IMG/VR virus record: IMGVR_UViG_3300028591_000128
Span: 42,311 to 106,310 of that record
Source of the DNA: a virus
Lineage: Duplodnaviria; Caudoviricetes
Direction: 5' to 3' (one strand)
DNA length: 64,000 nt
Translations under genes and position numbers: made by a program
The notes under the pieces: generated by a model
Databases searched by the model: none
What the model was told of the DNA's origin: nothing
The model's input: only the letters and a program-made list of their open reading frames with translations
Shown here: positions 1 to 64,000 of the stretch, in pieces
How the letters are laid out: each line of letters starts with the position of its first letter
Numbering within the stretch: position 1 is the stretch's first letter

Positions 1-66
1 TCTATATTAGTATATACTTATACTTGTAAGGAACAAATATCAAGTATCCAAAAGGAGGGTTCAAAC

Positions 67-753
67 ATGTGTACAGAGAATATGGATAAGATGATTGAAA
101 AGATTAGCAACCTGCTTGACTTGGCAAATAATAATCCTAATGAACATGAAGCATTAGCCGCTGCTCTGAAAGCACAAGAGTTGATGGCTAAGTATCATAT
201 CGAACTCACAGACCTTGACCATGATGCCGGAGTAGAAATCATAGAGGAATCATGCATGGTAGATGGATCTGGACCGTCGAAGTGGAAAGCAAAACTGGCA
301 AACATTGTCGCAGAAAACTTCTGCTGTAAGGTATACCACAGGGAAGAACGTGGCATCTTCACTAAAATAACAAAAAATTATGTAGTATTCTATGGATATG
401 AGCATGACGCTAGGATTGCAAAGGAAGTATTTACGTTCCTGTTCAATACCGGTATCAAACTTGCAAGACATGAATACTATGTAGCAAAGAGATCCGGAAA
501 GTACACAAAATATGTGATGAACACCTATCTCATTGGGTTCTGTGAAGGAATCAGAGAAGTTCTTGCAAAACAGTGTACAGCACTTATGGTTGTAACACCG
601 AAAGAAGTAATTGATTCCTATAACGAAATGTCACAGGGATTTAAGACAAAAAGATCAAAAGTAACCATTGGTGGTGATTCTGGAATCTATGAACGAGGGA
701 TCCGGGATGGTAAGGATGTAGCAAATGCAAGATCCATAGAGCAGGCAAGTTGA
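67..753 (+). CDS. DUF2786-domain protein
   Basis: N-terminal IEKISNLLDLANNNPNEHEALAAALKAQELMAKY matches the DUF2786 pattern; AAGGAGG SD upstream. Confidence 0.7.
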   Translation: MCTENMDKMIEKISNLLDLANNNPNEHEALAAALKAQELMAKYHIELTDLDHDAGVEIIEESCMVDGSGPSKWKAKLANIVAENFCCKVYHREERGIFTKITKNYVVFYGYEHDARIAKEVFTFLFNTGIKLARHEYYVAKRSGKYTKYVMNTYLIGFCEGIREVLAKQCTALMVVTPKEVIDSYNEMSQGFKTKRSKVTIGGDSGIYERGIRDGKDVANARSIEQAS

Positions 754-769
754 AAGGGGTGCAAATATT

Positions 770-1363
770 ATGACGAAGAAAGAACTGTGTAAGATTTTTA
801 CAGATAAGGTAACAGAATATATCGAAAATGAATATGTAATCACTCCGAATAGTTTTTCAGGATCTGATGGAACAAGTCGTGTTGATCTTGTTAAAGATGA
901 TAGTTTTATCAGAATTTATATGGATGAAGAGCCTGATTTTGATTCTAATGTAGATAAAATTTACATTAGAGTTGCAGAACGAAAACTGATCGGAAAAGAA
1001 AAGAAAAATATCTACAATATGGATATTGTCTGGACAAAGGAACTTACAACAATTTATGAACTTAGTTTCATCACCATCGGTAAGTACAGACACCCATACT
1101 ATGTTACAGAAGAAGAATATGCGGAACTTAAAGATAAGATTGCGGAAAGAACTAAACGCAGATATGAGAAATATGCATCCGCAGTACGGAATATCTATAC
1201 ATTCCCTGATAGTGCAAAAGCAAAAGTACTTTCATTCATTCAGAGTAAACCGAAATGCAAATCTGTAAAACTGAAAGATATTGAAAAAGTTGAAAAGCAT
1301 GTATATGATGACTTCGTAACCTACAAAGTTTACTGTAGGGGTAAAACTTATGCACTTAACTGA
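770..1363 (+). CDS. hypothetical protein
   Basis: 197-aa ORF with GAAAGGGG SD, co-oriented with the previous gene. Confidence 0.7.
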   Translation: MTKKELCKIFTDKVTEYIENEYVITPNSFSGSDGTSRVDLVKDDSFIRIYMDEEPDFDSNVDKIYIRVAERKLIGKEKKNIYNMDIVWTKELTTIYELSFITIGKYRHPYYVTEEEYAELKDKIAERTKRRYEKYASAVRNIYTFPDSAKAKVLSFIQSKPKCKSVKLKDIEKVEKHVYDDFVTYKVYCRGKTYALN

Positions 1364-1406
1364 TGTAACTTGAATTTACTGTATAAAAATAGCAAAATTT
1401 ATACAC

Positions 1407-1445
1407 AAAAATAACCACTCAAATGATATATGAGTGGTTATTTTT
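1407..1445. terminator. bidirectional rho-independent terminator
   Basis: aaaaataaccactca-N9-tgagtggttattttt hairpin between convergent genes. Confidence 0.8.
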
Positions 1446-1501
1446 TATTTGTATATTTAGACGAGGGTGAGAGTTTTTCGTCTTATATTGTTTGGTGATT
1501 C

Positions 1502-3031
1502 TTAGAATACACCAAGGATCTTACCAGAAACTACGGTCTCAGGTACAGTTACCTTCATAGCATACATCGTTGCAGTTCCCTGCTGTACGGAAGCATTTGC
1601 CAGACCAATTGCATCTGTAGAAACAATCGGCATGTACTCACCATACAGAGCAGAGTTACGACGAATGTCATTGCTCTTGCAGCACATTACCCAAGTATCC
1701 GGATTGTAGTTCGGATCGCAATATACTTCAAACTGATCCAGAGTACCGGACTTGAACGGACCAACATTATCTGTAGTAGCATCTGCCTTAAAGCCATTAA
1801 TCATGCTGATGTAGGAATTTACATTCGTACCAACAATCAGACGGTTCGGCTGGCTAAGACGTGTTGCCTGATATACAGATGCAGCTGCCTGTGTCAGCTT
1901 CAGTTTGAACATATTGAGATAATCAGAAGGATATGCTGCACCAGTCAGTACTGGAGATGCATCCCAGTTGAACTGAGGCTTGTAAGATGCTACTCTTGCA
2001 AGCTCTGCAAAACCTGCCGTATTGATTTCAGCAGTCAGTTCACCAATAGCAGCTTCCTTTGCTACATCAGCAATATTGGAACCATACTCTTGCTGAGCTG
2101 CGAATGCCGCATAAATTGACCAGTAGCAAGCAATCTCATGTGCTTCTGCTACAAGATTGAACTCATCCAGCTCAAGGTAACCCTTAGCCATCTGAGCACC
2201 ATACTCATAACCATAACCACCATTACCAGGTGTTCTCGGACCTACGTTCTCGTTATCATACTGATAGGTAACCTTTACATCATTACCTGCGGCAGGTGTA
2301 AACTGACCAGAAGTGATGCTTACAAGACCTGTAGAGTAATCAATATATCCGATAGCAGTCTTTGTTCCTGCATCAACAATGTTACCATTACCATCATCAA
2401 CATAATCAGTAACATTACCAGCTGCGTTGTACTTCAGAGTTACAGTGTTCGGAAGAACAGGTGTATAAGCTACTGCAAGGTTATCTGTAATTTCAGTACC
2501 ATCTGCCATCAGCTCATTCTTAACAACACGGCCTGTGAAGTTAGGATCGATACCCTGACGGTTTACAAACGGACTAGACAGAACATCACCAGCCTTTGTC
2601 TCACCCTTTGTATTCTCAGCAATAAACTTGAAGTAAGGAACAAGTTGCTGACGAGACCGCATTGCTACAGAACCATAAACATCAAGAATAAGAAGCTTCT
2701 GAACGAACATCGGAAGCAGTTCCAGGAAGTCCGGACGAGCCATGATGTTTGTTGTGTTAGTTGCTGCTGTTACGGCAGAAGCACCTCTACGCATATTGGT
2801 CTGAAGCTGACGAGCGAACTGTCTCTGTTCAGGTGTAAGACCTGCAAGTTTTGCATTGGATACAGATGCCTTACGGTTCTGTACGGCTGCTGTGATATTT
2901 GTCTTTGCAGTAATCGGACGACGCATAGCCGGACGAGTTCCAAAAGTAGGACGAGCCTGTGCTACTCCACGAGATGCAACAATCTTACGAGTTGCAGGAG
3001 TAGCCTTATGAATAGTCTTCTTAATAGCCAT
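1502..3031 (-). CDS. major capsid protein (T4 gp23-like)
   Basis: EIACYWSIYAAFAAQQEYG...ELTAEIN and ALYGEYMP resemble gp23 motifs; basic N-terminal propeptide; follows the prohead protease gene. Confidence 0.8.
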   Translation of the reverse strand: MAIKKTIHKATPATRKIVASRGVAQARPTFGTRPAMRRPITAKTNITAAVQNRKASVSNAKLAGLTPEQRQFARQLQTNMRRGASAVTAATNTTNIMARPDFLELLPMFVQKLLILDVYGSVAMRSRQQLVPYFKFIAENTKGETKAGDVLSSPFVNRQGIDPNFTGRVVKNELMADGTEITDNLAVAYTPVLPNTVTLKYNAAGNVTDYVDDGNGNIVDAGTKTAIGYIDYSTGLVSITSGQFTPAAGNDVKVTYQYDNENVGPRTPGNGGYGYEYGAQMAKGYLELDEFNLVAEAHEIACYWSIYAAFAAQQEYGSNIADVAKEAAIGELTAEINTAGFAELARVASYKPQFNWDASPVLTGAAYPSDYLNMFKLKLTQAAASVYQATRLSQPNRLIVGTNVNSYISMINGFKADATTDNVGPFKSGTLDQFEVYCDPNYNPDTWVMCCKSNDIRRNSALYGEYMPIVSTDAIGLANASVQQGTATMYAMKVTVPETVVSGKILGVF

Positions 3032-3079
3032 AATACTATTATCTCCTTTAACTTAATATTTTATAATTTTTCTCGATTC

Positions 3080-4603
3080 TTACAATGTAACAAGGTCATC
3101 ATCATCATTATCAGAAAAATCTCCAACATCAATGAAATCATCATCTTGACTTACGGATTGTTGGGAACCTACATTAGTTGAACCAATAATAGATTGTAAT
3201 TCTCTGACAGATGTAGCCGAAGTCACACGCACATCTTCGAGGTGGACGCCAATTGCGTTTGCGTATAAATTAGCATACGCATCCTGATATTCTTGTATCA
3301 GTTTAGTTGCCGCCGACACCTCTTGTTGAAGTTTCTTAATCTTTGCATCCAGGTTAGATGTCCTACTCTCCGACTCTGTAGCTGCTGTGACGGTTTCACG
3401 TAACTCAGAACGAAGATCAGAAATGACAGAATCTTTTTCATCAATGTCATTAGCGGTGGCTTCAATCCTCTGCTTATATATAAGGTTGGACGTTGAAAGT
3501 GATTTATTTTCTTTAGAAAGTTGTTCATTTGCAGTAACTAAATTACTCATTTTCTTGTCCAACTTAATTTTTTCATCTTTCAATTTCGTGTTAGTTGACT
3601 GCATTATCTTGCATCTTTTCTTGGATTCATCAAGATCAGATTTAATAGATTTCATTTGAGACGCAGTAATTCTTTCAAGTGTTTTAATCTTTCTACTTGC
3701 AGAAGACTCCATAATAGCAATATGATTGTTCAGCATAGAAACTTCATCATTAAGTGATGCATTTATTTTTCTAAGTTCAGAAATCTCCTTATGACTAGAT
3801 TCACTAAGTTTATTAAATCTATCCCGTGAATCAGCCAGTTCATTACGTGTAGAAAGATATAATTGTGTGATCCCTTCAATTCTCTGCTCTTGAATATCAA
3901 TATCTTCAGATTCATCAGATGTATCTTCAGATGATTGTACCTTACAATTTTCAAGTTCTTTCTTCTTAGCATCAATCATCTTGTATTCATCAGACTGCTC
4001 TGCAAATTGAGCTTGAATGACATCAAGTGCTTCCGAAGAAGTGATAGATTGCAGATTTGTACGAACTGCCGCACATACTGCTTTGTATTTAGCTTGCTTA
4101 TCCGCGTCAGTGGAAGCTGCAATAGCAGTAAATTCTGGTACAGATTCCGGATATGCTGGAAATGCCACAATGTCAAATCCACGGAATACAAATGTATCAG
4201 GATCTACAGAGTTATTGTAAATATCACCTGCACCTCTTACAGAGATACCAAATTTCACTCCGGCATCAATGAATTTCTTTACAACTTGTCCTACAGGTGT
4301 GTCAACAAGATTGAATTTCCCATAGATTTTACCATTGTCATCAATATGCCCTTCTGTCATTACGATACAAGCATTACGGAAGTCCATACAATTAGGATCT
4401 TCAGGATGTCCACAGAACCCAATAAACCAACCATTTTCAATTCCTTCTGCATATTCTTCTGAAGCAAATACATTTTCCCAAACTTCACGAGTAATATCGA
4501 GACCATTCTTATTCGTGATATTAGAATCTGCACATTCACCTTCAAATGTACCTATAATTACCGGATTATTCAGATCAGCCGCTTTTACCGAACTTTTCTT
4601 CAT
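3080..4603 (-). CDS. prohead protease (T4 gp21-like) fused to a coiled-coil scaffold-like region
   Basis: NKNG..ITREVWE, GFCGHP and DTPVGQVVKKFIDAGVKFGISVRGAG motifs; long heptad-rich C-terminus. Confidence 0.85.
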   Translation of the reverse strand: MKKSSVKAADLNNPVIIGTFEGECADSNITNKNGLDITREVWENVFASEEYAEGIENGWFIGFCGHPEDPNCMDFRNACIVMTEGHIDDNGKIYGKFNLVDTPVGQVVKKFIDAGVKFGISVRGAGDIYNNSVDPDTFVFRGFDIVAFPAYPESVPEFTAIAASTDADKQAKYKAVCAAVRTNLQSITSSEALDVIQAQFAEQSDEYKMIDAKKKELENCKVQSSEDTSDESEDIDIQEQRIEGITQLYLSTRNELADSRDRFNKLSESSHKEISELRKINASLNDEVSMLNNHIAIMESSASRKIKTLERITASQMKSIKSDLDESKKRCKIMQSTNTKLKDEKIKLDKKMSNLVTANEQLSKENKSLSTSNLIYKQRIEATANDIDEKDSVISDLRSELRETVTAATESESRTSNLDAKIKKLQQEVSAATKLIQEYQDAYANLYANAIGVHLEDVRVTSATSVRELQSIIGSTNVGSQQSVSQDDDFIDVGDFSDNDDDDLVTL

Positions 4604-4631
4604 TATTATCTCCTTTCGAACACACTATGTT

Positions 4632-5003
4632 CTAAAGCATTTTCTTAGCAACACCTGCTGAAAGTCTAACAAGACCACCAACAAGTAATGTCTTAGCAAG
4701 TTCCTTTATAATTCCAGATTCAACAGGTTCGTCACCCTCACCTGGAACTACAACATCAATAGATTCATCAAGGTTTTCATAGGCTTCAAGATTCGTATCC
4801 TCAACCTTTTCAACAACTTGATCGTCTACGGATACATCTGTTGAATTATCGGTATCTATTATATATAAGGATGAACCAATATTCAACTGAATTTGACCAT
4901 CTATTGTTTCTGAAATCCCTACATCAAGGTCTTGAAGTTCTTCTATTTTTGAAAGAAGATCAATAAGTGATGCTGGTGTAAATACTATGCTTTCCATATT
5001 CAT
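4632..5003 (-). CDS. hypothetical acidic head-module protein
   Basis: 123-aa ORF with SD, directly upstream of the protease. Confidence 0.6.
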   Translation of the reverse strand: MNMESIVFTPASLIDLLSKIEELQDLDVGISETIDGQIQLNIGSSLYIIDTDNSTDVSVDDQVVEKVEDTNLEAYENLDESIDVVVPGEGDEPVESGIIKELAKTLLVGGLVRLSAGVAKKML

Positions 5004-5016
5004 TACTCCCTTCTAT

Positions 5017-8000
5017 TTATGATTGTGATCCATTTCGGATTCTAAGACCTGTAATTGTTACATCTTCCATATTGGATACAGTAAGGAAGAACTCCCAATT
5101 TGTATTGTTTTTAGGTAAGAAATCAGTATTGTTATGGTTCAACTCCGGTGTAGTTGCTAATAGTGTGTTGTCTTTATAGAATTTTAGCACAAGTTTACCA
5201 TTAGCACCTTCATCAGATTCAATCTTGAATGTAGAATTTGCAAAATAAGTTAAACCTTCTACACCTAAACTAACAAATCCTGCGTGTTCTACCGTTGGGT
5301 TAAATGTATACCAATCTGCACTAAATCCCCATTGCCCGTAATCTTCATCGGCAGTTATGAACCCAATGTACTGACTAGCATCACCTATAAGATTTCCAAT
5401 GATCCAAGAATCTGCCCAATCACGGTGATACATTGTGCAATCAGTTACATCAAATTCTACTACTGTACCGGGAACGAACAAGGTTGCAGGTACACATATG
5501 TTTTTGCCATCAGCATCCTGTATACGAATACCTGTACCTTGCACCCACTCACCTGTAGCAGGTGTTGTAGTGTTATCTGCAAATGTCAAGTTTGCAGACT
5601 GTTCAGTATCAACAAGACTAGATGTAAAATCCCAATTGTATGTCCAACTTGTTGATGTAGGTACAAATGTACCGAAAGTTGAAGTTCTCGGTGGTTTGTT
5701 TACAAGTATAGGTGTAGTTACATTCTGACCACCTATAGAATCAGTACGTGTTCCATTTGTTCCGAAGCAATATGCATCGTATTCTTCCCCTGCCTGATCA
5801 TAATAATAAGGATAATTTGCTTGATCAATATGGACTACTTGCAAACCTGTTGTATCCCAAGTACCTCCACTCCAATTTGGAAATCTGTAACCTTGCTCAA
5901 ATGCATGGTATGTTTCATTACCAACATCATCTAAGTTAGATGCACACATTCTAGTAAAGTCAGAAGAATAATTAATAAATATCCAATGATCTAATGATGA
6001 GAAGTCTAGTACACCTGGCATCGGACGATCATGACCTGAATAATTCTCTACATCATTAGGTTTGTAGAACATTTCAGAAAAATCTGTAACATCATGCACA
6101 TCCCAAGAAGATAAATCTACATTTATGAGATAATGTAAATTACTAAACATATTGGACAATGATGCATCATCAATATACCAATTACGTGCAATAATTGTTT
6201 GGAACTTCGGACTATCATTTATAATATCTGAACCAGTAAATCCGAATATTTCAGATAAACTTGTATGGTCTCCAAAACGTATGGTCATGTTGTTCCATAC
6301 AAGTTTATTTATATCTGAGTTTTGGAAGAAATCTGTGTAACATCCTTCGCCATGACTTAAACTCATTCCATGACTATCAGGTAGTATCAGCACAGAGTGA
6401 TCACTTACTGATCCGAATGAAGCACTTTCAAACATACTTGATAGGTCAGTAGATTCTCCAATGTTCCAAGAACTCATGTCAAATATGTATCCATCATATT
6501 CTTGCGAATATGTACTAGGAAGAATTGCGTTTTTGAACATTGAATCACATGTGAAGTAACCGTTATCATTAATCCATCCATCAAAATCAGTGCTAGAGTA
6601 ATTATGTAGATCACAACCTTCGAACATTCCAGAAACAGATTCTATAGAATTTATGCTCCAGTTACTAAAAATTCCTGATGGGACTTTACGATGTTCACCA
6701 GTATATCCATAACTGAACATGAATTCAAAATTGGTTACTCTACTTACATCCCAGTTTTCTAATCCATGAACCTGTAATAATAAATCAGCCAGTGATTGCG
6801 AGCTAGTTGCAAACATGTACGACATATCTGTAACACTACTTGTATTCCAGGATGAAGTGTGTAAATCATTATAGAACTCTTTAGTGGATTCAAACATATG
6901 GGACATATTCGTAACATGACTTACATCCCAAGATGATACATCCCCATATACAACTGCACCACGGAACATGTTCTCCATAGTGGTGACACTGGAGGTATCA
7001 AGATAAGATATATCTACATAAGTATCACAATCTTCAAACATACTCTCCATAGTTGTTACATTAGATGTATCCCAATGTAGCTCCGCTTGTGACCCCTTGT
7101 ATTCTTTGAATGTACTATTCATGTACATAACATTTGAAGTATCTAGATGTTCAGGAATAGGTATATCCGAACCCTCAAATGCATAGTTCAAATTTACAAG
7201 TGAATCTAGTTTCAAGTTGGATAAATCATCACCATAGAAATATCCTGTGTAATCATATTGGAATATTCCACTCATGGTAGTTACATTTGCTGTATCCCAT
7301 TCCCTGATACCGTATATGCAATGTATGTGGTCCATACTCGCAAAGGTATTGGATAGATTTGTTATGTTCTGAGTACTCTCCATATCAATACCCAGGTATT
7401 TACATGGGTTATCAGCAAACAGATTCTCTAATGATGTGAGATTATACGCATCCCAATTTCGGAATGAAATAGTTTCTGTACCATTTATTGCTGCAAGTAT
7501 GTCCTTGAAATTCTGCAAGTTAGTAAATTGCAACGGTGTATCACAATAATAAAGCCCATCGTCATAGTACACGTAAGTAGTAGGGTCAGTTGTATCTAAT
7601 GATTGAGCATGCATTCTGAATTCTTCAGCAGTTTCACCAATGGACTGGGGCTCTTCGTAGTAGTAAGACTCACTATTTTCAGGTAAGTGATACTCCAGTA
7701 CAGCTGTATCATAACCTGTTTCAAGTGGTAAGAACCTATAAGCACTACTAGACGCAGATCTTAATTGATTGATACCACTGGAACTTAATGTGACGAATCC
7801 AGAAGGTGTAGCAGGTGTAAATGTTCCAAATCCAGAACCAGCTTTCGGTTCAGCAATACCTTTACCATATGGATTAAATGCGTAATATGGGTAATCAAAC
7901 TCCCCAGATTCATACTGAGATAATCCAGTCCTATCCCAAGTACCATTCCAATTTGGGAATCTATAGGTGTTCTCACAAGGTTTTTCGTTGAACCAACAGC

Positions 8001-11000
8001 AAGGTACAGGATAGCCATTACCATAATAGTCCACATCATCCTCAGTAGCATCCGGATCTGAACAATGTAGCACGGATCCGCACATCTCATAGAAGTCTAC
8101 ACCACTAGAAATATCCCAATCATCCAATGATGAGTAATCAATGATACCAGGAGATGGACTAGCCTCATCAGGTTCTAGAGCTTCTAATCTACTAAACATT
8201 TGCCGGAAGTTAGTTATGTGTGATACATCCCATCCAGATAAATCTATTGCACATAACTTACGCCAACGTGTGAAGAAATTAGATAAATCTGTTATAGATG
8301 GATCAAATGTCCAGTTTTTAGCTTCAAAGTAGTATATATGATTATCTGCAAAGAATGCTTTTATCTTATTCAATGTAGATACACTGTCAACATGTATGTT
8401 ATTCAGCACCACTTTAGGTACGCTACATAGATCCATTGCATGTGAATAATATGTTAAATTGCTGAAATTAAATGTTGGCAATTTAATATAGAAGTTATCA
8501 GGATGTTCTACATTTAATGGAACTGCATAATATCCAGTGTCTCCTACATAAACATCCTCTGAATATGCTGGATGTATATCATCATCTTCATAGCGTGAAT
8601 AATGGTAGTAAATAGGTTTAGATGTAAATCCGTGAAACATGTGTTCTACATCTGTCACATTCCGTACATCCCATTCAGAAAGATCTAATGGTAAACAAAT
8701 ACCTCTAGCATCTGCAAACATGCTATTCATATCTTGTGCAGATGAACTTACTTTCATAGAGGAGAAATATCCAGTCTCATATTCAGATGTTGGACTGACC
8801 CATGCAGATAATGAATATGCACCTCCAGACCCATATGCTGATATACTATGTGTATCTGTATGAGTATCATAATCATCTCGTACATATACACTCTGTTTAC
8901 CTAGAACACCCTCAAGCATGTGGCTGAAGTTTACACCACCAGAACAATCAAGGTTCATCAATGCAGCACTAGCTGATGGTAACTGATAAAACGCATAAGA
9001 AAAATTGGTTACACTACTTACATCCCAGTTTATCGCATAACCTGTATATGCGTGTGGAACATAACCATTTGTCAACGCAAACGTGTAAAAACCATATGCA
9101 GATTCATAATCCAATTGAGATAATTTGTCAGTTTGATAGAACATGCCCTCCATATTTTCAAGATTGGGCGTACAATCATAGTCATCTGCATAGAAGTTTA
9201 TGAAAATGGAAGAACCATCATATCCAGTTATACTACTAAACATGTAGGATGTATCTGTAAGATATGGAAATCCACCATTGGAATTAGCATAAAGTGTTCC
9301 AGGACTCGATCCAGCATTTATATCTGCACCATCAAACATATGTGACATACTAACTGCGTATTTAGCAAAATCATATTCGTAATCATATAGCTGTACATAA
9401 GCTATAGTAGAATGATAGAACATGTAAGATGCATCTACTTCACGATTGAATGTAAACCATCCGGAATTGATACTATCTGCATCAATGTTTGCAAGCATAT
9501 ATGTTGCATCTATAGGATATGCTGATTCATGAGTAGAAGATCCAAAAATGAACTTCGCACCATTCACCAAATAATATCCCGAATGAGTATATATACCAGG
9601 GTTAGCACCATCAAACATATGACTTACATTTTCAACATTTGGTAATTCCACTGGATCAGATCCATATATATTAGAGAATTCACCATTAAATTCGGAAAAC
9701 ATATATGATGCGTCTGTTACGTTTGCCAGTACATCCATGAATGCGGAATGACCCTCTGGGATTTCGTATACGCTTCCATTGAAGATTCCATCAAAAGAAT
9801 CTACACTACCTTGGAACATCCCTTTGGTAGATGTTACATTTACTGCGGAATCTATTCCAAATAACTGCCATGTAGTATGTACATGATATGCAGGATCAGC
9901 ATTACGTCTAGTAAGTTCAGTAGATTCTCTAGATGCAAATAAGTAATCCATATTAGTTACTCTAGAATAATCCCAATCCAATAAATCTACAAACAATTCA
10001 TTTGGATTATCTTGCGGAGATAAACAAGTGTAAAATGCATTCATGACCGTATGGATATTTTCATCATCTAAGAATCCGATTGGAGTTGCCTCACAAGTGT
10101 AGAATATCTGATCTGATAATGTTGTAGTTCCTGAGTGCTCCCAATCCCCACTTACTGCGTATATAGGATATTCGTCCATTGATGTAGGAATTGTAGATGT
10201 TGGATATTGCTTAATTTCTGAAGCATCAATGTAATCAGTAGTATTGGTGAAGTCTCCACCTATGTAGTACCCAGAGTAATATCCAGTTTCCGGATTGTAT
10301 AATTGAACGATGCGTCTGAGCTTAGGAGTATAGTATCCTGAAGATGGTAATAATTCTGCGAAGTCATCAGCATATTCATTTGGAAGATATGTGTAATCAA
10401 CTCCATTAAAATGCCATTTAGTCATATCCTGTGTAATCATTGTAAGATTATAGAACGGATCTGTAGTTCTTGTGCTATAGTTTACTTCACCTTCAGCAGT
10501 CCACCAAAATATTGTTTCTGTGTCATCTTCATTTGTAACAAAATCAAGATACAGATTCTCTTCCGTACTAAATACAGTAGGGTCAACAAGATAACCTCTT
10601 TTCTCATCTGCCTGTTCAAAATAAACAGAACGACTACGAGAAGGAAGTTTCTCCAAGAATATTTTATTTAAAGCTCCAGAACTTGTTGCTCCTGTTGTAA
10701 GATAGAAATCATGATATGCAGGAGGCTCTGGAACAGGTTCAATGGAACCTTTTAGGAATTCGTTGATGCTTCCTATCTGTATCTTCCATACAACTTGTAC
10801 AACTTGATTTGTTCCAACTTTTAGTATGTTCTCTTTGAGGATCTTCCTGTTTTCTGGAACAGTCATATCCCAGTTAGATTCATTTGGAGGACCGATTCTA
10901 TATCCTGCAAGAAGTCCATTTTCACTACCAAGTTGCCAAGTCTTTTTCGACCATAGACCTGCTTCTGTAATGAACACATAATCTTTACCTTCTTCACGAA

Positions 11001-11973
11001 ATTGTTTTAATGCTCCAGTGCTAATCATAGCACTATAAACTACATCAATTACTTTAGGCTGTTCGGATGCGTATTCTGGAACAATGTCACGATAAGAAAT
11101 CTCAACTCTAGGAAATGTGGTAGAAATGAGTTCCATGTTTATAGTTCTACCATTCGATGGTTGAGCAGTATCAGGTAACTTAGTCCATTTGGAATCATTA
11201 AATGGTCCTGCAGGAACAGATGTATCTGAAGTACATTCGTATAAGAACCCTTTGTACATTACTTGGTCTGCATTATGACCAGAAGATGCAGCTCTATAAG
11301 AAGAAGTAACATCGTAGGATGTAAATGCGTATCCAAGTCCGGGATATTTTCTCCCATTATTATCATCTCTTGGATATCCATCAGCCCCATAACCCGGAAC
11401 ACGTTTCATGTACTCAACAAATCGTGCTTCTTCGTTGTAGGATACAAACGCATTGTAAGCCTCATCATACGCAACTTTAGCATCATCTCTTGCTTGCTTC
11501 TTACCAGCAATTCGGTTTGAACATACTTGACAAGATTCACAAGCTGTAGTTGCAGGATAGTATGGGCATTCATCTTTAAGTGCTGCTTCAGCATCATCTA
11601 ATGCATCCTTGGCTGCATTCATTTCTTCAAGAAGTCTTTGATACTCAGGATCTGTAGAGCTTGGAATTTCATCCCCAATTCCAGCAGGAAGTCCTTCTGC
11701 ATCTTGTTCCTGATTTAGAAGACCCATTGTTCCAAGTGAAATATATCTCGGAACATAGTTAGAAAGCATGGAGTAACCTGGATTAAGTCCATGCCGTTCA
11801 TTTGGCATAAAATCACCAATAAGATGATGTGCAACACCATACAGAAGTGAGTTAGTAGCAGCGTTATGTCCACTTACTTCTTGAACTACATCCCCTGTCA
11901 ATCTATCAAGAACTTGAATAGATACATTCTGCTTTATATCTAATTTCTTTGCAATTTCTGAAATATTCTGCAT
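5017..11973 (-). CDS. giant virion/adhesin-like protein with DUF285/BspA-type repeats
   Basis: 2318 aa; many WDVSxVTxMxxMF-type repeats (WDVSHVTNMSHMF, WNTSSVTDMSYMF, WDTSNVTTMESMF). Confidence 0.7.
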   Translation of the reverse strand: MQNISEIAKKLDIKQNVSIQVLDRLTGDVVQEVSGHNAATNSLLYGVAHHLIGDFMPNERHGLNPGYSMLSNYVPRYISLGTMGLLNQEQDAEGLPAGIGDEIPSSTDPEYQRLLEEMNAAKDALDDAEAALKDECPYYPATTACESCQVCSNRIAGKKQARDDAKVAYDEAYNAFVSYNEEARFVEYMKRVPGYGADGYPRDDNNGRKYPGLGYAFTSYDVTSSYRAASSGHNADQVMYKGFLYECTSDTSVPAGPFNDSKWTKLPDTAQPSNGRTINMELISTTFPRVEISYRDIVPEYASEQPKVIDVVYSAMISTGALKQFREEGKDYVFITEAGLWSKKTWQLGSENGLLAGYRIGPPNESNWDMTVPENRKILKENILKVGTNQVVQVVWKIQIGSINEFLKGSIEPVPEPPAYHDFYLTTGATSSGALNKIFLEKLPSRSRSVYFEQADEKRGYLVDPTVFSTEENLYLDFVTNEDDTETIFWWTAEGEVNYSTRTTDPFYNLTMITQDMTKWHFNGVDYTYLPNEYADDFAELLPSSGYYTPKLRRIVQLYNPETGYYSGYYIGGDFTNTTDYIDASEIKQYPTSTIPTSMDEYPIYAVSGDWEHSGTTTLSDQIFYTCEATPIGFLDDENIHTVMNAFYTCLSPQDNPNELFVDLLDWDYSRVTNMDYLFASRESTELTRRNADPAYHVHTTWQLFGIDSAVNVTSTKGMFQGSVDSFDGIFNGSVYEIPEGHSAFMDVLANVTDASYMFSEFNGEFSNIYGSDPVELPNVENVSHMFDGANPGIYTHSGYYLVNGAKFIFGSSTHESAYPIDATYMLANIDADSINSGWFTFNREVDASYMFYHSTIAYVQLYDYEYDFAKYAVSMSHMFDGADINAGSSPGTLYANSNGGFPYLTDTSYMFSSITGYDGSSIFINFYADDYDCTPNLENMEGMFYQTDKLSQLDYESAYGFYTFALTNGYVPHAYTGYAINWDVSSVTNFSYAFYQLPSASAALMNLDCSGGVNFSHMLEGVLGKQSVYVRDDYDTHTDTHSISAYGSGGAYSLSAWVSPTSEYETGYFSSMKVSSSAQDMNSMFADARGICLPLDLSEWDVRNVTDVEHMFHGFTSKPIYYHYSRYEDDDIHPAYSEDVYVGDTGYYAVPLNVEHPDNFYIKLPTFNFSNLTYYSHAMDLCSVPKVVLNNIHVDSVSTLNKIKAFFADNHIYYFEAKNWTFDPSITDLSNFFTRWRKLCAIDLSGWDVSHITNFRQMFSRLEALEPDEASPSPGIIDYSSLDDWDISSGVDFYEMCGSVLHCSDPDATEDDVDYYGNGYPVPCCWFNEKPCENTYRFPNWNGTWDRTGLSQYESGEFDYPYYAFNPYGKGIAEPKAGSGFGTFTPATPSGFVTLSSSGINQLRSASSSAYRFLPLETGYDTAVLEYHLPENSESYYYEEPQSIGETAEEFRMHAQSLDTTDPTTYVYYDDGLYYCDTPLQFTNLQNFKDILAAINGTETISFRNWDAYNLTSLENLFADNPCKYLGIDMESTQNITNLSNTFASMDHIHCIYGIREWDTANVTTMSGIFQYDYTGYFYGDDLSNLKLDSLVNLNYAFEGSDIPIPEHLDTSNVMYMNSTFKEYKGSQAELHWDTSNVTTMESMFEDCDTYVDISYLDTSSVTTMENMFRGAVVYGDVSSWDVSHVTNMSHMFESTKEFYNDLHTSSWNTSSVTDMSYMFATSSQSLADLLLQVHGLENWDVSRVTNFEFMFSYGYTGEHRKVPSGIFSNWSINSIESVSGMFEGCDLHNYSSTDFDGWINDNGYFTCDSMFKNAILPSTYSQEYDGYIFDMSSWNIGESTDLSSMFESASFGSVSDHSVLILPDSHGMSLSHGEGCYTDFFQNSDINKLVWNNMTIRFGDHTSLSEIFGFTGSDIINDSPKFQTIIARNWYIDDASLSNMFSNLHYLINVDLSSWDVHDVTDFSEMFYKPNDVENYSGHDRPMPGVLDFSSLDHWIFINYSSDFTRMCASNLDDVGNETYHAFEQGYRFPNWSGGTWDTTGLQVVHIDQANYPYYYDQAGEEYDAYCFGTNGTRTDSIGGQNVTTPILVNKPPRTSTFGTFVPTSTSWTYNWDFTSSLVDTEQSANLTFADNTTTPATGEWVQGTGIRIQDADGKNICVPATLFVPGTVVEFDVTDCTMYHRDWADSWIIGNLIGDASQYIGFITADEDYGQWGFSADWYTFNPTVEHAGFVSLGVEGLTYFANSTFKIESDEGANGKLVLKFYKDNTLLATTPELNHNNTDFLPKNNTNWEFFLTVSNMEDVTITGLRIRNGSQS

Positions 11974-11984
11974 GTCTACCCCCT

Positions 11985-12356
11985 CTACGGAATCTCGGAA
12001 GTTGTAGATTCTTCATCATGTACTGTAATCGTTGTAGTTCTATAAGAATTAGTTCCTTTGATTTCTAATCTATATTCTCTTGGTGCAAGTTCTTGATTCA
12101 GTGGATTATCCTCGTGCTTGGGTTCATGTGGATCAATCCGTCTATGAAGATTTGGATTTGTAAATCCGGTTACTTGATCTTTATCATATGCAATTTGATC
12201 TTCAATTGTACCATCCTCGGTCTGAACCCAACCGGAACCTGCACCTGCAATAGGATAAGGAACCTCATTTCCATCTGCATCTGTGTATGTTAAGTTTTGA
12301 AGGTCGGATTCTGTATAAGTTTTATCTAAATTTGGCCAAATTGTAGGGTCGGGCAT
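11985..12356 (-). CDS. hypothetical protein
   Basis: 123-aa ORF, GGAGGTGG SD, ACCTTGTATA motif upstream. Confidence 0.65.
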   Translation of the reverse strand: MPDPTIWPNLDKTYTESDLQNLTYTDADGNEVPYPIAGAGSGWVQTEDGTIEDQIAYDKDQVTGFTNPNLHRRIDPHEPKHEDNPLNQELAPREYRLEIKGTNSYRTTTITVHDEESTTSEIP

Positions 12357-12420
12357 ATACTACCACCTCCATTACTTCTTATAAGATTATACAAGGTTGG
12401 GTTTCTATGAACACATAGAA

Positions 12421-12450
12421 AGGGTGGTGAGCAAGTCTGCGCACCACCCT
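12421..12450 (-). terminator. hairpin terminator after endolysin
   Basis: agggtggtg...caccaccct stem. Confidence 0.6.
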
Positions 12451-12459
12451 AGGAACAAC

Positions 12460-13587
12460 TTATTTAACTATAACATAACCATCCTTGTCAAACTCATAAT
12501 CAACTTTATTGATTCGAACTGTTCGACTTGATGGATACCATCCTTCGGCAGTAGTAAACCACTTACCTTTAGAATCTGATTTCCAATACCCCTTCTGCTT
12601 GTAAGTTTGCTTACCGTTCGCATCTAAGAACAACCCATCAATCCACTCGATATTTGCCATGTGTCCATCAGGATATAGATAGTACTTGCAACCATTTATG
12701 GTTTGCCATCCGGTAAGCATAGCACCATCAGCACCAAGGTAGTACCAACCGCCTTTGTAAAGTTCCCACTTGTTCTTCACCATGTTGCCATTTTCATCGT
12801 AGTAATACCACTTGCCGTTCTTCTTAACCCATCCGGTCTGAATCTCTACATCACTGATGTATCTTGTACCTTGATATAGACCACAAGACCATCCAGACTT
12901 GTGCTGAAGCCATGTATTACCACTAGCATCATGACGAAGTTTTGTACAAGTAACCTTGTCACCCTTTTTCAAAGATCCTGTTGATGCATACTTATTTCCC
13001 GGACCCTTTCGAATCTGTACACCATCATACTTAACTTCATAAGTATTGTCTACTTTGTATCCATCCATTTCCTTTGGTTCTGGTTCAGGTGTTACATTAT
13101 AAACAGGATGTCCATAATCAAGGATATCACTATTAGAGCGATAATAGCTCTTCGCCTTTACACCAGATACACCGCTACTTACATAGCAGTTACCTTCATA
13201 AGTATAAATCATCTTATCAGTTACTTTGTAAACAAACCCAATATGTCTTGGATATGGAAGTGATCCGAAGTAAACTGCGCATCCTACAGTTGGATTGTTG
13301 TCTACCCTTCCAATACTTTTCAGATATTCTCTCGAATACCTTACACCTGCTCCTAAACTGTCCTTTGGACGATTTAGAACTGTTCTTGCTCGGTCTTCTC
13401 CCAAGGCATTTATGAAATTCCAATCGAAGAAAACTGTGCACCAATCATATCCGTACTTGTTTCCGTTGTACCAATCCGTATAATTCTTGTCGATATCAAG
13501 TGCATATTTAGACTTTCTATCTTTACAAGTATATCCAGTTGCTACTTGGTCTGCAAAGGATTTTATTACCTTCTCAAGTTCAGTCAT
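12460..13587 (-). CDS. endolysin: CHAP + SH3b + choline/cell-wall-binding repeats
   Basis: DWCTVF, RHIGFV, YEGN (CHAP); VQIRKGPGNKY (SH3b); GWVKKNGKWYYY and GWYYLGADGAMLTGW repeats. Confidence 0.85.
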   Translation of the reverse strand: MTELEKVIKSFADQVATGYTCKDRKSKYALDIDKNYTDWYNGNKYGYDWCTVFFDWNFINALGEDRARTVLNRPKDSLGAGVRYSREYLKSIGRVDNNPTVGCAVYFGSLPYPRHIGFVYKVTDKMIYTYEGNCYVSSGVSGVKAKSYYRSNSDILDYGHPVYNVTPEPEPKEMDGYKVDNTYEVKYDGVQIRKGPGNKYASTGSLKKGDKVTCTKLRHDASGNTWLQHKSGWSCGLYQGTRYISDVEIQTGWVKKNGKWYYYDENGNMVKNKWELYKGGWYYLGADGAMLTGWQTINGCKYYLYPDGHMANIEWIDGLFLDANGKQTYKQKGYWKSDSKGKWFTTAEGWYPSSRTVRINKVDYEFDKDGYVIVK

Positions 13588-13676
13588 GTTGGCATCACCC
13601 CTTTCATATAATATATTTGTAGAATAATTCTACATAACTATATAAAAGGTAGATGCCTTGCAATTTTAAATTATGA

Positions 13677-14681
13677 TTAAGCTATCTTATTCTCTGCGAA
13701 AAATTTTCCTAAATTTGCATCTCTGGTTACATCAGAATATACTTGCAACATAGTTGCAGAATCCCAGTTCACCATATCCATAATGATATCAAGTGGAACA
13801 TTCTGTTTAATGAGCATAGTTGTAAAATAATGTCTGATACTATGCCAATAGAAATCTTTTCCAAGTATTTTTGTAAAATCATCTGCCCAATGATTTAATG
13901 ACTCTATTGATAGTGGTTTATTGTGAAACTTATAAGATACAAATAGACAATCTCCACGAATCTTGTGTTTCTTATAATCTTCCATAAGAAGATCAAAGTA
14001 AGGCTTGAATTTATCTTTCAACACATATAGATGAATCTGTTTTCCTTGTACTCCTCTACCTTTCGTTTTGATAGGATTAGTAGACTTCCACAACGAATCA
14101 TAAATCACATTTTCATCTTTGAAGTCAGAAATCTTGAATCTAAATAATTCTGATTTTCTTCTACCAGAATACATAGCCAATGCTAACGCCGCTGCCTGCC
14201 GAATCCTATCATGTGCTACAAGATAATCCAGTAGTCCGTTTAATTCATCTTCTGTAAATACAGTTTTCGGTAGAACTTTTTTAACCGGAGGTGAATCTAT
14301 CTGCTTTACAATATTCTTATACCCAGGATACTCATCATCCAAAATCTTTTCAATATAAGTAGACATAGTAGAAAGTGCAGACTTTACACAATGCATCCTA
14401 CTGGATGACCAATTCAATGTGTAGAGTGCGTAATCTTGAAACCGAATAAAATCACGTTTTGTAACCTTCGTAAATTCCTTATTACAATTATGTATCAAGT
14501 TATACACAAAGAATGCTTCGATATTTTTCTGATACTCATAGATAGTAGTCGGTGCTCTGTCAATAGACTTCATGTAAGATAAGAAATCACGAAGTAGAAA
14601 TTTGTTCTCCGGTTTCACTAATTTCAAAGAGTTCTCATCAGTTAATGGATTTTTCTGTACTTTTCTCGCCATAAGTATCAC
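13677..14681 (-). CDS. tyrosine recombinase/integrase family protein
   Basis: SGRRKSEL (R), KTKG (K), HSIRH (HxxR), terminal LQVY (Y). Confidence 0.85.
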   Translation of the reverse strand: MILMARKVQKNPLTDENSLKLVKPENKFLLRDFLSYMKSIDRAPTTIYEYQKNIEAFFVYNLIHNCNKEFTKVTKRDFIRFQDYALYTLNWSSSRMHCVKSALSTMSTYIEKILDDEYPGYKNIVKQIDSPPVKKVLPKTVFTEDELNGLLDYLVAHDRIRQAAALALAMYSGRRKSELFRFKISDFKDENVIYDSLWKSTNPIKTKGRGVQGKQIHLYVLKDKFKPYFDLLMEDYKKHKIRGDCLFVSYKFHNKPLSIESLNHWADDFTKILGKDFYWHSIRHYFTTMLIKQNVPLDIIMDMVNWDSATMLQVYSDVTRDANLGKFFAENKIA

Positions 14682-14762
14682 ACTCCTTTTGGATTATTGA
14701 CAATATAATGTGGTTATATATTATAACGATTTACCCCATCAAATTTCTAATGAAATTATAAA

Positions 14763-14793
14763 AAGAACTCCCCAAGTTCATTGAGGAGTTCTT
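14763..14793 (-). terminator. rho-independent terminator
   Basis: aagaactcc...ggagttctt stem followed by a U-run on the minus strand. Confidence 0.6.
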
Positions 14794-14873
14794 AGAAGTG
14801 ACATAAAATAACGGTTTTATGGGGTTATTATCGGATCGTTTTCGGAATTTTCGACCGTTGACGATCCATGATG

Positions 14874-17699
14874 CTAAATATCAAATCTTTCCTTCGTTAT
14901 ATTTTTGAAGTAAAATTTTCCATTATGTGTCAAATCCGAATCGTGCCATCCTCCGTATCTGTAACCATATTCAATCCGAATCGGATCATGTGTAAGAATT
15001 GCGGTTGTCAAATCCTGATAGCATAACTTCCACAGGCAGTAGCTGATTCCGTGTTCATTTAATGTGTCAAACATCAGCTGCGCTTCTTCGTCATCATAAT
15101 CACCATACCCTGTCCCTTCGGAATTTCCCCATTCTGTTTCAAAGAACGGAATTCCGGCATTGATGATAGGAAGGATGAATTCTTCGACCGTATTTTCTGC
15201 CGTGTAAATATGCCGCGAAATGAATACATTCATATTATTTGTGGTATTATATAAAGTATTCATTGCTGAAGCTCCATCCGTACCGACACCGCAAATAACG
15301 ATGGCAGAAGGATCAATTCCGCGAATATAATCAGCACACGCTTTATTTGTGGAAAGCATTCCACTTGATGAATTTGACCACGGTTCATTCTGAAGTTCCC
15401 ACAGAAGATTGTCATGTGTCGAAAGATATGTGTCAGCAAAATATTTGAAGAATGCCAGCTGCTGGCTTGCGTACTGCGTAACATCCCCATCCGTCAAGAG
15501 CGTATGCCAATCAATGATAATATAAAGCCCCTGATTCGTTGCATTCTTGATCAGTTTATCCGCTATTGCTTTTAATTCGTCTGAATGGTTAAGCCATCCG
15601 TGACCGTTCCTTCTGTTTGATCCGCTTGGAATAAAATCATTCAGATAAAATGTCATTCTTATGCAATTACACCCACGATACACAAGGGTTTTGAAAACGT
15701 CCGTTGTATAAAGATTCTGGTATTCATTCATAAAATGTGTACCGAATCCGGAAAGAACAATCGGGCTATTCTGTGCATCAAGAATCTGGTTGCCTGATTT
15801 GTGAATTTTCCCACGCTTCAGATATGTATCTTTGTATGGATCAATTTCTGCCGCTTCCAAAACATCAGCCAACTGCGAAAGACCATCTTCTGCCCTGATC
15901 TTCAAAATGGAATTAGCGTATGTCTTCTGATTGATCGTTGTCATTCCAGAAACCAACACACTGTTTGGAATCTCCGGAATATCTTCTTCGGTGATGTCAA
16001 CTGTCCCCGCTGTGTCATAATGACCACCGACAAACACGATTCGCACGAATCCGTCTGCAACTGAAGTCCATTCTGTTAAATACTGCGGCGGCTGTTCCTT
16101 GTTGTAACTTCTATATTTGAAGGTCTTCACATTATCATATGAAAATACATCCATATAATAGCTTGATTTAATGGTTGTTCCAACTTTTACTGGAATATAT
16201 CCAGAAACTGCCTTTGTTGATGATGCAATATATTCACCAGTTGATGTGTTAAGTTCTCCAAACTCAATAGATGTATTGTCCATGATTTGTGAAAATCTTT
16301 CACCAGTAAGCATCGAAGACGGTGCTTTGTTTTGCTTTGTAAAAGTTCCGTCCAGAATATAACTATCCGGCTTATAATAGAAATTGATACTATCGGCAAC
16401 GCTAATATCCGAATCATCTGTCTTTGCAAGTGCAAATCTGAAATAATCGGTTTCTCCGAATTCATAAAGAAATTCTGTCAAATTAACTTCGCCAGTTATC
16501 CACGGATCACTTGATACAAACCCCCTGACATCCGGCTTGAAATAATCGACAGTTCTGGCCGTTCCGTCCTGACGATAACAAGTTATAAGAAACTTGTATC
16601 CCGGTTTGCATCCTACACAGGCATATTTTGCCGGTGTTTTTGTTCTAATTCGTGTAGATGATGCGGCGGAATTTGATCCGTTCGGGTTTATTCCGCCATA
16701 TGCCCATGACGATTCGTTGATTTTAAGTGTATTTATTCCGATTGTTTTCTGATTGAATTCAAGATCATTTATTTTTGATTCGGTTGTTGTAAGTTCTGCA
16801 ACAGAAAGAGCTGATCCAGCTGTCGGACTGATTGCAGAATCATCAGAATTCGCAAGTAAAAATTCATAGTAATAATCAGGATTCACCATGATTTCTATTC
16901 CGTCAGTAAGCCATGATGACGAATATCTGCCGATGAATGTTGATGCACTAATTACATTTGACGAATAATAATAAACCATGTATTTCTTTCCAGCTGATAC
17001 AGAAAGTTTAATTATTTCTCCGTCTATCGTTCGCGGAAGAATCGTTCTGATCCTGGTTGTTGATGATAATTTTGCACCAGTTCCGTCAAGTGAACCAGAT
17101 TCCCAGTTGAAAGATAATGGGTATTCGCCAGACATAACTGCATTATAAAGACTTGCATCTACCTTTGTAATCATTTCTTCCGGCGAATCATACTCTACCC
17201 CATCAAATCCTGTTTTCATGTCGTTGACTTGACTATCAATCGCTCTTACTGCATCTCCGGCAGTAGGGTAAGTATGTCCAGTGGAATCAACACGAATGTT
17301 GGTTAGTTCTGCATCCCCAGTGGTAGATCCGTCAGTTAGTGCAGTAAAAGTATCTATCTGACCTTGTAAGGAATTGATACTGTTGTTCAAGTCTGTTTGA
17401 TTGGATAATGTTCCATTGATCTGTCCCCAAGTAGACCCACGCCTATCAGTAAGGCGTGAGTCATTTCCCATAACCACTTGTGTAGCAGATGCATCACCGC
17501 TTGATGCAACATCTTTAGGCGATGCTGTACCAAGGGTTGGTTTGTTTGTTAAATCGTTGTAATCTCCGCTGAAGTTGTTAAGTCCTTCTACTGCGTTATC
17601 CATTTCGGAGATTGTGTATGTATCAGATGTTCCATTTTTCTCACGAATCATATTTGCGAGATTCTGGATATCACCTTCTTCGTAAAGTTTCATGCTCAT
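14874..17699 (-). CDS. tail fibre/spike protein with C-terminal GH5 (cellulase-family) domain
   Basis: tail-fibre-type N-terminus (FSGDYNDLTNKP, DAELTNIRV...YPTAGDAVR); GH5 motifs YIIIDWH, WELQNEP, FFETEWG. Confidence 0.75.
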   Translation of the reverse strand: MSMKLYEEGDIQNLANMIREKNGTSDTYTISEMDNAVEGLNNFSGDYNDLTNKPTLGTASPKDVASSGDASATQVVMGNDSRLTDRRGSTWGQINGTLSNQTDLNNSINSLQGQIDTFTALTDGSTTGDAELTNIRVDSTGHTYPTAGDAVRAIDSQVNDMKTGFDGVEYDSPEEMITKVDASLYNAVMSGEYPLSFNWESGSLDGTGAKLSSTTRIRTILPRTIDGEIIKLSVSAGKKYMVYYYSSNVISASTFIGRYSSSWLTDGIEIMVNPDYYYEFLLANSDDSAISPTAGSALSVAELTTTESKINDLEFNQKTIGINTLKINESSWAYGGINPNGSNSAASSTRIRTKTPAKYACVGCKPGYKFLITCYRQDGTARTVDYFKPDVRGFVSSDPWITGEVNLTEFLYEFGETDYFRFALAKTDDSDISVADSINFYYKPDSYILDGTFTKQNKAPSSMLTGERFSQIMDNTSIEFGELNTSTGEYIASSTKAVSGYIPVKVGTTIKSSYYMDVFSYDNVKTFKYRSYNKEQPPQYLTEWTSVADGFVRIVFVGGHYDTAGTVDITEEDIPEIPNSVLVSGMTTINQKTYANSILKIRAEDGLSQLADVLEAAEIDPYKDTYLKRGKIHKSGNQILDAQNSPIVLSGFGTHFMNEYQNLYTTDVFKTLVYRGCNCIRMTFYLNDFIPSGSNRRNGHGWLNHSDELKAIADKLIKNATNQGLYIIIDWHTLLTDGDVTQYASQQLAFFKYFADTYLSTHDNLLWELQNEPWSNSSSGMLSTNKACADYIRGIDPSAIVICGVGTDGASAMNTLYNTTNNMNVFISRHIYTAENTVEEFILPIINAGIPFFETEWGNSEGTGYGDYDDEEAQLMFDTLNEHGISYCLWKLCYQDLTTAILTHDPIRIEYGYRYGGWHDSDLTHNGKFYFKNITKERFDI

Positions 17700-17721
17700 T
17701 GTTCAACATTACTCCCTTCTT

Positions 17722-20139
17722 TTAGTACTGTATGTTTTGTCCGACTGGTAAACTAGCAGCAACCCATTTACCATTAACAACTGTTAATACTTTTCCATCA
17801 TCTAAATCTGATACTTCTGGAAGTTCAACTGCGCTTTCAATGAGGTCAACAATCGGCTGAAACTCCTCTGTGATATACTCCACCTCCATATCTCCCGTAC
17901 TGCTCTCTATGTGGGTGTAGCCGGAGAGAGATTTGATTGGGAGGTTGGTTTGGGTGATGGTTTCAGTGGTGGGAGTGGTGAGCAATCCACATATTTCCAA
18001 GTTGTTATTTGATAAATAATTAGTAAAATCAGAAAGACTTGAAGCACTCGGAAATCCTACATATAATCGGTTATTTACATAAGCAAAAGATGGGCCTCTT
18101 CCAGCGTATGCACTTTCATTGTCCGCAACAAGATAATTGGAAAATCCATTATCAAGTGTTTGCCCCCAAATTGAAGCAAACCCTAAATTACCGTCTAATA
18201 TAAAACATGTCGGTCTATCTACTGAGGCTTGTTGCCAGTTTTCTGTGCCATCAAATACAACCTTTTTCCACTCTGTTGTCACTTCCCCATTCACCACATC
18301 CTCACTCCCTCGATAGATAGCAGAGGGGTAGGTGGTGGTGTGGGTGGTGGAGGTGTAGGGTTCGTATGTGGTTGGTACAGAACCCTTTTCAATTTGCCAA
18401 TCATAATCAAGTGGGTCATTTCTGACCGGATTATATCGACTTGCCACCGTCACATATCCATCAATCGACTCACACGTTATAGGTGTTGAATTGATAACTC
18501 CATTGGTGGCTGATGATGCACCACTATCTACATTTCCCGGCAAGAAGAAAATATCTCTATAATTTTCCTGTCCTCCGCCTGTTGGAGGGCAATTAGTTGA
18601 CATGGTAAATGTTCCCTCACCAACAAACATAGGCTTATATGTGAGAGTGCCTGTGTGGTTGAAATCATTTTTATCACAGAGGTTCTTCCCCCTCACCTCA
18701 ATCTCCCCCTCCGTATATCCGCTTATGGGGCAGATGTTGGAGTAGGGGGTGAAGGTGGGGTCGGATTCTGTAGAGAGACGAATCATGGGCTTGAATAAAA
18801 GGTTGTTCGCCGTGTAACCGTTACGGATAGTAATATATGCCGAGCTGATATTTGCGGTTGGGGTAGTTTCTGATATGAGTCTCCAATCATTTGCATTATA
18901 TGCGTTTATAAATATATCCGTTACATCGGAATATACCTGTAATGCAAATGTGGTTTCAGAACCTCCGTTTATACCACCATTTACAACATAAGTTCCATCA
19001 AATGTGCCTAACGATGTAATATTCGCAACAAGGAAATAAGTAACCGCATTTGCCGTACCATTTACTTTTATACCCGTAACATTATCATCACCATCCGTTT
19101 CTAACGTAAAAGTTACTCCATTCCGAGTGTAGACATTTCCACTCCAAGTACCACCAGTATTGATTGCCTTTATCCCGTCAACCGTCATAGGGAGTTTATT
19201 CTTTCCACTACCACCTACCCACGGCTTATCATATCCATGCAAGTCCTGATTTCCTTGGATGGCGGTTACGCACTTTACCAAAGGTGCGTCTGCTCCATCG
19301 GTTATCTCGATAGGATTTCCGCTTGCGGTCTTGGTTACGGATGCTTTATCTTCTATTTCCTCTGTAATCTTATTACTACTCCATGTAGTATCTGTATCTG
19401 TTGCGGTATCATCAATTATATTATCAATCTTATCAGTTATTGATTCACCATTGATCTCTACATCCTGTGCAGTTACTACACCTTCTTTAGATACTTTGAA
19501 AGTTGCATCAGAATAATCATCTTGTGATCCACCACCTGCAAACAAGTATCCGGAATTCGGTTCAGCTATTTCTGAAAACTTTCCATCATCTACATATACT
19601 TGTGCAGAATCTAACATATATCTTGCGGCATCTTCAAGAGACAGAGTTTTATCCGGAATTACAGAAATTCCAGTAGCAGGACTTCCCCAATAGGCATAAG
19701 TACCGCCACAGTAATACCATGTTGTACCATTATAATCAAAACTATATGCTGTGTTATTCCATGAGAAATATGTTGAATCTGCTTCTGTAGATACCAATAC
19801 AATAGCATGATTCTGACCATCACCTGGTGTACCAATTACTCCACCAAATGCAGGCTTCGCATTCGTCTTAGTGTATGTTCGATCCCCTAATGAGAACTCA
19901 GCCGCAGTATCAAAATAATATGTTTTATTCTCACATCCCCAACCGAGTTCGTTTACATCATAATTTGCATAAACTTTTACACCATCTTCGGATATATCAA
20001 TGTTGTCCGGTGGTGTAATATCATCAACTCTCTGTGTAAGTGAAGTTAAATCCGTTCTTCCTTTCTTATCAACAAGTTCAATTTCATCTTGTATTCCAAA
20101 CTCTTGTAGATTTAATTTACTTGCAGGTCTTGTAGCCAT
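17722..20139 (-). CDS. tail fibre / receptor-binding protein
   Basis: TWSSNKI, GKNKL, EKGSVPTTYEPY and DDGKVLTVVNGKW segments typical of Firmicutes-phage fibres. Confidence 0.65.
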   Translation of the reverse strand: MATRPASKLNLQEFGIQDEIELVDKKGRTDLTSLTQRVDDITPPDNIDISEDGVKVYANYDVNELGWGCENKTYYFDTAAEFSLGDRTYTKTNAKPAFGGVIGTPGDGQNHAIVLVSTEADSTYFSWNNTAYSFDYNGTTWYYCGGTYAYWGSPATGISVIPDKTLSLEDAARYMLDSAQVYVDDGKFSEIAEPNSGYLFAGGGSQDDYSDATFKVSKEGVVTAQDVEINGESITDKIDNIIDDTATDTDTTWSSNKITEEIEDKASVTKTASGNPIEITDGADAPLVKCVTAIQGNQDLHGYDKPWVGGSGKNKLPMTVDGIKAINTGGTWSGNVYTRNGVTFTLETDGDDNVTGIKVNGTANAVTYFLVANITSLGTFDGTYVVNGGINGGSETTFALQVYSDVTDIFINAYNANDWRLISETTPTANISSAYITIRNGYTANNLLFKPMIRLSTESDPTFTPYSNICPISGYTEGEIEVRGKNLCDKNDFNHTGTLTYKPMFVGEGTFTMSTNCPPTGGGQENYRDIFFLPGNVDSGASSATNGVINSTPITCESIDGYVTVASRYNPVRNDPLDYDWQIEKGSVPTTYEPYTSTTHTTTYPSAIYRGSEDVVNGEVTTEWKKVVFDGTENWQQASVDRPTCFILDGNLGFASIWGQTLDNGFSNYLVADNESAYAGRGPSFAYVNNRLYVGFPSASSLSDFTNYLSNNNLEICGLLTTPTTETITQTNLPIKSLSGYTHIESSTGDMEVEYITEEFQPIVDLIESAVELPEVSDLDDGKVLTVVNGKWVAASLPVGQNIQY

Positions 20140-20155
20140 TTGTCAAGCCCTCCTA

Positions 20156-20866
20156 TTATTCAACAGTTATAGTCTTTTCTGATTTTGTAAGTGTTGTATC
20201 TACACTACCGGATGGTGTTCCTGTTACACTTACATTTCCACTTGTACCTGTAAATGTAGGTTGTGTTGATACACCATCTGCAACAGTTACAGCCTCATAA
20301 GTCGGAAGTGTTCCGGCATGGAATACTAACACATCATCTACAAGTTCAGCGGTAGGAAGTGTCCCGGCATTAGTCATACTATTTATGGAATCTGTAGATA
20401 ATACTACATCACTTATAGTTCCATCTGGTGTAAATGTACCTGTGGAAGTTAGGGCATCTCCTGTAAATGTACTGGATGCATCTGTGACATAATCATCAAC
20501 TGTGCCAGATGCACTATCCTTAAATGCAAGAAGTCCTAAACCGGATACATCGCCAAGTGCTTGCCATACTTCCCCATCATAGATAAACTCATCATGATTG
20601 TAAGATGCCATATCTCCACGAACTGCGGTTACAGATTTACCATCAACTTGAATAGGATTAGTAGTTGCACCATCAGAAAGTGGAGTAGTTGTTACACCAA
20701 TCCACTTTACGGCTTTCTCTCCACCACCGCCACCACCTTGTTCAAGGAGTTCCATCAATAATTCCTCAACCCGTGTTTGAGGTGGTTGTAATTCATTACT
20801 TGCACCAAGCATATTTTCAAGTATTGCTTCAACTCGATTCTGTGGATTACCTAAATCTCTTGTCAT
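20156..20866 (-). CDS. tail-fibre-associated protein
   Basis: LGLLAFKDSASG and PTFTG Thr/Gly-rich fibre-like segments; location in the fibre cluster. Confidence 0.55.
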   Translation of the reverse strand: MTRDLGNPQNRVEAILENMLGASNELQPPQTRVEELLMELLEQGGGGGGEKAVKWIGVTTTPLSDGATTNPIQVDGKSVTAVRGDMASYNHDEFIYDGEVWQALGDVSGLGLLAFKDSASGTVDDYVTDASSTFTGDALTSTGTFTPDGTISDVVLSTDSINSMTNAGTLPTAELVDDVLVFHAGTLPTYEAVTVADGVSTQPTFTGTSGNVSVTGTPSGSVDTTLTKSEKTITVE

Positions 20867-20980
20867 AATTTGTTACCTCACGAATCATTCTATTATATAA
20901 CTATAAAAGGTTTGATAGTACAAAGAAAGGGCGAATCTTAGGTTAGTAAGATCCACCCATGTGCTAGTTTACTTAGGAAA

Positions 20981-23515
20981 CTATTCAGTATCAGAATCCG
21001 AATCAGAATCCGTATCGGAATCAGGTTCATACTCATTGAAGAATACACCGTAATCAATTCGCATGAACTGTCCGGATGTTTTTGTAAATGGTTGTGAAGG
21101 TGTCCAAACAGTTGCAAGATAATTTTGCATACGCATTACAGTTATAGTACAATCTACGGTAGTTGAATTTGATACTACAATATAGGAAATCATCGGCTTA
21201 TCATTAGATTTACATACTGTAGAAGTTGTTGCAGGTCCATATGTCATATTTACAGGGGAAATAGTGTTAGAATCAAAGTTGAATACACTTGTATTGTTAC
21301 CATAACCATTACACAGTAACATTCTTCCAGAACCCAAGGATCTACTTGTCAGTTCCCAACCAAATGTGTTTGTGCATTCTTGGAAATTTCCCCAAGTACC
21401 ATTTGTACGTTTCATTGAATAGATTATGTCAGTTTCACGAAGTTCCGAGTAAACATATCCATAGTACCCATTTATCCAAGCAACTGTGTCCTTATCAATC
21501 CAAATAGCTTCACGCATAGTATACATCGTACGAGTTCCAGAATATAAATTAGGTATGATAGATTCTGTGCATGTACCGGCTACGGGATCAATTTCCCACA
21601 TCTTCTGATCATAACCATTACCCCACTCTGTACCACCTTGATTAGCACTTAAGCATATTAAAGTTGTACCATTATCTTGAATGAGTCTGTTACTTACCGT
21701 TATTCCTTGCGTATAACCACTATATGTAAGATTTGTCTTCAGATCCGCAGGCATAGTCAGTTCCACAGGTTCTTGCATTTCTTGACATGTAGATGTAGTC
21801 CCCTTAAGATTCAATTCTGTCAATGGCAACCTGTATTTATGGATAATTATTTTATCATTAGTAGTATCAAACACAACGCCATATACGGATGAATCAGATA
21901 TACTGAGCCTACACGGAACACCTATAATAGTGTAAGGAGTTGAACTACCATATGCATTAGTTAATTCAGCAGATGAAGGTTTACGAACATTACTTATGGC
22001 GTTTCCCATACCTGCCCAACCCCAGTTACGGGATGTTAAAGATATTGCCGCAATAGTCCCATTTCCTTGACTTAATCCCCACTCCCAAACGAAATGGTAA
22101 GAACCGTCATCTTTCCAACCGCTTCCATCTGTACCTTCAGCAACCCAATTACCCATTTCTGATGGATCACCAGTTGTGCTACCATTTGATACATCATAAG
22201 CAGCATTAGCAACCATCGATGTACTAGATGGTGGAAGTACAGTAGATGCGGATGGAGTTACAGTAGAATCAAATGCAAGCATGCCACCTAATAGTTGTTT
22301 AACTAGATTATTTCGATCAGTGTTATCACTATTCATAAATCCGCAGTTTGTAAAGAACTCTGCAAGACCATTGGTTTGCATATTATCTGATTCAATTACC
22401 GTCTCCTGTTGCGTAGCATCATCTGTTAATGTTACTTTTACATGACCTGTAAAACTTAAAGGAGATGGACTTGTAGATAATTGTGTATTTGCAATATGCT
22501 CAAGTGCTTGAACAATAGTTCCACCAGAACCACTTGGAAATTCCATCCATTGTCCGAGGATCTTCCCATATACAACAGATATACCATTTGAACCGTATTG
22601 CAGATAGATATCACCATCATTACCAAGTGACACTGTAGGTTCAGTAGTACCTTGATAAGTATGTGCTCCACCTGAACTGTCTTTAATCGCTTTAAGTTGT
22701 GATGCAATATCTGTTTTCACCCAACTATTAGCATCCCAAGCCCCTGTAGTGTTATCATATCTGCATACGTAATATTCGTTCTGATAAACTACATATTCAC
22801 CAGCAGAATACGTCCTACTTGGAACATAATCTTGTCCTACAATAGACTTTCTTGTATTTAATTCTGTGATAATTCCTTCGGCAGTAACAAGTCTTGCATT
22901 TATTGCGGTCACATTGGATGACAATGTACTAAGGTCAGATGCTACCGAAGATATAGCAGTTCTCAGATCCTGAATCAACGAAGAAATGGACTTGACTTCA
23001 AATGCATATGACACACTAGACCATGTACCAGATATGTTATTTAAAGTACATCTATACAGTATGTTGTCATGTATAACTAAATCACCTTCATTGTAAGTAT
23101 GATTTTCAATGAAGTTTTCCCCAATGTCTTCAATTAATATTTCTACAATATTATTTAATCCGGATATCTGAGTTGTATGTGTATCTACAACAACACTTAT
23201 ATCGTGTGTTTTAGTATCAATGTACCATACAACTGGAATTTCATCCCAATCATGGGAATCAAATGTTCCTGATGTTGGAGATGTAGCAATGTAGAAATTG
23301 TCACTGAATGTACATGTATCTCCGGTATCATATGAAGAATTAGGATCATATGGTGGAGCAATAACTGATTGTGATATTCCAGAGGATGGTCCGCCTCCAC
23401 CACCAATATCAGATACTTTTATTCGTCTAGTGCCACTATTAGCATTATCTATCAACAAGTAATCGTTATCTTGATATGTAGTTGTTGATGGATATTGGTT
23501 AATTCTAGTACCCAT
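20981..23515 (-). CDS. tail fibre protein with carbohydrate-binding-like repeats
   Basis: three YxxGDxVx(Y/H)xxxxY repeats, a coiled coil and an LGNDGDIYLQ collar motif. Confidence 0.6.
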   Translation of the reverse strand: MGTRINQYPSTTTYQDNDYLLIDNANSGTRRIKVSDIGGGGGPSSGISQSVIAPPYDPNSSYDTGDTCTFSDNFYIATSPTSGTFDSHDWDEIPVVWYIDTKTHDISVVVDTHTTQISGLNNIVEILIEDIGENFIENHTYNEGDLVIHDNILYRCTLNNISGTWSSVSYAFEVKSISSLIQDLRTAISSVASDLSTLSSNVTAINARLVTAEGIITELNTRKSIVGQDYVPSRTYSAGEYVVYQNEYYVCRYDNTTGAWDANSWVKTDIASQLKAIKDSSGGAHTYQGTTEPTVSLGNDGDIYLQYGSNGISVVYGKILGQWMEFPSGSGGTIVQALEHIANTQLSTSPSPLSFTGHVKVTLTDDATQQETVIESDNMQTNGLAEFFTNCGFMNSDNTDRNNLVKQLLGGMLAFDSTVTPSASTVLPPSSTSMVANAAYDVSNGSTTGDPSEMGNWVAEGTDGSGWKDDGSYHFVWEWGLSQGNGTIAAISLTSRNWGWAGMGNAISNVRKPSSAELTNAYGSSTPYTIIGVPCRLSISDSSVYGVVFDTTNDKIIIHKYRLPLTELNLKGTTSTCQEMQEPVELTMPADLKTNLTYSGYTQGITVSNRLIQDNGTTLICLSANQGGTEWGNGYDQKMWEIDPVAGTCTESIIPNLYSGTRTMYTMREAIWIDKDTVAWINGYYGYVYSELRETDIIYSMKRTNGTWGNFQECTNTFGWELTSRSLGSGRMLLCNGYGNNTSVFNFDSNTISPVNMTYGPATTSTVCKSNDKPMISYIVVSNSTTVDCTITVMRMQNYLATVWTPSQPFTKTSGQFMRIDYGVFFNEYEPDSDTDSDSDSDTE

Positions 23516-23529
23516 TTGCGTCCTCCATT

Positions 23530-24945
23530 CTATTTGTCATCTGTACGAATGTATGAATTATCCGCATCAAGTATTACATCATTGTTCCTATCTAAGATGG
23601 CATCTTCAGGTTCATGTATGCTTGGTACTTCATCATTCATATGTAAATCACCTACTGCAAATTCACCATTTCTCATAACAGGTCGGATCTGACTATCGTT
23701 GATATTTTCATCAGATAATTGATAAAATCCATCATGATTATATGCAGTAGCAAATCTATTATTTGCAGTATCATCTAAGGATAAAGCATCCCCTACTACA
23801 CGCATTATAGGATTAATAGCAGGTCTTGGAGATATTACTTTATAAGAACGATCATCATCAATAGTGTAAACATCATCTCCAAGTTGTTTTTCTCTTGCTT
23901 TATCATATCGCAAATTCCAAGGTGCATATCTTCCACCTGGGTCATTTTCAGTAGCTACATCGGGAAGTACATAATCATCAGGGAATGATACTGTAACATC
24001 TTGTGGGCTCCAACCAAGTCCAAAGAATGGTTCACCATCGCCATCTGGAATGAGTGATTTCATAATATGTTCATTGTTGCATAATTGTAAAGAGTACAAT
24101 GCACGATATCCTGGATTGAATCTGCGTGTTTTAGCTTGTACTTCAGGAGTATCAGCATAACCTTCGTAATCTGCATTTCTATACCATGCGTTTCTTCGAC
24201 TATCAGATAAATCAGTAGGTTTCACCATAGATTTAGGATGAGCTGGATTCAAATCGGATTCTTGTAATCTCTGCATCCTCGCATAATCTGTTCTACTATA
24301 ATGTCCAACATGTGTAGGTCCAATATCCATTTGAACATCTTCAATGTTAGTTAATCTTGCATCAATGGATAACTTGGTTCTAGCATCCATTCTGACACCG
24401 GCATTCTGGAAACAATACATACCTAAAGGTCTTACGTATTCAATACAAGCATCTGTGGGAACTCTATCAGAGAAATATACTACATCAATATATCCTTCGG
24501 AGGTATGTGGAGTTACTACTACTGAATTCACAGGTATAGATGTGTCTTCTAATCTGTCATACAATATATCTTTAGGTGGTACAACTTCACCTTCACGATT
24601 CACATAACCCGTTCCTGCAATCAAATCTATATCAAATTGTTTTAGATTTGCTTCTGCTGCAAGTGTAACACCATCTTTACTACCACGATTACGAATCATT
24701 GACATGAAATACACAAGTACAAATCGGTTGAAGGATGTAGGTAATCTATCATCATATTTGTAACCCATTGTATCAGCAAGCATCCAAAGCAGATGTGCAG
24801 GGCATTTCAATGGATCATATAAGTCGTAGAAATGTTCGGTGTCATAATGAATTTTAGTTAGAGCATTTTCAAACCAATCCAGAAAGAATCGGAAATCTTG
24901 ACTATCTGTATACACATCTGGAACGGATACATCACGGATATTCAT
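23530..24945 (-). CDS. baseplate wedge protein (P2 gpI-like N-terminus)
   Basis: DPLKCPAHLLWMLADTMG...RNRGSKDGV motif. Confidence 0.65.
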   Translation of the reverse strand: MNIRDVSVPDVYTDSQDFRFFLDWFENALTKIHYDTEHFYDLYDPLKCPAHLLWMLADTMGYKYDDRLPTSFNRFVLVYFMSMIRNRGSKDGVTLAAEANLKQFDIDLIAGTGYVNREGEVVPPKDILYDRLEDTSIPVNSVVVTPHTSEGYIDVVYFSDRVPTDACIEYVRPLGMYCFQNAGVRMDARTKLSIDARLTNIEDVQMDIGPTHVGHYSRTDYARMQRLQESDLNPAHPKSMVKPTDLSDSRRNAWYRNADYEGYADTPEVQAKTRRFNPGYRALYSLQLCNNEHIMKSLIPDGDGEPFFGLGWSPQDVTVSFPDDYVLPDVATENDPGGRYAPWNLRYDKAREKQLGDDVYTIDDDRSYKVISPRPAINPIMRVVGDALSLDDTANNRFATAYNHDGFYQLSDENINDSQIRPVMRNGEFAVGDLHMNDEVPSIHEPEDAILDRNNDVILDADNSYIRTDDK

Positions 24946-24955
24946 TAAGTATCAC

Positions 24956-27025
24956 CTACTTTCTTGTACTAACAATACATTCAGGTGCTACAGTTAGATT
25001 AGTTGCGGTAGATCCCGGGTCAGTAAATCTACAGAAACTAATAATATTTATATAAGCTGGATCACAATTGTTCCACACAATGACCGGATTAGTTACAGAA
25101 CCTGCATCAAAGTAATCAATACGAGTATCTGAATTCTGTACTACTTTCACTATCTCCATTGTAGTAGGCTTCTGCCCCATATGTCGATTAGCTGGAGAGA
25201 AGTATAATGCAAGATTTTCTTTTACTTGTGCGATTATTGTTCGTGCAACATCATTGGAAACAGGTTTCTTAGTATATATTTGTCCTGCAACATAGAATGG
25301 AAATACTCGTACATCTCCGAATTCTAATTCAACTGACATAGCTTGAAGTGGACGAAAATCTCTCTTTACTGCATCAATAAACTGCTGAGGTGGTTTATAT
25401 TTAATAAACACTTGTCTATTCGCATACTTAGCAGAAGATGTTTGACTTCTTCCCCAATTCGTAGTCATTGCAAAGTCATTGTGTATTGCGTAACACATCG
25501 CTGTGTATGTCTTGAAGTTAGTTATAAATTCTATGGATGGTTCGGTATATTTACCTACAGGAATCTTCAATAGATATCCAGGATACAACTCACTAGATTC
25601 CGTAAGATTATTGTATGCAAGTAAATCCGCTAATGTAACTCCATATAATTTTGCTACTGTTTCAAGCGTCTCTTCTGATGAAAGCCGATGTGTAGTTTTT
25701 GTAACTAGTAGTTCTGTATCTACTTTTGATAACCAATCTAAATCAGATTCACCTTGTGGAAAATCATAATTTGTTATGTACATCTTTCGTTTTTCTGAAT
25801 TACTCAGATTAGTGTCTTGATATATTGCAAGATTAGTTTCTAATGCTTTCTGGCAGTCAAGAACAATTCCACAATCTACTCCGGCTTCTCTATTCAAGAA
25901 TCTATTGAAGTCAGGAAGTGTAATAAGACTATCCCAAGTATTGATGTAGTTTCTACTGTTATAATATGCTTCCTTTGCTGTTTCAGGACTTCTACCAGTT
26001 ACTGTATAAGTGTTTGGTAACTCAACCGTATTAGAAAGATTGGATATAGACCAAGCATTAGACAGTTCATCAGGAAGTGTAGAACTCGGCTTCGCTTGCA
26101 GATAATTGGATAGTACATCTTTACCTACACATCCAATAACTCCTGAGCAATCTAACCAATATACTACCAGATACGAACTAGAATCATATGCTTCCATCTG
26201 ATCCAAATAGTTACTTATCTGAATCTGTGCATTGGAATATGAGTCATAGGTAACAGCAAATCTTGGTTCTGGTGTAATGAATTCAGATGGACTAGCACAC
26301 TGAATCCACTGTGTTGCTAAAAACTCATCTGCATCTTTAGATGCTTTCGCCTTTATCCAAATTGCTGTAGTATCAATATGTTGAGATGGAATATTGATGA
26401 TATAATTATTCTTTCTGATAGAATCTACTGAAATTGAATAGTAGCGGAATTCTCCTTCCACAGCCACACGAGTTACACTTTCTCCAGGTTTCAGTATAAC
26501 TTCATCTGTATCTACAAATACATTTATGTTTGGTGATACGACAGAACGGGTACTTCTTGAATATGAAGCACCATATGTATTAGTAAGCGGTAGAATATTA
26601 TAAGTGATAACTCTTGATTGATTGGTTATATCAGTGTATGCATTCAATGTGGCGAAATTTGCCCCATTGAATCCGAAATCAAATGTGATGTTTTCATCAA
26701 TGTTATTTGTAAAAGTTACTTCCGTTCTTGCTGCAGTATACCAACCAAGTTCATACCCGATTAAAGAAAATAATCGTTCTGCATCTTTTCTTTGTCTGAC
26801 AGATGGTGCAAATATCTCAGTTGCAAGTGCATCAAGATTAACACCAAGCATATCAGCAACGGATGCAAGAAACTTTCCAAGAACTACACCGGGATCAGCA
26901 TCGGCTTCGGGTTTCCATAATTCTGTCATCTTCGGAACAAGATTCCAAAAATCATCCATTATGGAAGTATAGTCTCGGCTAGTGTATTTAACTAATCCCT
27001 TTTCTACGAAATCTTCTGTTGCCAT
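24956..27025 (-). CDS. baseplate wedge protein (gp6/gpJ-like) with LysM insertion
   Basis: YTSRDYTSI, DPGVVLGKFLA; ETLETVAKLYGVTLADLLAYNNL (LysM). Confidence 0.75.
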   Translation of the reverse strand: MATEDFVEKGLVKYTSRDYTSIMDDFWNLVPKMTELWKPEADADPGVVLGKFLASVADMLGVNLDALATEIFAPSVRQRKDAERLFSLIGYELGWYTAARTEVTFTNNIDENITFDFGFNGANFATLNAYTDITNQSRVITYNILPLTNTYGASYSRSTRSVVSPNINVFVDTDEVILKPGESVTRVAVEGEFRYYSISVDSIRKNNYIINIPSQHIDTTAIWIKAKASKDADEFLATQWIQCASPSEFITPEPRFAVTYDSYSNAQIQISNYLDQMEAYDSSSYLVVYWLDCSGVIGCVGKDVLSNYLQAKPSSTLPDELSNAWSISNLSNTVELPNTYTVTGRSPETAKEAYYNSRNYINTWDSLITLPDFNRFLNREAGVDCGIVLDCQKALETNLAIYQDTNLSNSEKRKMYITNYDFPQGESDLDWLSKVDTELLVTKTTHRLSSEETLETVAKLYGVTLADLLAYNNLTESSELYPGYLLKIPVGKYTEPSIEFITNFKTYTAMCYAIHNDFAMTTNWGRSQTSSAKYANRQVFIKYKPPQQFIDAVKRDFRPLQAMSVELEFGDVRVFPFYVAGQIYTKKPVSNDVARTIIAQVKENLALYFSPANRHMGQKPTTMEIVKVVQNSDTRIDYFDAGSVTNPVIVWNNCDPAYINIISFCRFTDPGSTATNLTVAPECIVSTRK

Positions 27026-27468
27026 CAGCCACTACTCCTTCCGAATAATCTATCTTGTTCCTCTGACATATCAATAGTTACATTTAGCACATCCTTGTAA
27101 ATTGATTGCATTGCTACTGTCATCTTCAATGAATTTAGATCTGCTACAGCATTTGATTCTGCATCAGAACCTGTAAATAACAGTCCATCTGCGAACTGTG
27201 TTTTATCTGCTTCTACACAAGGTTCATGTTCATCAAGTTGTGCTTTGATTCTATCTTGGATTATAGCTTTAGTATTTGCTGTATTGTACTGCCACAGGTA
27301 TTGTTTTAATCCCACACCAAATGTTGGATTATTATACAATTCCGTAGGTTCTGTCAAGATAAGTAGTCTTGACCGATTTACAATAGAATCTCTCCCGGTT
27401 TTTACAGAAACACAATTTCTTGATACATCAAACATTGTAGGGAATGAAATACTTGTTGTGTTATTCAT
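27025..27468 (-). CDS. baseplate wedge protein (gp25-like)
   Basis: LLILTEPTELYNNPTFGVGLKQYLW...HEP motif. Confidence 0.8.
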   Translation of the reverse strand: MNNTTSISFPTMFDVSRNCVSVKTGRDSIVNRSRLLILTEPTELYNNPTFGVGLKQYLWQYNTANTKAIIQDRIKAQLDEHEPCVEADKTQFADGLLFTGSDAESNAVADLNSLKMTVAMQSIYKDVLNVTIDMSEEQDRLFGRSSG

Positions 27469-27770
27469 CGATTATTACCTCCGTCGGTTACGTTGGAATA
27501 ATATGCTCCGCCTGTAAGTCCTAAAACAAAGAATTTTGAACTACTTTCATTGGTAGATGCCAATGCTACTACCTCACCATCATTAGGAAGATGTGGTAAT
27601 AACACGGATGGATAGTATGGTAAATCTGCATCTAAAACATATCCACGGACTTGTTGACCATTGTATTCCCTTTGGTCCATAGGTCCGTGAATAGAAGGTA
27701 TCCTCACTTTGATAAGTAATGTACCATCACCTGCATACTTATAGCCTTTTACATATCCATTTATAATCAT
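27465..27770 (-). CDS. baseplate spike-associated protein (gp5 N-terminal OB-like)
   Basis: IKVRIPSIHG...LPNDGEVVAL...FFVLG motif. Confidence 0.55.
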   Translation of the reverse strand: MIINGYVKGYKYAGDGTLLIKVRIPSIHGPMDQREYNGQQVRGYVLDADLPYYPSVLLPHLPNDGEVVALASTNESSSKFFVLGLTGGAYYSNVTDGGNNR

Positions 27771-29581
27771 GTTTTACTTCCTAACTTTGGAAAATATTGT
27801 GCAGGGTCTACCGTTGAGGTGCTTCTATAGTTAGAACCAGAACCTGTACCTTGTAGCAATGCACCGACATGTACCTCTAGATGTAAGTGTGCTGCCATCC
27901 CAGGAAGTCCTGTGTTTCCTACTTTTCCAATTTCTTGACCCGCTAGAACTGTTGCACCCATAGAAAGTGGAGTTCTACTCTGCATATGCTGATATAAAGT
28001 GTAGAATTTATTTCCGTGGTCTATAACAACATAATGACCTCTTGCACCTGAACGGTCTATTTTACATACTTTTCCATTTCCACAACTTACAATAGATGCT
28101 CCAGATCCACCACCTATATCTACACCATTATGCCAGGTAGTTGCACCAGCTATACCTACATTACCTCTGTAACCATATCCGGATGTGTACTTACCTACAG
28201 TTACAGATGGTACAGGCCATGTTAGGTACCATGAAGGAGTTGTAACAGATTTCTGTACAGTAGGATTATTTGAATAATCTGCATTAGTAGCTGCGGATGT
28301 AGTTACTATCTGTGACCAAAAATTTTCAGCATTTGTTTGTCGTCTCAATGAAGAAGTATCAACATTAGCAGGTCTTTCAAATACTCGGACGAATCTATCA
28401 GCAGCATGTTTTGCACCTTCTAGTGTATTCGGAACTTGCTTCAATTCAGCAACTAAACCTGAATAAGAAGTATCTAATTCGTGAAGAAGGAAATCAAGCT
28501 GACCAGATAAATTGTTCTCCCAACCTGATCCAACATATGCAATCATTGCACGTCCACGTGCATTGTGCCATTGGCATATACCAAATGATGTACCACTATC
28601 TCCTATGCAATTGGTTCTAAAATCGCTTTCTTGTTTTATATTAGCAATGATTCCAATTGCTGCAGCTGTATTGAATCCTTTACCAGTTAAGTATTGAACA
28701 CAAGTTCTTGGTAATGTGTCAAGTCCGTCAATGTTATCAGGAGAACCACTAATACCAGGTATTCCACCACTTTGTAGTCTGTATAAATCATTAAGTAATC
28801 CGGTGTAATTCACCACCGCTAACCGAACACCTGTCATATTTATACAAGGTTTCCCATCCTTATCTAAATATGCTACTTCACGGATTGATGCATCCGCTTT
28901 TGTACTTTCTGTAGTGTACAGTTGCGTAGAGAATGTACCATCAATTTGGTAAGTAGACATACTTGGATCTGCATTTGGACTATAGGTCCCTGTTGTTGGT
29001 GCAGTGTATGCAACTACACCATTTGCTCTTGACCAATCAGGTCTGACATAGAATGATATGTTTTCAGAATTTATACTGTATGAGGATTTCGCTATCTTGT
29101 TTCTGCTTCTATCTCCAGAACCACCACAATTACCTTCAATTGTATACACTTTTCCGTCTCTGCAATCTGTAACCATACCTATGTGGGATGCAGAATACCT
29201 CCCATATGTAGCAGTTCCATTTCGCACACTATTGTAGAAAGATTCGTTTCCTCGTTTCCATACAAATATTATCATGTCACCACGAGATGGAACAACGTTT
29301 GTCCTACCCCATAGTGGACCATCTATTCGTTTACCTCCATAAGTTTCAAAGGCTTTTCCACACATACCTGCATAGAATATTCCTTCTTGACCTTTCTTAG
29401 GAAATACAGTACCGCTTAGATTAGTATATATTCCAGCAGCTACTACAGTTGCAGCACACCAATCAGATGTAACTCCGGTAACTTTTCTCTGCCATTCATA
29501 GCCGGAACCAAGTTGAGATTCCACTGCGGAAATAACAATATTTGCAGGATGTAAAGGATCGGATAAATTAAGTAATGGCAT
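27767..29581 (-). CDS. virion peptidoglycan hydrolase: CHAP + phage tail lysozyme + M23 peptidase
   Basis: DWCAA/SHIG/TIEGN; AIGIIANIKQES...GICQW...FERP; HNGVDI...YQHM...HLHLEV. Confidence 0.85.
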   Translation of the reverse strand: MPLLNLSDPLHPANIVISAVESQLGSGYEWQRKVTGVTSDWCAATVVAAGIYTNLSGTVFPKKGQEGIFYAGMCGKAFETYGGKRIDGPLWGRTNVVPSRGDMIIFVWKRGNESFYNSVRNGTATYGRYSASHIGMVTDCRDGKVYTIEGNCGGSGDRSRNKIAKSSYSINSENISFYVRPDWSRANGVVAYTAPTTGTYSPNADPSMSTYQIDGTFSTQLYTTESTKADASIREVAYLDKDGKPCINMTGVRLAVVNYTGLLNDLYRLQSGGIPGISGSPDNIDGLDTLPRTCVQYLTGKGFNTAAAIGIIANIKQESDFRTNCIGDSGTSFGICQWHNARGRAMIAYVGSGWENNLSGQLDFLLHELDTSYSGLVAELKQVPNTLEGAKHAADRFVRVFERPANVDTSSLRRQTNAENFWSQIVTTSAATNADYSNNPTVQKSVTTPSWYLTWPVPSVTVGKYTSGYGYRGNVGIAGATTWHNGVDIGGGSGASIVSCGNGKVCKIDRSGARGHYVVIDHGNKFYTLYQHMQSRTPLSMGATVLAGQEIGKVGNTGLPGMAAHLHLEVHVGALLQGTGSGSNYRSTSTVDPAQYFPKLGSKT

Positions 29582-29592
29582 AGTGCATCACC

Positions 29593-31701
29593 TCAACTTT
29601 TCCAATAGTCAATTATATTCGTGATTCTATCACACTGATTTAATCTTATCTTAGATTGAATGATTCCCTGTTCTGGACTTGCAGCTTCAATCATTTGATC
29701 TCCACCAATATACAATGCTACGTGGTGTGGATAATGCATTACATCTCCAGGTTGAGCATTTTGGATTGTTACTTGTTTACCGTATGCCGTAGTCAATGTA
29801 GTACGATTAGGGTACAGATTCATACCGAATTTCTTATATACAGCACATATTAGTCCTCCGCAATCTGTAGGTTCTCCAGGTTTCGTACTTGTAGCACCCC
29901 AAACATAAGCTGTCCCTACATATTGTTTTGCATACGCAACCATTTGATTCCTTAAGAATCCATTCGCTCCTGTTGCAGATGGAGTTGCTACTGCTGCAAT
30001 AGATTCAGCAGCATTTGCAAGTAATTGTGATGGGGTTACGCCGGGTGTAGCAACTGTACCATCCGTATCAAACAATGTTGGGTCAAGTAAGTTATCTAAT
30101 GGATCTAAGTCCTTTAGATGTTCTATCAGATAAAGATAAAATTCGTCTTGCCACTTATCCCATGAGATTTGATCTAATTTTTTCCTGTTACAGATAATGC
30201 CCATCTTACCGCTGAATCCTAGATTGGCTAAAGATTGATTGTATTGTGTGAGCAGAGCATCATTAGTCTTTTTCGTAGTACCTAAATTTTCTATGTTTAA
30301 CCATACACCCAACCTTGGTGGATGTCGATAGGTTTGATACTGAAAATATTTAATTTCCTCTTTCGCATCTTCTGTGGTTTTTGCTCTGCATATTGTGTAC
30401 ATGCCATAAGGTATTTCCACCTTATCTAATCCTGCAATCTGTTTTTCTATGTTAGGATTGTCAAACTTAGCAGTACGTCTTCCGTTTGTATCATATCTGT
30501 ATCCAGCTTCGATGATTGCTCCGGTTACTCTTATATCTTTCAATGTTTTGTAATCTACACTTGCGTTTCTATCAAACATTGCAATATAGGGATTGAAATT
30601 AGTTGGATCCAGATTCAAGTTTAGATTCAACCGAACGCCACCGGAAACACGATTAGCTTGTTGAATGATAGTATTGTATATCGTCTTGTTTGTGTTTTCA
30701 TCATAGTTCTTACCACCAGTTACTACGAAAGAATCTTTGATAGCAGTATATGCATCAATGTAACAAATGGCAGGAATAAGATATTTCTGCATCTCTGCAT
30801 TAAATTTTTCAATCTTAGCATTTGTCATGTTACCATGACCAGATCTGCTGATAGGTGTGATAGATGTGAAGTATACACCACAACCTCTTAGTAACCAATT
30901 AGTTGCGTACTTATTGATCTTTTCAGCATAATCTTTTGCTTTTGTATAATTAGGGTCATTCCAACCACCCATGATACATACAGCAGATTTGTTGTTGATT
31001 TCTTGATCAAACAGAAACTTGTCGTATCCAATCCATGAACAAGCAGGATCTTTCTTAGTGAACCAAAAGTTCAGGTCGGTGCCTATTGTATTGTGTAAAG
31101 CAGTTGCTCTTGAATCACCTATGAATATGACTCTTCGCATATTCTCTCGTGTTATAGCAAGCTGTGCATTGGCAATCTGAACAATGTCAGGATGATGTGC
31201 TATGACCCACTGTCCAGGGTCTGATTTCTTAGAAAACCATGTGTGAATAAACATGTTCTGCTCAGCAATTGGACCACCTGCTCCAGCCGCTTGACCATAT
31301 TTCTTATCATTCTTCCATTTTAATTCTTTGATGTTATTACGTATACATATATCTACAAGCAAATCAGTTAAAGCTTGGTTCGCTGCATCACTTATTGGAT
31401 ATGGGGATTTATCCACACTAGCAGACACCATAATAGATATAGAACGATTATCAGCACCCGTGCTGGACAATGCCATAGCTGCATTCTTTTCGTCTACAAA
31501 CACAGCAATGTTTCCGTAACTATCTATGCCATAGTGGCAAGATGATTTGTTCGCTTTATCTGCATATAGCTTTCCCATACTATCCAATGATAACACACCA
31601 CATGGACAGTGAATTGCTATGCAATCAATCTTATGAGCTCTCTTAGTGTAATTCGGAGATATTATAGATTTGGTAACAAGACTACTATATGCCATAATCA
31701 C
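29593..31701 (-). CDS. multi-domain wall hydrolase: amidase_2 + SGNH + GH25-like + NlpC/P60
   Basis: SSCHYGID (amidase); FIGDSR (SGNH); IIEAGY...FDNP...YGMY (GH25-like); YVWGA..DCGG..HVALY (NlpC/P60). Confidence 0.75.
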   Translation of the reverse strand: MIMAYSSLVTKSIISPNYTKRAHKIDCIAIHCPCGVLSLDSMGKLYADKANKSSCHYGIDSYGNIAVFVDEKNAAMALSSTGADNRSISIMVSASVDKSPYPISDAANQALTDLLVDICIRNNIKELKWKNDKKYGQAAGAGGPIAEQNMFIHTWFSKKSDPGQWVIAHHPDIVQIANAQLAITRENMRRVIFIGDSRATALHNTIGTDLNFWFTKKDPACSWIGYDKFLFDQEINNKSAVCIMGGWNDPNYTKAKDYAEKINKYATNWLLRGCGVYFTSITPISRSGHGNMTNAKIEKFNAEMQKYLIPAICYIDAYTAIKDSFVVTGGKNYDENTNKTIYNTIIQQANRVSGGVRLNLNLNLDPTNFNPYIAMFDRNASVDYKTLKDIRVTGAIIEAGYRYDTNGRRTAKFDNPNIEKQIAGLDKVEIPYGMYTICRAKTTEDAKEEIKYFQYQTYRHPPRLGVWLNIENLGTTKKTNDALLTQYNQSLANLGFSGKMGIICNRKKLDQISWDKWQDEFYLYLIEHLKDLDPLDNLLDPTLFDTDGTVATPGVTPSQLLANAAESIAAVATPSATGANGFLRNQMVAYAKQYVGTAYVWGATSTKPGEPTDCGGLICAVYKKFGMNLYPNRTTLTTAYGKQVTIQNAQPGDVMHYPHHVALYIGGDQMIEAASPEQGIIQSKIRLNQCDRITNIIDYWKS

Positions 31702-32216
31702 TCCCCTGCATTATTAATCATGTTATCTAGTCCTGTAGCATCAATAGAATCTTCAAAATAGGTATCATAAGGTTCAGTATATGCATAATCTGCTAAATCT
31801 TGCAATCCACCATTTATGAGTGATGTAGCATCGGCTTTGTACCAATCTTCTGTACCTATTCTAACTGGCCAATCAGATACGTCTTTCGTATACACTTCGG
31901 CATGTACATATTTGTCCACAGACCCAATGAGATACCATTTTTCTACAATATCATTGAGTGTTACTGTTACAGTTTTAAGTCGTTTGTAGCAAACACAAAA
32001 GGACGAACCAGTCTGTATTACAACTGTTCGTCCGGAATTTTCATACCCAATATAAGCAATCCGTCCTCGGTAAACAGCAAATACATTGTTTGCTTTTACA
32101 TCAATTCCGGTATGAAACTTCTTTAGTATCTTAAATTCTGGATTAGATTTACTCATGACACAAGGTTTGAGTAATTCTGTATCATTCATTGTTATCGCAC
32201 AGTTTGGGATAATCAT
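31698..32216 (-). CDS. M23-like protein (degenerate)
   Basis: FHTGIDV...VFAVYRGRI...VHAEV. Confidence 0.5.
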   Translation of the reverse strand: MIIPNCAITMNDTELLKPCVMSKSNPEFKILKKFHTGIDVKANNVFAVYRGRIAYIGYENSGRTVVIQTGSSFCVCYKRLKTVTVTLNDIVEKWYLIGSVDKYVHAEVYTKDVSDWPVRIGTEDWYKADATSLINGGLQDLADYAYTEPYDTYFEDSIDATGLDNMINNAGE

Positions 32217-32233
32217 ATTTTAAAATGTCCTCA

Positions 32234-33733
32234 CTAACTTGCTTCGGATTGCATATGTTCGTAGGTTGGGAAAAGTGTTCCGAAATCTACTTTATATGGA
32301 GTTTTTATGTTAGTAGTTTGTTCAAATGAACCTGCAGGATATCCGCTAGCACCTGATACAAATATGCCTTGTGCTGATGCCACTTGGTTTGCAGAACTCA
32401 TTGTAAGTCTTTGAATCTTCAAAGTTGTAGTAAATGTATCTGATATAGAGTGCGACACAGACATTATATTGTAAATCCCAGATATAGGTGATAGCGTATT
32501 ACCAGACATTACTAATAATGAAACTGGTTGTGCTACATTATATTTCTTAGTGCTACCTGAAATAGTAACTGTGAAATCTCCGCTAAACTGAGATGCAATA
32601 GCATTGATATCATTTATGATATTCACAGTTTGGAATACATCTGACATTGAATTACTCCAACTGTTCACTACTTCTGCATCTTGTATAACAGTATTTCCAG
32701 AACCATCTACCATAAATCCTACAGATGTAAAGTTCATATCTGTCATGTTGTAAGCAACACCATTGTAGGAACCACTTAAAGATAGAATATTTGTGTCAGC
32801 TGTACCATACTGCAATACATCACGTATCTGAGAAGTTGTAAGTCCTGCGTTACTCTTGTAATGTATTGTACCTGGAGATGTCATTGTAGGTTCATCTACC
32901 CAATAGGAAAATGATGCACATTGTGGTGTAGCATCCGTAAGTCCCTTCTTCAAGAATTTAGATACAGGAGATATGGTAATATTATTCAGCACTTGGCTTA
33001 ATTTCTTTACCGTAGGAATCAATCCTGCACTATCTCTTGAACTACTATAAGATTTAGATAACTTTAGCAATCCGGGAAATGTATCATAATCGTCTTGACC
33101 GGAATATGTACCCCTAACATATTGATTGAAACTAGTTGTTAAAGCTCCGTGTGTTACAAGTGTAGGAGCATCATTGTGATCTATATCTAAGTTGTAATAT
33201 GTTGTTGCTTTAACTGCCTTTGCAAGCCCCTCAACAAGTGCAGATGGTTGGACAATACCTGATACTTCTGGAATACGAAGAATAGGTGTACTACTCTGTG
33301 CTGCTTGCGAAGCATATCCAGATACTGTGTAAGTCATGTATAATCCAGAAGTACTAACCTTATACTGCAATGTAAATCCTTGATATGACAGATACTCAGA
33401 AATATTTCCATCATTATCTAACCATCCAAAGGAGAATGCTACTGGAATTCCGGATGAATTTGGATACTTACTTGCAGCTTGTGCTGATGTGTATAGCAGA
33501 GCTTCAAATGCAGCTATGTTAGATTTCTTATTAGCATCTCCACCAACTATAACAGTCAATGTCCATGAGGAAAATGATGCTATTTCAGAATTATTCATTT
33601 CAAGTTTACTGAATGGGGATGGTATCTTTAACCCAAAATCGGTCAGGGATACCCCTGCGATTGCAAAATTTACCCAAGTCTGTTTCTTCATAAATAGAAC
33701 TCCTAAACAGTAGTTATAGGAACGTCCATACAC
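32234..33733 (-). CDS. putative baseplate hub protein
   Basis: C-terminal SGIYNIMSVSHSISDTFTTTLKIQR typical of gp27/gpD-like hubs; true start probably MKKQTW. Confidence 0.55.
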   Translation of the reverse strand: MYGRSYNYCLGVLFMKKQTWVNFAIAGVSLTDFGLKIPSPFSKLEMNNSEIASFSSWTLTVIVGGDANKKSNIAAFEALLYTSAQAASKYPNSSGIPVAFSFGWLDNDGNISEYLSYQGFTLQYKVSTSGLYMTYTVSGYASQAAQSSTPILRIPEVSGIVQPSALVEGLAKAVKATTYYNLDIDHNDAPTLVTHGALTTSFNQYVRGTYSGQDDYDTFPGLLKLSKSYSSSRDSAGLIPTVKKLSQVLNNITISPVSKFLKKGLTDATPQCASFSYWVDEPTMTSPGTIHYKSNAGLTTSQIRDVLQYGTADTNILSLSGSYNGVAYNMTDMNFTSVGFMVDGSGNTVIQDAEVVNSWSNSMSDVFQTVNIINDINAIASQFSGDFTVTISGSTKKYNVAQPVSLLVMSGNTLSPISGIYNIMSVSHSISDTFTTTLKIQRLTMSSANQVASAQGIFVSGASGYPAGSFEQTTNIKTPYKVDFGTLFPTYEHMQSEAS

Positions 33734-34278
33734 TTTACAAGAGTATCTACGAGTTCACGTGTTGTATCTGTAAATATAAATTCGTCTTTATGCTCATTGT
33801 ACCATGCAAGTGCTGTAGATTCCGGATTCTTGTATGAAAATGAGTGCCAATCACAAAGCATTTCACAGATATAATCCAAAGGCATATCCATAGGAACAAT
33901 ATCACCGGAATCTCTTACCAGTACCCAATACTGCCAATGATGAGGATTTACATGTTGATGATGCAACCAAGCAAGGTCAAAAGCAAGTTCATCGTCATAG
34001 AAATCATCTCCATACGGATAGAAATGGTTACAGTATGGAATGAACTCCACATCTTCTAACTTAGAAAGATCATGTTCATTCACATGTGATTCTGCAAGAT
34101 CAATAATATATTGTCCATATTCATTCTCAACCATATATGGCTTCAATACATTATACCAAGAGGATTTTACACCACCAATATGATCATCTAGATATTGATA
34201 ATATTCGTCTTTTCGTGGATTCAAACATGTATCTACGGGGGTAAAATTTTTGAATTTTTTATGCTTTCTTATAATCAT
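33703..34278 (-). CDS. HD-like (DUF5662-type) protein
   Basis: HDLSK, AWLHHQHVNPHHWQYW, EMLCDW. Confidence 0.7.
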   Translation of the reverse strand: MIIRKHKKFKNFTPVDTCLNPRKDEYYQYLDDHIGGVKSSWYNVLKPYMVENEYGQYIIDLAESHVNEHDLSKLEDVEFIPYCNHFYPYGDDFYDDELAFDLAWLHHQHVNPHHWQYWVLVRDSGDIVPMDMPLDYICEMLCDWHSFSYKNPESTALAWYNEHKDEFIFTDTTRELVDTLVKCMDVPITTV

Positions 34279-34281
34279 TCT

Positions 34282-34728
34282 TTACTCCGTTCCAAGATTC
34301 AATGTGATCGGACTTACACTTGCAAGGCATTCACCCTTACTGAATAATTGAGTTATATCATTAGGTATCATCAATCGTTGTCCAGGTTTAGCAGTATATC
34401 CATCTTGAATTCCATTGAAATATGCAATCACCCATGCATACTGAGCCGATCCCAGAGTTTTATATGCAATAATGTCAAGACGATTTTCTTCAGAAGTAGG
34501 TACTTCGTAGTAAGTTACTTCGGTATTCGTAACAAACGGATTAGGTGTTTCCAATGTGATAAACCTATCTTCTGTCGATTGTGGATTATTGACTACTTGT
34601 CGAAGTCTACGATATCTGCATATGTGATTGTAATCTCGACATACACCGTACTGTATTCCATCATGCGGAACTGTATCATAAGGTTCTAGTGTATTATACC
34701 ATTTCATTATGCACCACCACCTATCCAA
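34282..34728 (-). CDS. baseplate wedge protein (gp53/LysM-like)
   Basis: NRLDIIAYKTLGSAQYAWVIAYFNGI...GQRLMIP. Confidence 0.7.
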   Translation of the reverse strand: MDRWWCIMKWYNTLEPYDTVPHDGIQYGVCRDYNHICRYRRLRQVVNNPQSTEDRFITLETPNPFVTNTEVTYYEVPTSEENRLDIIAYKTLGSAQYAWVIAYFNGIQDGYTAKPGQRLMIPNDITQLFSKGECLASVSPITLNLGTE

Positions 34729-35734
34729 TCAATGGTTTATTCTTAACCGTGTAGAAATCTAACTTGGTCTCGGATACTTCAGTTATTGATATATCTAATT
34801 TGCATTCAAGATAGAACCCATCTAACCCAAGTGGTCCACCCCAATGAGGAGTAACCGATGTCATGATTCCGGATATGATTGGATTTCCATGTATATATAG
34901 TGTTACTGTAGATGAATTCACCGCAGACCCTTTGTATTCCGGGTAACAATTGGCTTCACATGCACGAATCAATTCATTAGCTTTTCCATCTCTATGATCA
35001 CCTGTCCACATATCTCGATGGAAATGGAAACTAAATGACATTTCTCTTGGGCCAGAACTCTGATAGATTTGCCATGGTTCATATTGATAGAGCATTTCAG
35101 GCATCGTTGTATAATTAGCCTTAACTCCATCACCAAGTTCTTCAGGATACACAGGAAAATCTATTCTACTGTCGTCTATAGATGAATGAAGTGTTACTTC
35201 TCCCCAAGGAATCTTGAACCATTGAAATACTTCCGTACCACCACTACTTCCGGTACTAACTGTAGCATCAAATGCACCTGGTGTTGTTGCCACACTATAT
35301 TCATTAAATACGGATGGATTTACTTCTTGACCATTTTTAAAGAATTTCATTACTTTATTATAAATTCCAGATTGAACGGATTCACCATTTCCCATAACTT
35401 CTGTAGAATCTTGTAATCTTATGGAATCAGGTACACGCATCATTTCTGGTAATGTATTACATGCAGATAAAATTTTCCACCCAATATCATCCATTAATGC
35501 GGCATATTCAAATATATCTGAATCTGTAGTCAAACCATTCAGCAATGAAATTTTCCGATCATAAGTAACTTCTGATAAATCTGAAATCATTTCATTACAT
35601 CTATCAATAAATGCTTTTCCAATTTTAGGAACCCGTTTGACACCATTTAGATGCAAGAATCTATCTAGAGCATCGCCAAGTTCTTCATTTAAATCTGATA
35701 AAGTAGTATCTTTATTTATAGATAATAATTGCAT
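34721..35734 (-). CDS. tail tube initiator-like baseplate protein
   Basis: EPWQIYQSSGPREMSFSF...NCYPEY...GIMTSV motif; synteny. Confidence 0.5.
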   Translation of the reverse strand: MQLLSINKDTTLSDLNEELGDALDRFLHLNGVKRVPKIGKAFIDRCNEMISDLSEVTYDRKISLLNGLTTDSDIFEYAALMDDIGWKILSACNTLPEMMRVPDSIRLQDSTEVMGNGESVQSGIYNKVMKFFKNGQEVNPSVFNEYSVATTPGAFDATVSTGSSGGTEVFQWFKIPWGEVTLHSSIDDSRIDFPVYPEELGDGVKANYTTMPEMLYQYEPWQIYQSSGPREMSFSFHFHRDMWTGDHRDGKANELIRACEANCYPEYKGSAVNSSTVTLYIHGNPIISGIMTSVTPHWGGPLGLDGFYLECKLDISITEVSETKLDFYTVKNKPLIG

Positions 35735-35740
35735 ACCTTA

Positions 35741-36316
35741 TCACACTCCATTAGATAAATACTGATTTGTAAGTTCTTTTACTCTCAGCGATTTTATTAC
35801 ATGTGGTTCACCGAACATTGTTGGTGGTCTATGTTGTCTATATGTAGTAGGTAGTTTCTTCAACCAATCTATACTTTCATTGTAGCATGCTACCGAACAT
35901 TTTTCATCAAATTCATCATATAGATTATCAGTTCCTAATAATACAAATAGATCATGTCGATCCTTCTGTGTAGAATCTACACTCACAACCGAACCGATCA
36001 TGTAAGAATACACCCAATCCGGTAAAACATATTCAGTATCAACCGTTGTTTTTAATATGTTAAGATGGTATGCGATTTCTGAAACCAACAATCTGTAAGC
36101 ACCCATTAAAGTATCAGATAATAATGGGTATGTATCTCGGAAGTAATTCAACTCTGCATTCATACAATCATCGTATCCGCTTAACGGATTAGCAGTATCG
36201 TACAGATATGGTAGAAATGCATCGCACATCTCCGCATCCGAAATCAGATGCGGAGGATAATTTGGTAAGTAACCTAGACGAGATAATTTGATTTTCACAA
36301 GGTCATTCATAAACAT
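35741..36316 (-). CDS. hypothetical protein
   Basis: 191-aa ORF in the tail operon. Confidence 0.6.
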   Translation of the reverse strand: MFMNDLVKIKLSRLGYLPNYPPHLISDAEMCDAFLPYLYDTANPLSGYDDCMNAELNYFRDTYPLLSDTLMGAYRLLVSEIAYHLNILKTTVDTEYVLPDWVYSYMIGSVVSVDSTQKDRHDLFVLLGTDNLYDEFDEKCSVACYNESIDWLKKLPTTYRQHRPPTMFGEPHVIKSLRVKELTNQYLSNGV

Positions 36317-36327
36317 ATCTGTTACCT

Positions 36328-39300
36328 CTAATCAATTGCTCCACCTTGGAATATATTGAGTGTATGTAATGCCCAACAATCAATTGTTTCATTTGCACCT
36401 ACACCTATTATGGAGGATACTAAGTATGTATCGGTGCAGAATGCAATAGATCCAGGTGTACTGCTCATCGCAGTAGATGTTAATGCTGAGAAATTTGTTT
36501 CTTTCATCACATACTTACTGTTACTTGTAGACCAATAACTAGATACAAATGAACCTACAATCTTTATTCTCCGAGTCAATTTTGTTGACGGATATGATAA
36601 TCCAGAATTCTGAGGTAGTGTGAAATTAGCTCTAGATATAGTCTTGCCAATTTCTACTACGTTAGGAGTAGAATCATCAGAAACAAGCAACCCTGCACCA
36701 ATTATACTTCCATCTCCTGCAAATGTTATAGACCTGAGTGCATATGAATAATGATTATCATTCGGATACTCAGCTGACCACGGATCAAATGTTGAAGTAT
36801 TTTCTATGTTACTTAACAATGTAACCGTCATACCATCTACTTGTAGATCCGGTGAACTAGAATCATTGTAGTCACGTTCATACCACAACTTCAAGTTTTC
36901 TATACCAGTTATAGTTGAAACACTGCTATGAGCACCTGCCTTATCTAATACATTGGAGCTATAGTATAGATTCACATTCTTTAAAACAATATTAGGTTGT
37001 CCAATAATTGTGTCATCTATACGTAGTTTATCGCAGTTTTCAAATATGATAGTAGTTGCAGATGTAGCCGAACCTAGTATCTTTACATATAAGTATCCAC
37101 CGGCACGAGTTCCTATATCATGAATGTGTATAACAGATTCTTCTGTTACACTTGGTATATCTAATGTAAGTAGTATAGAATTAGGATCTCGATTATTTGC
37201 ATCTGATATAGCACGTTGATCGTCATTCGGATAACATATTCTATCATTTACAGAATCATCTAAACTTGTCTGAATAGCAGAAATATCTAGACCAGATCCT
37301 ACTTCAACATCAACTTCAAGTTGTTGTGCTCTTAATCCCATTACAAGGTAGTTGTAATCAACTACACGAAGATGCCCATTGGGATCTACCGTAACATAAC
37401 CATTACCATATGCATCTTCCGGTGTAGCGATAAATCCACCAACGGCTTCCGTAGTAGCAATAGGAACTCCACCTGTAACAAGAATTGGAGGTAATGCATA
37501 AGTCAACTCAAGTTTAGTAGATGATGGTGTATAGAAGAAGTTTGTATATGTTTTTGAAACTAGAACCTCTTGCCCATCAATTGTTCGATAATTCTCTTTC
37601 TCATAGTGCATGACGAAATAATCTTTCTTTACTGCACCATAATATTGAGTGAAGTTCAAGTTGGTGATATCTGTAGGTGTAGGTGTTTCATTTACAATTG
37701 TGTTATATTCAAGTTCCACACCACCTGCTAGATTAATCGGACTTACCGGAACTTTGTGCAGGAACAGATCTAATTTTTTATACTTATCCGCATCATCTTC
37801 ATTGATAGTTACAGATAAACTTCCGGCAGATGTAACTGTTTCTATCTGGCCATAGTTTACAAAATACATTGTAGATGGATATGTACCATCTGATCTAACA
37901 GGTTGTGTCATATCTTGTGCAACTAAAACATAATCGCCAGGACTCCATACAGTTTCTTTAAGTACAGTTTGCTCATCTAATCTACGTTGAACTTCTTGAT
38001 CTACATACTGTGTTATTGTGTCAGATAATGAGGAAATTGTTGTAACAACTTGACCTAATTTAGCAATACAATATTGTAATGTACCTGATTGAGAAGCCGT
38101 ACCTATAATGGATCTAAGAGCGGTGATTGCGTTTCCAACAGAATCTTTTTCTGTAGATATTCCGGTTCTGAGATTCTCAAGATTAGATATTAATCCACCA
38201 TTTCCTACTAAATCTTGATAACATTGATCAACTTGTGCGTAACTGTTCTTTACAGCAACTGATATATCATTTAAAAGTATGTCCCTCGCAATAGATATAT
38301 CATTCTTAGCTGCAGAAACATCCGGAGTAGCTTCACTAAGCTCGCTTAGTGCATTTTTTAAGTATTCTATGCAATTTTCTAACGCTCCATGAGTAGGTTC
38401 GTGAGTAACTAACGAACCAAGATCCGCATGTACATGATTCAATGCAGATGCAATATCATTTGCCGTACCATCGCATCTTGACGCAAGTTCAGCCGAATCT
38501 CCTAGATTAGAAACTACCTGACTCAAAGTGCTAATGACAGTTTCAACACTACCACAACTGGTAGATATATATGAAGAAACTTCATTGATAGTTGAAATAA
38601 TCTGTTGAATCACTGTATCTATGTCTAGCGGTTGTATAGAACCTTCACCAATCGGAATTTCTGGTAGTGCACCATCTTCCCCATATTTAGAAGTATCATG
38701 TGGGTCAATAGTAAGCTGAGTAAGATATTTACGCATCACTCCATTTGGAAGACGATATATCTGGTTCAGTTTTTCTTCAATATGAAGTATTCGCTTAGTG
38801 TATGCAGGGCTTACTACACCCCCACTTCCAGGAGAGAATGTTGCATTAGGAATTGCGTATCGTTTATCTGGAAAATATATTCTACGACCTTGTTCATCTA
38901 CAGCATAATCAATCTGTTTATGCGGAACAACTAATTCAGTAGCACCAGAAACTACTTCTCCAGATGCCCCATACAATTTATTATACTCAAAATGTGCAAC
39001 ATCTGATGTAGCAATATCTGGTACCAACTGAGGATGAGTATCCCATACCATCAAGCTATCTTGTGCAGCACACCAAGTATCTTTATCATCAAGTGTACCC
39101 TTTCCTGCGAATACGTAGAAACTATTAGGATCAAGTCCAACTTTGCTGACATATTCACTTGAAAGTGAATTACTCAAGTTTCCAACTCTACTTGCGTCAA
39201 ATACACGAAGTTTATCTTCATCTTGATGCACATTAGATACAGTGCCATTGAAGAATGTAAATCGACCCAACAGAAGATGCATATTTACATCTTCCATTTG

Positions 39301-39795
39301 GTTTGGAACATCTATAGGTCTCCTGACATCTGCTTCAGGAACAATGACAACACGAACACCCTCATAGTAACCATCTGCGTTTTCTGGAAGTGCAGATGCT
39401 GCAAGCGTTGTATATGTGCTATACATCATGACAAGACCGATTGCCAAATCCCCTTTAAGAGGGGCAACACCTTCTTGAGCTGCTTTGAAATTGACAGTAG
39501 CAAGATCAATGACAATAGGTGTAAGCAATTCTACATAATGTCCATTTACTATAGCTCTACCAGGTTGTATCTGTATAGCTGTAGATGGAATACTTGTGCC
39601 ATCAGCTAAACATGAAATAGCAAAATCTTGTTCTGAATGTGCATAAGATGGTCCTACTTTGTATTCAATTGTAGGATCTGTAGCTACAGTTTCCCTTGAC
39701 CGAATATTGAACTCAGTTAGTATCTGTCCTCCTGCGGTTGAATTAGATAAAGGAAATATGTTTGTAGCACTTACAGGAAATTCTATAAATTGCAT
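36328..39795 (-). CDS. large structural protein with central coiled coil
   Basis: start moved to ATG 39795 (GGAGG SD; the ACCTTGTATA motif at 39825-39834 overlaps the longer ORF start); IQIQPGRAIVNG motif. Confidence 0.6.
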   Translation of the reverse strand: MQFIEFPVSATNIFPLSNSTAGGQILTEFNIRSRETVATDPTIEYKVGPSYAHSEQDFAISCLADGTSIPSTAIQIQPGRAIVNGHYVELLTPIVIDLATVNFKAAQEGVAPLKGDLAIGLVMMYSTYTTLAASALPENADGYYEGVRVVIVPEADVRRPIDVPNQMEDVNMHLLLGRFTFFNGTVSNVHQDEDKLRVFDASRVGNLSNSLSSEYVSKVGLDPNSFYVFAGKGTLDDKDTWCAAQDSLMVWDTHPQLVPDIATSDVAHFEYNKLYGASGEVVSGATELVVPHKQIDYAVDEQGRRIYFPDKRYAIPNATFSPGSGGVVSPAYTKRILHIEEKLNQIYRLPNGVMRKYLTQLTIDPHDTSKYGEDGALPEIPIGEGSIQPLDIDTVIQQIISTINEVSSYISTSCGSVETVISTLSQVVSNLGDSAELASRCDGTANDIASALNHVHADLGSLVTHEPTHGALENCIEYLKNALSELSEATPDVSAAKNDISIARDILLNDISVAVKNSYAQVDQCYQDLVGNGGLISNLENLRTGISTEKDSVGNAITALRSIIGTASQSGTLQYCIAKLGQVVTTISSLSDTITQYVDQEVQRRLDEQTVLKETVWSPGDYVLVAQDMTQPVRSDGTYPSTMYFVNYGQIETVTSAGSLSVTINEDDADKYKKLDLFLHKVPVSPINLAGGVELEYNTIVNETPTPTDITNLNFTQYYGAVKKDYFVMHYEKENYRTIDGQEVLVSKTYTNFFYTPSSTKLELTYALPPILVTGGVPIATTEAVGGFIATPEDAYGNGYVTVDPNGHLRVVDYNYLVMGLRAQQLEVDVEVGSGLDISAIQTSLDDSVNDRICYPNDDQRAISDANNRDPNSILLTLDIPSVTEESVIHIHDIGTRAGGYLYVKILGSATSATTIIFENCDKLRIDDTIIGQPNIVLKNVNLYYSSNVLDKAGAHSSVSTITGIENLKLWYERDYNDSSSPDLQVDGMTVTLLSNIENTSTFDPWSAEYPNDNHYSYALRSITFAGDGSIIGAGLLVSDDSTPNVVEIGKTISRANFTLPQNSGLSYPSTKLTRRIKIVGSFVSSYWSTSNSKYVMKETNFSALTSTAMSSTPGSIAFCTDTYLVSSIIGVGANETIDCWALHTLNIFQGGAID

Positions 39796-39836
39796 GTATC
39801 GTTCCTCCAGAATTGTTATATAGATATACAAGGTGA

Positions 39837-42800
39837 TTATGGCGTTTTCTGTGTCAGTCCTAATGACATAGCAGAAAGTGTATCAATAAATGATGTCCCA
39901 CCTGCAGGTGTATTTGTTTGTTGAACAATCTGTCCTACATAAACAAGTATCTGACCTAGTAGAATATTTGTTTGTAATGTAGGATCTGTTGTTTGATCAG
40001 TTATAAGAGTATCAGCAAGTACTTGACCCATTTGGTCTGCAATACTCTTACGTTCTTCTTTCTTAGTATCTACCTTTATAGATTCAAGTTCTTTTAATAA
40101 TGTAGAGGATCTAAATTTTCCATTGGATGATACACCATAGTAAGAATTGTATGCCATATAGTCAGATAATCGTGTATAAAGTTCTTGGAAAGTTCCACCT
40201 CTTTTGGTTCCAAATCCCCAAAAATCACTTATTGCTTTAGTAAAATCTGACCAAGTAGATGCAGGATTCTCTTTAGAGCCGCCAATCCATTTTGCCCAAG
40301 CACCAGAAGAACCAACCCATTTACCCCAAGCACCAGTTTGTTTATCCGTACCCAACCACGCAAGCCAAGGTTCTGGATATTCATCTTTCGTCCAAGTTTT
40401 CCAAGAATCGAAGAAATCTTCATACCATTGTTCCTGATTTTGGATAACAACATCCAATTTAGAATGAAGTTCTGGAGCAAATGTATTTGGATAATATTCG
40501 TCCCAATAATTCTGACCTGACTTCCAAAAGGCTTCTTCCCGAAGATTTCTTTCATGTTGTTCTTCTTGACCGGCTTTTGCTTCAACATCTTCAAAGAATT
40601 TTTTAATATCAGACTCTTGATATCCTGCAGATTCCATTGCTTTATCTAAATCTGCAATACCGAATTTACCAGAAGTTGATGCCCAATCTTCATATGTTTT
40701 ACCTTGCTTTACAAATTCATCCTTGATATATGCTTGATCCATCATCCTATCAAGTGCTTGCTTTGCAGCATTTGCTGTAGCATTTAATGATGATGATGGT
40801 GCATTAGATGAAGATGTGAAAGTAGACACGAGATCAGTAGCAGAATTCAGTATCATATCTGCTATTCTACCTTGTGTTTTAGATACATTACGAAGGCTTC
40901 CCCAGGAATATTTGGAAGTAGGACTACTTACAGATGGATAGATACCATTTGCTTGATCAAGGAGCTCTTTCATTTGTGATATCGATGAAGATGCAAATCC
41001 ATCATTTCCATATAAAGTATTGGATATACCATACCAACCCTTAAACTCACTTGCATTCCCATATAAGGATCTTCCACCTATCAATTCGACAAGTGGTCTT
41101 GTTAAATTCAATGATTCGTTACGTGTAACAAGGTTTCTAAAATCTCTTGTATTACCCTGACCTACTTTAGTTAATTGCAACATCTGTGCAACATCTGCTT
41201 GCTGTTGGAAACCTTCATCAGCTGTTGCTATTACGTTACCAAGTTTCTTGAACCAAGAAAATGGATTTAAGAAGTCAAGTATCTTCTGAACACCTTCACC
41301 AATCTTGAGAAGTCCTTCTTTAGTTTCACCAATAAGTTCTACAGAGAATGTGGATTGAACTAAATCACGTTGCATCTGTTCATCCCACATATGTTGCTGT
41401 ATTGCTCTACTTGCTTCATTATCTAGGACTAATGCAAGCCCTTCATTGATCATATATTCATTGATCTGTTGATTTTTAAGCTGCTCGGTAGTAGTTGTGG
41501 TTTGACCTTCACGAAGAAGTGCCATGTTTTCAGATAGAGATGAATTATTCACGTTCATCTCTTTAATTGCTTTAGCAAGATCAGCAAAATCAACCCTTTG
41601 GAATGCCGCTGCATCTACACCAAATAATGATGCATATCCTTCTGCTTTTTCCATATAAGCATCTGGAGACTCTGTAAACATAGCAGATAGATTCTCAAAC
41701 ATTGCACCTAAGATTGCTTGTGGATCCTTTGCAAGTGCTCTAAGGAATTCGGTATTAGATGCGTTTACACCTGCTAAAGATCTAAGTGCAACGGTTTCAG
41801 AAGAATTGCCACCTGTAGCAAGTTTATTGATTACATTAACAAGTCCATCTGCTAAATCAGGTGCAACTGCCCCAATGTATCCTTGTACAGCTACTAATGT
41901 ACTACTTATGGCATCAATGTTATCAGATTGAGCTGCAAGTGCAATGTTTGCAGCATCTTTGTATAGTGAGGATGCGTTTTGTAAACCTGTAGTAAATCCT
42001 CCTGTAAGTTCTCTATCTGCGTAGAGAAGACTAGATGCAAAGGATCTTAAACTAGCATTGGCTTTCTCAATTGCTTGTGCTTCAGACTCTCCGGCTCTTT
42101 GAGCATTCGCAGCTACAGATGCGTAAGTTGCAGCGTAGCTGAAGAAATCTTGTGTAGGTACTGCTTTGTTTAATAGTGTTGCTTGATATGCGAATTCTTC
42201 TGCAATCTTATTGGATAATCCTGAATCTAGAACTTTCGCAAGGTTATCCATAAGGTTTGCGCCATTTACATATTTAGATAGACCTTCATTACGAATACGC
42301 TCTGCGTAGTTTGCCATGAGGTCTTGTACATCGGATTTAGTGTACCCTTGAGTTGCAGATATCTTGGTTAAATTACTATCCCAAGCATTATACAGGTCAG
42401 TAGCAGCTTTTTGAAGTAGTTCAAACGGATATTTGACCATAGTTTCATAGTCATCTTTCATCCGTTGTTTAGATAATTCAAGATTCTTCTTACGTGTTTC
42501 AACATCACGTTTGGATGCTGCTGAGAATGCACCGAATATTTGTTTTATTCCTGCACCAATATCCTTAAATCCTTCCATCAATCGGTCAGTAACTAATTCG
42601 AGTGCTACCATAGCACCAATTACTGCCCAACCATGCGGTCCCATTCCAGCAAGCATCTTTGTTACTTGACCACCTGCACCAGCTAAACCACCTGCACCAC
42701 CACCTGCACCAGTAAAGGCATTTACAACCTTTCCGGCACTATTACCAACATTAGCAAGTTGAGTTGCAATATCACCAGAGCCAGGTCCAATAATATGACC

Positions 42801-43589
42801 AGGCATATCTTGTGGACCAAGTGGTATACCATTACTACCTGGAACCTGTGGTGCTTTGAATAGACTACTAATGAATCCAGGTGCATTTTTTGCTGCGGAT
42901 AATCCACCTTTTTCTATATCAAACAATCCACGAAGTCCAGCACCAGCACCTTGTAGGAAATTTCCAGCTGCTGTTTGTGCGGTACCAACATTGGAAAATC
43001 TACTTGCAACAGCATTTGCACCACGTTGACCGAGATTACCACTAACAAGATTATTGACAAATGCATTTCCTCTTGTAGATATATTTGTTAAGAAATTTGA
43101 CCCTAGAGTATTTAATTGAGATGTAAGTGCTCTACCGGTATCAGTATTCTTGAATGCAGACATAAATGACTGCCCAAGTTGCTTTCCTATAGCACCCTGA
43201 ATTCCATCTATATCTGTATTAAGTCTTCCAGCAAACCCCTTGAATATGTCGCCGACTTCTTTTTTAAATCCAGATCCAAGGAATCCATCAATAAGTGCAT
43301 CTTCAAAACTATCCATGAATCCCTTACGGGAATTCTTATTATCTGCATCAAAAGAAGTCAGACGGTTTGCTTGTCTGTTTCTAAATGCGGATCCTGCATC
43401 ATTTCCAAAAGATCTAGCATTGGCTTGAGATGGTGTACCATTTTTAGCCCATGAAGACATGTTCTTATCAAGATTTTCGACATGATTAAGAATGTCTAGT
43501 AGTATTCTCGGTGGAACATTATTACCGGCAGCTGCTTCCGTTACTTCTAATACAGATATACTTGAATTGTTGTTATTCGTATCAGCCAT
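39837..43589 (-). CDS. tape measure protein
   Basis: 1250 aa, Ala/Gly-rich helical with a hydrophobic segment and Trp-periodic C-terminus; follows gp26/gp51-like genes. Confidence 0.7.
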   Translation of the reverse strand: MADTNNNNSSISVLEVTEAAAGNNVPPRILLDILNHVENLDKNMSSWAKNGTPSQANARSFGNDAGSAFRNRQANRLTSFDADNKNSRKGFMDSFEDALIDGFLGSGFKKEVGDIFKGFAGRLNTDIDGIQGAIGKQLGQSFMSAFKNTDTGRALTSQLNTLGSNFLTNISTRGNAFVNNLVSGNLGQRGANAVASRFSNVGTAQTAAGNFLQGAGAGLRGLFDIEKGGLSAAKNAPGFISSLFKAPQVPGSNGIPLGPQDMPGHIIGPGSGDIATQLANVGNSAGKVVNAFTGAGGGAGGLAGAGGQVTKMLAGMGPHGWAVIGAMVALELVTDRLMEGFKDIGAGIKQIFGAFSAASKRDVETRKKNLELSKQRMKDDYETMVKYPFELLQKAATDLYNAWDSNLTKISATQGYTKSDVQDLMANYAERIRNEGLSKYVNGANLMDNLAKVLDSGLSNKIAEEFAYQATLLNKAVPTQDFFSYAATYASVAANAQRAGESEAQAIEKANASLRSFASSLLYADRELTGGFTTGLQNASSLYKDAANIALAAQSDNIDAISSTLVAVQGYIGAVAPDLADGLVNVINKLATGGNSSETVALRSLAGVNASNTEFLRALAKDPQAILGAMFENLSAMFTESPDAYMEKAEGYASLFGVDAAAFQRVDFADLAKAIKEMNVNNSSLSENMALLREGQTTTTTEQLKNQQINEYMINEGLALVLDNEASRAIQQHMWDEQMQRDLVQSTFSVELIGETKEGLLKIGEGVQKILDFLNPFSWFKKLGNVIATADEGFQQQADVAQMLQLTKVGQGNTRDFRNLVTRNESLNLTRPLVELIGGRSLYGNASEFKGWYGISNTLYGNDGFASSSISQMKELLDQANGIYPSVSSPTSKYSWGSLRNVSKTQGRIADMILNSATDLVSTFTSSSNAPSSSLNATANAAKQALDRMMDQAYIKDEFVKQGKTYEDWASTSGKFGIADLDKAMESAGYQESDIKKFFEDVEAKAGQEEQHERNLREEAFWKSGQNYWDEYYPNTFAPELHSKLDVVIQNQEQWYEDFFDSWKTWTKDEYPEPWLAWLGTDKQTGAWGKWVGSSGAWAKWIGGSKENPASTWSDFTKAISDFWGFGTKRGGTFQELYTRLSDYMAYNSYYGVSSNGKFRSSTLLKELESIKVDTKKEERKSIADQMGQVLADTLITDQTTDPTLQTNILLGQILVYVGQIVQQTNTPAGGTSFIDTLSAMSLGLTQKTP

Positions 43590-43610
43590 TTATTTTACTC
43601 CGATACAAGT

Positions 43611-43640
43611 CAAGGGCAAGTAATTACATACTTGCCCTTG
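43611..43640 (-). terminator. hairpin/terminator
   Basis: caagggcaagta-N6-tacttgcccttg perfect stem. Confidence 0.55.
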
Positions 43641-43654
43641 TTCTACATAAAATG

Positions 43655-43822
43655 CTATTTCTTAGTCTTTAGACGATTAGCACGTTCAGTAAGCTCATCG
43701 TGTAAGGCTTCAGCATATTTCTTTCGAATAAATATTGGTTGGTTCATTATCCATTCGGTAGACACAGCACCTTCAGATGCTCTTGATATAAACAGGGCTT
43801 CATCAATTATATTCTCATACAT
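43655..43822 (-). CDS. small baseplate/tail assembly protein (gp51-like)
   Basis: MYENIIDEALFISRASEGAVSTEWIMNQPIFIRKKY; start overlaps the stop of the upstream gene. Confidence 0.5.
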   Translation of the reverse strand: MYENIIDEALFISRASEGAVSTEWIMNQPIFIRKKYAEALHDELTERANRLKTKK

Positions 43823-44654
43823 CTGCTTTCTTACTTGGTGATAAGTCTTTTCTTTCCCCTGAATGTTTACTGTTCTTCCATTCCCGTAAATCTCCCAAGG
43901 TCGGACGAAAAAATTTATCATTCAACATTGCATAGAATATACCATCTGTACTACCACACTTCGGACAAGTGGTTTTTCCACCTACACGAAGTCCGTAGTC
44001 TGCAAGTTGACTTACCATATTTCTGAGAATAATGTAATCAGCAGATGAAAATTCCTTCTGAATAAGCATCTTGATTTCAATAGGTGTAAGAATTGATTTG
44101 TTTCCAATAGAAGAAATCATATAGCAGATTCTAGCAAGCTCTCTATTGGTTTCACCTTCTGCATTCTTAAATGCCTTATCCTTATCAGAGTTCATAATCT
44201 GTTGAATAGTAGGTAATTTAATATGCACATCCTGATTGAAATCAATAAATTCATCTTTACTGATTACAATATCATTAACAAAACCCGGTGGTAATGGTTT
44301 ACAATCAATAGTTTCCAAATTTACTATATACTCACCATAGGTAAGTTTTTCACAGTCTGGGCAGAAGATGGCAGTTGTTGTAAAATACGGTCCATAATTC
44401 AATATACGAAGACATCTACAAACCCATTGAAAATCAATTTCAAGTAATTTCCTAAAATCAATTTTCTCTTCTACTGCTGATGGTAGTATTTTTTCAATCA
44501 TTGTCTTTTCGAAATCTTCACTACCAACATAATCAAGTTCCGAAGCGGTTGGGATACTAGTAAGAGTCAGTTCATCTGGGATATCAGTATATAATCCCTT
44601 TCCCAACAGTTCAATTTTCTCAGACATAGCCATATTCAGTTTCCTCCATTCCAA
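43815..44654 (-). CDS. baseplate hub assembly protein (T4 gp26-like)
   Basis: CPDC and CPKC zinc pairs, DKFFRP C-terminal motif, upstream of the tape measure gene. Confidence 0.7.
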   Translation of the reverse strand: MEWRKLNMAMSEKIELLGKGLYTDIPDELTLTSIPTASELDYVGSEDFEKTMIEKILPSAVEEKIDFRKLLEIDFQWVCRCLRILNYGPYFTTTAIFCPDCEKLTYGEYIVNLETIDCKPLPPGFVNDIVISKDEFIDFNQDVHIKLPTIQQIMNSDKDKAFKNAEGETNRELARICYMISSIGNKSILTPIEIKMLIQKEFSSADYIILRNMVSQLADYGLRVGGKTTCPKCGSTDGIFYAMLNDKFFRPTLGDLREWKNSKHSGERKDLSPSKKADV

Positions 44655-44678
44655 CAGTTTTGAATTGGTAAATATAAA

Positions 44679-44726
44679 AATAGTATAGGGTATCGCAGAA
44701 AGTTTTGCAATGCACCCTATACTATT
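44679..44726 (-). terminator. hairpin terminator
   Basis: aatagtatagggt...accctatactatt stem. Confidence 0.55.
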
Positions 44727-44768
44727 ATAAAAGGTTGTTGGTCAATTTACAATAGGTATAAATAGATG

Positions 44769-45371
44769 TTACAACTCAGGATATCGGTCTTTAAATCGTT
44801 TCATTGCCTTGATATATCCAGAAGTACCAGAATATGGTTCATACTCCGTAGCATTTACAGAAATATCAGTAGAACTCAATACGAAGTCTTTTCCGCAGAT
44901 GTTTGTAAAATACTCTTCTGCATCTTTTACATTTGCATGATCAAACTCCATATCAATGTTTCCATTCCGATCGTAATATCTTCCTATAACATTGATTGCA
45001 TAATTCCTTGTCTTATCCTGTGTAGGAATAGTTACAAGTACAGAATCCTGATCATATTTCTTACACCAACTCACTGCAAGTTTGATGAAATCTTCTGTCC
45101 GGTATCCATTATTTACTACACAAAATGTATCTTCTGTTACACGAACACCATCCGGATTTTCACCACGTTCAATGAATCCACCAAATGCCTTAATGTATGT
45201 AAGATCACTTCCATGAATATCTGAAGCAAGTTCTTTGTTTCTTCTACGATTTTCCTTTACAGAATATTCGTGCCGAAATGCAGTGATAAACATGCAATCG
45301 TAGTTATTCATGTAGTCTACTACACGGCTGAAAGAAAAAGCGTTAATTGTTTGATTTACGAGTCTCAGCAT
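44769..45371 (-). CDS. conserved large-phage hypothetical protein
   Basis: FITAFR...ENRRRNKEL...GGFIE...KKYDQDSVL pattern recalled from large phages. Confidence 0.6.
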   Translation of the reverse strand: MLRLVNQTINAFSFSRVVDYMNNYDCMFITAFRHEYSVKENRRRNKELASDIHGSDLTYIKAFGGFIERGENPDGVRVTEDTFCVVNNGYRTEDFIKLAVSWCKKYDQDSVLVTIPTQDKTRNYAINVIGRYYDRNGNIDMEFDHANVKDAEEYFTNICGKDFVLSSTDISVNATEYEPYSGTSGYIKAMKRFKDRYPEL

Positions 45372-45396
45372 GATATCACAACCTTCCTACATAATT

Positions 45397-45795
45397 TTAC
45401 AGAACATCATCGTTGCTGATAACAACTTCACCATTTACATCATCAACAAAGATTTTACAAGAATCTCCGAGTACATTTACTAAGAATGATCCAGGGATAG
45501 AATCTAGTACATATCGTAGATCACTAACTGTTTTACATTCACCAATAAATGCAAATGCAACATCAGTTTCAGAATTTTCAAGTATTTCCCAACCATAGAA
45601 AGAACTTAGCGGAGTGGTTCCGTATGCACGATTTGGTGTTACATTTCCATCAGCATCTACCCAATCAAATTTTATGGATAGTCCATTTCTATATCTACCA
45701 GATTGTTCAAGTTTAGTTACAATAATATGTTCATCTTTATTGACAAGTTCTGTACCAACCCTGACATAATCTTTTGTTGATCTATCCAACTTCAT
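45397..45795 (-). CDS. hypothetical protein
   Basis: AAGGAG SD, AATCGTTATAA motif upstream. Confidence 0.65.
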   Translation of the reverse strand: MKLDRSTKDYVRVGTELVNKDEHIIVTKLEQSGRYRNGLSIKFDWVDADGNVTPNRAYGTTPLSSFYGWEILENSETDVAFAFIGECKTVSDLRYVLDSIPGSFLVNVLGDSCKIFVDDVNGEVVISNDDVL

Positions 45796-45825
45796 AAATT
45801 AATCTCCTTCATATATTATAACGAT

Positions 45826-46248
45826 TTATCCGTATGTAAATGGTGGAACTTGATCACCCATATCACCGTCACCAAGGAAACCACTACCATTACTACGTAC
45901 AAATTTCTGCGCGTAATCAAATAGCCAATCAAGTTTGTATCCTTGCGGATACTGCTCATTCATTTCTTCAAGAAGATCCATAGTCACAAGTCTTGCAAGG
46001 TCAATGGCATCTGATTTGTATTTTGCCATAATTGCACAATCCATCGGATTTTTACTCTGGCCTTTAAACCATCGTCTTATTGCAGCTTTAGGATTATTTG
46101 TACTTGAAGAGTCATATCCGCAAATGACTCTGTATTTGAATCCGTTATATGGATCCCACGCTTCGTATTCCCCGTCTTCTAATTCCTCTAACCGCTCCGG
46201 AGTTGCATCATACAGAATCTTTGATTCACTTCTTATATATCTCTTCAT
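45826..46248 (-). CDS. hypothetical protein (MKRYIRS N-terminus)
   Basis: 140-aa ORF with SD. Confidence 0.65.
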   Translation of the reverse strand: MKRYIRSESKILYDATPERLEELEDGEYEAWDPYNGFKYRVICGYDSSSTNNPKAAIRRWFKGQSKNPMDCAIMAKYKSDAIDLARLVTMDLLEEMNEQYPQGYKLDWLFDYAQKFVRSNGSGFLGDGDMGDQVPPFTYG

Positions 46249-46266
46249 ATATTATAGTATTCCTTT

Positions 46267-46857
46267 CTACCACTCTTCGGTAATGATTATGTCATCTTCT
46301 GTAATATCATCTTCCGTGATTTCTTCAATACGGAATTCCCCATAATGATGAAGTATATTACCAGCATTTCCACCTTGAACAAATTCATCTGGATAAATAA
46401 CCCAATCCGGATCACCTATTGGATGAATGGTTTCGTACTCATCATCCCACTCGTACTCAGGTTCATATAGGATTCTGGAATCACCCCGTTCTACAAGATA
46501 ATCAATAAGGATATCTGTTAGAGCGCCATAGTCTGTAGTTTGATGATCTGTCTCAATTACAAATGAATCAACATAAGCAGTTCCAGTTCCGATAGAAATG
46601 CGGTAGTAATAATGATTATCTATGTCTGTTGCAGAATACACATTTTCTTCCATCCACCGTTCATCTTCAGGATCACGATTCATTTCATCGTATTCATCAT
46701 CTTGCCATGCAAAGTTAATTCTATCTTTCAAATCCCTATAGGTTTCATAATCATATTCATCCCAAGTATCTTCTGGATGATTTTCAAGCCACGAATCTAA
46801 CTGATCCTGTAATTTCCTTGGATCTTCATATTGTCTATACATAATATATACCTCCAA
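46267..46857 (-). CDS. acidic hypothetical protein
   Basis: 196-aa ORF; true start likely MYRQY after GGAGGT. Confidence 0.65.
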   Translation of the reverse strand: MEVYIMYRQYEDPRKLQDQLDSWLENHPEDTWDEYDYETYRDLKDRINFAWQDDEYDEMNRDPEDERWMEENVYSATDIDNHYYYRISIGTGTAYVDSFVIETDHQTTDYGALTDILIDYLVERGDSRILYEPEYEWDDEYETIHPIGDPDWVIYPDEFVQGGNAGNILHHYGEFRIEEITEDDITEDDIIITEEW

Positions 46858-46938
46858 AATAGTATAGTATCTACTAAATATAATAAAGGTTAAAACAATA
46901 ATGAATACTTTACTTTCACATGATACACTTAGAAATTC

Positions 46939-47247
46939 TCATTCCTTAAAGAAATGAATCCAACTATTTTCGCTCGCAATCTTTAATCCAATATCTACTT
47001 CATCAGAATCTGTAAGATCTTCTATTGCCCATACTGTAAATCCAACATCCGAATTACTTGACAATTTCACAAGATATTTGTGATTATGTATAAATCCACA
47101 GGTGGTTCTTCCAACATATTTCCGTATCACGTATTCAGATGATCTTATATTTTTTATAGGAGATGATTTTTGCTCCTTTGATGGAATTATATCAGTTGCA
47201 TCATCTGCAAATAGATTTATAGATTTTGATTTTCTACCCCTACCCAT
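46939..47247 (-). CDS. hypothetical protein
   Basis: 102-aa ORF coupled to the upstream stop. Confidence 0.55.
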   Translation of the reverse strand: MGRGRKSKSINLFADDATDIIPSKEQKSSPIKNIRSSEYVIRKYVGRTTCGFIHNHKYLVKLSSNSDVGFTVWAIEDLTDSDEVDIGLKIASENSWIHFFKE

Positions 47248-47429
47248 TATCTACCACGCCTTTCTTCTAAAGAAATAAGGTACTTACTTCCGATCAGACA
47301 GATTATAGAAATTACTTCCTGAATACATGCTTGCGAAAAACTAATGATGTTCATATTACATGCTCCGGCAGTTCCGCAAGCAAGGATAATAGATAATACA
47401 AAGATGATTTCATAAATAGTCTTCTTCAT
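47247..47429 (-). CDS. small membrane protein
   Basis: two hydrophobic segments; ATGA coupling. Confidence 0.55.
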   Translation of the reverse strand: MKKTIYEIIFVLSIILACGTAGACNMNIISFSQACIQEVISIICLIGSKYLISLEERRGR

Positions 47430-47608
47430 GATAATTCTCCATTCTTAAAATATTGTGTGCAAAGGTATTCTACTCGGTACATAGTTCTTACATGATTGTC
47501 CAAAACTTTACCATCTGGTAATGTAATTTTGTAGAAGTATGATCTTCCTACTTTGGATTCCAAGTCAATTTTTACATTGAATGTTCTTTCAATCTCTGAC
47601 TTGTTCAT
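47426..47608 (-). CDS. hypothetical protein
   Basis: GGAGTG SD, consensus SigA promoter upstream. Confidence 0.55.
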   Translation of the reverse strand: MNKSEIERTFNVKIDLESKVGRSYFYKITLPDGKVLDNHVRTMYRVEYLCTQYFKNGELS

Positions 47609-47662
47609 GTTTGTATCACTCCGTTCTATTAAATACTTGATATAGGTTTTTCATCTAAGACA

Positions 47663-47691
47663 ATTATATACTATATAAGATAATATGTCAA
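47663..47691 (-). promoter_or_regulatory. SigA-type promoter
   Basis: TTGACA-N17-TATAAT. Confidence 0.8.
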
Positions 47692-47775
47692 CATATTTAT
47701 GATAAATTTAGTAAATAAATTATCTAAATATGAGTATAAAAATTCCGGGAACTGTGAAAGTCCCCGGACAATTTG

Positions 47776-48216
47776 TTATTGTAACTTCGCTTCCAATCTA
47801 TCATAGTATTTCTCAATCAGATCAAGTACAGAACTTATCCCATCCTTAAGTCCGGTATCATAATCTTCTCCACCAGATTCTTCAGCGTATAGGCTCTCCG
47901 CTTCTGTGTATAAATCTTGTAGAACTGCTAAAGTATCTTCTGGTAAATCACTCTCCCAATATTCAACAAACTCTGAACTTTCTATAGGAACACGTTCACC
48001 GGATGCAAATTGATCTTTCAAAGCTGCAACAAGTTCATTCCACTCATGACATTCTCCGCAGTTATTTGCATCTGCGATATCTTCTATGGTAAGATCATTC
48101 TCTTTTGCAAGTGCATGGAGTTTAATGATATCTGGCAGCATAAGCGGTTTATTGTTGAGTGCAAGATCATCCAGCGTATTCATTATTTCATAATAAGCAA
48201 TCATCTCTGTATTCAT
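47776..48216 (-). CDS. acidic hypothetical protein
   Basis: GAGGT SD; ACCTTGTATA motif upstream. Confidence 0.6.
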   Translation of the reverse strand: MNTEMIAYYEIMNTLDDLALNNKPLMLPDIIKLHALAKENDLTIEDIADANNCGECHEWNELVAALKDQFASGERVPIESSEFVEYWESDLPEDTLAVLQDLYTEAESLYAEESGGEDYDTGLKDGISSVLDLIEKYYDRLEAKLQ

Positions 48217-48264
48217 AATTAATACCTCACAAACAGAATGTTATATCTATATACAAGGTGCAAT

Positions 48265-48804
48265 TTATCTGGTCATGACTTCTATTGCTAGTTGAATTCG
48301 TTGATCTAATTGAATGAATGCATCTTCGTAAGATTTGATTTCAGTATTTTCTTTATTCAGCACATAATCTATTGTATATGGTGTAAGTTTCTTTCCACGT
48401 GTAAATCGATGAAGTTCTGTGGATTGTTCTTCTTCCTTTTTATGTTGCTGTTGCAGTTTAGTTCTATGTGCAGGATGTGTCGATACTCGAAGTCTTAGTC
48501 TAAATTTAAGTATAGTATTTCCATCTGCATCTTTTGCAATAAAATTATAATAATTTGAATTATCTTCTGAAAAATTCAAATATGTAAGTTCTAAACCATA
48601 ATAATCAATGCATAGGTCTTCTACAGAAACTATGAACGCATTATAATCTGCTAAAGCCTGTGGTGGGATTATAGCATTCTTTTCACCACTTATAAGTTCA
48701 CCATCAGGTATATAGAATCCCTTATATGTTGCTGCAGCTATATATGGATCATCTGTATCTAAAAATATATTCACCAACAAATCAAATGTTATAGGAAGTA
48801 TCAT
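48265..48804 (-). CDS. hypothetical protein, possible toxin partner of the RHH gene
   Basis: starts 3 nt after the RHH stop; RLRVSTHP motif. Confidence 0.5.
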   Translation of the reverse strand: MILPITFDLLVNIFLDTDDPYIAAATYKGFYIPDGELISGEKNAIIPPQALADYNAFIVSVEDLCIDYYGLELTYLNFSEDNSNYYNFIAKDADGNTILKFRLRLRVSTHPAHRTKLQQQHKKEEEQSTELHRFTRGKKLTPYTIDYVLNKENTEIKSYEDAFIQLDQRIQLAIEVMTR

Positions 48805-48807
48805 AAT

Positions 48808-49005
48808 CTAATCCACCCCTCTATTTTTATAATAAGCTATTGCAGTCTGAATGTATGCGTTAACTGACATACCCTCTGACTTTGCAATATCTTTCAATTT
48901 AGCATGTTCTCCATTTGGAAGCATAATTGTAACTCGATCATACTTCTTCTTATTGTAGTTGTTCTGATATGAAATCCTATCAAATTTCTCTTTGGTATCG
49001 GACAT
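48808..49005 (-). CDS. ribbon-helix-helix (antitoxin-like) regulator
   Basis: YNKKKYDRVTIMLPNGEHAKLKDIAKSEGMSVNAYI. Confidence 0.7.
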   Translation of the reverse strand: MSDTKEKFDRISYQNNYNKKKYDRVTIMLPNGEHAKLKDIAKSEGMSVNAYIQTAIAYYKNRGVD

Positions 49006-49021
49006 AATCTTTCTACTCCTT

Positions 49022-49062
49022 ATTATAATAGATATTTATAAATGTGTCAATAGATATTTATA
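49022..49062 (-). promoter_or_regulatory. SigA promoter with direct-repeat operator
   Basis: TTGACA-N17-TATAAT; aatagatatttata repeated at 49027-49040 and 49049-49062 flanking the -35. Confidence 0.75.
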
Positions 49063-49136
49063 CATTCAATAATTATAACGATTTAACAAAACTAAAAACA
49101 CCCATGATCTACTCACAGGTGTTTTAGAAATATCAT

Positions 49137-49361
49137 TTAGTTGATCTTATAATTACGATATTCTACTTCCATGCTTGATTCATTAGTTTCATGACAATAT
49201 GGACAGACATCATAATCTCTATCACGGAATCCAGGAATCTGGCTCTCTGTTTCCTGTCTATAGTTCTTACCACAATGCGTACATTTAACTATATTGGAAC
49301 CATAAACAAATCCATTATCAGAAAGTTCCTGCTCAACGAGCAAATCTTTCATTCCTCCCAT
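49137..49361 (-). CDS. small zinc-ribbon protein
   Basis: CTHC...CPYC. Confidence 0.6.
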   Translation of the reverse strand: MGGMKDLLVEQELSDNGFVYGSNIVKCTHCGKNYRQETESQIPGFRDRDYDVCPYCHETNESSMEVEYRNYKIN

Positions 49362-49369
49362 ACTTCACC

Positions 49370-49678
49370 TCATGTAAATAGATTTTTCTTAACAATTTCC
49401 AATCCGGCACGAACTTCTTCTAAAGATTCTACAGATACATTTGGATTACTCAAAGTAGATATTGCTTTATCTAAAATCCGGTCAGTTTCTTCGGATTTGT
49501 ATCTAATAGAATCGTTGTTTAGCTTGCTATCTGCAAATTCTTGACCATTTTCTGCAAGCATAATTGCGTAAAATAATCCCTTCAATATTCCAGTTTCATA
49601 CACTTTGTTAGAATGTTCAAAGTTTTCAAGTTTTGACTTTAAGCGGTTTACATATTCTGTAGTTTCATAGTAAAACAT
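49370..49678 (-). CDS. hypothetical protein
   Basis: AAGGGGG SD; AATCGTTATAA upstream. Confidence 0.6.
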   Translation of the reverse strand: MFYYETTEYVNRLKSKLENFEHSNKVYETGILKGLFYAIMLAENGQEFADSKLNNDSIRYKSEETDRILDKAISTLSNPNVSVESLEEVRAGLEIVKKNLFT

Positions 49679-49767
49679 TTTTTTGTTCCCCCTTATTTAT
49701 TATAACGATTTACAGGCATAAAACCACCGCAACAAGTAAGTCACGGTGGTTTACCTACAACGTATAA

Positions 49768-50577
49768 TTATTTTGCATAACTCTTCCTAAGTGAACATAC
49801 AGGGCATCCATCACTTGCTTGGAAAATTTCAATAAAGTCAGGATCATACCACTGAATTTCTACATCAGAGAACTTTGTATTCTTATTGAAGTATCCTACT
49901 GTATCTTTCAGATAGTTGAACAATTCCTCTTCAGTTGTATCATCTGAAATCCAAATCTTCTCTTCTACAACTGCTTGATCGTTTACTTCCCAACCATCTT
50001 CCTCATTACCCCATACATCGAAGTAATCAATGAGATCAAAATATTTTCCGGGATCATTATGACCTACACAGTTGATGGCTGTTGAAGAATTGACATATTT
50101 ATCATAACTAAAATCTTTCGGTTGTTTCTCTTTTGCCATATCTAAATAATGATGTGCTTTTTTAAGATTGCCATGTGAAAAGAAGTCTATAATCTTCTCT
50201 GCCCAACGAAGTGGTACAGGAAAATAATCACCGGATCTATCCATATAAAGAACATACCCATCCCCTAAATAACGCATAGTACAAAAATTATCACGATAGT
50301 ACAATTCATCACTGCTGTAATCATTATGACCTACGCAGTTGATAGATTCTGAAGAATTGATTTCAATTGTATCTGTTTTATCAAGAAGATCGATAGTATC
50401 GTGTTCATATATAGCATAATCAGCAACTCTACCATCATCTTGAATCAGTGCAACACCCATTCCTGCATCATGAAGAGCCTTTACAATCTTCAAATTTGCT
50501 TCTTCGTAATACTTACTGAATATAGAAATTTCAGCAAGTTTCTTATTACCGCTTGAAGCCTTTACATATTTATTCAT
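49768..50577 (-). CDS. hypothetical modular protein (MNKYVKAS N-terminus, internal repeat)
   Basis: repeat INSSESINCVGHND / VNSSTAINCVGHND. Confidence 0.65.
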   Translation of the reverse strand: MNKYVKASSGNKKLAEISIFSKYYEEANLKIVKALHDAGMGVALIQDDGRVADYAIYEHDTIDLLDKTDTIEINSSESINCVGHNDYSSDELYYRDNFCTMRYLGDGYVLYMDRSGDYFPVPLRWAEKIIDFFSHGNLKKAHHYLDMAKEKQPKDFSYDKYVNSSTAINCVGHNDPGKYFDLIDYFDVWGNEEDGWEVNDQAVVEEKIWISDDTTEEELFNYLKDTVGYFNKNTKFSDVEIQWYDPDFIEIFQASDGCPVCSLRKSYAK

Positions 50578-50604
50578 AATGTATTATCCTCACTTCCTTA
50601 TATA

Positions 50605-51684
50605 TTAGAATGCCATCATAAGTACACTATTTCTTGCAGTAATTGCATACATTTCTCCGGTATCTCTATCTTGCAGAAGACCACCATTGATTCCATAAGT
50701 ACCTCTACTAACTGCAATCTTATTTAAATCATGGGAATGGAGGAAATCTTTCATCTCACCAAATCCATAGTTTGTAATATCTATTGCGGCACCATCACGG
50801 ACATAATCTTTGATCTGTTTCTGAGTCATCTTACGGATTCCGGATGATACACTCATGATTTTCTTACGTCCACGGATATTAGTAGACTCCCAAATATCAT
50901 CAGTTTCACTTTCGTCATTCCATAAATCGATTTCCGCATCAGAATCTTCGTAAAAATCTACCCTGTTAATATATTCTTGCTGAATTTCTTCCCATTGTTC
51001 TAACAACCAATCAATGTTGGAATCATCTGCGGAAGTGAATTCAATTTCTGTATTCCAAACTTCGCCTGTTTCTTCATCGTATGGCATCATCCAATCATAG
51101 TCATATTCAGACATCCCCGAATTCTTTGGAAGATAGGCTACTTTTCCACAAAAAAGCGGATTACCATCACCATCATCAATCCATCCGAATACGACTGCCC
51201 ACTGATTTCCATCATCATCGTAATCCAAATTAACACAATAAGTTGTACTACTTGGACCATCCGAAAGTGCTTCAGTTATTGTATTACGAACCTTTTGTCT
51301 AATATTTGAATCACTTGAAGCCTTTACATATTTTTTCATATTACCACCTTCCCTTATATAGCTAGAAGCCTTTATATTTTTCGGATTACTTAGTATGTAT
51401 TCCTGAACACTATTCAATGATGTATTAGTATTGAATCCCCATGTAATATTATCAATATGAGAATTCCAACCATAGGAATCTGTTTCTGCATCTTGAATAA
51501 ATTTATTATATTTTCTTCTAGCAGAAGACTTGTTTGATGTAGTTAATTCATCTACCGGATTACCTACAGAACCATCTGAATATAACATTCCGATCCAAAT
51601 ATTATATGTTCCATAGTCATTAATATCTACTTCTATATAATATTTACCATATTCTGCACTTTGTACGAAAAACCAATTTTGCAT
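50605..51684 (-). CDS. hypothetical modular protein
   Basis: internal SD followed by MKKYVKASS; appears to be fused modules. Confidence 0.6.
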   Translation of the reverse strand: MQNWFFVQSAEYGKYYIEVDINDYGTYNIWIGMLYSDGSVGNPVDELTTSNKSSARRKYNKFIQDAETDSYGWNSHIDNITWGFNTNTSLNSVQEYILSNPKNIKASSYIREGGNMKKYVKASSDSNIRQKVRNTITEALSDGPSSTTYCVNLDYDDDGNQWAVVFGWIDDGDGNPLFCGKVAYLPKNSGMSEYDYDWMMPYDEETGEVWNTEIEFTSADDSNIDWLLEQWEEIQQEYINRVDFYEDSDAEIDLWNDESETDDIWESTNIRGRKKIMSVSSGIRKMTQKQIKDYVRDGAAIDITNYGFGEMKDFLHSHDLNKIAVSRGTYGINGGLLQDRDTGEMYAITARNSVLMMAF

Positions 51685-51704
51685 AGGATTACCTCATAAT
51701 AATA

Positions 51705-51905
51705 TTAATATGTACTATCTATAATGTCATAACTTAGGTATGTATCAATAGGTTCGCTTGTCTTGCGGAGTTCTTTATAATATTCCGGCGGAGGTACTAA
51801 ATCCTCATATACACGATATGCATAATTCTTATCAGTTGTTTCAAATACACACCAATCAAAATCATCATCAGAAACAAATGAAATAAAATAATTCATAATA
51901 GTCAT
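51705..51905 (-). CDS. hypothetical protein
   Basis: GAGGAAGG SD. Confidence 0.5.
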   Translation of the reverse strand: MTIMNYFISFVSDDDFDWCVFETTDKNYAYRVYEDLVPPPEYYKELRKTSEPIDTYLSYDIIDSTY

Positions 51906-52034
51906 CCTTCCTCATCTGTTAGTCATAATAGTAGTCTTCATCAAATTCATCAGATTCAGATTGCTTAATACAGAAATTCGCAATCTCTCATTCATATGGT
52001 ATACACAATCAACACATCTATGTACTACAAGGAT

Positions 52035-52316
52035 TTATACATCAAACACAATATCCTCTACACCATAATTGGATTCATCATATCCTAAGTATCTTCCTCT
52101 ATAATCATAATTCGGAATTCTAATCCGAAACCAAGTTCCAGCGGAATTACAGCCTACCAATTCCCCAATTACCGGTTCACCATATCTGTCAACCTTAACT
52201 TCAATTCCAGAAGTTTCTGGATAGCCAACACGACCACAATTACGTACTTTTGGTATAATTGACTTAATATATTCATCTACAGTAAGGTCACCGGAACAAT
52301 GTATATATCTTTTCAT
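52035..52316 (-). CDS. hypothetical protein (MKRYIHCS N-terminus)
   Basis: GAGGTG SD before ATG 52316. Confidence 0.55.
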   Translation of the reverse strand: MKRYIHCSGDLTVDEYIKSIIPKVRNCGRVGYPETSGIEVKVDRYGEPVIGELVGCNSAGTWFRIRIPNYDYRGRYLGYDESNYGVEDIVFDV

Positions 52317-52410
52317 AATCACCTCGAATCTCAAGTCTAAACAACCTATCGAACATATAAACAAGTCCTATATTACTATTAAAGGTTAAAACAAAAATGG
52401 AACTCACCAT

Positions 52411-52587
52411 CTAATCGGGAAGTTCCAATTCTAACACAAACGAATCTTTCTGTACCGTTGTAAGTGCATTTGCTATTCCATCAAAACTCGGTTCTAATCG
52501 TTGTTCAAGATAAATTCCAGGAGTACGGTCTGATGGATTTTCTGGATTTCTACCACGCATAGCACATGAAAAATATAATTTATTCAT
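52411..52587 (-). CDS. MTase TRD-like cassette 23
   Basis: CAMRGRNPENPSDR...EQRLEP..DGIANALTTVQKD. Confidence 0.7.
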   Translation of the reverse strand: MNKLYFSCAMRGRNPENPSDRTPGIYLEQRLEPSFDGIANALTTVQKDSFVLELELPD

Positions 52588-52717
52588 CTTCATCACCAAA
52601 ATAGATCACAAGAAAATCCATTCTACCTGAACGAAAGGCCGGTGCATAATTATTATAGAATCTTGCGTTTCTAACTGTTGCATATGTATCATCAACTATC
52701 CACATCTGAATCATCAT
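52580..52717 (-). CDS. MTase TRD-like cassette 22 (not in ORF track)
   Basis: MMIQMWIVDDTYATVRNARFYNNYAPAFRSGRMDFLVIYFGDEDE; GAGGT SD. Confidence 0.6.
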   Translation of the reverse strand: MMIQMWIVDDTYATVRNARFYNNYAPAFRSGRMDFLVIYFGDEDE

Positions 52718-52847
52718 CCTGTACCTCTATAATCTTCCAGCCATTCCTTAATGCAGAATGACCTATAGTCGTTGTTATACTACCAAGTATATCTGATTGG
52801 GATGGGATATAAGAATCATAATCATTATAGGCTATGAATTGTTTCAT
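52692..52847 (-). CDS. MTase TRD-like cassette 21 (not in ORF track)
   Basis: MKQFIAYNDYDSYIPSQSDILGSITTTIGHSALRNGWKIIEV; paralog of cassette 7. Confidence 0.7.
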   Translation of the reverse strand: MKQFIAYNDYDSYIPSQSDILGSITTTIGHSALRNGWKIIEVQDDDSDVDS

Positions 52848-53016
52848 AATCATCCACCACTATCATTGGAACTCTGCCACCACCTTGAGAAGTTGTTAGT
52901 GATGGACAAAAATATTCCGGATCCCATATATTTCCAGCATATCCAGTTCCAAAATCTTCATTATATATATTAGCAAGTTTCCTTACATTGAATTCCAATA
53001 TCTTTCCACCATTCAT
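52825..53016 (-). CDS. MTase TRD-like cassette 20
   Basis: GYAGNIWDPEYFCPSLTTSQGGGRVPMIVV. Confidence 0.7.
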   Translation of the reverse strand: MNGGKILEFNVRKLANIYNEDFGTGYAGNIWDPEYFCPSLTTSQGGGRVPMIVVDDYETIHSL

Positions 53017-53170
53017 ATACTGCAACATTTGCAAATCCATATCCATGTCCTGCACCACCACAAACAATAGCTGGAAATATTCCATCCGTGTGGACAACAA
53101 TGCCACCTTCGGAATTACCTGTACTATAATTACCTATTGTCAGTATTTTATTCGTATCTTGATTTATCAC
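52970..53170 (-). CDS. MTase TRD-like cassette 19
   Basis: GGIVVHTDGIFPAIVCGGAGHGYG; GTG start. Confidence 0.65.
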   Translation of the reverse strand: MINQDTNKILTIGNYSTGNSEGGIVVHTDGIFPAIVCGGAGHGYGFANVAVYEWWKDIGIQCKETC

Positions 53171-53298
53171 AAATAAGTACCGCCGTTACAGTTCCATGGT
53201 TTTCTTTCACACACGGAGCAACCCACCCCCACAGAAACAATTCTGGAAGCATCATGGTTGCTGAACATATAATTTCCTAAAATGATAATTTCATTCAT
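53148..53298 (-). pseudogene. MTase TRD-like cassette 18, frameshifted
   Basis: MNEIIILGNYMFSNHDASRIVSV continues in another frame as VAPCVKENHGTVTAVLI; one extra base in GGGGGTGGG (53222-53230). Confidence 0.6.
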
Positions 53299-53452
53299 CT
53301 TCATCTCTTACCAAAATGTATAATTTCTGTCCAGTCATTATTGTAGTCATTAGAGATGGGCATATTCCTTCTGAATCATATGTTGATCCATCATATCCGG
53401 CTTTACACTTCCCGGATACTCCACCCAAAAACATGATCTTAAAGTTATCCAT
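53291..53452 (-). CDS. MTase TRD-like cassette 17 (not in ORF track)
   Basis: MDNFKIMFLGG...STYDSEGICPSLMTT...LYILVRDEDE. Confidence 0.65.
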   Translation of the reverse strand: MDNFKIMFLGGVSGKCKAGYDGSTYDSEGICPSLMTTIMTGQKLYILVRDEDE

Positions 53453-53615
53453 CACTCACCACAACCCTTATCGGAGTTTTGAAATCTCTTGCCATCAATG
53501 TAGGTGCCAATCCACCAGCCGAATATATATAGCACCACTGGTGCATCTTTTCGCTACCATTCTCCGGAAGAAGTAATCCAACTGTTATTATTTCATTTTG
53601 TTCGGATAGAATCAT
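53445..53615 (-). CDS. MTase TRD-like cassette 16 (not in ORF track)
   Basis: MHQWCYIYSAGGLAPTLMARDFKTPIRVVV; paralog of cassette 3. Confidence 0.7.
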   Translation of the reverse strand: MILSEQNEIITVGLLLPENGSEKMHQWCYIYSAGGLAPTLMARDFKTPIRVVVSDG

Positions 53616-53796
53616 TATCAATCACCAAAATCGTAGTATCTTTTAATATAGTAGAAATTGTATTACAGATTCCATCTGTTCTTACAGACCAGGTTCTCAT
53701 ATTGCATCTTCGTTCAGATAATTCATGCGCTTCGTATTTCTTTCTGATTTGTTTTGCGTATTCTGTTCTTTCATATCGTAGGCATTGGAAATTCAT
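53593..53796 (-). CDS. MTase TRD-like cassette 15
   Basis: LRYERTEYAKQIRKKYE...RTDGICNTISTILKD. Confidence 0.7.
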   Translation of the reverse strand: MNFQCLRYERTEYAKQIRKKYEAHELSERRCNMRTWSVRTDGICNTISTILKDTTILVIDNDSIRTK

Positions 53797-53804
53797 AATA
53801 TTTA

Positions 53805-54470
53805 TTATTTACTGATAGTGTTATGAATACCAGATTCGTGAAATGACACTGCTACATAGCCATTATTGGTTTCATGATCTACATCTATTTTTATATATAG
53901 TTTCAATGAATCTATTGTAACAGGTGTGCCGTTTCGCTTTCTTGGTGGAAACGTAAATGGTCCAGAAATCTTAAAAATCATAAGAATATCATTCCACTGT
54001 TCTACATCAGTAGAGTATTTAGCAGATGTACAATCCCTATATGTCATAGCATCTATAATTTCTTTTGCATATTCATCAGTAAGTTTTGCCCCTCGATTCA
54101 AAAGCATCTGCTTAAAATCATTATTCTTATCGCTTGGTTTTATATAAATAAGTTCACAATCTTGAACCTTTTTTAATAATTTTTTCTTCTCCGCAGATGT
54201 AAGATTTATTTCATCAACTTCATTTGCATGATATACAATAAATTGTTGCATGGGAAACAATTCGTCATACGATAACTTACGAAGTGTTGGTACATCCCTT
54301 ATTTTTTCTCTAACATTGTCAGGAAGTGTCATAAGTTCATCATGATTCATTTTCGTGATATCTTTGCCCTTATAGTATTCACCAGCAGTAATATATTCAC
54401 GTATAGGGTGATATTCTGACACATCATCAACAACAATAATTGATACAATATTTAATGCATCTATATCCAA
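53805..54470 (-). CDS. putative MqsR-like toxin
   Basis: C-terminal LYIKID...VAVSFHES pattern of MqsR/RelE-fold RNases; downstream of an RHH gene. Confidence 0.5.
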   Translation of the reverse strand: MDIDALNIVSIIVVDDVSEYHPIREYITAGEYYKGKDITKMNHDELMTLPDNVREKIRDVPTLRKLSYDELFPMQQFIVYHANEVDEINLTSAEKKKLLKKVQDCELIYIKPSDKNNDFKQMLLNRGAKLTDEYAKEIIDAMTYRDCTSAKYSTDVEQWNDILMIFKISGPFTFPPRKRNGTPVTIDSLKLYIKIDVDHETNNGYVAVSFHESGIHNTISK

Positions 54471-54508
54471 ACCTATATCAGCAAATTCAGAAGTTCTAAT
54501 ATATCGTT

Positions 54509-54712
54509 TTATGATAGCAATTCCTTTCTACTTTCATAATATTCTATTGTTTTCAAGATATACTTTGTAACAGACAGATTCTCAGACTTCGCATATTCTT
54601 TAATCTGACATCTCATCCCTTTAGGAACATTTATAGCAACAGTATCATAATGCTGCTTATTGTATTCTGCCTGATATTTGATTTGATCAAACTTCTCACC
54701 ACTGTTAATCAT
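54509..54712 (-). CDS. ribbon-helix-helix (antitoxin-like) regulator
   Basis: YNKQHYDTVAINVPKGMRCQIKEYAKSENLSVTKYI; paralog of 48808-49005. Confidence 0.7.
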   Translation of the reverse strand: MINSGEKFDQIKYQAEYNKQHYDTVAINVPKGMRCQIKEYAKSENLSVTKYILKTIEYYESRKELLS

Positions 54713-54729
54713 AATATAGCCTCACCAAT

Positions 54730-54775
54730 AGAATACCACATATACTATTATATGTCAACACATATAATAGTATAT
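54730..54775 (-). promoter_or_regulatory. SigA promoter with 16-bp inverted-repeat operator
   Basis: TTGACA-N17-TATTCT; perfect IR atatactattatatgt (54740-55) / acatataatagtatat (54760-75) centred on the -35. Confidence 0.75.
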
Positions 54776-54780
54776 TAAAT

Positions 54781-54963
54781 TCACTTAATAGAATTTTTAA
54801 AATCAGAAGGAAGTACAATTTCTAAAACCATAGGAATCTTTCCACTACCGCGTTCCATAGTAGCCATAAGTGTTGGTGCAAGATAATCAAAATCATAAAG
54901 ATTAAAATGTTGACCGAAACTTTTATGGAATGTTCCTAAAACTTTTACTGTATTTTTCATCAT
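54781..54963 (-). CDS. MTase TRD-like cassette 14
   Basis: GQHFNLYDFDYLAPTLMATMERGSGKIPMVL. Confidence 0.7.
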   Translation of the reverse strand: MMKNTVKVLGTFHKSFGQHFNLYDFDYLAPTLMATMERGSGKIPMVLEIVLPSDFKNSIK

Positions 54964-55096
54964 TAATCACCAAAACAATCATAGGCACATACCCACCACC
55001 AGTACCCATAGAAGATGTCAAGCAAGTACAGATCCCATTTGTCTTTACGGATTGATGGTCTTGCATACCACCTATAATTACATCAAGAAACATCAT
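54923..55096 (-). CDS. MTase TRD-like cassette 13 (not in ORF track)
   Basis: IIGGMQDHQSVKTNGICTCLTSSMGTGGGYVPMIV. Confidence 0.7.
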   Translation of the reverse strand: MMFLDVIIGGMQDHQSVKTNGICTCLTSSMGTGGGYVPMIVLVINDEKYSKSFRNIP

Positions 55097-55241
55097 AAGC
55101 AATTACCAAAATCATAGGAACTTGACCACCACCTTCTCCGGCAGCGGCTGTTAATGTCGGACAAATGTATTCAGAATCAAATATAATTCTCCGTTGACTA
55201 CTATTCGGATTTAGTGTACCTAATGAACATATCTCCATCAT
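55083..55241 (-). CDS. MTase TRD-like cassette 12
   Basis: SQRRIIFDSEYICPTLTAAAGEGGGQVPMILV. Confidence 0.7.
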   Translation of the reverse strand: MMEICSLGTLNPNSSQRRIIFDSEYICPTLTAAAGEGGGQVPMILVIAYDVS

Positions 55242-55401
55242 CAACCACCAAATACAAGTTTGAAAATCCACCGACATTCCCTACAGGTTGTGCCATTAAA
55301 GCACAAGCAATATTGTCAGCAAGATATACAGCATTTCCCTGAGTGAACTTTCCTTCAAATTTTGCTATTTTCTTTGTAGTATTTTCTGTAAATTCATTCA
55401 T
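55201..55401 (-). CDS. MTase TRD-like cassette 11
   Basis: QGNAVYLADNIACALMAQPVGNVGGFSNLYLV; paralog of cassette 9. Confidence 0.7.
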   Translation of the reverse strand: MNEFTENTTKKIAKFEGKFTQGNAVYLADNIACALMAQPVGNVGGFSNLYLVVDDGDMFIRYTKSE

Positions 55402-55558
55402 CTTCAACTACCAAATATCTATAACTTCCACCTGGAATATTTGCTGGGTGGCATAGTGCAAATCCATCTGAAGAATATACACGATCTTGCTGATAGAATT
55501 GTGTCCCTCCATTAGAATTCATTTCACCAAGTCCACCCAATACAATCGGTTCATCCAT
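55394..55558 (-). CDS. MTase TRD-like cassette 10 (not in ORF track)
   Basis: MDEPIVLGGLGEMNSNGGTQFYQQDRVYSSDGFALCHPANIPGGSYRYLVVEDE. Confidence 0.7.
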   Translation of the reverse strand: MDEPIVLGGLGEMNSNGGTQFYQQDRVYSSDGFALCHPANIPGGSYRYLVVEDE

Positions 55559-55742
55559 CTTCAATCACCAAGTAAAGATTCGTCTGGCCACCTAAACTAC
55601 CTACAGGCTGTGATAGTAATGCTACGGCAATATAATTAGATGAATACACCCGGTTTCCCATTCTAAATCTACCACCAAAGTTTCTTTCGCCAAATGCTGT
55701 AATTCTGTATGGGAAATTTGTATTACTTACCGTCAGTTCCAT
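55551..55742 (-). CDS. MTase TRD-like cassette 9
   Basis: MGNRVYSSNYIAVALLSQPVGSLGGQTNLYLV. Confidence 0.7.
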   Translation of the reverse strand: MELTVSNTNFPYRITAFGERNFGGRFRMGNRVYSSNYIAVALLSQPVGSLGGQTNLYLVIEDG

Positions 55743-56433
55743 AACCTTCACGTACCATTCTTTCATCAGTTGTTTCAAAATTCGGATCATAAACAACTTT
55801 GTAAAGATGTTCCATTAAATATTGTACACAGTTACTAATCAAGCCATTCGTTGTGTTATCATGTAGTTTTTTATCTACACTTCTGCATCATTACAATGCA
55901 GACCAGCATATCTATTTACCAAAAGATTCTGCATCTTTTACCATCCGGTAGCGAGGCCTCTTGGGAGTATTATATTCTTAAACATCTCAGTTTAAGGTTC
56001 AACTCCTATGCGTTGCGGTTGACTAAACTTTTACATTTAGCCTTAACACTCTGATTACGGTTGCAAACCGTTTTCCAGCTTATTTCCTCACTTATAATCC
56101 ATAGTATACTTGATGGTTTCACTATGGACGGCATAACATTAGCTTCGCATTTTAGGCACTAATGTTCTGTTTACCTGCTTGCTTGTATAGCTGTGAATTA
56201 CTAACTCCGGCATCCTTACACTTTTGACAATCTTCTTTGGTCGACCCCATAAGGATAAAACATTCTTCCGGAGTAAGCTTACGAATCTTCAAATGTTTTA
56301 CCATTTCTTCCTGTTCTGGTGTAAGCTGAACTTCTTCCGAAGATAATTCTTCAACAGATTCTTCCGAAATTTCTTCAGAATCTTCATCTTCGTAATCTTC
56401 CCAAGAATCAGTTACTTTTACGTCTTCTTCCAT
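55723..56433 (-). CDS. C5-cytosine methyltransferase C-terminal subunit (motifs IX-X), spliced: exons 56433-56173 and 55848-55723
   Basis: IRKLTPEECFILMG (IX); SQLYKQAG|NGLISNCV (X) restored by removing the intron; 128 aa. Confidence 0.85.
55849..56172 (-). ncRNA. group I self-splicing intron (324 nt, no homing endonuclease ORF)
   Basis: 5' exon ends in U, intron ends in G; P1 AGGU/GCCU, P10 CAUU/AAUG, P3 AGUGAGG/CCUCGCU, P7 GCAUA/UAUGC, plus P2, P5, P6a, P7.1, P8 and P9 stems in canonical order. Confidence 0.88.
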
Positions 56434-56434
56434 G

Positions 56435-56666
56435 TTATTCCTCGCTTTCTATTTCCTCTATGACTACAAGACAATTCTCACATCCGCAAGTTAATGCTGG
56501 ACAAACACTTCCGGGGGGGGGTTCCTTGTGCTCTGCCACGTCTTAATCTACTTGATGGATAACTAAAATCCGCTACATGATAATCACCTGTTAACGGAAT
56601 TTCTACATATCCGAGTTTAGTTGCTTGCTTTATCTGTATTGTGTTCCCAAGAATCTGGATCATCAC
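56435..56666 (-). pseudogene. MTase TRD-like cassette 8, frameshifted at a C9 tract
   Basis: IKQATKLGY...DFSYPSSRLRRGRAQG; C8 instead of C9 gives GSVCPALTCGCENCLVVIEEIESEE*. Confidence 0.65.
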
Positions 56667-56802
56667 TAACCTCTATAATTTTCCAACCAGTTCTAAAAGC
56701 AGAACTACCTATATGTGTAGTTATTGCACCAACAAATCCTATACATATATCTGATGGAACTTTTGAATTAAAATCATCATATGCAATTATATTCACTACC
56801 AT
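56617..56802 (-). CDS. MTase TRD-like cassette 7
   Basis: IAYDDFNSKVP...VGAITTHIGSSAFRTGWKIIEV. Confidence 0.7.
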   Translation of the reverse strand: MVVNIIAYDDFNSKVPSDICIGFVGAITTHIGSSAFRTGWKIIEVSDDPDSWEHNTDKASN

Positions 56803-56976
56803 ATTTTACCACCACATAAGGATTCAATCCTCCACCTTGAGCACAATTTAATGCTGGAGATATACCACAAGGAAGATACACTCTATATCTTTGTGGATTA
56901 TCTCTTGTAGATTATCTCTTGTAGATTCTATCTGATGTGCTATAGATCCTACTTGATAGATTTCATTCTTGTTCAT
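56777..56976 (-). pseudogene. MTase TRD-like cassette 6, frameshifted by a 14-bp tandem duplication
   Basis: removing one attatctcttgtag copy gives RDNPQRYRVYLPCGISPALNCAQGGGLNPYVVV. Confidence 0.7.
56897..56924. repeat. 14-bp tandem duplication (attatctcttgtag x2)
   Basis: read directly from the sequence. Confidence 0.9.
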
Positions 56977-57124
56977 TAACTAATACCTTCGGTGCATCTT
57001 TATAATGAGTAGATTTTAGACAGCACATAACCCCATCAATAGAATACACTTCCTGATTCTGATGGATTTTATCAGATGTCATACCAAGCAATCTACCCAG
57101 GTAGATCATATCATTCTGATTCAT
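56963..57124 (-). CDS. MTase TRD-like cassette 5 (not in ORF track)
   Basis: IHQNQEVYSIDGVMCCLKSTHYKDAPKVLV. Confidence 0.7.
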   Translation of the reverse strand: MNQNDMIYLGRLLGMTSDKIHQNQEVYSIDGVMCCLKSTHYKDAPKVLVNEQE

Positions 57125-57272
57125 ATATTAATATCCTTGGTGGATTTCCGCAGTGCATGGCACGTAATGCACAGATAAGTCCTTCGCTGCTATACACTTC
57201 CCGGTTCTGTTGGAATTTTTGTCGTTCTTCTACATATAGTCTACCGACTATTTGGATGTCCGATTTATCCAT
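57111..57272 (-). CDS. MTase TRD-like cassette 4
   Basis: FQQNREVYSSEGLICALRAMHCGNPPRILI. Confidence 0.7.
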   Translation of the reverse strand: MDKSDIQIVGRLYVEERQKFQQNREVYSSEGLICALRAMHCGNPPRILIYESE

Positions 57273-57427
57273 TGATGTTCTCCAATAAGTATTTGCCTGG
57301 GTGATTTCCAATCCCGAGCAGTACAAGTAGGTGCCACACCATTACTATCATAAATGTAATCCTGAAGATGCACTCTACCACTATTTAATTCTGGCTGAAC
57401 AATTCCAGCTATAATGATGTTATGCAT
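57248..57427 (-). CDS. MTase TRD-like cassette 3
   Basis: HLQDYIYDSNGVAPTCTARDWKSPRQILI. Confidence 0.7.
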   Translation of the reverse strand: MHNIIIAGIVQPELNSGRVHLQDYIYDSNGVAPTCTARDWKSPRQILIGEHQWINRTSK

Positions 57428-57578
57428 CTTCCACCACCAATACATTTATTAGATTTCCAGACCGTAAACAAAAACTTATTCCATCACCAAATATCTCTAG
57501 GTGAGTGATTCTTTTATTTCCATGAAGGTTGTAAAACCGATCTATTGGTTTTTCTTCCACAGATTCAGCATATATCAT
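57420..57578 (-). CDS. MTase TRD-like cassette 2
   Basis: DGISFCLRSGNLINVLVVEDA. Confidence 0.6.
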   Translation of the reverse strand: MIYAESVEEKPIDRFYNLHGNKRITHLEIFGDGISFCLRSGNLINVLVVEDA

Positions 57579-57747
57579 CTTCGTATTCAACATATGCAAT
57601 TGCACCTGTGCATCCATAAATTCCCCACTCACCAAGATTCTTTACATTGTTTTTATAATATTGTGCTTTCAGAGTTCTACATAAACCATCTGTATCATCA
57701 TTCAATGCTGATATATATAGGACTCTGAATTTCTTATCACTGTTCAT
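57565..57747 (-). CDS. MTase TRD-like cassette 1
   Basis: LNDDTDGLCRTLKAQYYKNNVKNL...GCTGAI. Confidence 0.7.
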   Translation of the reverse strand: MNSDKKFRVLYISALNDDTDGLCRTLKAQYYKNNVKNLGEWGIYGCTGAIAYVEYEDDIC

Positions 57748-58642
57748 CTGATTTCTTCGTAAGATCAACTTTTACTTTTCCGTTGACTACCAAATCCCGG
57801 ATAAGTGCCTGTGCTCTTTCATTTGTAATATAATACTTTTCATCTACATCTTTCTGAAGAACATCTTTCAGACGGATTCCTGTATCATATGGCTTTGGAA
57901 ATTCAAATGTAGAAAGATCATATTTATCACGAAGCCAATAGATTGCAAATACACGCTTACGATTCTGAGGAACACCACAGTTCTTACCATTGATTACATC
58001 CCATTTACAATCATATCCAAGTTCAGCAAATTCTCCATTAAGAAGTTCAAACTGAGGAAGATTCTTCTTATTTACAAGTGCATCTACATTTTCCATAAGA
58101 AGAAACGGTGGAAGAACATTAAGTTCTTTCATGTTTCCGAGAATACGAAGAACCTCATAAACCAATCCGGAACGTGTTTCACCCTTAACCATACCGGCTT
58201 GACGACCAGCCAAACTGATATCGGTGCAAGGAAAGCTAAATGTCAGCAAATCACAATAAGGAAATTCTTTTACCATACTAATATCACCAACATTCTTATT
58301 CAACTTATTCGCAAGCCAAACAGTTTCCAAAAACATATTAGTATCTACACTACATACCAGCTTCAGCCAATCATAAGGTTTATTTGCAAGAAAATCAAAA
58401 CCAATATTCATCTTCTGAAGTTGCCTTGCCATAGTAAACCTATCTGGATAAAACAAGTATGTTTCAACCATCTTACGAGTAAGACCATGATGAATTGCTG
58501 CATAAGAAATAATTGCATCTGTATCCAATTCACATGTGTTTACTACTTCCATGTCAAATAATCCGGTATTACGGATGCCCATCTCTTGAAAACCTATACC
58601 GGAAAATGTAGTTACTACTTTCAACGGAATTTTATTCTCCAT
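57737..58642 (-). CDS. C5-cytosine DNA methyltransferase, N-terminal catalytic subunit (motifs I-VIII)
   Basis: FSGIG (I), CELD (II), SFPCTDIS (IV), MENV (VI), PQNRKRVF (VIII); stops at the start of the variable region. Confidence 0.9.
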   Translation of the reverse strand: MENKIPLKVVTTFSGIGFQEMGIRNTGLFDMEVVNTCELDTDAIISYAAIHHGLTRKMVETYLFYPDRFTMARQLQKMNIGFDFLANKPYDWLKLVCSVDTNMFLETVWLANKLNKNVGDISMVKEFPYCDLLTFSFPCTDISLAGRQAGMVKGETRSGLVYEVLRILGNMKELNVLPPFLLMENVDALVNKKNLPQFELLNGEFAELGYDCKWDVINGKNCGVPQNRKRVFAIYWLRDKYDLSTFEFPKPYDTGIRLKDVLQKDVDEKYYITNERAQALIRDLVVNGKVKVDLTKKSDEQ

Positions 58643-58735
58643 GATAATCCCTTTCTACATATAAGATGATATTTACATTGTAGCACAAACTAATGAAATG
58701 AGCCACAGTATTTATAACGATTCTTAATACATAAT

Positions 58736-59887
58736 TTATGTATGTATCAGTATAACATTTTCACTTTGAAGCGTCGATCTATGTATATGAAGTTCTTCTG
58801 AATCAATATATGATTTGCAGATATGTTCAAATTCTGCAACATCGTTGTCTGTAGATGTATTATCAAAATTTAAATACATTATGCATCCGGTTACATAGGT
58901 TTCGCAACATTCATCAGAAGATCCAAATGGAAGTATTGATACACCACACACAGTAAATCTATCGCACTTATTATGAACTGTGTCTATAAATTTTACTAAA
59001 CTGTCATGCAGACTCTTCGAAATTTTTGGTTCAGAGCCAAAGTATCCATGTTCCTTGACATCATTATATATTGTATAATTTATGTAAAAATTCCGTACTC
59101 CACAGCAAGCATAATTCATACTTGAAAAATCTTCACCAAAAAATAGGGAGTTTTCCCTGTAATTAATCCGTTCCATTGCACAGTCTAAATTGCAATTTTC
59201 CGGTAACATATTATCAATTATAGTATAATCAATTCCCCAGGACTGCATAACATGATTTGGCATAACATATTCTGGTGATATATCGTGCATGATCGCATCT
59301 TCGCAACACCATAATATATCATAATAAACTGAAATCTGTGTGGAAATTGGTAATGAACTAACTTCATCTACAAATCTTGCCTGACCTATTGCACACATTG
59401 CACCTACACTTATGGATATGTTAAAGTCTTCTTTATCAATATCATGAAAACTACAATCCAATGTGCACATAGGATCATCACCTATAGTAATATACTCAGA
59501 AACTTTTGAAAATAAGTGGTATATGACTTCATTAGACAACTGAATCCAATAAGGTATACGGACAACAATATATCCTAAAGATTCAAAATAGTCATCACGT
59601 TCTCGATCATTCAAAACAACTTGTGGATCTTGATAATGTGCGATACCATCAAACTCAACAATAAGATTAAGTTCCTCACATCTAGCATCAGGCTTGTATC
59701 TACGAAGTTTTGCATCTTTGTTTCTATTAAATACAACATCTTTTGGTACATTGGAATTATAAACAAAGTCATAACCATTAAATATGTATGACAAATACTC
59801 CTTTAATGGTGTATTACGATTCGGATCAAAATATTTCACATCAGATTCACGTAGATATTTCCATCGCATAGTTTCTAGTTTTTCCAT
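58736..59887 (-). CDS. DUF559/Vsr-like PD-(D/E)XK endonuclease domain protein
   Basis: KPDARCEELNLIVEFDGIAHY...DRERDDYFESLGYIVVRIPYW. Confidence 0.7.
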   Translation of the reverse strand: MEKLETMRWKYLRESDVKYFDPNRNTPLKEYLSYIFNGYDFVYNSNVPKDVVFNRNKDAKLRRYKPDARCEELNLIVEFDGIAHYQDPQVVLNDRERDDYFESLGYIVVRIPYWIQLSNEVIYHLFSKVSEYITIGDDPMCTLDCSFHDIDKEDFNISISVGAMCAIGQARFVDEVSSLPISTQISVYYDILWCCEDAIMHDISPEYVMPNHVMQSWGIDYTIIDNMLPENCNLDCAMERINYRENSLFFGEDFSSMNYACCGVRNFYINYTIYNDVKEHGYFGSEPKISKSLHDSLVKFIDTVHNKCDRFTVCGVSILPFGSSDECCETYVTGCIMYLNFDNTSTDNDVAEFEHICKSYIDSEELHIHRSTLQSENVILIHT

Positions 59888-59960
59888 AGATTCACCTCTT
59901 TCGAATATACAGAAATAGTTCTACATATTATAACGATTTTATCCACAAAAACTAAAAAAA

Positions 59961-59994
59961 TATGGGTGTACACATAAGAATAAGTACACCCATA
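59961..59994 (-). terminator. rho-independent terminator
   Basis: tatgggtgtac...gtacacccata stem followed by a U-run on the minus strand. Confidence 0.7.
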
Positions 59995-60015
59995 CTTGAT
60001 AAATTTTATGCAATT

Positions 60016-60558
60016 TTACATATAATCGTCTTTTGTAAGATAAATTGCTCTGGATATAACAAACTGAACATTAACCTTTACAAGACCACCATCTTGTGCA
60101 TGATCCCCATTGTTTAGGTTGTTAATCCAAGTTCCAGGACACTTAATTACATCCCTAGGATTTCCCTGTCCATCATATTTTATGAAGTATACGACACGCA
60201 TATACTGACTAGGAAGACCCATCTTTTCAGTCTTGCTATCATAAATCTGGTTTCTCCACGCACGAAGAGAATCGAGCACGTTTGGTTCACAATAGCAGTT
60301 AAGATCCCAAGGAACATTGTTAAATGTAACCTTATTTGGGAACTTAATTACACCATTTCCATAATGAACTGTAATTTCTTCCTGAGATTCTTCAATAGCT
60401 CCTACTGTATCTGTTGACATAGTAAGTAAATCACTGAATTCTGTTGGGGAACTCCCATCCATATTGTAGATTCGGACTTCAAAATTTTGTTTCATTAGAG
60501 GAACAAAATTATCAATGCCCAACATATGATCTGTCCCCATATACAATGGTTTAAACAT
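60016..60558 (-). CDS. tail tube protein (T4 gp19-like)
   Basis: VHYGNGVIKFPNKVTF...LRAWRNQIYD...MGLPSQY...GTWI pattern. Confidence 0.7.
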   Translation of the reverse strand: MFKPLYMGTDHMLGIDNFVPLMKQNFEVRIYNMDGSSPTEFSDLLTMSTDTVGAIEESQEEITVHYGNGVIKFPNKVTFNNVPWDLNCYCEPNVLDSLRAWRNQIYDSKTEKMGLPSQYMRVVYFIKYDGQGNPRDVIKCPGTWINNLNNGDHAQDGGLVKVNVQFVISRAIYLTKDDYM

Positions 60559-60655
60559 ATCGTTTCTCCTTTCTATAGAAATATTTTATATTTATATAAA
60601 ATGTGATGTTCAAATACTTGATACATTCTAACCTTATATTTATTTACAAAGGTGG

Positions 60656-61312
60656 GTGATAAAATATATGGATTCAAACGAAAAACGTATAGATACACTA
60701 ATGAAAATATATGGTGTAACCAATGTTTCATATTTGCCAGAAGTTCAAGAGAAACGCAGGAAAACTTTTGAAGATAAGAAAGATATTGCTATATTTTATC
60801 AGCCACCGAGAGTGCATAAGATGTATGCTGAAGATTTGGAATTATATAGGCTTGATAAGAAGATAGCAGATTCTTGGCTAAATAAATACCATCCATTTAA
60901 AGCACCGAGGGGAAATGTTTTATGTCTCGGTCTTACGGATGGTTCAGAAATATACTGCATTATGACTTTTAAGAAATCAAGAAATAAGGAATACTTTGCT
61001 GAACTTTCCAGATTATGGATGCGTCCTACATATAACATAGTTGGTGGGTATGATAGATTATCTGCTATAGCATCTGAGTTGGGTGTATATAATATAGTAG
61101 CTTACGTGAATATGTCTTTTGAAAATTACAAAGACTATGAATCAATCGGTATGAAATACATCAGAGACATTCAACCCACGAAATGGTGGATAAAAGATAA
61201 TGATCGGATATCTGATGCATCTAGAAGACAGAAAGGTATTACTGAAAATGAATTAGTATTTAATTGGTATCAGCCAATCTATGATTGTGGTCAAAGGGTC
61301 TATGTTGGGTAA
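60656..61312 (+). CDS. Mom-like/GNAT-fold protein with an N-terminal YGVxNV repeat unit
   Basis: AELSRL...IVGGYDRL...IVAYV...IYDCGQRVY pattern. Confidence 0.5.
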   Translation: MIKYMDSNEKRIDTLMKIYGVTNVSYLPEVQEKRRKTFEDKKDIAIFYQPPRVHKMYAEDLELYRLDKKIADSWLNKYHPFKAPRGNVLCLGLTDGSEIYCIMTFKKSRNKEYFAELSRLWMRPTYNIVGGYDRLSAIASELGVYNIVAYVNMSFENYKDYESIGMKYIRDIQPTKWWIKDNDRISDASRRQKGITENELVFNWYQPIYDCGQRVYVG

Positions 61313-61569
61313 AAAGAAAATTGCCATGTCCCGTGGAAAGGAGCACGAGGCATGGCAATTTGTTTTGTACCGAACTTGTGGAAAACTCAGCAAAAACCAC
61401 TTATCCGGTTGCTCCGTCCCTTGATAGTGCGCCCAACTTCAAGAGGCGGAATTCCTACTTCCTTATGGGTGACAAGTCCACTTGGTTAGTAGGATACTGT
61501 ACAAACTTATTTATAGGAGGCATTGCACAGTATGAATATGGAGAAAACCAATGACAAACTCAGCTTTCA
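61312..61569 (-). ncRNA. candidate small non-coding RNA
   Basis: SigA promoter at 61576-61604, terminator at 61318-61361, no substantial ORF between, locally GC-richer. Confidence 0.45.
61318..61361. terminator. bidirectional terminator hairpin
   Basis: aaattgccatg...catggcaattt stem with U-runs on both strands. Confidence 0.7.
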
Positions 61570-61575
61570 TTTATT

Positions 61576-61604
61576 ATTTTAGCACCACAAATATAAAATG
61601 TCAA
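61576..61604 (-). promoter_or_regulatory. SigA-type promoter
   Basis: TTGACA-N17-TAAAAT with TG extension. Confidence 0.7.
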
Positions 61605-61637
61605 TAGGTATTTTATAAATTTGTTAATAAATTTATC

Positions 61638-62855
61638 TTAATCAAAGTATTCTGATTCAGCTTCCCAAACATTGTGACAAAATTCTACTTTAGATCTAAG
61701 TTCTCTTGCATACTTATCCAATATCTGATTAACCGTGGATTTTGACATCTCCTTTTCAGCATCAGAATAATTCCATGGATGCTTTGCCGGATATATGATG
61801 GCAAGTCGGTTAGATTCAAACTTAGTATCACAGTTAGATACGGTAGTAAGGCCAGATTCATTCCGAATGATACAATTGATTAAATAGGATGGATAACTCT
61901 CATCTTGTTCGTATTCCATAATATTTTGTTCTGTAAGTGTATCTTTAAGCTGCTCATGACGAGACAGGCATACATCATCCAATGAATCTTTGTGAGATTC
62001 AATGAAATTCTTTATCACGTAAATTGGTGTTTTGTCAATGTAAAATCCAGGTCCTGCATCAACTACTGTGTAAACTTTTCCATCCATATCACCAAATATT
62101 GCGTTCAGTAATCGTTCTTCAGCTGTAACCCCTGTAGGAATCTTATGTTTTCTATGATACTGAATTACACAAGCATACCCATCTTCACGATATTCTCCCA
62201 TGGAATCAAGTTCAAATGCAACATCAGAATGGTAATCAATAAGTGACTTCTGATCAGTTTTAACATCACAAATAATTACCGATCCACCAGTTGTTTCCGA
62301 ATAGAATATAAGGATATCAAGTTTTGCTGAAAATCCCTTGTATTTCACATTACGTACTTCAAAATCATATTCGTCACTCCAGGAAATGGTGATAACAGAT
62401 GCTTTTTCTGCAAATCCGACTTCACCTTTTGGAACATCCATAGGCTTTCCAACATATACGCTAACATCCTCTTCATCATAGATTGTAAAGAATGTATCCA
62501 CACATTCATAAAGACTATTGTAAATCGTATTGGATCCGGACAACTTCTTTATACCATCTGTAATTGTTTCCACACACCGTTGAATTCGCTCATAAATTGG
62601 TAATTTACGAAGTTCTGATTTCATAGTATCTTCTGTATCTTCATATCCGCATGCTTTCATAAACGTTGCAAGTGGGATACCGGAGAATGAATTTCCAGCA
62701 AGTTTTGCAAGAGTAGATTTTGTAGGCTTACCTACTGAATCTGAATTAAGCAAACGATTTAGATACTGTGGAGTAATCCCTGCATCTTTTGCAAATTCAC
62801 TTTGAGTTCTATTTGGCCCAATAGCCTTTTTAATCAGTTCCTGAAATTCTGTCAT
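61638..62855 (-). CDS. XRE-family HTH domain protein
   Basis: RTQSEFAKDAGITPQYLNRLLN. Confidence 0.7.
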   Translation of the reverse strand: MTEFQELIKKAIGPNRTQSEFAKDAGITPQYLNRLLNSDSVGKPTKSTLAKLAGNSFSGIPLATFMKACGYEDTEDTMKSELRKLPIYERIQRCVETITDGIKKLSGSNTIYNSLYECVDTFFTIYDEEDVSVYVGKPMDVPKGEVGFAEKASVITISWSDEYDFEVRNVKYKGFSAKLDILIFYSETTGGSVIICDVKTDQKSLIDYHSDVAFELDSMGEYREDGYACVIQYHRKHKIPTGVTAEERLLNAIFGDMDGKVYTVVDAGPGFYIDKTPIYVIKNFIESHKDSLDDVCLSRHEQLKDTLTEQNIMEYEQDESYPSYLINCIIRNESGLTTVSNCDTKFESNRLAIIYPAKHPWNYSDAEKEMSKSTVNQILDKYARELRSKVEFCHNVWEAESEYFD

Positions 62856-62858
62856 ACA

Positions 62859-63548
62859 TTAATCCTCACTTTCAAAATCACTGTCAGATTCGATTTCGTA
62901 CCTGCTGTCAATCTCATCAAGAAATTCACGGTCAAATCCATCAATCATAGAGTACCCACCATCACGCAATGCCCTATAAATTCTACCACTTGAATCCTGC
63001 ATATGCTTTGGTTCTTCAGAACCCATCCAACTATAAAGGTTATTATGCTCTAATGTTTCAAGATATTCTTCAAGCATCCTGGTTTCATTCATGATGATTA
63101 TGCTAGGAGCATTAAGTTCTAATAATTTTCCAAGTCTTGAAGATCTGTTTTCTACTCTGGCAAACAAATAACATACATCATCCCATATAATGTTGCAGTT
63201 CTCAAAATAGAACAATGTTGGAACTTCAATTTCTGTAATCGGATGAATCTCTACATTGTGTGCATTGCAAATTTCTATAATTGCATCTGGACCATAAGAT
63301 AGCTTAGTTGCATCCATATCATTAGAAATTGACTTGACAGATGTATCCAAAAATTCGAATTCACCAGAATCATTCTTGTAAATAAATTTTATACATCTGA
63401 GAACGTACATAAGATCTTCCATAGAATATGGGAGTTTATCTGCAATTCTTTGTATGTGTGTGTCAATGAGCATCGGTCTGCATAGTGATAGTTTCAGCAT
63501 ATTAAAATCTCCTTCTGATAACATATTTACCAAATTTATCTTCGGCAA
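62859..63548 (-). CDS. hypothetical protein
   Basis: 229-aa ORF; start uncertain because a TTGACA-N17-TATATT promoter at 63553-63581 lies immediately upstream. Confidence 0.55.
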   Translation of the reverse strand: MPKINLVNMLSEGDFNMLKLSLCRPMLIDTHIQRIADKLPYSMEDLMYVLRCIKFIYKNDSGEFEFLDTSVKSISNDMDATKLSYGPDAIIEICNAHNVEIHPITEIEVPTLFYFENCNIIWDDVCYLFARVENRSSRLGKLLELNAPSIIIMNETRMLEEYLETLEHNNLYSWMGSEEPKHMQDSSGRIYRALRDGGYSMIDGFDREFLDEIDSRYEIESDSDFESED

Positions 63549-63638
63549 GAATAATATATCATATGGAGTAAACTATGTCAATATGAAAATTATAAATTTA
63601 TTAAAAAATTTATCTTATATAAAAATATACATAAAAAT

Positions 63639-63662
63639 AGTGCCGAGAATATTCTCGGCACT
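63639..63662 (-). terminator. palindromic terminator
   Basis: agtgccgagaatattctcggcact followed by a U-run on the minus strand. Confidence 0.65.
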
Positions 63663-63675
63663 GAATGAACATACA

Positions 63676-64000
63676 TTATACTGTAATCGGTTCGAGATAC
63701 TTCGTATAATCTCCAGTAATGAGATTGAACCAATCAATATCATAAGAATCTTGGCAGATATCATCATATAACATTTCAAGAAGGATTTCATCATCTGTCA
63801 TACCATCTGCGTATTCACCTCTGTAATCTTCAAGATCATCCGGATAGATGGTACATTCCTTAATGAACTGAAGTAATTTTGACTCATCAGATGGAAGTGT
63901 GTAAAGAGTGCCACCAGTTGTACCATCATGATCTGCGGAAGATAAGTACATAACACCATTATCATTATAAATGGTAGTTGCGTTGTCGTAATCTCTGTAT
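63676..64000 (-). CDS. hypothetical protein (5' end probably beyond window)
   Basis: frame stays open from 63951 to the window edge. Confidence 0.5.
   Translation of the reverse strand, partial: YRDYDNATTIYNDNGVMYLSSADHDGTTGGTLYTLPSDESKLLQFIKECTIYPDDLEDYRGEYADGMTDDEILLEMLYDDICQDSYDIDWFNLITGDYTKYLEPITV

Follow-up and report, generated by a model that had tools for sequence, protein, structure and literature searches.

Multispecific C5 cytosine methyltransferases are known from Bacillus phages, namely M.SPRI, M.Phi3TI, M.Rho11sI, M.H2I and M.phiBssHII (Wilke, 1988; Trautner, 1996; Sethmann, 1999; via PMC8936443 and PMC12707154), and it is their tandem TRDs that give several specificities (PMC8936443). 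C5 methylases made of two polypeptides, such as M.AquI and M.EcoHK31I, are established as well, as is fragment complementation within the variable region (PMC3404938), an artificial form of which exists for M.SssI and M.HhaI (PMC3404938; PMC3439449; PMC2836561).

In the window, i.e., the whole 64,000-nt stretch of DNA from a large uncultured phage analysed here, all methylase elements are found on the minus strand, where the first-pass annotation had placed them (all features given below are on this strand), in the order N subunit gene, eight mini-genes, motif IX-X (C subunit) gene and 15 further mini-genes. We consider this locus to encode, with a probability of roughly 0.6, a multispecific C5 cytosine DNA methyltransferase assembled from separate polypeptides, in which free TRDs would serve a core of N and C subunits. 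Our literature search found no paper describing two core halves together with free-standing TRD mini-genes.

The N subunit gene (57737..58642; 301 aa) carries the C5 methylase motifs I, IV, VI and VIII, matches profile positions 22-209 of PF00145 (1e-41) and ends at the point where the first TRD would begin; 18834 homologues were retrieved in the homologue search, and its dN/dS against the close relative genome L001 is 0.12. The C subunit gene, of which 573 free-standing relatives were found, starts at 56433 with an SD of its own and without overlap to the preceding mini-gene c8, and carries motifs IX and X. A core split into 57737-58642 and 55723-56433 had been proposed before, and positions and motifs hold, but the motif IX-X gene is not a single uninterrupted one: a first exon (56173..56433) with an acidic leader, motif IX and the first part of motif X is separated from a second (55723..55848), encoding the remainder of motif X and a C-terminal helix, by a 324-nt intron within motif X (55849..56172). 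Both exons are contiguous in L001 (12193-12579) and in a second close relative, L002 (11623-12006; approximately 80% DNA identity), where the intron is precisely absent. The last base of the 5' exon is a T and that of the intron a G, its RNA fold has a z-score of -5.0, and similar DNA occurs within the split gyrA genes of phages Goe21 and phiR1-37; a search of Rfam gave no match. The element is thus probably a group I intron lacking an ORF, whose splicing would yield a C subunit of 128 aa with motifs IX and X.

The 23 separately encoded, overlapping mini-genes (cassettes) reported by the first-pass annotation are confirmed in position, count and overlaps, eight of them (c1-c8) lying between the core genes and 15 downstream of C, the latter divided into six (d1-d6) and nine (e1-e9) by an inserted pair of genes. 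They measure 45-67 codons and follow each other in regular stop/start overlaps of 8-50 nt, and at 22 of 23 junctions the start that follows lies in the +1 frame (c4 being the sole +2 junction). The inserted pair consists of an RHH/Arc-like gene (54509-54712; PHROG Arc-like repressor), preceded by a promoter-like site (54730-54758; TTGACA-17-TATTCT with TG), and a gene of 221 aa (53805..54470; 235 aa from an ATG start in L001) with no match in Pfam or PHROG, the C-terminal half of which bears a weak likeness to the MqsR toxin fold (structure TM 0.39-0.42 by query and 0.56-0.74 by row).

By sequence comparison the cassettes are TRD modules homologous to methylase variable regions, a similarity for which a profile search had been proposed. 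A profile built from 17 of them has residues 225-256 of M.HhaI, its TRD, as best PDB match, and 20 of the 23 have in-line homologues in single-chain C5 methylases (380-792 aa), in most cases in the interval from motif VIII to motif IX; for c2, c4 and d6 none was identified among the single-chain relatives searched. The first cassette, c1 (57565..57747; 60 aa), which overlaps the N gene by 11 nt (stop/start), corresponds to residues 363-397 of P0163, before motif IX, and c3 (57248..57427; 59 aa) to residues 292-342 of P0127, its only TRD (E 3e-9). In-line homologues were also found for c7 (56617..56802; 61 aa) in P0194, d5 (54923..55096; 57 aa) in P0220 (E 8e-15), e1 (53593..53796; 67 aa) in P0228 (E 2e-14), e6 (52825..53016; 63 aa) in P0158 (E 1e-17) and e8 (52580..52717; 45 aa) in the C-terminus of P0154, while e9 (52411..52587; 58 aa; RGR...TTVQKD type), with a best in-line match of 1e-20, shares 64% identity with the third of the TRDs carried in line by P0143 (E 3e-17). 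The homologues of d1 (55551..55742; 63 aa; P0154, E 8e-14) and of e5 (52970..53170; 66 aa; P0201) are located after motif X; e5 has a GTG start, and its tail is extended by 15 codons because TGG replaces the usual TGA. Paralogous pairs are formed by c4 (57111..57272; 53 aa) and c5 (56963..57124; 53 aa), by d1 and d3 (55201..55401; 66 aa), and by c7 and e7 (52692..52847; 51 aa), the last with 60% identity. The ORF of c2 (57420..57578; 52 aa) is kept in L001 with a dN/dS of 0.16, and d2 (55394..55558; 54 aa; 8-nt overlap) shows identities of 96% in L001 and L002 and 82% in L008. The remaining intact cassettes are d4 (55083..55241; 52 aa), d6 (54781..54963; 60 aa), e2 (53445..53615; 56 aa) and e3 (53291..53452; 53 aa). 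The single plan ascribed to most cassettes earlier is recognizable in about 15-17 of them (strand-G...VY...G..P.L...LV-acidic, alignment A1), but does not extend to c1, c7/e7, c8, e1, e8 and e9, which represent other TRD types. Free-standing proteins resembling a cassette numbered 111.

The same layout is present in L001, L002, L004, L005, L007 and L008 and recurs in unrelated large metagenomic phages. As the comparison of related phages suggested by the first-pass annotation reveals, it is the cassette content that differs, and it does so exactly at junctions: c7 is deleted in L002, and c6 therefore bears the tail of c7 there. The type of a cassette is independent of its position relative to the C gene. 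Types e9, e1 and d1, found after C in this phage, are located between N and C in L007, and among single-chain enzymes three TRDs of P0154 follow motif X while none separates motif VIII from motif IX, and P0201 likewise has one behind motif X; the 15 cassettes downstream of C are therefore not anomalous. L004 and many other relatives have a C subunit with a fused TRD, nearly always of the c8 type, and free cassettes would need to compete with the fused one in such phages.

Pooled over the cassettes, the called frames have a dN/dS of 0.17 in the comparison with L001 and of 0.28 with L002, compared with 1.03 and 1.57-1.60 in the two other frames (Fisher p ∼1e-24 and 3e-22), i.e., purifying selection acts on the cassettes in the frames called for them, and they do not show the neutral evolution that the first-pass annotation had listed as speaking against its reading. 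With the host anti-SD sequence assumed, SD-like pairing is stronger at cassette starts (mean -6.0 kcal/mol) than at 159 other ATGs of the array (-3.6 kcal/mol; p=2e-4), and each cassette possesses a start codon and an SD-like site of its own, GGTGAT or GGTGGT, located where the preceding cassette encodes Leu-Val-Val/Ile. As the start of a cassette overlaps the preceding stop, translational coupling is suggested. Together these signals support the cassettes as mini-genes that would be translated separately, each from its own start codon. It is extremely improbable that the chain is instead read in line, with a +1 ribosomal shift at each junction generating long multi-TRD polypeptides. The common direction of the 22 junctions would fit such a mechanism, but it is unremarkable, since 87% of the ATGs embedded in long ORFs of this phage are in the +1 frame (p=0.35). 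Moreover, overlaps of such different length share no slippery site, at the conserved GGTGAT-type junctions read (d1→d2 and d2→d3) a stop closes the +1 frame two codons before the ATG, and at least eight successive shifts would leave almost no product. The C gene, with its own SD and no overlap with c8, and the 15 cassettes after it, which in-line reading could not place between motif VIII and motif IX, also argue against such a mechanism.

In this genome the reading frame of three cassettes is disrupted. A tandem duplication of 14 nt (56914-56927) disrupts c6 (56777..56976), which is intact in L001 (11664-11849) and L002. In c8 (56435..56666; RRGR-type TRD) the frame is lost at a C9 run (56513-56521), and C8 would restore the reading found in P0010. 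One nucleotide is inserted in a G run of e4 (53148..53304) at 53225; this cassette is intact in L001 (14997-15152, with a G8 run) and broken in L002. In addition, d1 of L001 is broken by a 1-nt deletion. Since L001 and, in a different frame, L002 likewise have a disrupted c8, which makes three of three close genomes, some decay is under way. These lesions, and the existence of long in-line relatives, might be taken to mean that the whole array derives from a multispecific methylase once read in line and now in decay, its frame changes being accumulated frameshifts and its mini-ORFs remnants. We regard this as very unlikely, given that the low dN/dS is restricted to the called frames, that frames, overlaps and starts are kept down to the DNA identity of L002 and the overlapping layout recurs in distant phages, that 15 cassettes follow the C gene, and that an SD-like site precedes the start codon at each junction.

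The broken state of c8 also bears on the suggestion, raised as an alternative in the first-pass annotation for the downstream cassettes, that the cassettes are a reservoir and that only a TRD joined to the core is active, for instance where c8 adjoins the C gene, a site into which the others would be recombined. A repeated TTGGTGATTGAAGATG-like sequence common to the junctions could support recombination, and the variation of content at junctions, as in the c7 loss, and the C-fused TRD of many relatives would agree with such a role. However, the broken c8 site would leave this genome with no active TRD, the fused TRD of relatives is of nearly constant type and no rotating set, every cassette retains a start codon and SD-like site that would be needless in a silent copy, and no recombinase gene adjoins the array. 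We therefore disfavour this alternative as unlikely.

Where the idea of free-standing, swappable TRDs on a split core could be examined in silico, all parts turned out favourable (TRD homology, purifying selection, SD sites and starts, and position independence). The array might be transcribed as one or two operons, the promoter-like site preceding the RHH gene being the second. N, with motifs I-VIII, and C would form a catalytic core without its own recognition domain, the small domain of which would be completed by one TRD mini-protein of 45-67 aa at a time, and each such complex would methylate its own short motif; to our knowledge, a three-chain assembly has no precedent among C5 methylases. 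The complexes combined could shield the DNA of the phage against many restriction enzymes of its hosts, and the repertoire may change as cassettes are duplicated and diverge, are gained or lost at the repeated junctions, or individually undergo frameshifts. If this is true, one enzyme core would probably mark many sequences, by which the phage could evade numerous restriction enzymes. A distinctly unlikely alternative is that the mini-proteins are made and give the core no specificity, binding DNA sites or host methylases and restriction enzymes, or regulating the core. Selection indeed indicates that the peptides matter and not what they do; no cassette has a match in Pfam or PHROGs, and the predicted fold of an isolated cassette is of middling quality (pLDDT 72.6) and returned no confident match in structure comparison. 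Yet the cassettes have their homologues among the TRDs of functional single-chain enzyme families, and the core that they accompany is always split and devoid of a TRD; moreover, we know of no such role for TRD fragments.

Compared with described systems, the proposed enzyme is closest to the multispecific methylases of Bacillus phages, with which it shares a single core serving several short independent TRDs, a phage origin and a presumed function in anti-restriction, and its TRD types belong to families that occur in line in single-chain relatives. The Bacillus phage enzymes, which carry about 3-5 TRDs, have all of them on one polypeptide, whereas here each TRD has its own gene and start, the modules number 23 and the core itself is split in two. 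As in M.AquI and M.EcoHK31I, the enzyme is divided inside the variable region or at its border, and the two resulting chains, one with motifs I-VIII and the other with motifs IX-X, would assemble non-covalently. M.AquI, which L004 and P0010 with their C-fused TRD resemble, has its variable region split over two chains; in this phage it would be excised as a third, exchangeable chain with many alternatives. By analogy only, type I HsdS likewise keeps specificity on a polypeptide of its own, which is plugged into a common methylase, with a repertoire varying via recombination and frameshifts, but it is of unrelated fold and class (amino-methylase versus C5) and has two TRDs per HsdS, which scaffolds the complex.

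The array lies entirely on the minus strand (52411-58642) and opens with the N gene (57737-58642; 301 aa), which matches the C5 methylase family PF00145 (1e-41; profile positions 22-209) and shows motifs I (FSGIG), IV (FPCTD), VI (MENV) and VIII (QNRKR) in its translation. It terminates where the variable region would be expected to start, leaving no target recognition domain (TRD) on the N chain. Directly after it come eight mini-ORFs on the same strand (cassettes c1-c8), then the C gene (55723-56433, minus strand, start at 56433), whose product opens with an acidic leader followed by motif IX and the beginning of motif X, six further mini-ORFs (d1-d6), an insertion of other genes, and finally nine more on the minus strand (e1-e9), the last ending at 52411. 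Our recount agreed with the first-pass annotation on the number of cassettes, 23, with eight preceding the motif IX-X gene and 15 following it; by our measure they have 45-67 codons, and they fall into at least 15 sequence types. A single-polypeptide C5 methylase is not what is encoded here, as N, C and every TRD are separate ORFs in differing frames; c8 adjoins the C gene, yet it too is a separate, and broken, ORF.

The motif IX-X gene was placed at 55723-56433 in the first-pass annotation; we find that it is interrupted within motif X, not truncated. Two close relative genomes, L001 (~95% DNA identity to the window) and L002 (~80-90%), lack exactly 55849-56172 and read YKQAGNGLISNCV uninterrupted across this site. 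Without the insert, the C gene of the window reads IRKLTPEEC ... YKQAGNGL (motifs IX and X), in agreement with both of these alleles and with the invariant columns of the C-subunit alignment, and the C subunit hits methyltransferase families of PHROG (1e-10 to 1e-11). The 324-nt insert is preceded by T and ends in G (boundaries GGT/...G/AAT), its folding has a z-score of -5.0 against shuffled sequences, and a segment of 130-150 nt is 73-74% identical to the DNA that interrupts split gyrA genes in two jumbo phages with unrelated hosts, Yersinia phage phiR1-37 (AJ972879.2, 244647-244792) and Bacillus phage Goe21 (OM728297.1, 44908-45033). The exact absence of the insert from the uninterrupted alleles, the U preceding its 5' splice site and its terminal G all fit a group I intron. 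A group I catalytic core (P3-P9) was not recognised, the Rfam covariance model Intron_gpI giving no match to the insert even when 361 nt were searched alone at E up to 10, and for this reason we say only that it is probably a group I intron. Alleles that bear the intron and end in the same way are found on other contigs (encoding the relative proteins P0024, P0031 and P0067). The N gene of the window has no intein, while a LAGLIDADG intein lies at motif IV (FPC/T) of the N subunit in L002 (9026-10065, within an N gene spanning 8612-10555) and in the more distant metagenomic phage contig L007 (2532-4508); together with the putative motif X intron, these inteins show that the core genes attract selfish elements. 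Directly upstream of N (58736-59887) lies a gene for a 383-aa protein with a DUF559 domain (Vsr-like endonuclease fold) and a weak PHROG HNH-endonuclease match, which could be a methylase-linked homing or mismatch endonuclease.

Standard searches did not identify the cassettes: Pfam returned no methylase match for 20 of them at E up to 10, PHROGs no match for five, and phmmer of e9 against PDB no match. A profile built from 17 cassettes had as its top PDB match residues 225-256 of M.HhaI (E 0.05), which form the strand-loop-IYS-G-I-x-x-TL core of the M.HhaI recognition domain. Decisive were the relatives of the N subunit itself: the homologue search with it was exhaustive (18834 matches), and the best 150 include 117 proteins of at least 380 aa. 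The first-pass annotation had called for a comparison with methylase variable regions, and this bore out the TRD assignment: 20 of the 23 cassettes have in-line TRD homologues inside the long N relatives among these best 150 of 18834 (E from 1e-3 down to 1e-20), and most of the best matches lie between motifs VIII and IX. For example, e9 shares 64% identity with the last of three TRDs arrayed in tandem in P0143 (E 3e-17), and c3 matches the sole TRD of P0127 (E 3e-9). Since so many match in line, the cassettes are, judged by homology, members of the same TRD families that are found within single-chain, apparently multispecific relatives. The tail of c3 (57248-57275; ..GEHQWINRTSK) can be aligned to the beginning of motif IX in P0127 (..KENEPIRKLT) and looks like a relic of a cassette excised from an in-line gene. 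Predicted in isolation with the cassette alignment, c3 gave just two short strands (pLDDT 72.6, pTM 0.46), and searches with this model using Foldseek against PDB and VIA-align wide found no match, an uninformative outcome for 59 residues that probably take up their fold on the core.

The cassettes bear the marks of translated genes under selection. Nei-Gojobori counts pooled over ungapped cassettes gave, in the called frames, dN/dS values of 0.17 (L001) and 0.28 (L002) with a highly significant synonymous excess, and of 1.03 and 1.57-1.60 in the two other frames; the N gene stands at 0.12 and 0.05, respectively. The neutral evolution that the first-pass annotation had named as a refutation is thus replaced by a purifying pattern, and this selection, together with the conservation of the layout, excludes for most cassettes that the array is the decay product of an in-line methylase. 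The junctions are regular, each following ATG lying 8-50 nt upstream of the previous stop and preceded at 5-8 nt by GGTGAT or GGTGGT, which is spelled by the codons of the terminal Leu-Val-Val/Ile strand. Predicted pairing with the canonical anti-SD, with the host 16S tail assumed, averages -6.0 kcal/mol at cassette starts versus -3.6 at 159 other ATGs of the array (p = 2e-4). Serial +1 frameshifting, by which ribosomes would read through the junctions into one long chain, is disfavoured: there are no slippery sites, at conserved junctions of the GGTGAT type the +1 frame is already closed shortly ahead of the ATG, and the gene order also speaks against it. The frame does shift by +1 at 22 of the 23 junctions, but this needs no special mechanism and we rejected any special meaning, because 87% of the ATGs embedded in the long ORFs of the phage are already in that frame (p = 0.35). 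Stop-codon reassignment was likewise rejected, the cassette stops being a mix of TGA, TAA and TAG and neighbours lying in different frames. At one junction, in the tail of e5 (52970-53016), the usual GAATGA stop/start overlap reads GAATGG in both the window and L002, and therefore e5 extends 15 codons into e6.

The arrangement of N, mini-genes and C, with or without further mini-genes, is found again in unrelated large phage contigs of metagenomic origin, namely L004 (142 kb), L005 (133 kb), L008 (143 kb) and L007, which has nine cassettes. A metagenome protein set contains 573 C-like and 111 cassette-like free-standing proteins, none of them informatively named, and the few names given by the sources are generic. 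Among the best 150 of the 18834 N matches, 23 are N-like proteins no longer than 340 aa. In the GenBank phage set no cultured phage carries a close C subunit, the best matches being below 60% identity and in ordinary methylases. The position of the TRDs varies among relatives: types e9, e1 and d1 lie between N and C in L007 and after C in the window; P0154 has motifs IX and X straight after a short linker and, further along that chain, all three of its TRDs behind motif X; in P0201 a single TRD follows motif X; and P0155 is circularly permuted (TRD-IX-X-I..VIII). A 1999 paper by Sethmann et al., listed among the references of PMC8936443, reports by its title TRDs at separated locations in M.phiBssHII. 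Because of this variation, the placement of 15 cassettes downstream of C is no argument against their function. A TRD of the c8 type is fused to the C subunit in many relatives, giving an M.AquI-like pair, and this fusion is probably the ancestral state. The first-pass annotation had offered, as its alternative, that the downstream cassettes are a reservoir for recombination; that the cassettes carry initiation signals and that the type fused to C is constant among relatives makes a silent reservoir the disfavoured explanation. In L002 (11217-11441) c7 is exactly deleted and c6 ends in the C-terminal tail of c7 (..NTDKASN), which suggests loss through recombination between repeated cassette junctions.

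Several cassettes are broken. In the window c6 is disrupted by a 14-nt tandem duplication (56914-56927) and is intact in L001 and L002, e4 is put out of frame by one nucleotide inserted into a G run (53225; intact in L001 with G8, out of frame in L002), and d1 is broken in L001 only. A run of nine C (56513-56521) leaves c8 out of frame, and removal of one C would restore the GxPPGS reading of the fused relative P0010. The L001 copy has a run of equal length with an A inside and is likewise out of frame, L002 being out of frame differently; the c8 break is therefore inherited and not an assembly slip. This C9 is the sole G/C run of at least 6 in the whole 64-kb window, and within cassettes only c8 and e4 have G/C runs of at least 5; homopolymer switching is possible for these two and is not a general feature of the array.

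The genes that separate d6 from e1 (53805-54758) are an Arc/RHH gene, preceded by a promoter-like site, and one for a 221-aa protein whose C-terminal half weakly resembles MqsR toxins in structure. The 221-aa gene of the window is without the ATG start that is present in L001. Behind the same RHH gene L002 has a different partner of 183 aa, and before it an insertion (12710-14687) of an N6/N4 DNA methylase (PF01555) and an IS605 OrfB/TnpB-like gene (PF01385, PF07282); L001 has a second RHH gene paired with one for 179 aa (18569-19309).

A three-part enzyme of N, C and TRD is the best reading of these observations, with docking and activity inferred. N and the spliced C subunit would form a catalytic core without a recognition domain, and a single free TRD at a time would complete the small domain, yielding a ternary enzyme with one specificity for each intact cassette, in all about 20 in this genome. 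We give roughly even odds (about 0.5) to the full proposal that a recognition-less core is completed in trans by ~20 interchangeable TRDs of 45-67 aa, which would be the largest known repertoire of a single methylase, with specificities acquired, lost or silenced through recombination at the junctions, short duplications and frameshifts in homopolymers. Should the mini-proteins indeed dock on the core, the C5 TRD would be an autonomous, portable unit of ~50 residues acting without a covalent link, which would extend the work of the 1980s-90s on multispecific enzymes and explain how large uncultured phages of gut or rumen face hosts with many restriction systems. The array would then also offer a natural collection of small recognition modules that share one core, of use for TRD-to-motif rules and engineered targeted methylation, and annotation would be affected, since gene callers and Pfam treat the cassettes as unnamed small ORFs.

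It is established that C5 methylases can be split and that fragments divided in the variable region complement each other (PMC3404938), and likewise that tandem TRDs confer several specificities on Bacillus phage enzymes (PMC8936443); our full-text literature search returned no description of free-standing C5 TRD genes. Like the multispecific phage methylases of the SPR type, the array has several short TRDs, distinct in sequence and not overlapping, for one core; unlike them, with tandem TRDs on their own chain between motifs VIII and IX, it encodes these as separate ORFs, 15 of them after C. With the M.AquI-type heterodimers it shares the division of the core into a motif I-VIII and a motif IX-X chain. 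The M.AquI type carries its variable region on the core chains, as do the relatives L004 and P0010; in the window N ends before any TRD, and C opens with its acidic leader and then motif IX. What would be new, beside the split and the multispecific C5 methylases already known, is an enzyme that is both split and multispecific and whose TRDs are separate subunits.

Follow-up and report, generated by a model that had tools for sequence, protein, structure and literature searches.

The joints between neighbouring mini-genes for target-recognition domains (TRDs) in the 64,000-nt stretch of viral DNA analysed here (the window) are likely to be overlapping stop/start junctions of separately initiated genes, which together would make up a split, multi-specific phage C5 cytosine methyltransferase. 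The mini-genes are probably translationally coupled, and their joints probably double as recombination boundaries. The joints may be the best sequence-level evidence that each TRD mini-gene of such a methyltransferase is translated, in that the ribosome-binding codons appear to be selected, the cassette bodies to be under purifying selection and the heads and tails to be neutral.

All units of the array lie on the minus strand, and the joints are those between an N-terminal C5-MTase core, 23 TRD cassettes and a C-terminal piece. The order of units is the core, C1–C8, the C-terminal motif IX–X piece, C9–C14, an RHH gene with a 221-aa gene, and C15–C23. Core, cassettes and C-terminal piece each occupy an ORF of their own, the frame rotating from one to the next, and 15 cassettes lie beyond motif X and the stop codon that ends the C-terminal piece.

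57737..58642, minus strand: N-terminal core of C5 cytosine methyltransferase (motifs I–VIII), 301 aa; Pfam PF00145, E 1e-41, profile positions 22–209 of 324.
56435..57747, minus strand: cassettes C1–C8, from the ORF chain and frames; ATGs at 57747, 57578, 57427, 57272, 57124, 56976, 56802 and 56663.
55723..56433, minus strand: C-terminal piece (motifs IX–X), Pfam PF00145 profile positions 258–307; exon 1 56433–56173, 324-nt intron 56172–55849, exon 2 55848–55723.
54781..55742, minus strand: cassettes C9–C14, downstream of motif X, from the ORF chain and frames; ATGs at 55742, 55558, 55401, 55241, 55096 and 54963, every joint +1.
54758–54730: promoter-like site of the RHH and 221-aa genes, the best promoter match of the region (10/12 with extended TG).
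53805..54712, minus strand: RHH gene (54712–54509) and 221-aa gene (54470–53805), inserted in the array and not cassettes.
52411..53796, minus strand: cassettes C15–C23, from the ORF chain and frames; starts at 53796, 53615, 53452, 53298, 53170 (GTG), 53016, 52853, 52717 and 52587, with eight internal joints, all +1.

The stop of the N-terminal core, a protein with relatives of about 300 aa in more than 100 clusters, overlaps the C1 start by 11 nt, and that of the C-terminal piece overlaps the C9 start by 20 nt. The ORF of the C-terminal piece runs without interruption in the related locus L001 (QAG/NGL), and its intron has blastn matches to unannotated stretches in large phage genomes. C8 is fused to the C-terminal piece in the related loci L004 and L010. 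The Arc/RHH match of the RHH gene is weak. No meaningful family emerged from an Rfam scan of 51000–59000 (E up to 1), intron included, and in a blastn search of 50,697 phage records the array had no relative; such matches as there were came from the intron and were short. Promoter and terminator sites were no more numerous than in shuffled sequence; only the RHH promoter stands out, and the scan gives no evidence for cassette-specific promoters.

With C6, C8 and C18 read through their frameshifts, the next ATG or GTG is in the +1 frame at 22 of the 23 abutting joints. The sole +2 joint is C3/C4, via CAA TGG. A preliminary description of this DNA had counted 21 of 22 with the same exception, the difference being which joints were counted, and the words that it quoted are present: GAA GAT GAA TGA (C10/C11 and C17/C18), GAA GAT GCA TAA (C2/C3) and AGT GAT GGA TAA (C16/C17). 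Overlaps within the array are 8, 8, 8, 8, 8, 8, 11, 14, 14, 14, 14, 20, 23, 23, 25, 26, 26, 29, 41, 41, 47 and 47 nt; only C8 and the C-terminal piece do not overlap, being separated by a 1-nt gap, again with the next start in the +1 frame. Outside the array, 12 overlaps occur among 66 co-directional pairs (1, 1, 1, 1, 4, 4, 4, 4, 4, 8, 17 and 41 nt), and the contrast with other operons, drawn earlier for a baseplate operon with mostly 4-nt overlaps, holds. Long overlaps (8–47 nt) are thus found at 22/23 joints in the array and at 3/66 elsewhere in the genome (Fisher p = 1e-16).

In this genome ATG occurs at 0.0614 per codon in the +1 frame and 0.0082 in the +2 frame, and because of this 7.5-fold difference about 88% of long overlaps are expected to be +1; 21/22 were observed (p = 0.24). 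This expectation is conditioned on long overlaps; counting ATGA-type ATGs in the +2 frame gave an apparent excess that was gone after conditioning. The three long overlaps outside the array are also +1, as are about 58 of 64 curated joints with long overlaps from seven other loci; the family-wide share is ~91%. The +1 rule is an ordinary compositional outcome for any long same-strand overlap in an AT-rich genome, and it cautions that a conspicuous regularity of frame may be a by-product of composition.

A different signal lies upstream of the starts. The junction logo has the consensus TTGGTGGTTGAAG-ATG-AA; G is over-represented from −13 to −7, and an SD-like GGTGG lies at −11 to −7, inside the coding sequence of the upstream cassette. 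Two joint cores illustrate it.

55394..55412, minus strand: joint core C10/C11, GGTAGTTGAAGATGAATGA, which contains an SD-like run of G and, within GAT-G, the ATG; C10 stops eight nt after the beginning of that ATG.
53291..53303, minus strand: joint core C17/C18, GAAGATGAATGA, the 12-nt word flanking the extra cassette of the related locus L002.

Pairing with the anti-SD averages −4.9 to −5.8 kcal/mol at the joints, −1.8 at internal ATGs and −9.2 where long genes start. With starts chosen by a fixed rule (the last ATG before the stop), the joints of the window gave −4.9 against −1.95 kcal/mol under synonymous resampling (p = 3e-4); the same comparison is significant in L010, an independent lineage (p = 2e-4), and over 61 joints (p = 2e-9). 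In the upstream tails, TTG accounts for 9/14 of Leu codons against 15% genome-wide, and GTG for 11/26 of Val codons against 11%. These results bear out the earlier proposal that the tail of each cassette carries the initiation signal of the next, and support the view that the SD-like sequence is upheld through synonymous codon choice. L010 uses another joint dialect, TAAGGAGAAAAA-ATG, which yields basic rather than acidic tails and suggests that tail residues follow the start signal, not protein function. This SD-like signal is genuine, if moderate: it is nearly absent from five joints, and its strength is well under that of ordinary genes (−5 vs −9 kcal/mol), which counts against our main reading.

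The cassettes themselves resemble TRD coding units. C6 aligns over its full length with TRD 2 of the conventional in-frame 517-aa enzyme P0102 (49% identity, E 2e-14), and C3 with TRD 1 of the same enzyme. Over 578 codons compared with L002, cassette dN/dS is 0.21; against more distant loci synonymous sites are saturated. Free-standing mini-ORFs of the C6 type form 44 database clusters in which a 46-aa body is conserved and heads and tails are not, and the heads and tails of orthologous cassettes likewise lack conservation. AlphaFold2 with a 34-row alignment gave a low-confidence fold for a lone C6-type cassette (pLDDT 52). Stop-codon reassignment was ruled out, as the frames differ and not the stops alone, and so were inteins, the cassettes being too short and without the motifs. 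A DGR or shufflon was set aside, as neither inverted repeats nor a template repeat could be seen in the array sequence.

Three of the 23 cassettes are frameshifted, each by a different lesion and each intact in a relative.

56897–56924, minus strand: 14-nt tandem duplication causing the C6 frameshift; C6 is intact in L001.
56513–56521, minus strand: tract of nine C at which C8 is frameshifted; C8 is intact in L007.
Within C18, minus strand: frameshift in a G-rich run; C18 is intact in L001.

Cassette C9 is intact here and broken in L001, and cassettes other than these three are frameshifted in L001 and L002. Close relatives differ in which cassettes are broken, and the breaks lie mostly at G/C homopolymers, a pattern that fits on/off switching of expressed units.

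The joints also appear to be the units of evolutionary turnover. In the comparison with L002, homology ends within 13 nt of a start codon at 12/12 breakpoints. In that with L007, homology ends within that distance of a start codon in 6–7 of 12 cases, and several breakpoints fall inside cassettes. Overall, 17/24 lie at most 10 nt from a start codon (p = 3e-10). L002 carries an extra cassette exactly at C17/C18 with the 12-nt joint word on either side, and the gain or loss of C11 relative to L002 is flanked by a 21-nt core common to the C10/C11 and C11/C12 joints. L002 has other sequence in place of the 221-aa gene and C15, with the C16 ATG as the right breakpoint, and its C6 has the tail that belongs to C7 here. 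Cassette order varies among relatives, and the joint ahead of the C6-type cassette is +1 here and +2 in both L002 and L007. Joint cores from one genome resemble each other more than those from different genomes do (p = 0.0005); the joints share ancestry and hence are not independent samples. The earlier suggestion that joints are module boundaries, and some of them micro-homology recombination sites, agrees with these gains and losses, which break at starts. The breakpoints could nevertheless come from survival of intact cassettes and not from a preference of recombination. For cloning or swapping, the start-to-start unit would be the one to use.

We infer translation, coupling and trans-assembly of the cassettes from these observations, and propose the following scheme. 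The last β-strand codons of a cassette (Leu-Val-Val, with the rare TTG and GTG) would form the Shine-Dalgarno-like GGTGG, and 6–7 nt past it an xAT codon followed by a codon starting with G would supply the next cassette's ATG. The frame of the upstream cassette would stay open to the first out-of-frame stop within the next cassette, 8–47 nt on, and each cassette would be started by ribosomes on its own, probably by termination–reinitiation coupling at the dozen joints with overlaps of at most 14 nt and probably by SD-driven initiation at the longer ones. The head (Met and a few residues) and the tail (everything past the next ATG) would be by-products of the neighbour rather than functional peptide. 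Cassettes may come, go or be exchanged in start-to-start units, with some events using the 12–21-nt words common to joints; such turnover would be possible because any neighbour gives a nearby stop and any hydrophilic tail gives an ATG. By analogy with precedents, the TRD mini-proteins presumably cooperate in trans with both core and C-terminal piece, and the free 45–55-aa TRDs would be candidate trans-acting specificity subunits of a C5 methylase. A bolder and rather doubtful extension is that the joint word (SD-like strand codons plus GATGAA) is a dual-purpose boundary that both starts translation of the next unit and offers homology for exchange, duplication or deletion, making the array a hot-swappable specificity library whose units are switched singly by homopolymers.

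One rival reading takes the uniform +1 offset for a selected standard: with one frame relation kept throughout, any unit could follow any other, a true plug-and-play grammar exceeding composition. The start-to-start indels, including the extra L002 cassette bracketed by its 12-nt joint word, the differing cassette orders and the likeness of joint cores within a genome all speak for such a standard. We nevertheless consider it unlikely: the +1 share, here and family-wide (21/22 and ~91%), is not above the 88% predicted from ATG frequencies alone, the three long overlaps outside the array are +1 as well, the C6 type follows joints of either offset, so that a fixed offset is not required, and orthologue heads and tails are not conserved. 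Of the two outcomes that the preliminary description named as refuting its own reading, a frame bias explained by xAT-G composition was found, and breakpoints unrelated to joints were not, since the two coincide.

The cassettes could also go untranslated, either as a silent store from which gene conversion feeds an expressed TRD slot or as the decaying relic of a multi-TRD gene that was once in frame, as the frameshifted cassettes here (3/23), in L001 and in L002 might suggest; C8, which adjoins the C-terminal piece and is fused to it in L004 and L010, resembles an expression slot. This we regard as quite improbable in view of the start codons and SD-like codon bias at nearly all joints in two lineages and the dN/dS of 0.21. 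Random decay predicts +1 and +2 shifts lacking start codons, and the breaks, variable between close relatives and mostly at G/C homopolymers, fit switching of expressed units instead. Hardly credible, in our view, is programmed +1 frameshifting at each joint, also raised earlier, which would yield one multi-TRD polypeptide like the single-chain multispecific enzymes. The uniform +1 offset and upstream SD-like motif do resemble prfB, the relative L006 makes a conventional in-frame four-TRD enzyme, and in the relatives L004 and L008 the first TRD lacks a start behind an A9 run, but in the −1 frame. Every cassette, however, has its own ATG or GTG; 14 different triplets serve as the last sense codon (GAA, GGA, GCA, TGC, AAA and others), none of which re-pairs in +1, with no slippery word; all three stops occur (TGA 12, TAA 10, TAG 3); overlap length varies from 8 to 47 nt; and the SD-like block lies 6–7 nt before the ATG and at least 12 nt before the stop, against 3 nt in prfB, a spacing that suits initiation. 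At least eight successive shifts would give a negligible yield, and the 15 cassettes beyond motif X also lie past the C-terminal piece and its stop. Separate initiation remains our preferred reading.

Among known systems, a prfB-type site has an SD-like motif about 3 nt upstream of the shift codon and a conserved shifty P-site codon that re-pairs in +1, with a stop or hungry codon next to it and continuation in +1. The joints share the SD-like motif upstream of a stop and the continuation in the +1 frame; they differ in that neither a shifty P-site codon nor the ~3-nt SD spacing was found and in having a start codon in each downstream frame. The multispecific C5 methyltransferases of Bacillus phages (SPR, phi3T, rho11s and H2, studied by the Trautner laboratory) combine one core with several tandem TRDs of ~45–55 aa, all read in frame as part of a single chain, between motifs VIII and IX; each TRD presumably has a target of its own. 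The array is similar in its tandem, sequence-diverse TRDs homologous to C5-MTase variable regions, as the C6 and C3 matches indicate. Unlike the SPR type, it does not hold motifs I–X and all TRDs in one ORF: every TRD has an ORF to itself, and 15 lie past motif X. A single-chain form is present in L006, with TRDs homologous to C3 and C6.

Division of a C5 methyltransferase has precedents in M.AquI and M.EcoHK31I, in which the conserved motifs are divided between two separately translated chains with one specificity, and neither of which has a free-standing TRD or TRD array (PMC3404938). As in M.AquI, motifs I–VIII and IX–X are on separate ORFs here (PF00145 positions 22–209 and 258–307), and a small trans-acting chain would be needed, as in those enzymes. 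Coupled overlapping genes usually overlap by 4, 1, then 8 nt, and longer overlaps are rare (Huber et al. 2019 and 2023, PMC6728339, PMC10666635). The array resembles them in being co-directional, with the next start at or before the previous stop, in having the ribosome-binding signal within the upstream coding sequence, and in that its products are likely subunits of one complex. It is unlike them in that 22/23 joints overlap by 8–47 nt, half of these by at least 20 nt, in a chain of two dozen genes. Termination–reinitiation has been described for downstream starts about −8 to +10 nt from the upstream stop (PMC10666635). Within −8 to +1 nt there are 7/23 joints and within −14 to +1 nt 12/23; the eleven overlaps of 20–47 nt (11/23) exceed the shown range, a point against coupling. 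Finally, Sabath, Graur and Landan (2008, PMC2542354) found start codons to be far commoner in phase 1 through amino-acid and codon composition. The same holds here, the 7.5-fold bias accounting for the +1 rule and the phase-1 share being the one expected from how often start codons occur in either alternative frame. Their model is neutral and genome-wide, whereas the overlaps described here are concentrated in one gene family with selected SD-like codons.

The methyltransferase array, encoded on the minus strand in a phage record of 106 kb, is listed below with the three frameshifts (C6, C8 and C18) that were read through when the joints, the stop/start junctions between adjacent units, were counted.

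58642-57737, minus: core of a C5 cytosine methyltransferase, 301 aa, first two thirds of the family, motifs I-VIII (PF00145, E 1e-41)
Directly after the core, minus: cassettes C1-C8, eight short ORFs
56897-56924, minus: 14-nt tandem duplication (two copies of CTACAAGAGATAAT), the C6 frameshift
56513-56521, minus: tract of nine C, the C8 frameshift
56433-55723, minus: C-terminal piece, motifs IX-X, split by an intron
55849-56172, minus: the 324-nt intron, splitting motif X (QAG/NGL)
After the C-terminal piece, minus: cassettes C9-C14, six short ORFs
53805-54775, minus: RHH two-gene module between C14 and C15 (RHH gene and 221-aa gene, own promoter-like site); in relatives at L002:14797-15578 and L001:18554-19309
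End of the array, minus: cassettes C15-C23, nine short ORFs
Within C18, minus: G-rich run, the C18 frameshift

Alignment identifies the short ORFs as target-recognition domains (TRDs): residues 1-51 of C6 align with the second in-frame TRD of a relative's conventional 517-aa four-TRD enzyme (49% identity, E 2e-14) and C3 aligns with its first. Cassette bodies are under purifying selection (dN/dS 0.21 over 578 codons against L002, a related locus with an 87%-identical core), and free-standing C6-type mini-ORFs (55-72 aa) from 44 database clusters share a conserved 46-aa body with unrelated heads and tails. In L002, which lacks C7, the C6 cassette ends in the tail borne by C7 in the window. Constraint is found on the bodies and none on heads and tails.

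Cassettes turn over as start-to-start units. In the comparison with L002, each of the 12 ends of homology within the array is no more than 13 nt from the start codon of a cassette, and the window and L002 differ as follows.

C7: gain or loss of exactly one ATG-to-ATG unit
C11: gained or lost inside a 21-nt word common to its two joints
C17-C18 joint: extra cassette in L002, flanked on both sides by the 12-nt word GAAGATGAATGA
C2-C5: other cassettes substituted, between the C2 and C6 starts
C14: replaced by an N6/N4-type methyltransferase gene (213 aa) and an IS200/IS605-type TnpB gene (436 aa), L002:12644-14687; left breakpoint at the C13-C14 joint
221-aa gene and C15: replaced as far as the C16 ATG

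Against L007, another relative, 6-7 of 12 ends fall at joints and the remainder inside cassettes. Over both comparisons 17 of 24 ends are within 10 nt of a start, where 14% would be expected (p = 3e-10), and the joints behave as module boundaries, in keeping with the preliminary description. Its suggestion that their shared tails could be recombination micro-homologies holds in part: the recurrence of joint words, such as the 12-nt and 21-nt words, argues that homology assists in some cases of gain or loss, but selection for intact cassettes could account for part of the breakpoint pattern. At L007:13045-13743 an HNH endonuclease ORF, inserted in the +1 frame at their joint, separates the C-terminal piece from C9, and this C9 is broken.

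The preliminary description reported a nearly universal +1 frame of the next start codon, and this is so at 22 of 23 abutting joints, C3 to C4 being the exception; the joint words that it quoted are found in the sequence. The distinguishing trait of the array, however, is not the frame but that nearly all joints are long overlaps (8-47 nt, with a 1-nt gap at one joint instead), 22 of 23 against 3 of 66 co-directional gene pairs elsewhere in the genome (Fisher p = 1e-16). Those 66 pairs include 12 overlaps, nine of 1 or 4 nt and three of at least 8 nt, and the contrast previously drawn with the baseplate operon was right. Although the +1 share differs from a coin toss (p = 3e-6), the proper null is compositional, namely the model of Sabath, Graur and Landan (PMC2542354). 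In the genome's long genes the frequency of ATG per codon is 0.0614 in the +1 frame and 0.0082 in +2, because an xAT codon followed by a G-starting codon is frequent and a +2 ATG requires a Cys, Trp or TGA codon. This model expects 88% of long overlaps to be +1 and 21 of 22 were observed (p = 0.24), so composition explains the bias and the +1 frame is the default. Outside the array, too, all three long overlaps are +1, as are about 58 of 64 long-overlap cassette joints, curated by eye, in seven further loci, where several +2 joints involve a Trp codon or a plain ATGA overlap.

Each cassette has a start codon and, in the preceding tail, a selected SD-like signal, as had been proposed. The 23 joints yield a logo whose consensus is TTGGTGGTTGAAG-ATG-AA and in which positions -13 to -7 form a G-rich block. 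Anti-SD duplex energy at joints is -4.9 kcal/mol by a fixed start rule (-5.8 for the best of candidates), compared with -1.8 at internal ATGs and -9.2 kcal/mol at ordinary long-gene starts. Synonymous codon resampling of the upstream frame, used as the control, yields -1.95 kcal/mol; the difference is significant in the window (p = 3e-4), in L010, which is an independent lineage (p = 2e-4), and across 61 joints of seven loci (p = 2e-9). The stronger energy results from codon choice, TTG for Leu (9/14 in joint tails vs 15% genome-wide) and GTG for Val (11/26 vs 11%). L010, with a 60%-identical core, uses a different joint dialect, TAAGGAGAAAAA-ATG, and joint cores resemble each other more within a genome than across genomes (p = 0.0005). 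Since that dialect makes basic tails (V-R-R-K-N-E) and the window's makes acidic ones (V-V-E-D-E), tail residues follow the initiation signal rather than protein function.

The alternative that the tails are +1 frameshift sites finds no support: the last sense codon varies among 14 kinds, not one of which re-pairs in +1, each of the three stop codons is used, SD spacing suits the ATG rather than the stop, overlap length varies sixfold, and 15 cassettes lie beyond motif X. L004 and L008, assembled from different samples, have an identical configuration (L004:10860-10880; L008:10884-10903): the last codons of the core gene are GTA AAA AAA AAC, an A9 run, and the first TRD (RYDAGICKH type) follows without a start codon in the -1 frame. 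Because of this configuration, slippage, possibly programmed, may operate at that joint of L004 and L008 only, and not in the window. Gain of a single A, or a -1 slip on A-AAA-AAA, would fuse core and TRD there.

For initiation at the joints, we propose that at short overlaps a ribosome finishing one cassette would re-initiate on the next; published work supports translational coupling for about -8 to +10 nt (PMC10666635). At long overlaps ribosomes would initiate afresh. The mini-proteins would serve the core and C-terminal piece in trans, for which M.AquI and M.EcoHK31I are precedents (PMC3404938). Long overlaps could have arisen by linker frameshifts, which would generate exactly such joints: reading of the upstream part would continue to the nearest out-of-frame stop, and an ATG, which composition would provide mostly in +1, would be required to open the frame downstream.

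Homopolymer tracts inside cassettes, the C-tract at 56513-56521 and G8-G9 runs in relatives (L001:15071; L002:15724, 15820 and 16178; L004:11370), look like on/off switches of single cassettes. Each of the three broken L002 cassettes (C16', C17' and C18') contains a G9 run; C8 is frameshifted in three genomes and intact in L007. C6 is intact in L001, with a single copy of CTACAAGAGATAAT. The intron is missing in L001, a 98%-identical relative, and present in L007; blastn matched it to regions without annotation in Yersinia phage phiR1-37 and Bacillus phage Goe21, and no Rfam family matched at E of 1 or better. A LAGLIDADG-type intein-like insert interrupts motif IV of the L002 core gene (~9030-10065) exactly at its catalytic Pro-Cys, and intein Pfam matches (PF14890, PF07591) occur in many database relatives. 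The RHH gene is conserved and its partner variable: the window and L001 have one of 221 aa, and L002 has an unrelated one of 186 aa. In L001 there is another pair, RHH plus 180 aa, similar to the L002 partner. These are swappable two-gene modules that look like toxin-antitoxin systems.

Relatives include core+TRD fusions (P0034, P0047), TRD+TRD fusions (L004, L005), TRD+C-piece fusions (L004, L010) and a complete single-chain enzyme (L006), and this variety shows that splits and fusions have happened repeatedly in the family. A start-less C9-type remnant at L006:11602-11748, downstream of the 517-aa methylase, places cassettes after motif X beside the single-chain form too.

No description of arrays of separately encoded TRDs was found in the literature searched. 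The +1 regularity itself is ordinary, and the useful results are two others, the selection on SD codons and the pattern of breakpoints. Such a joint represents a variant form of the usual coupling between overlapping genes, with a frame that conforms to the published null model (PMC2542354).
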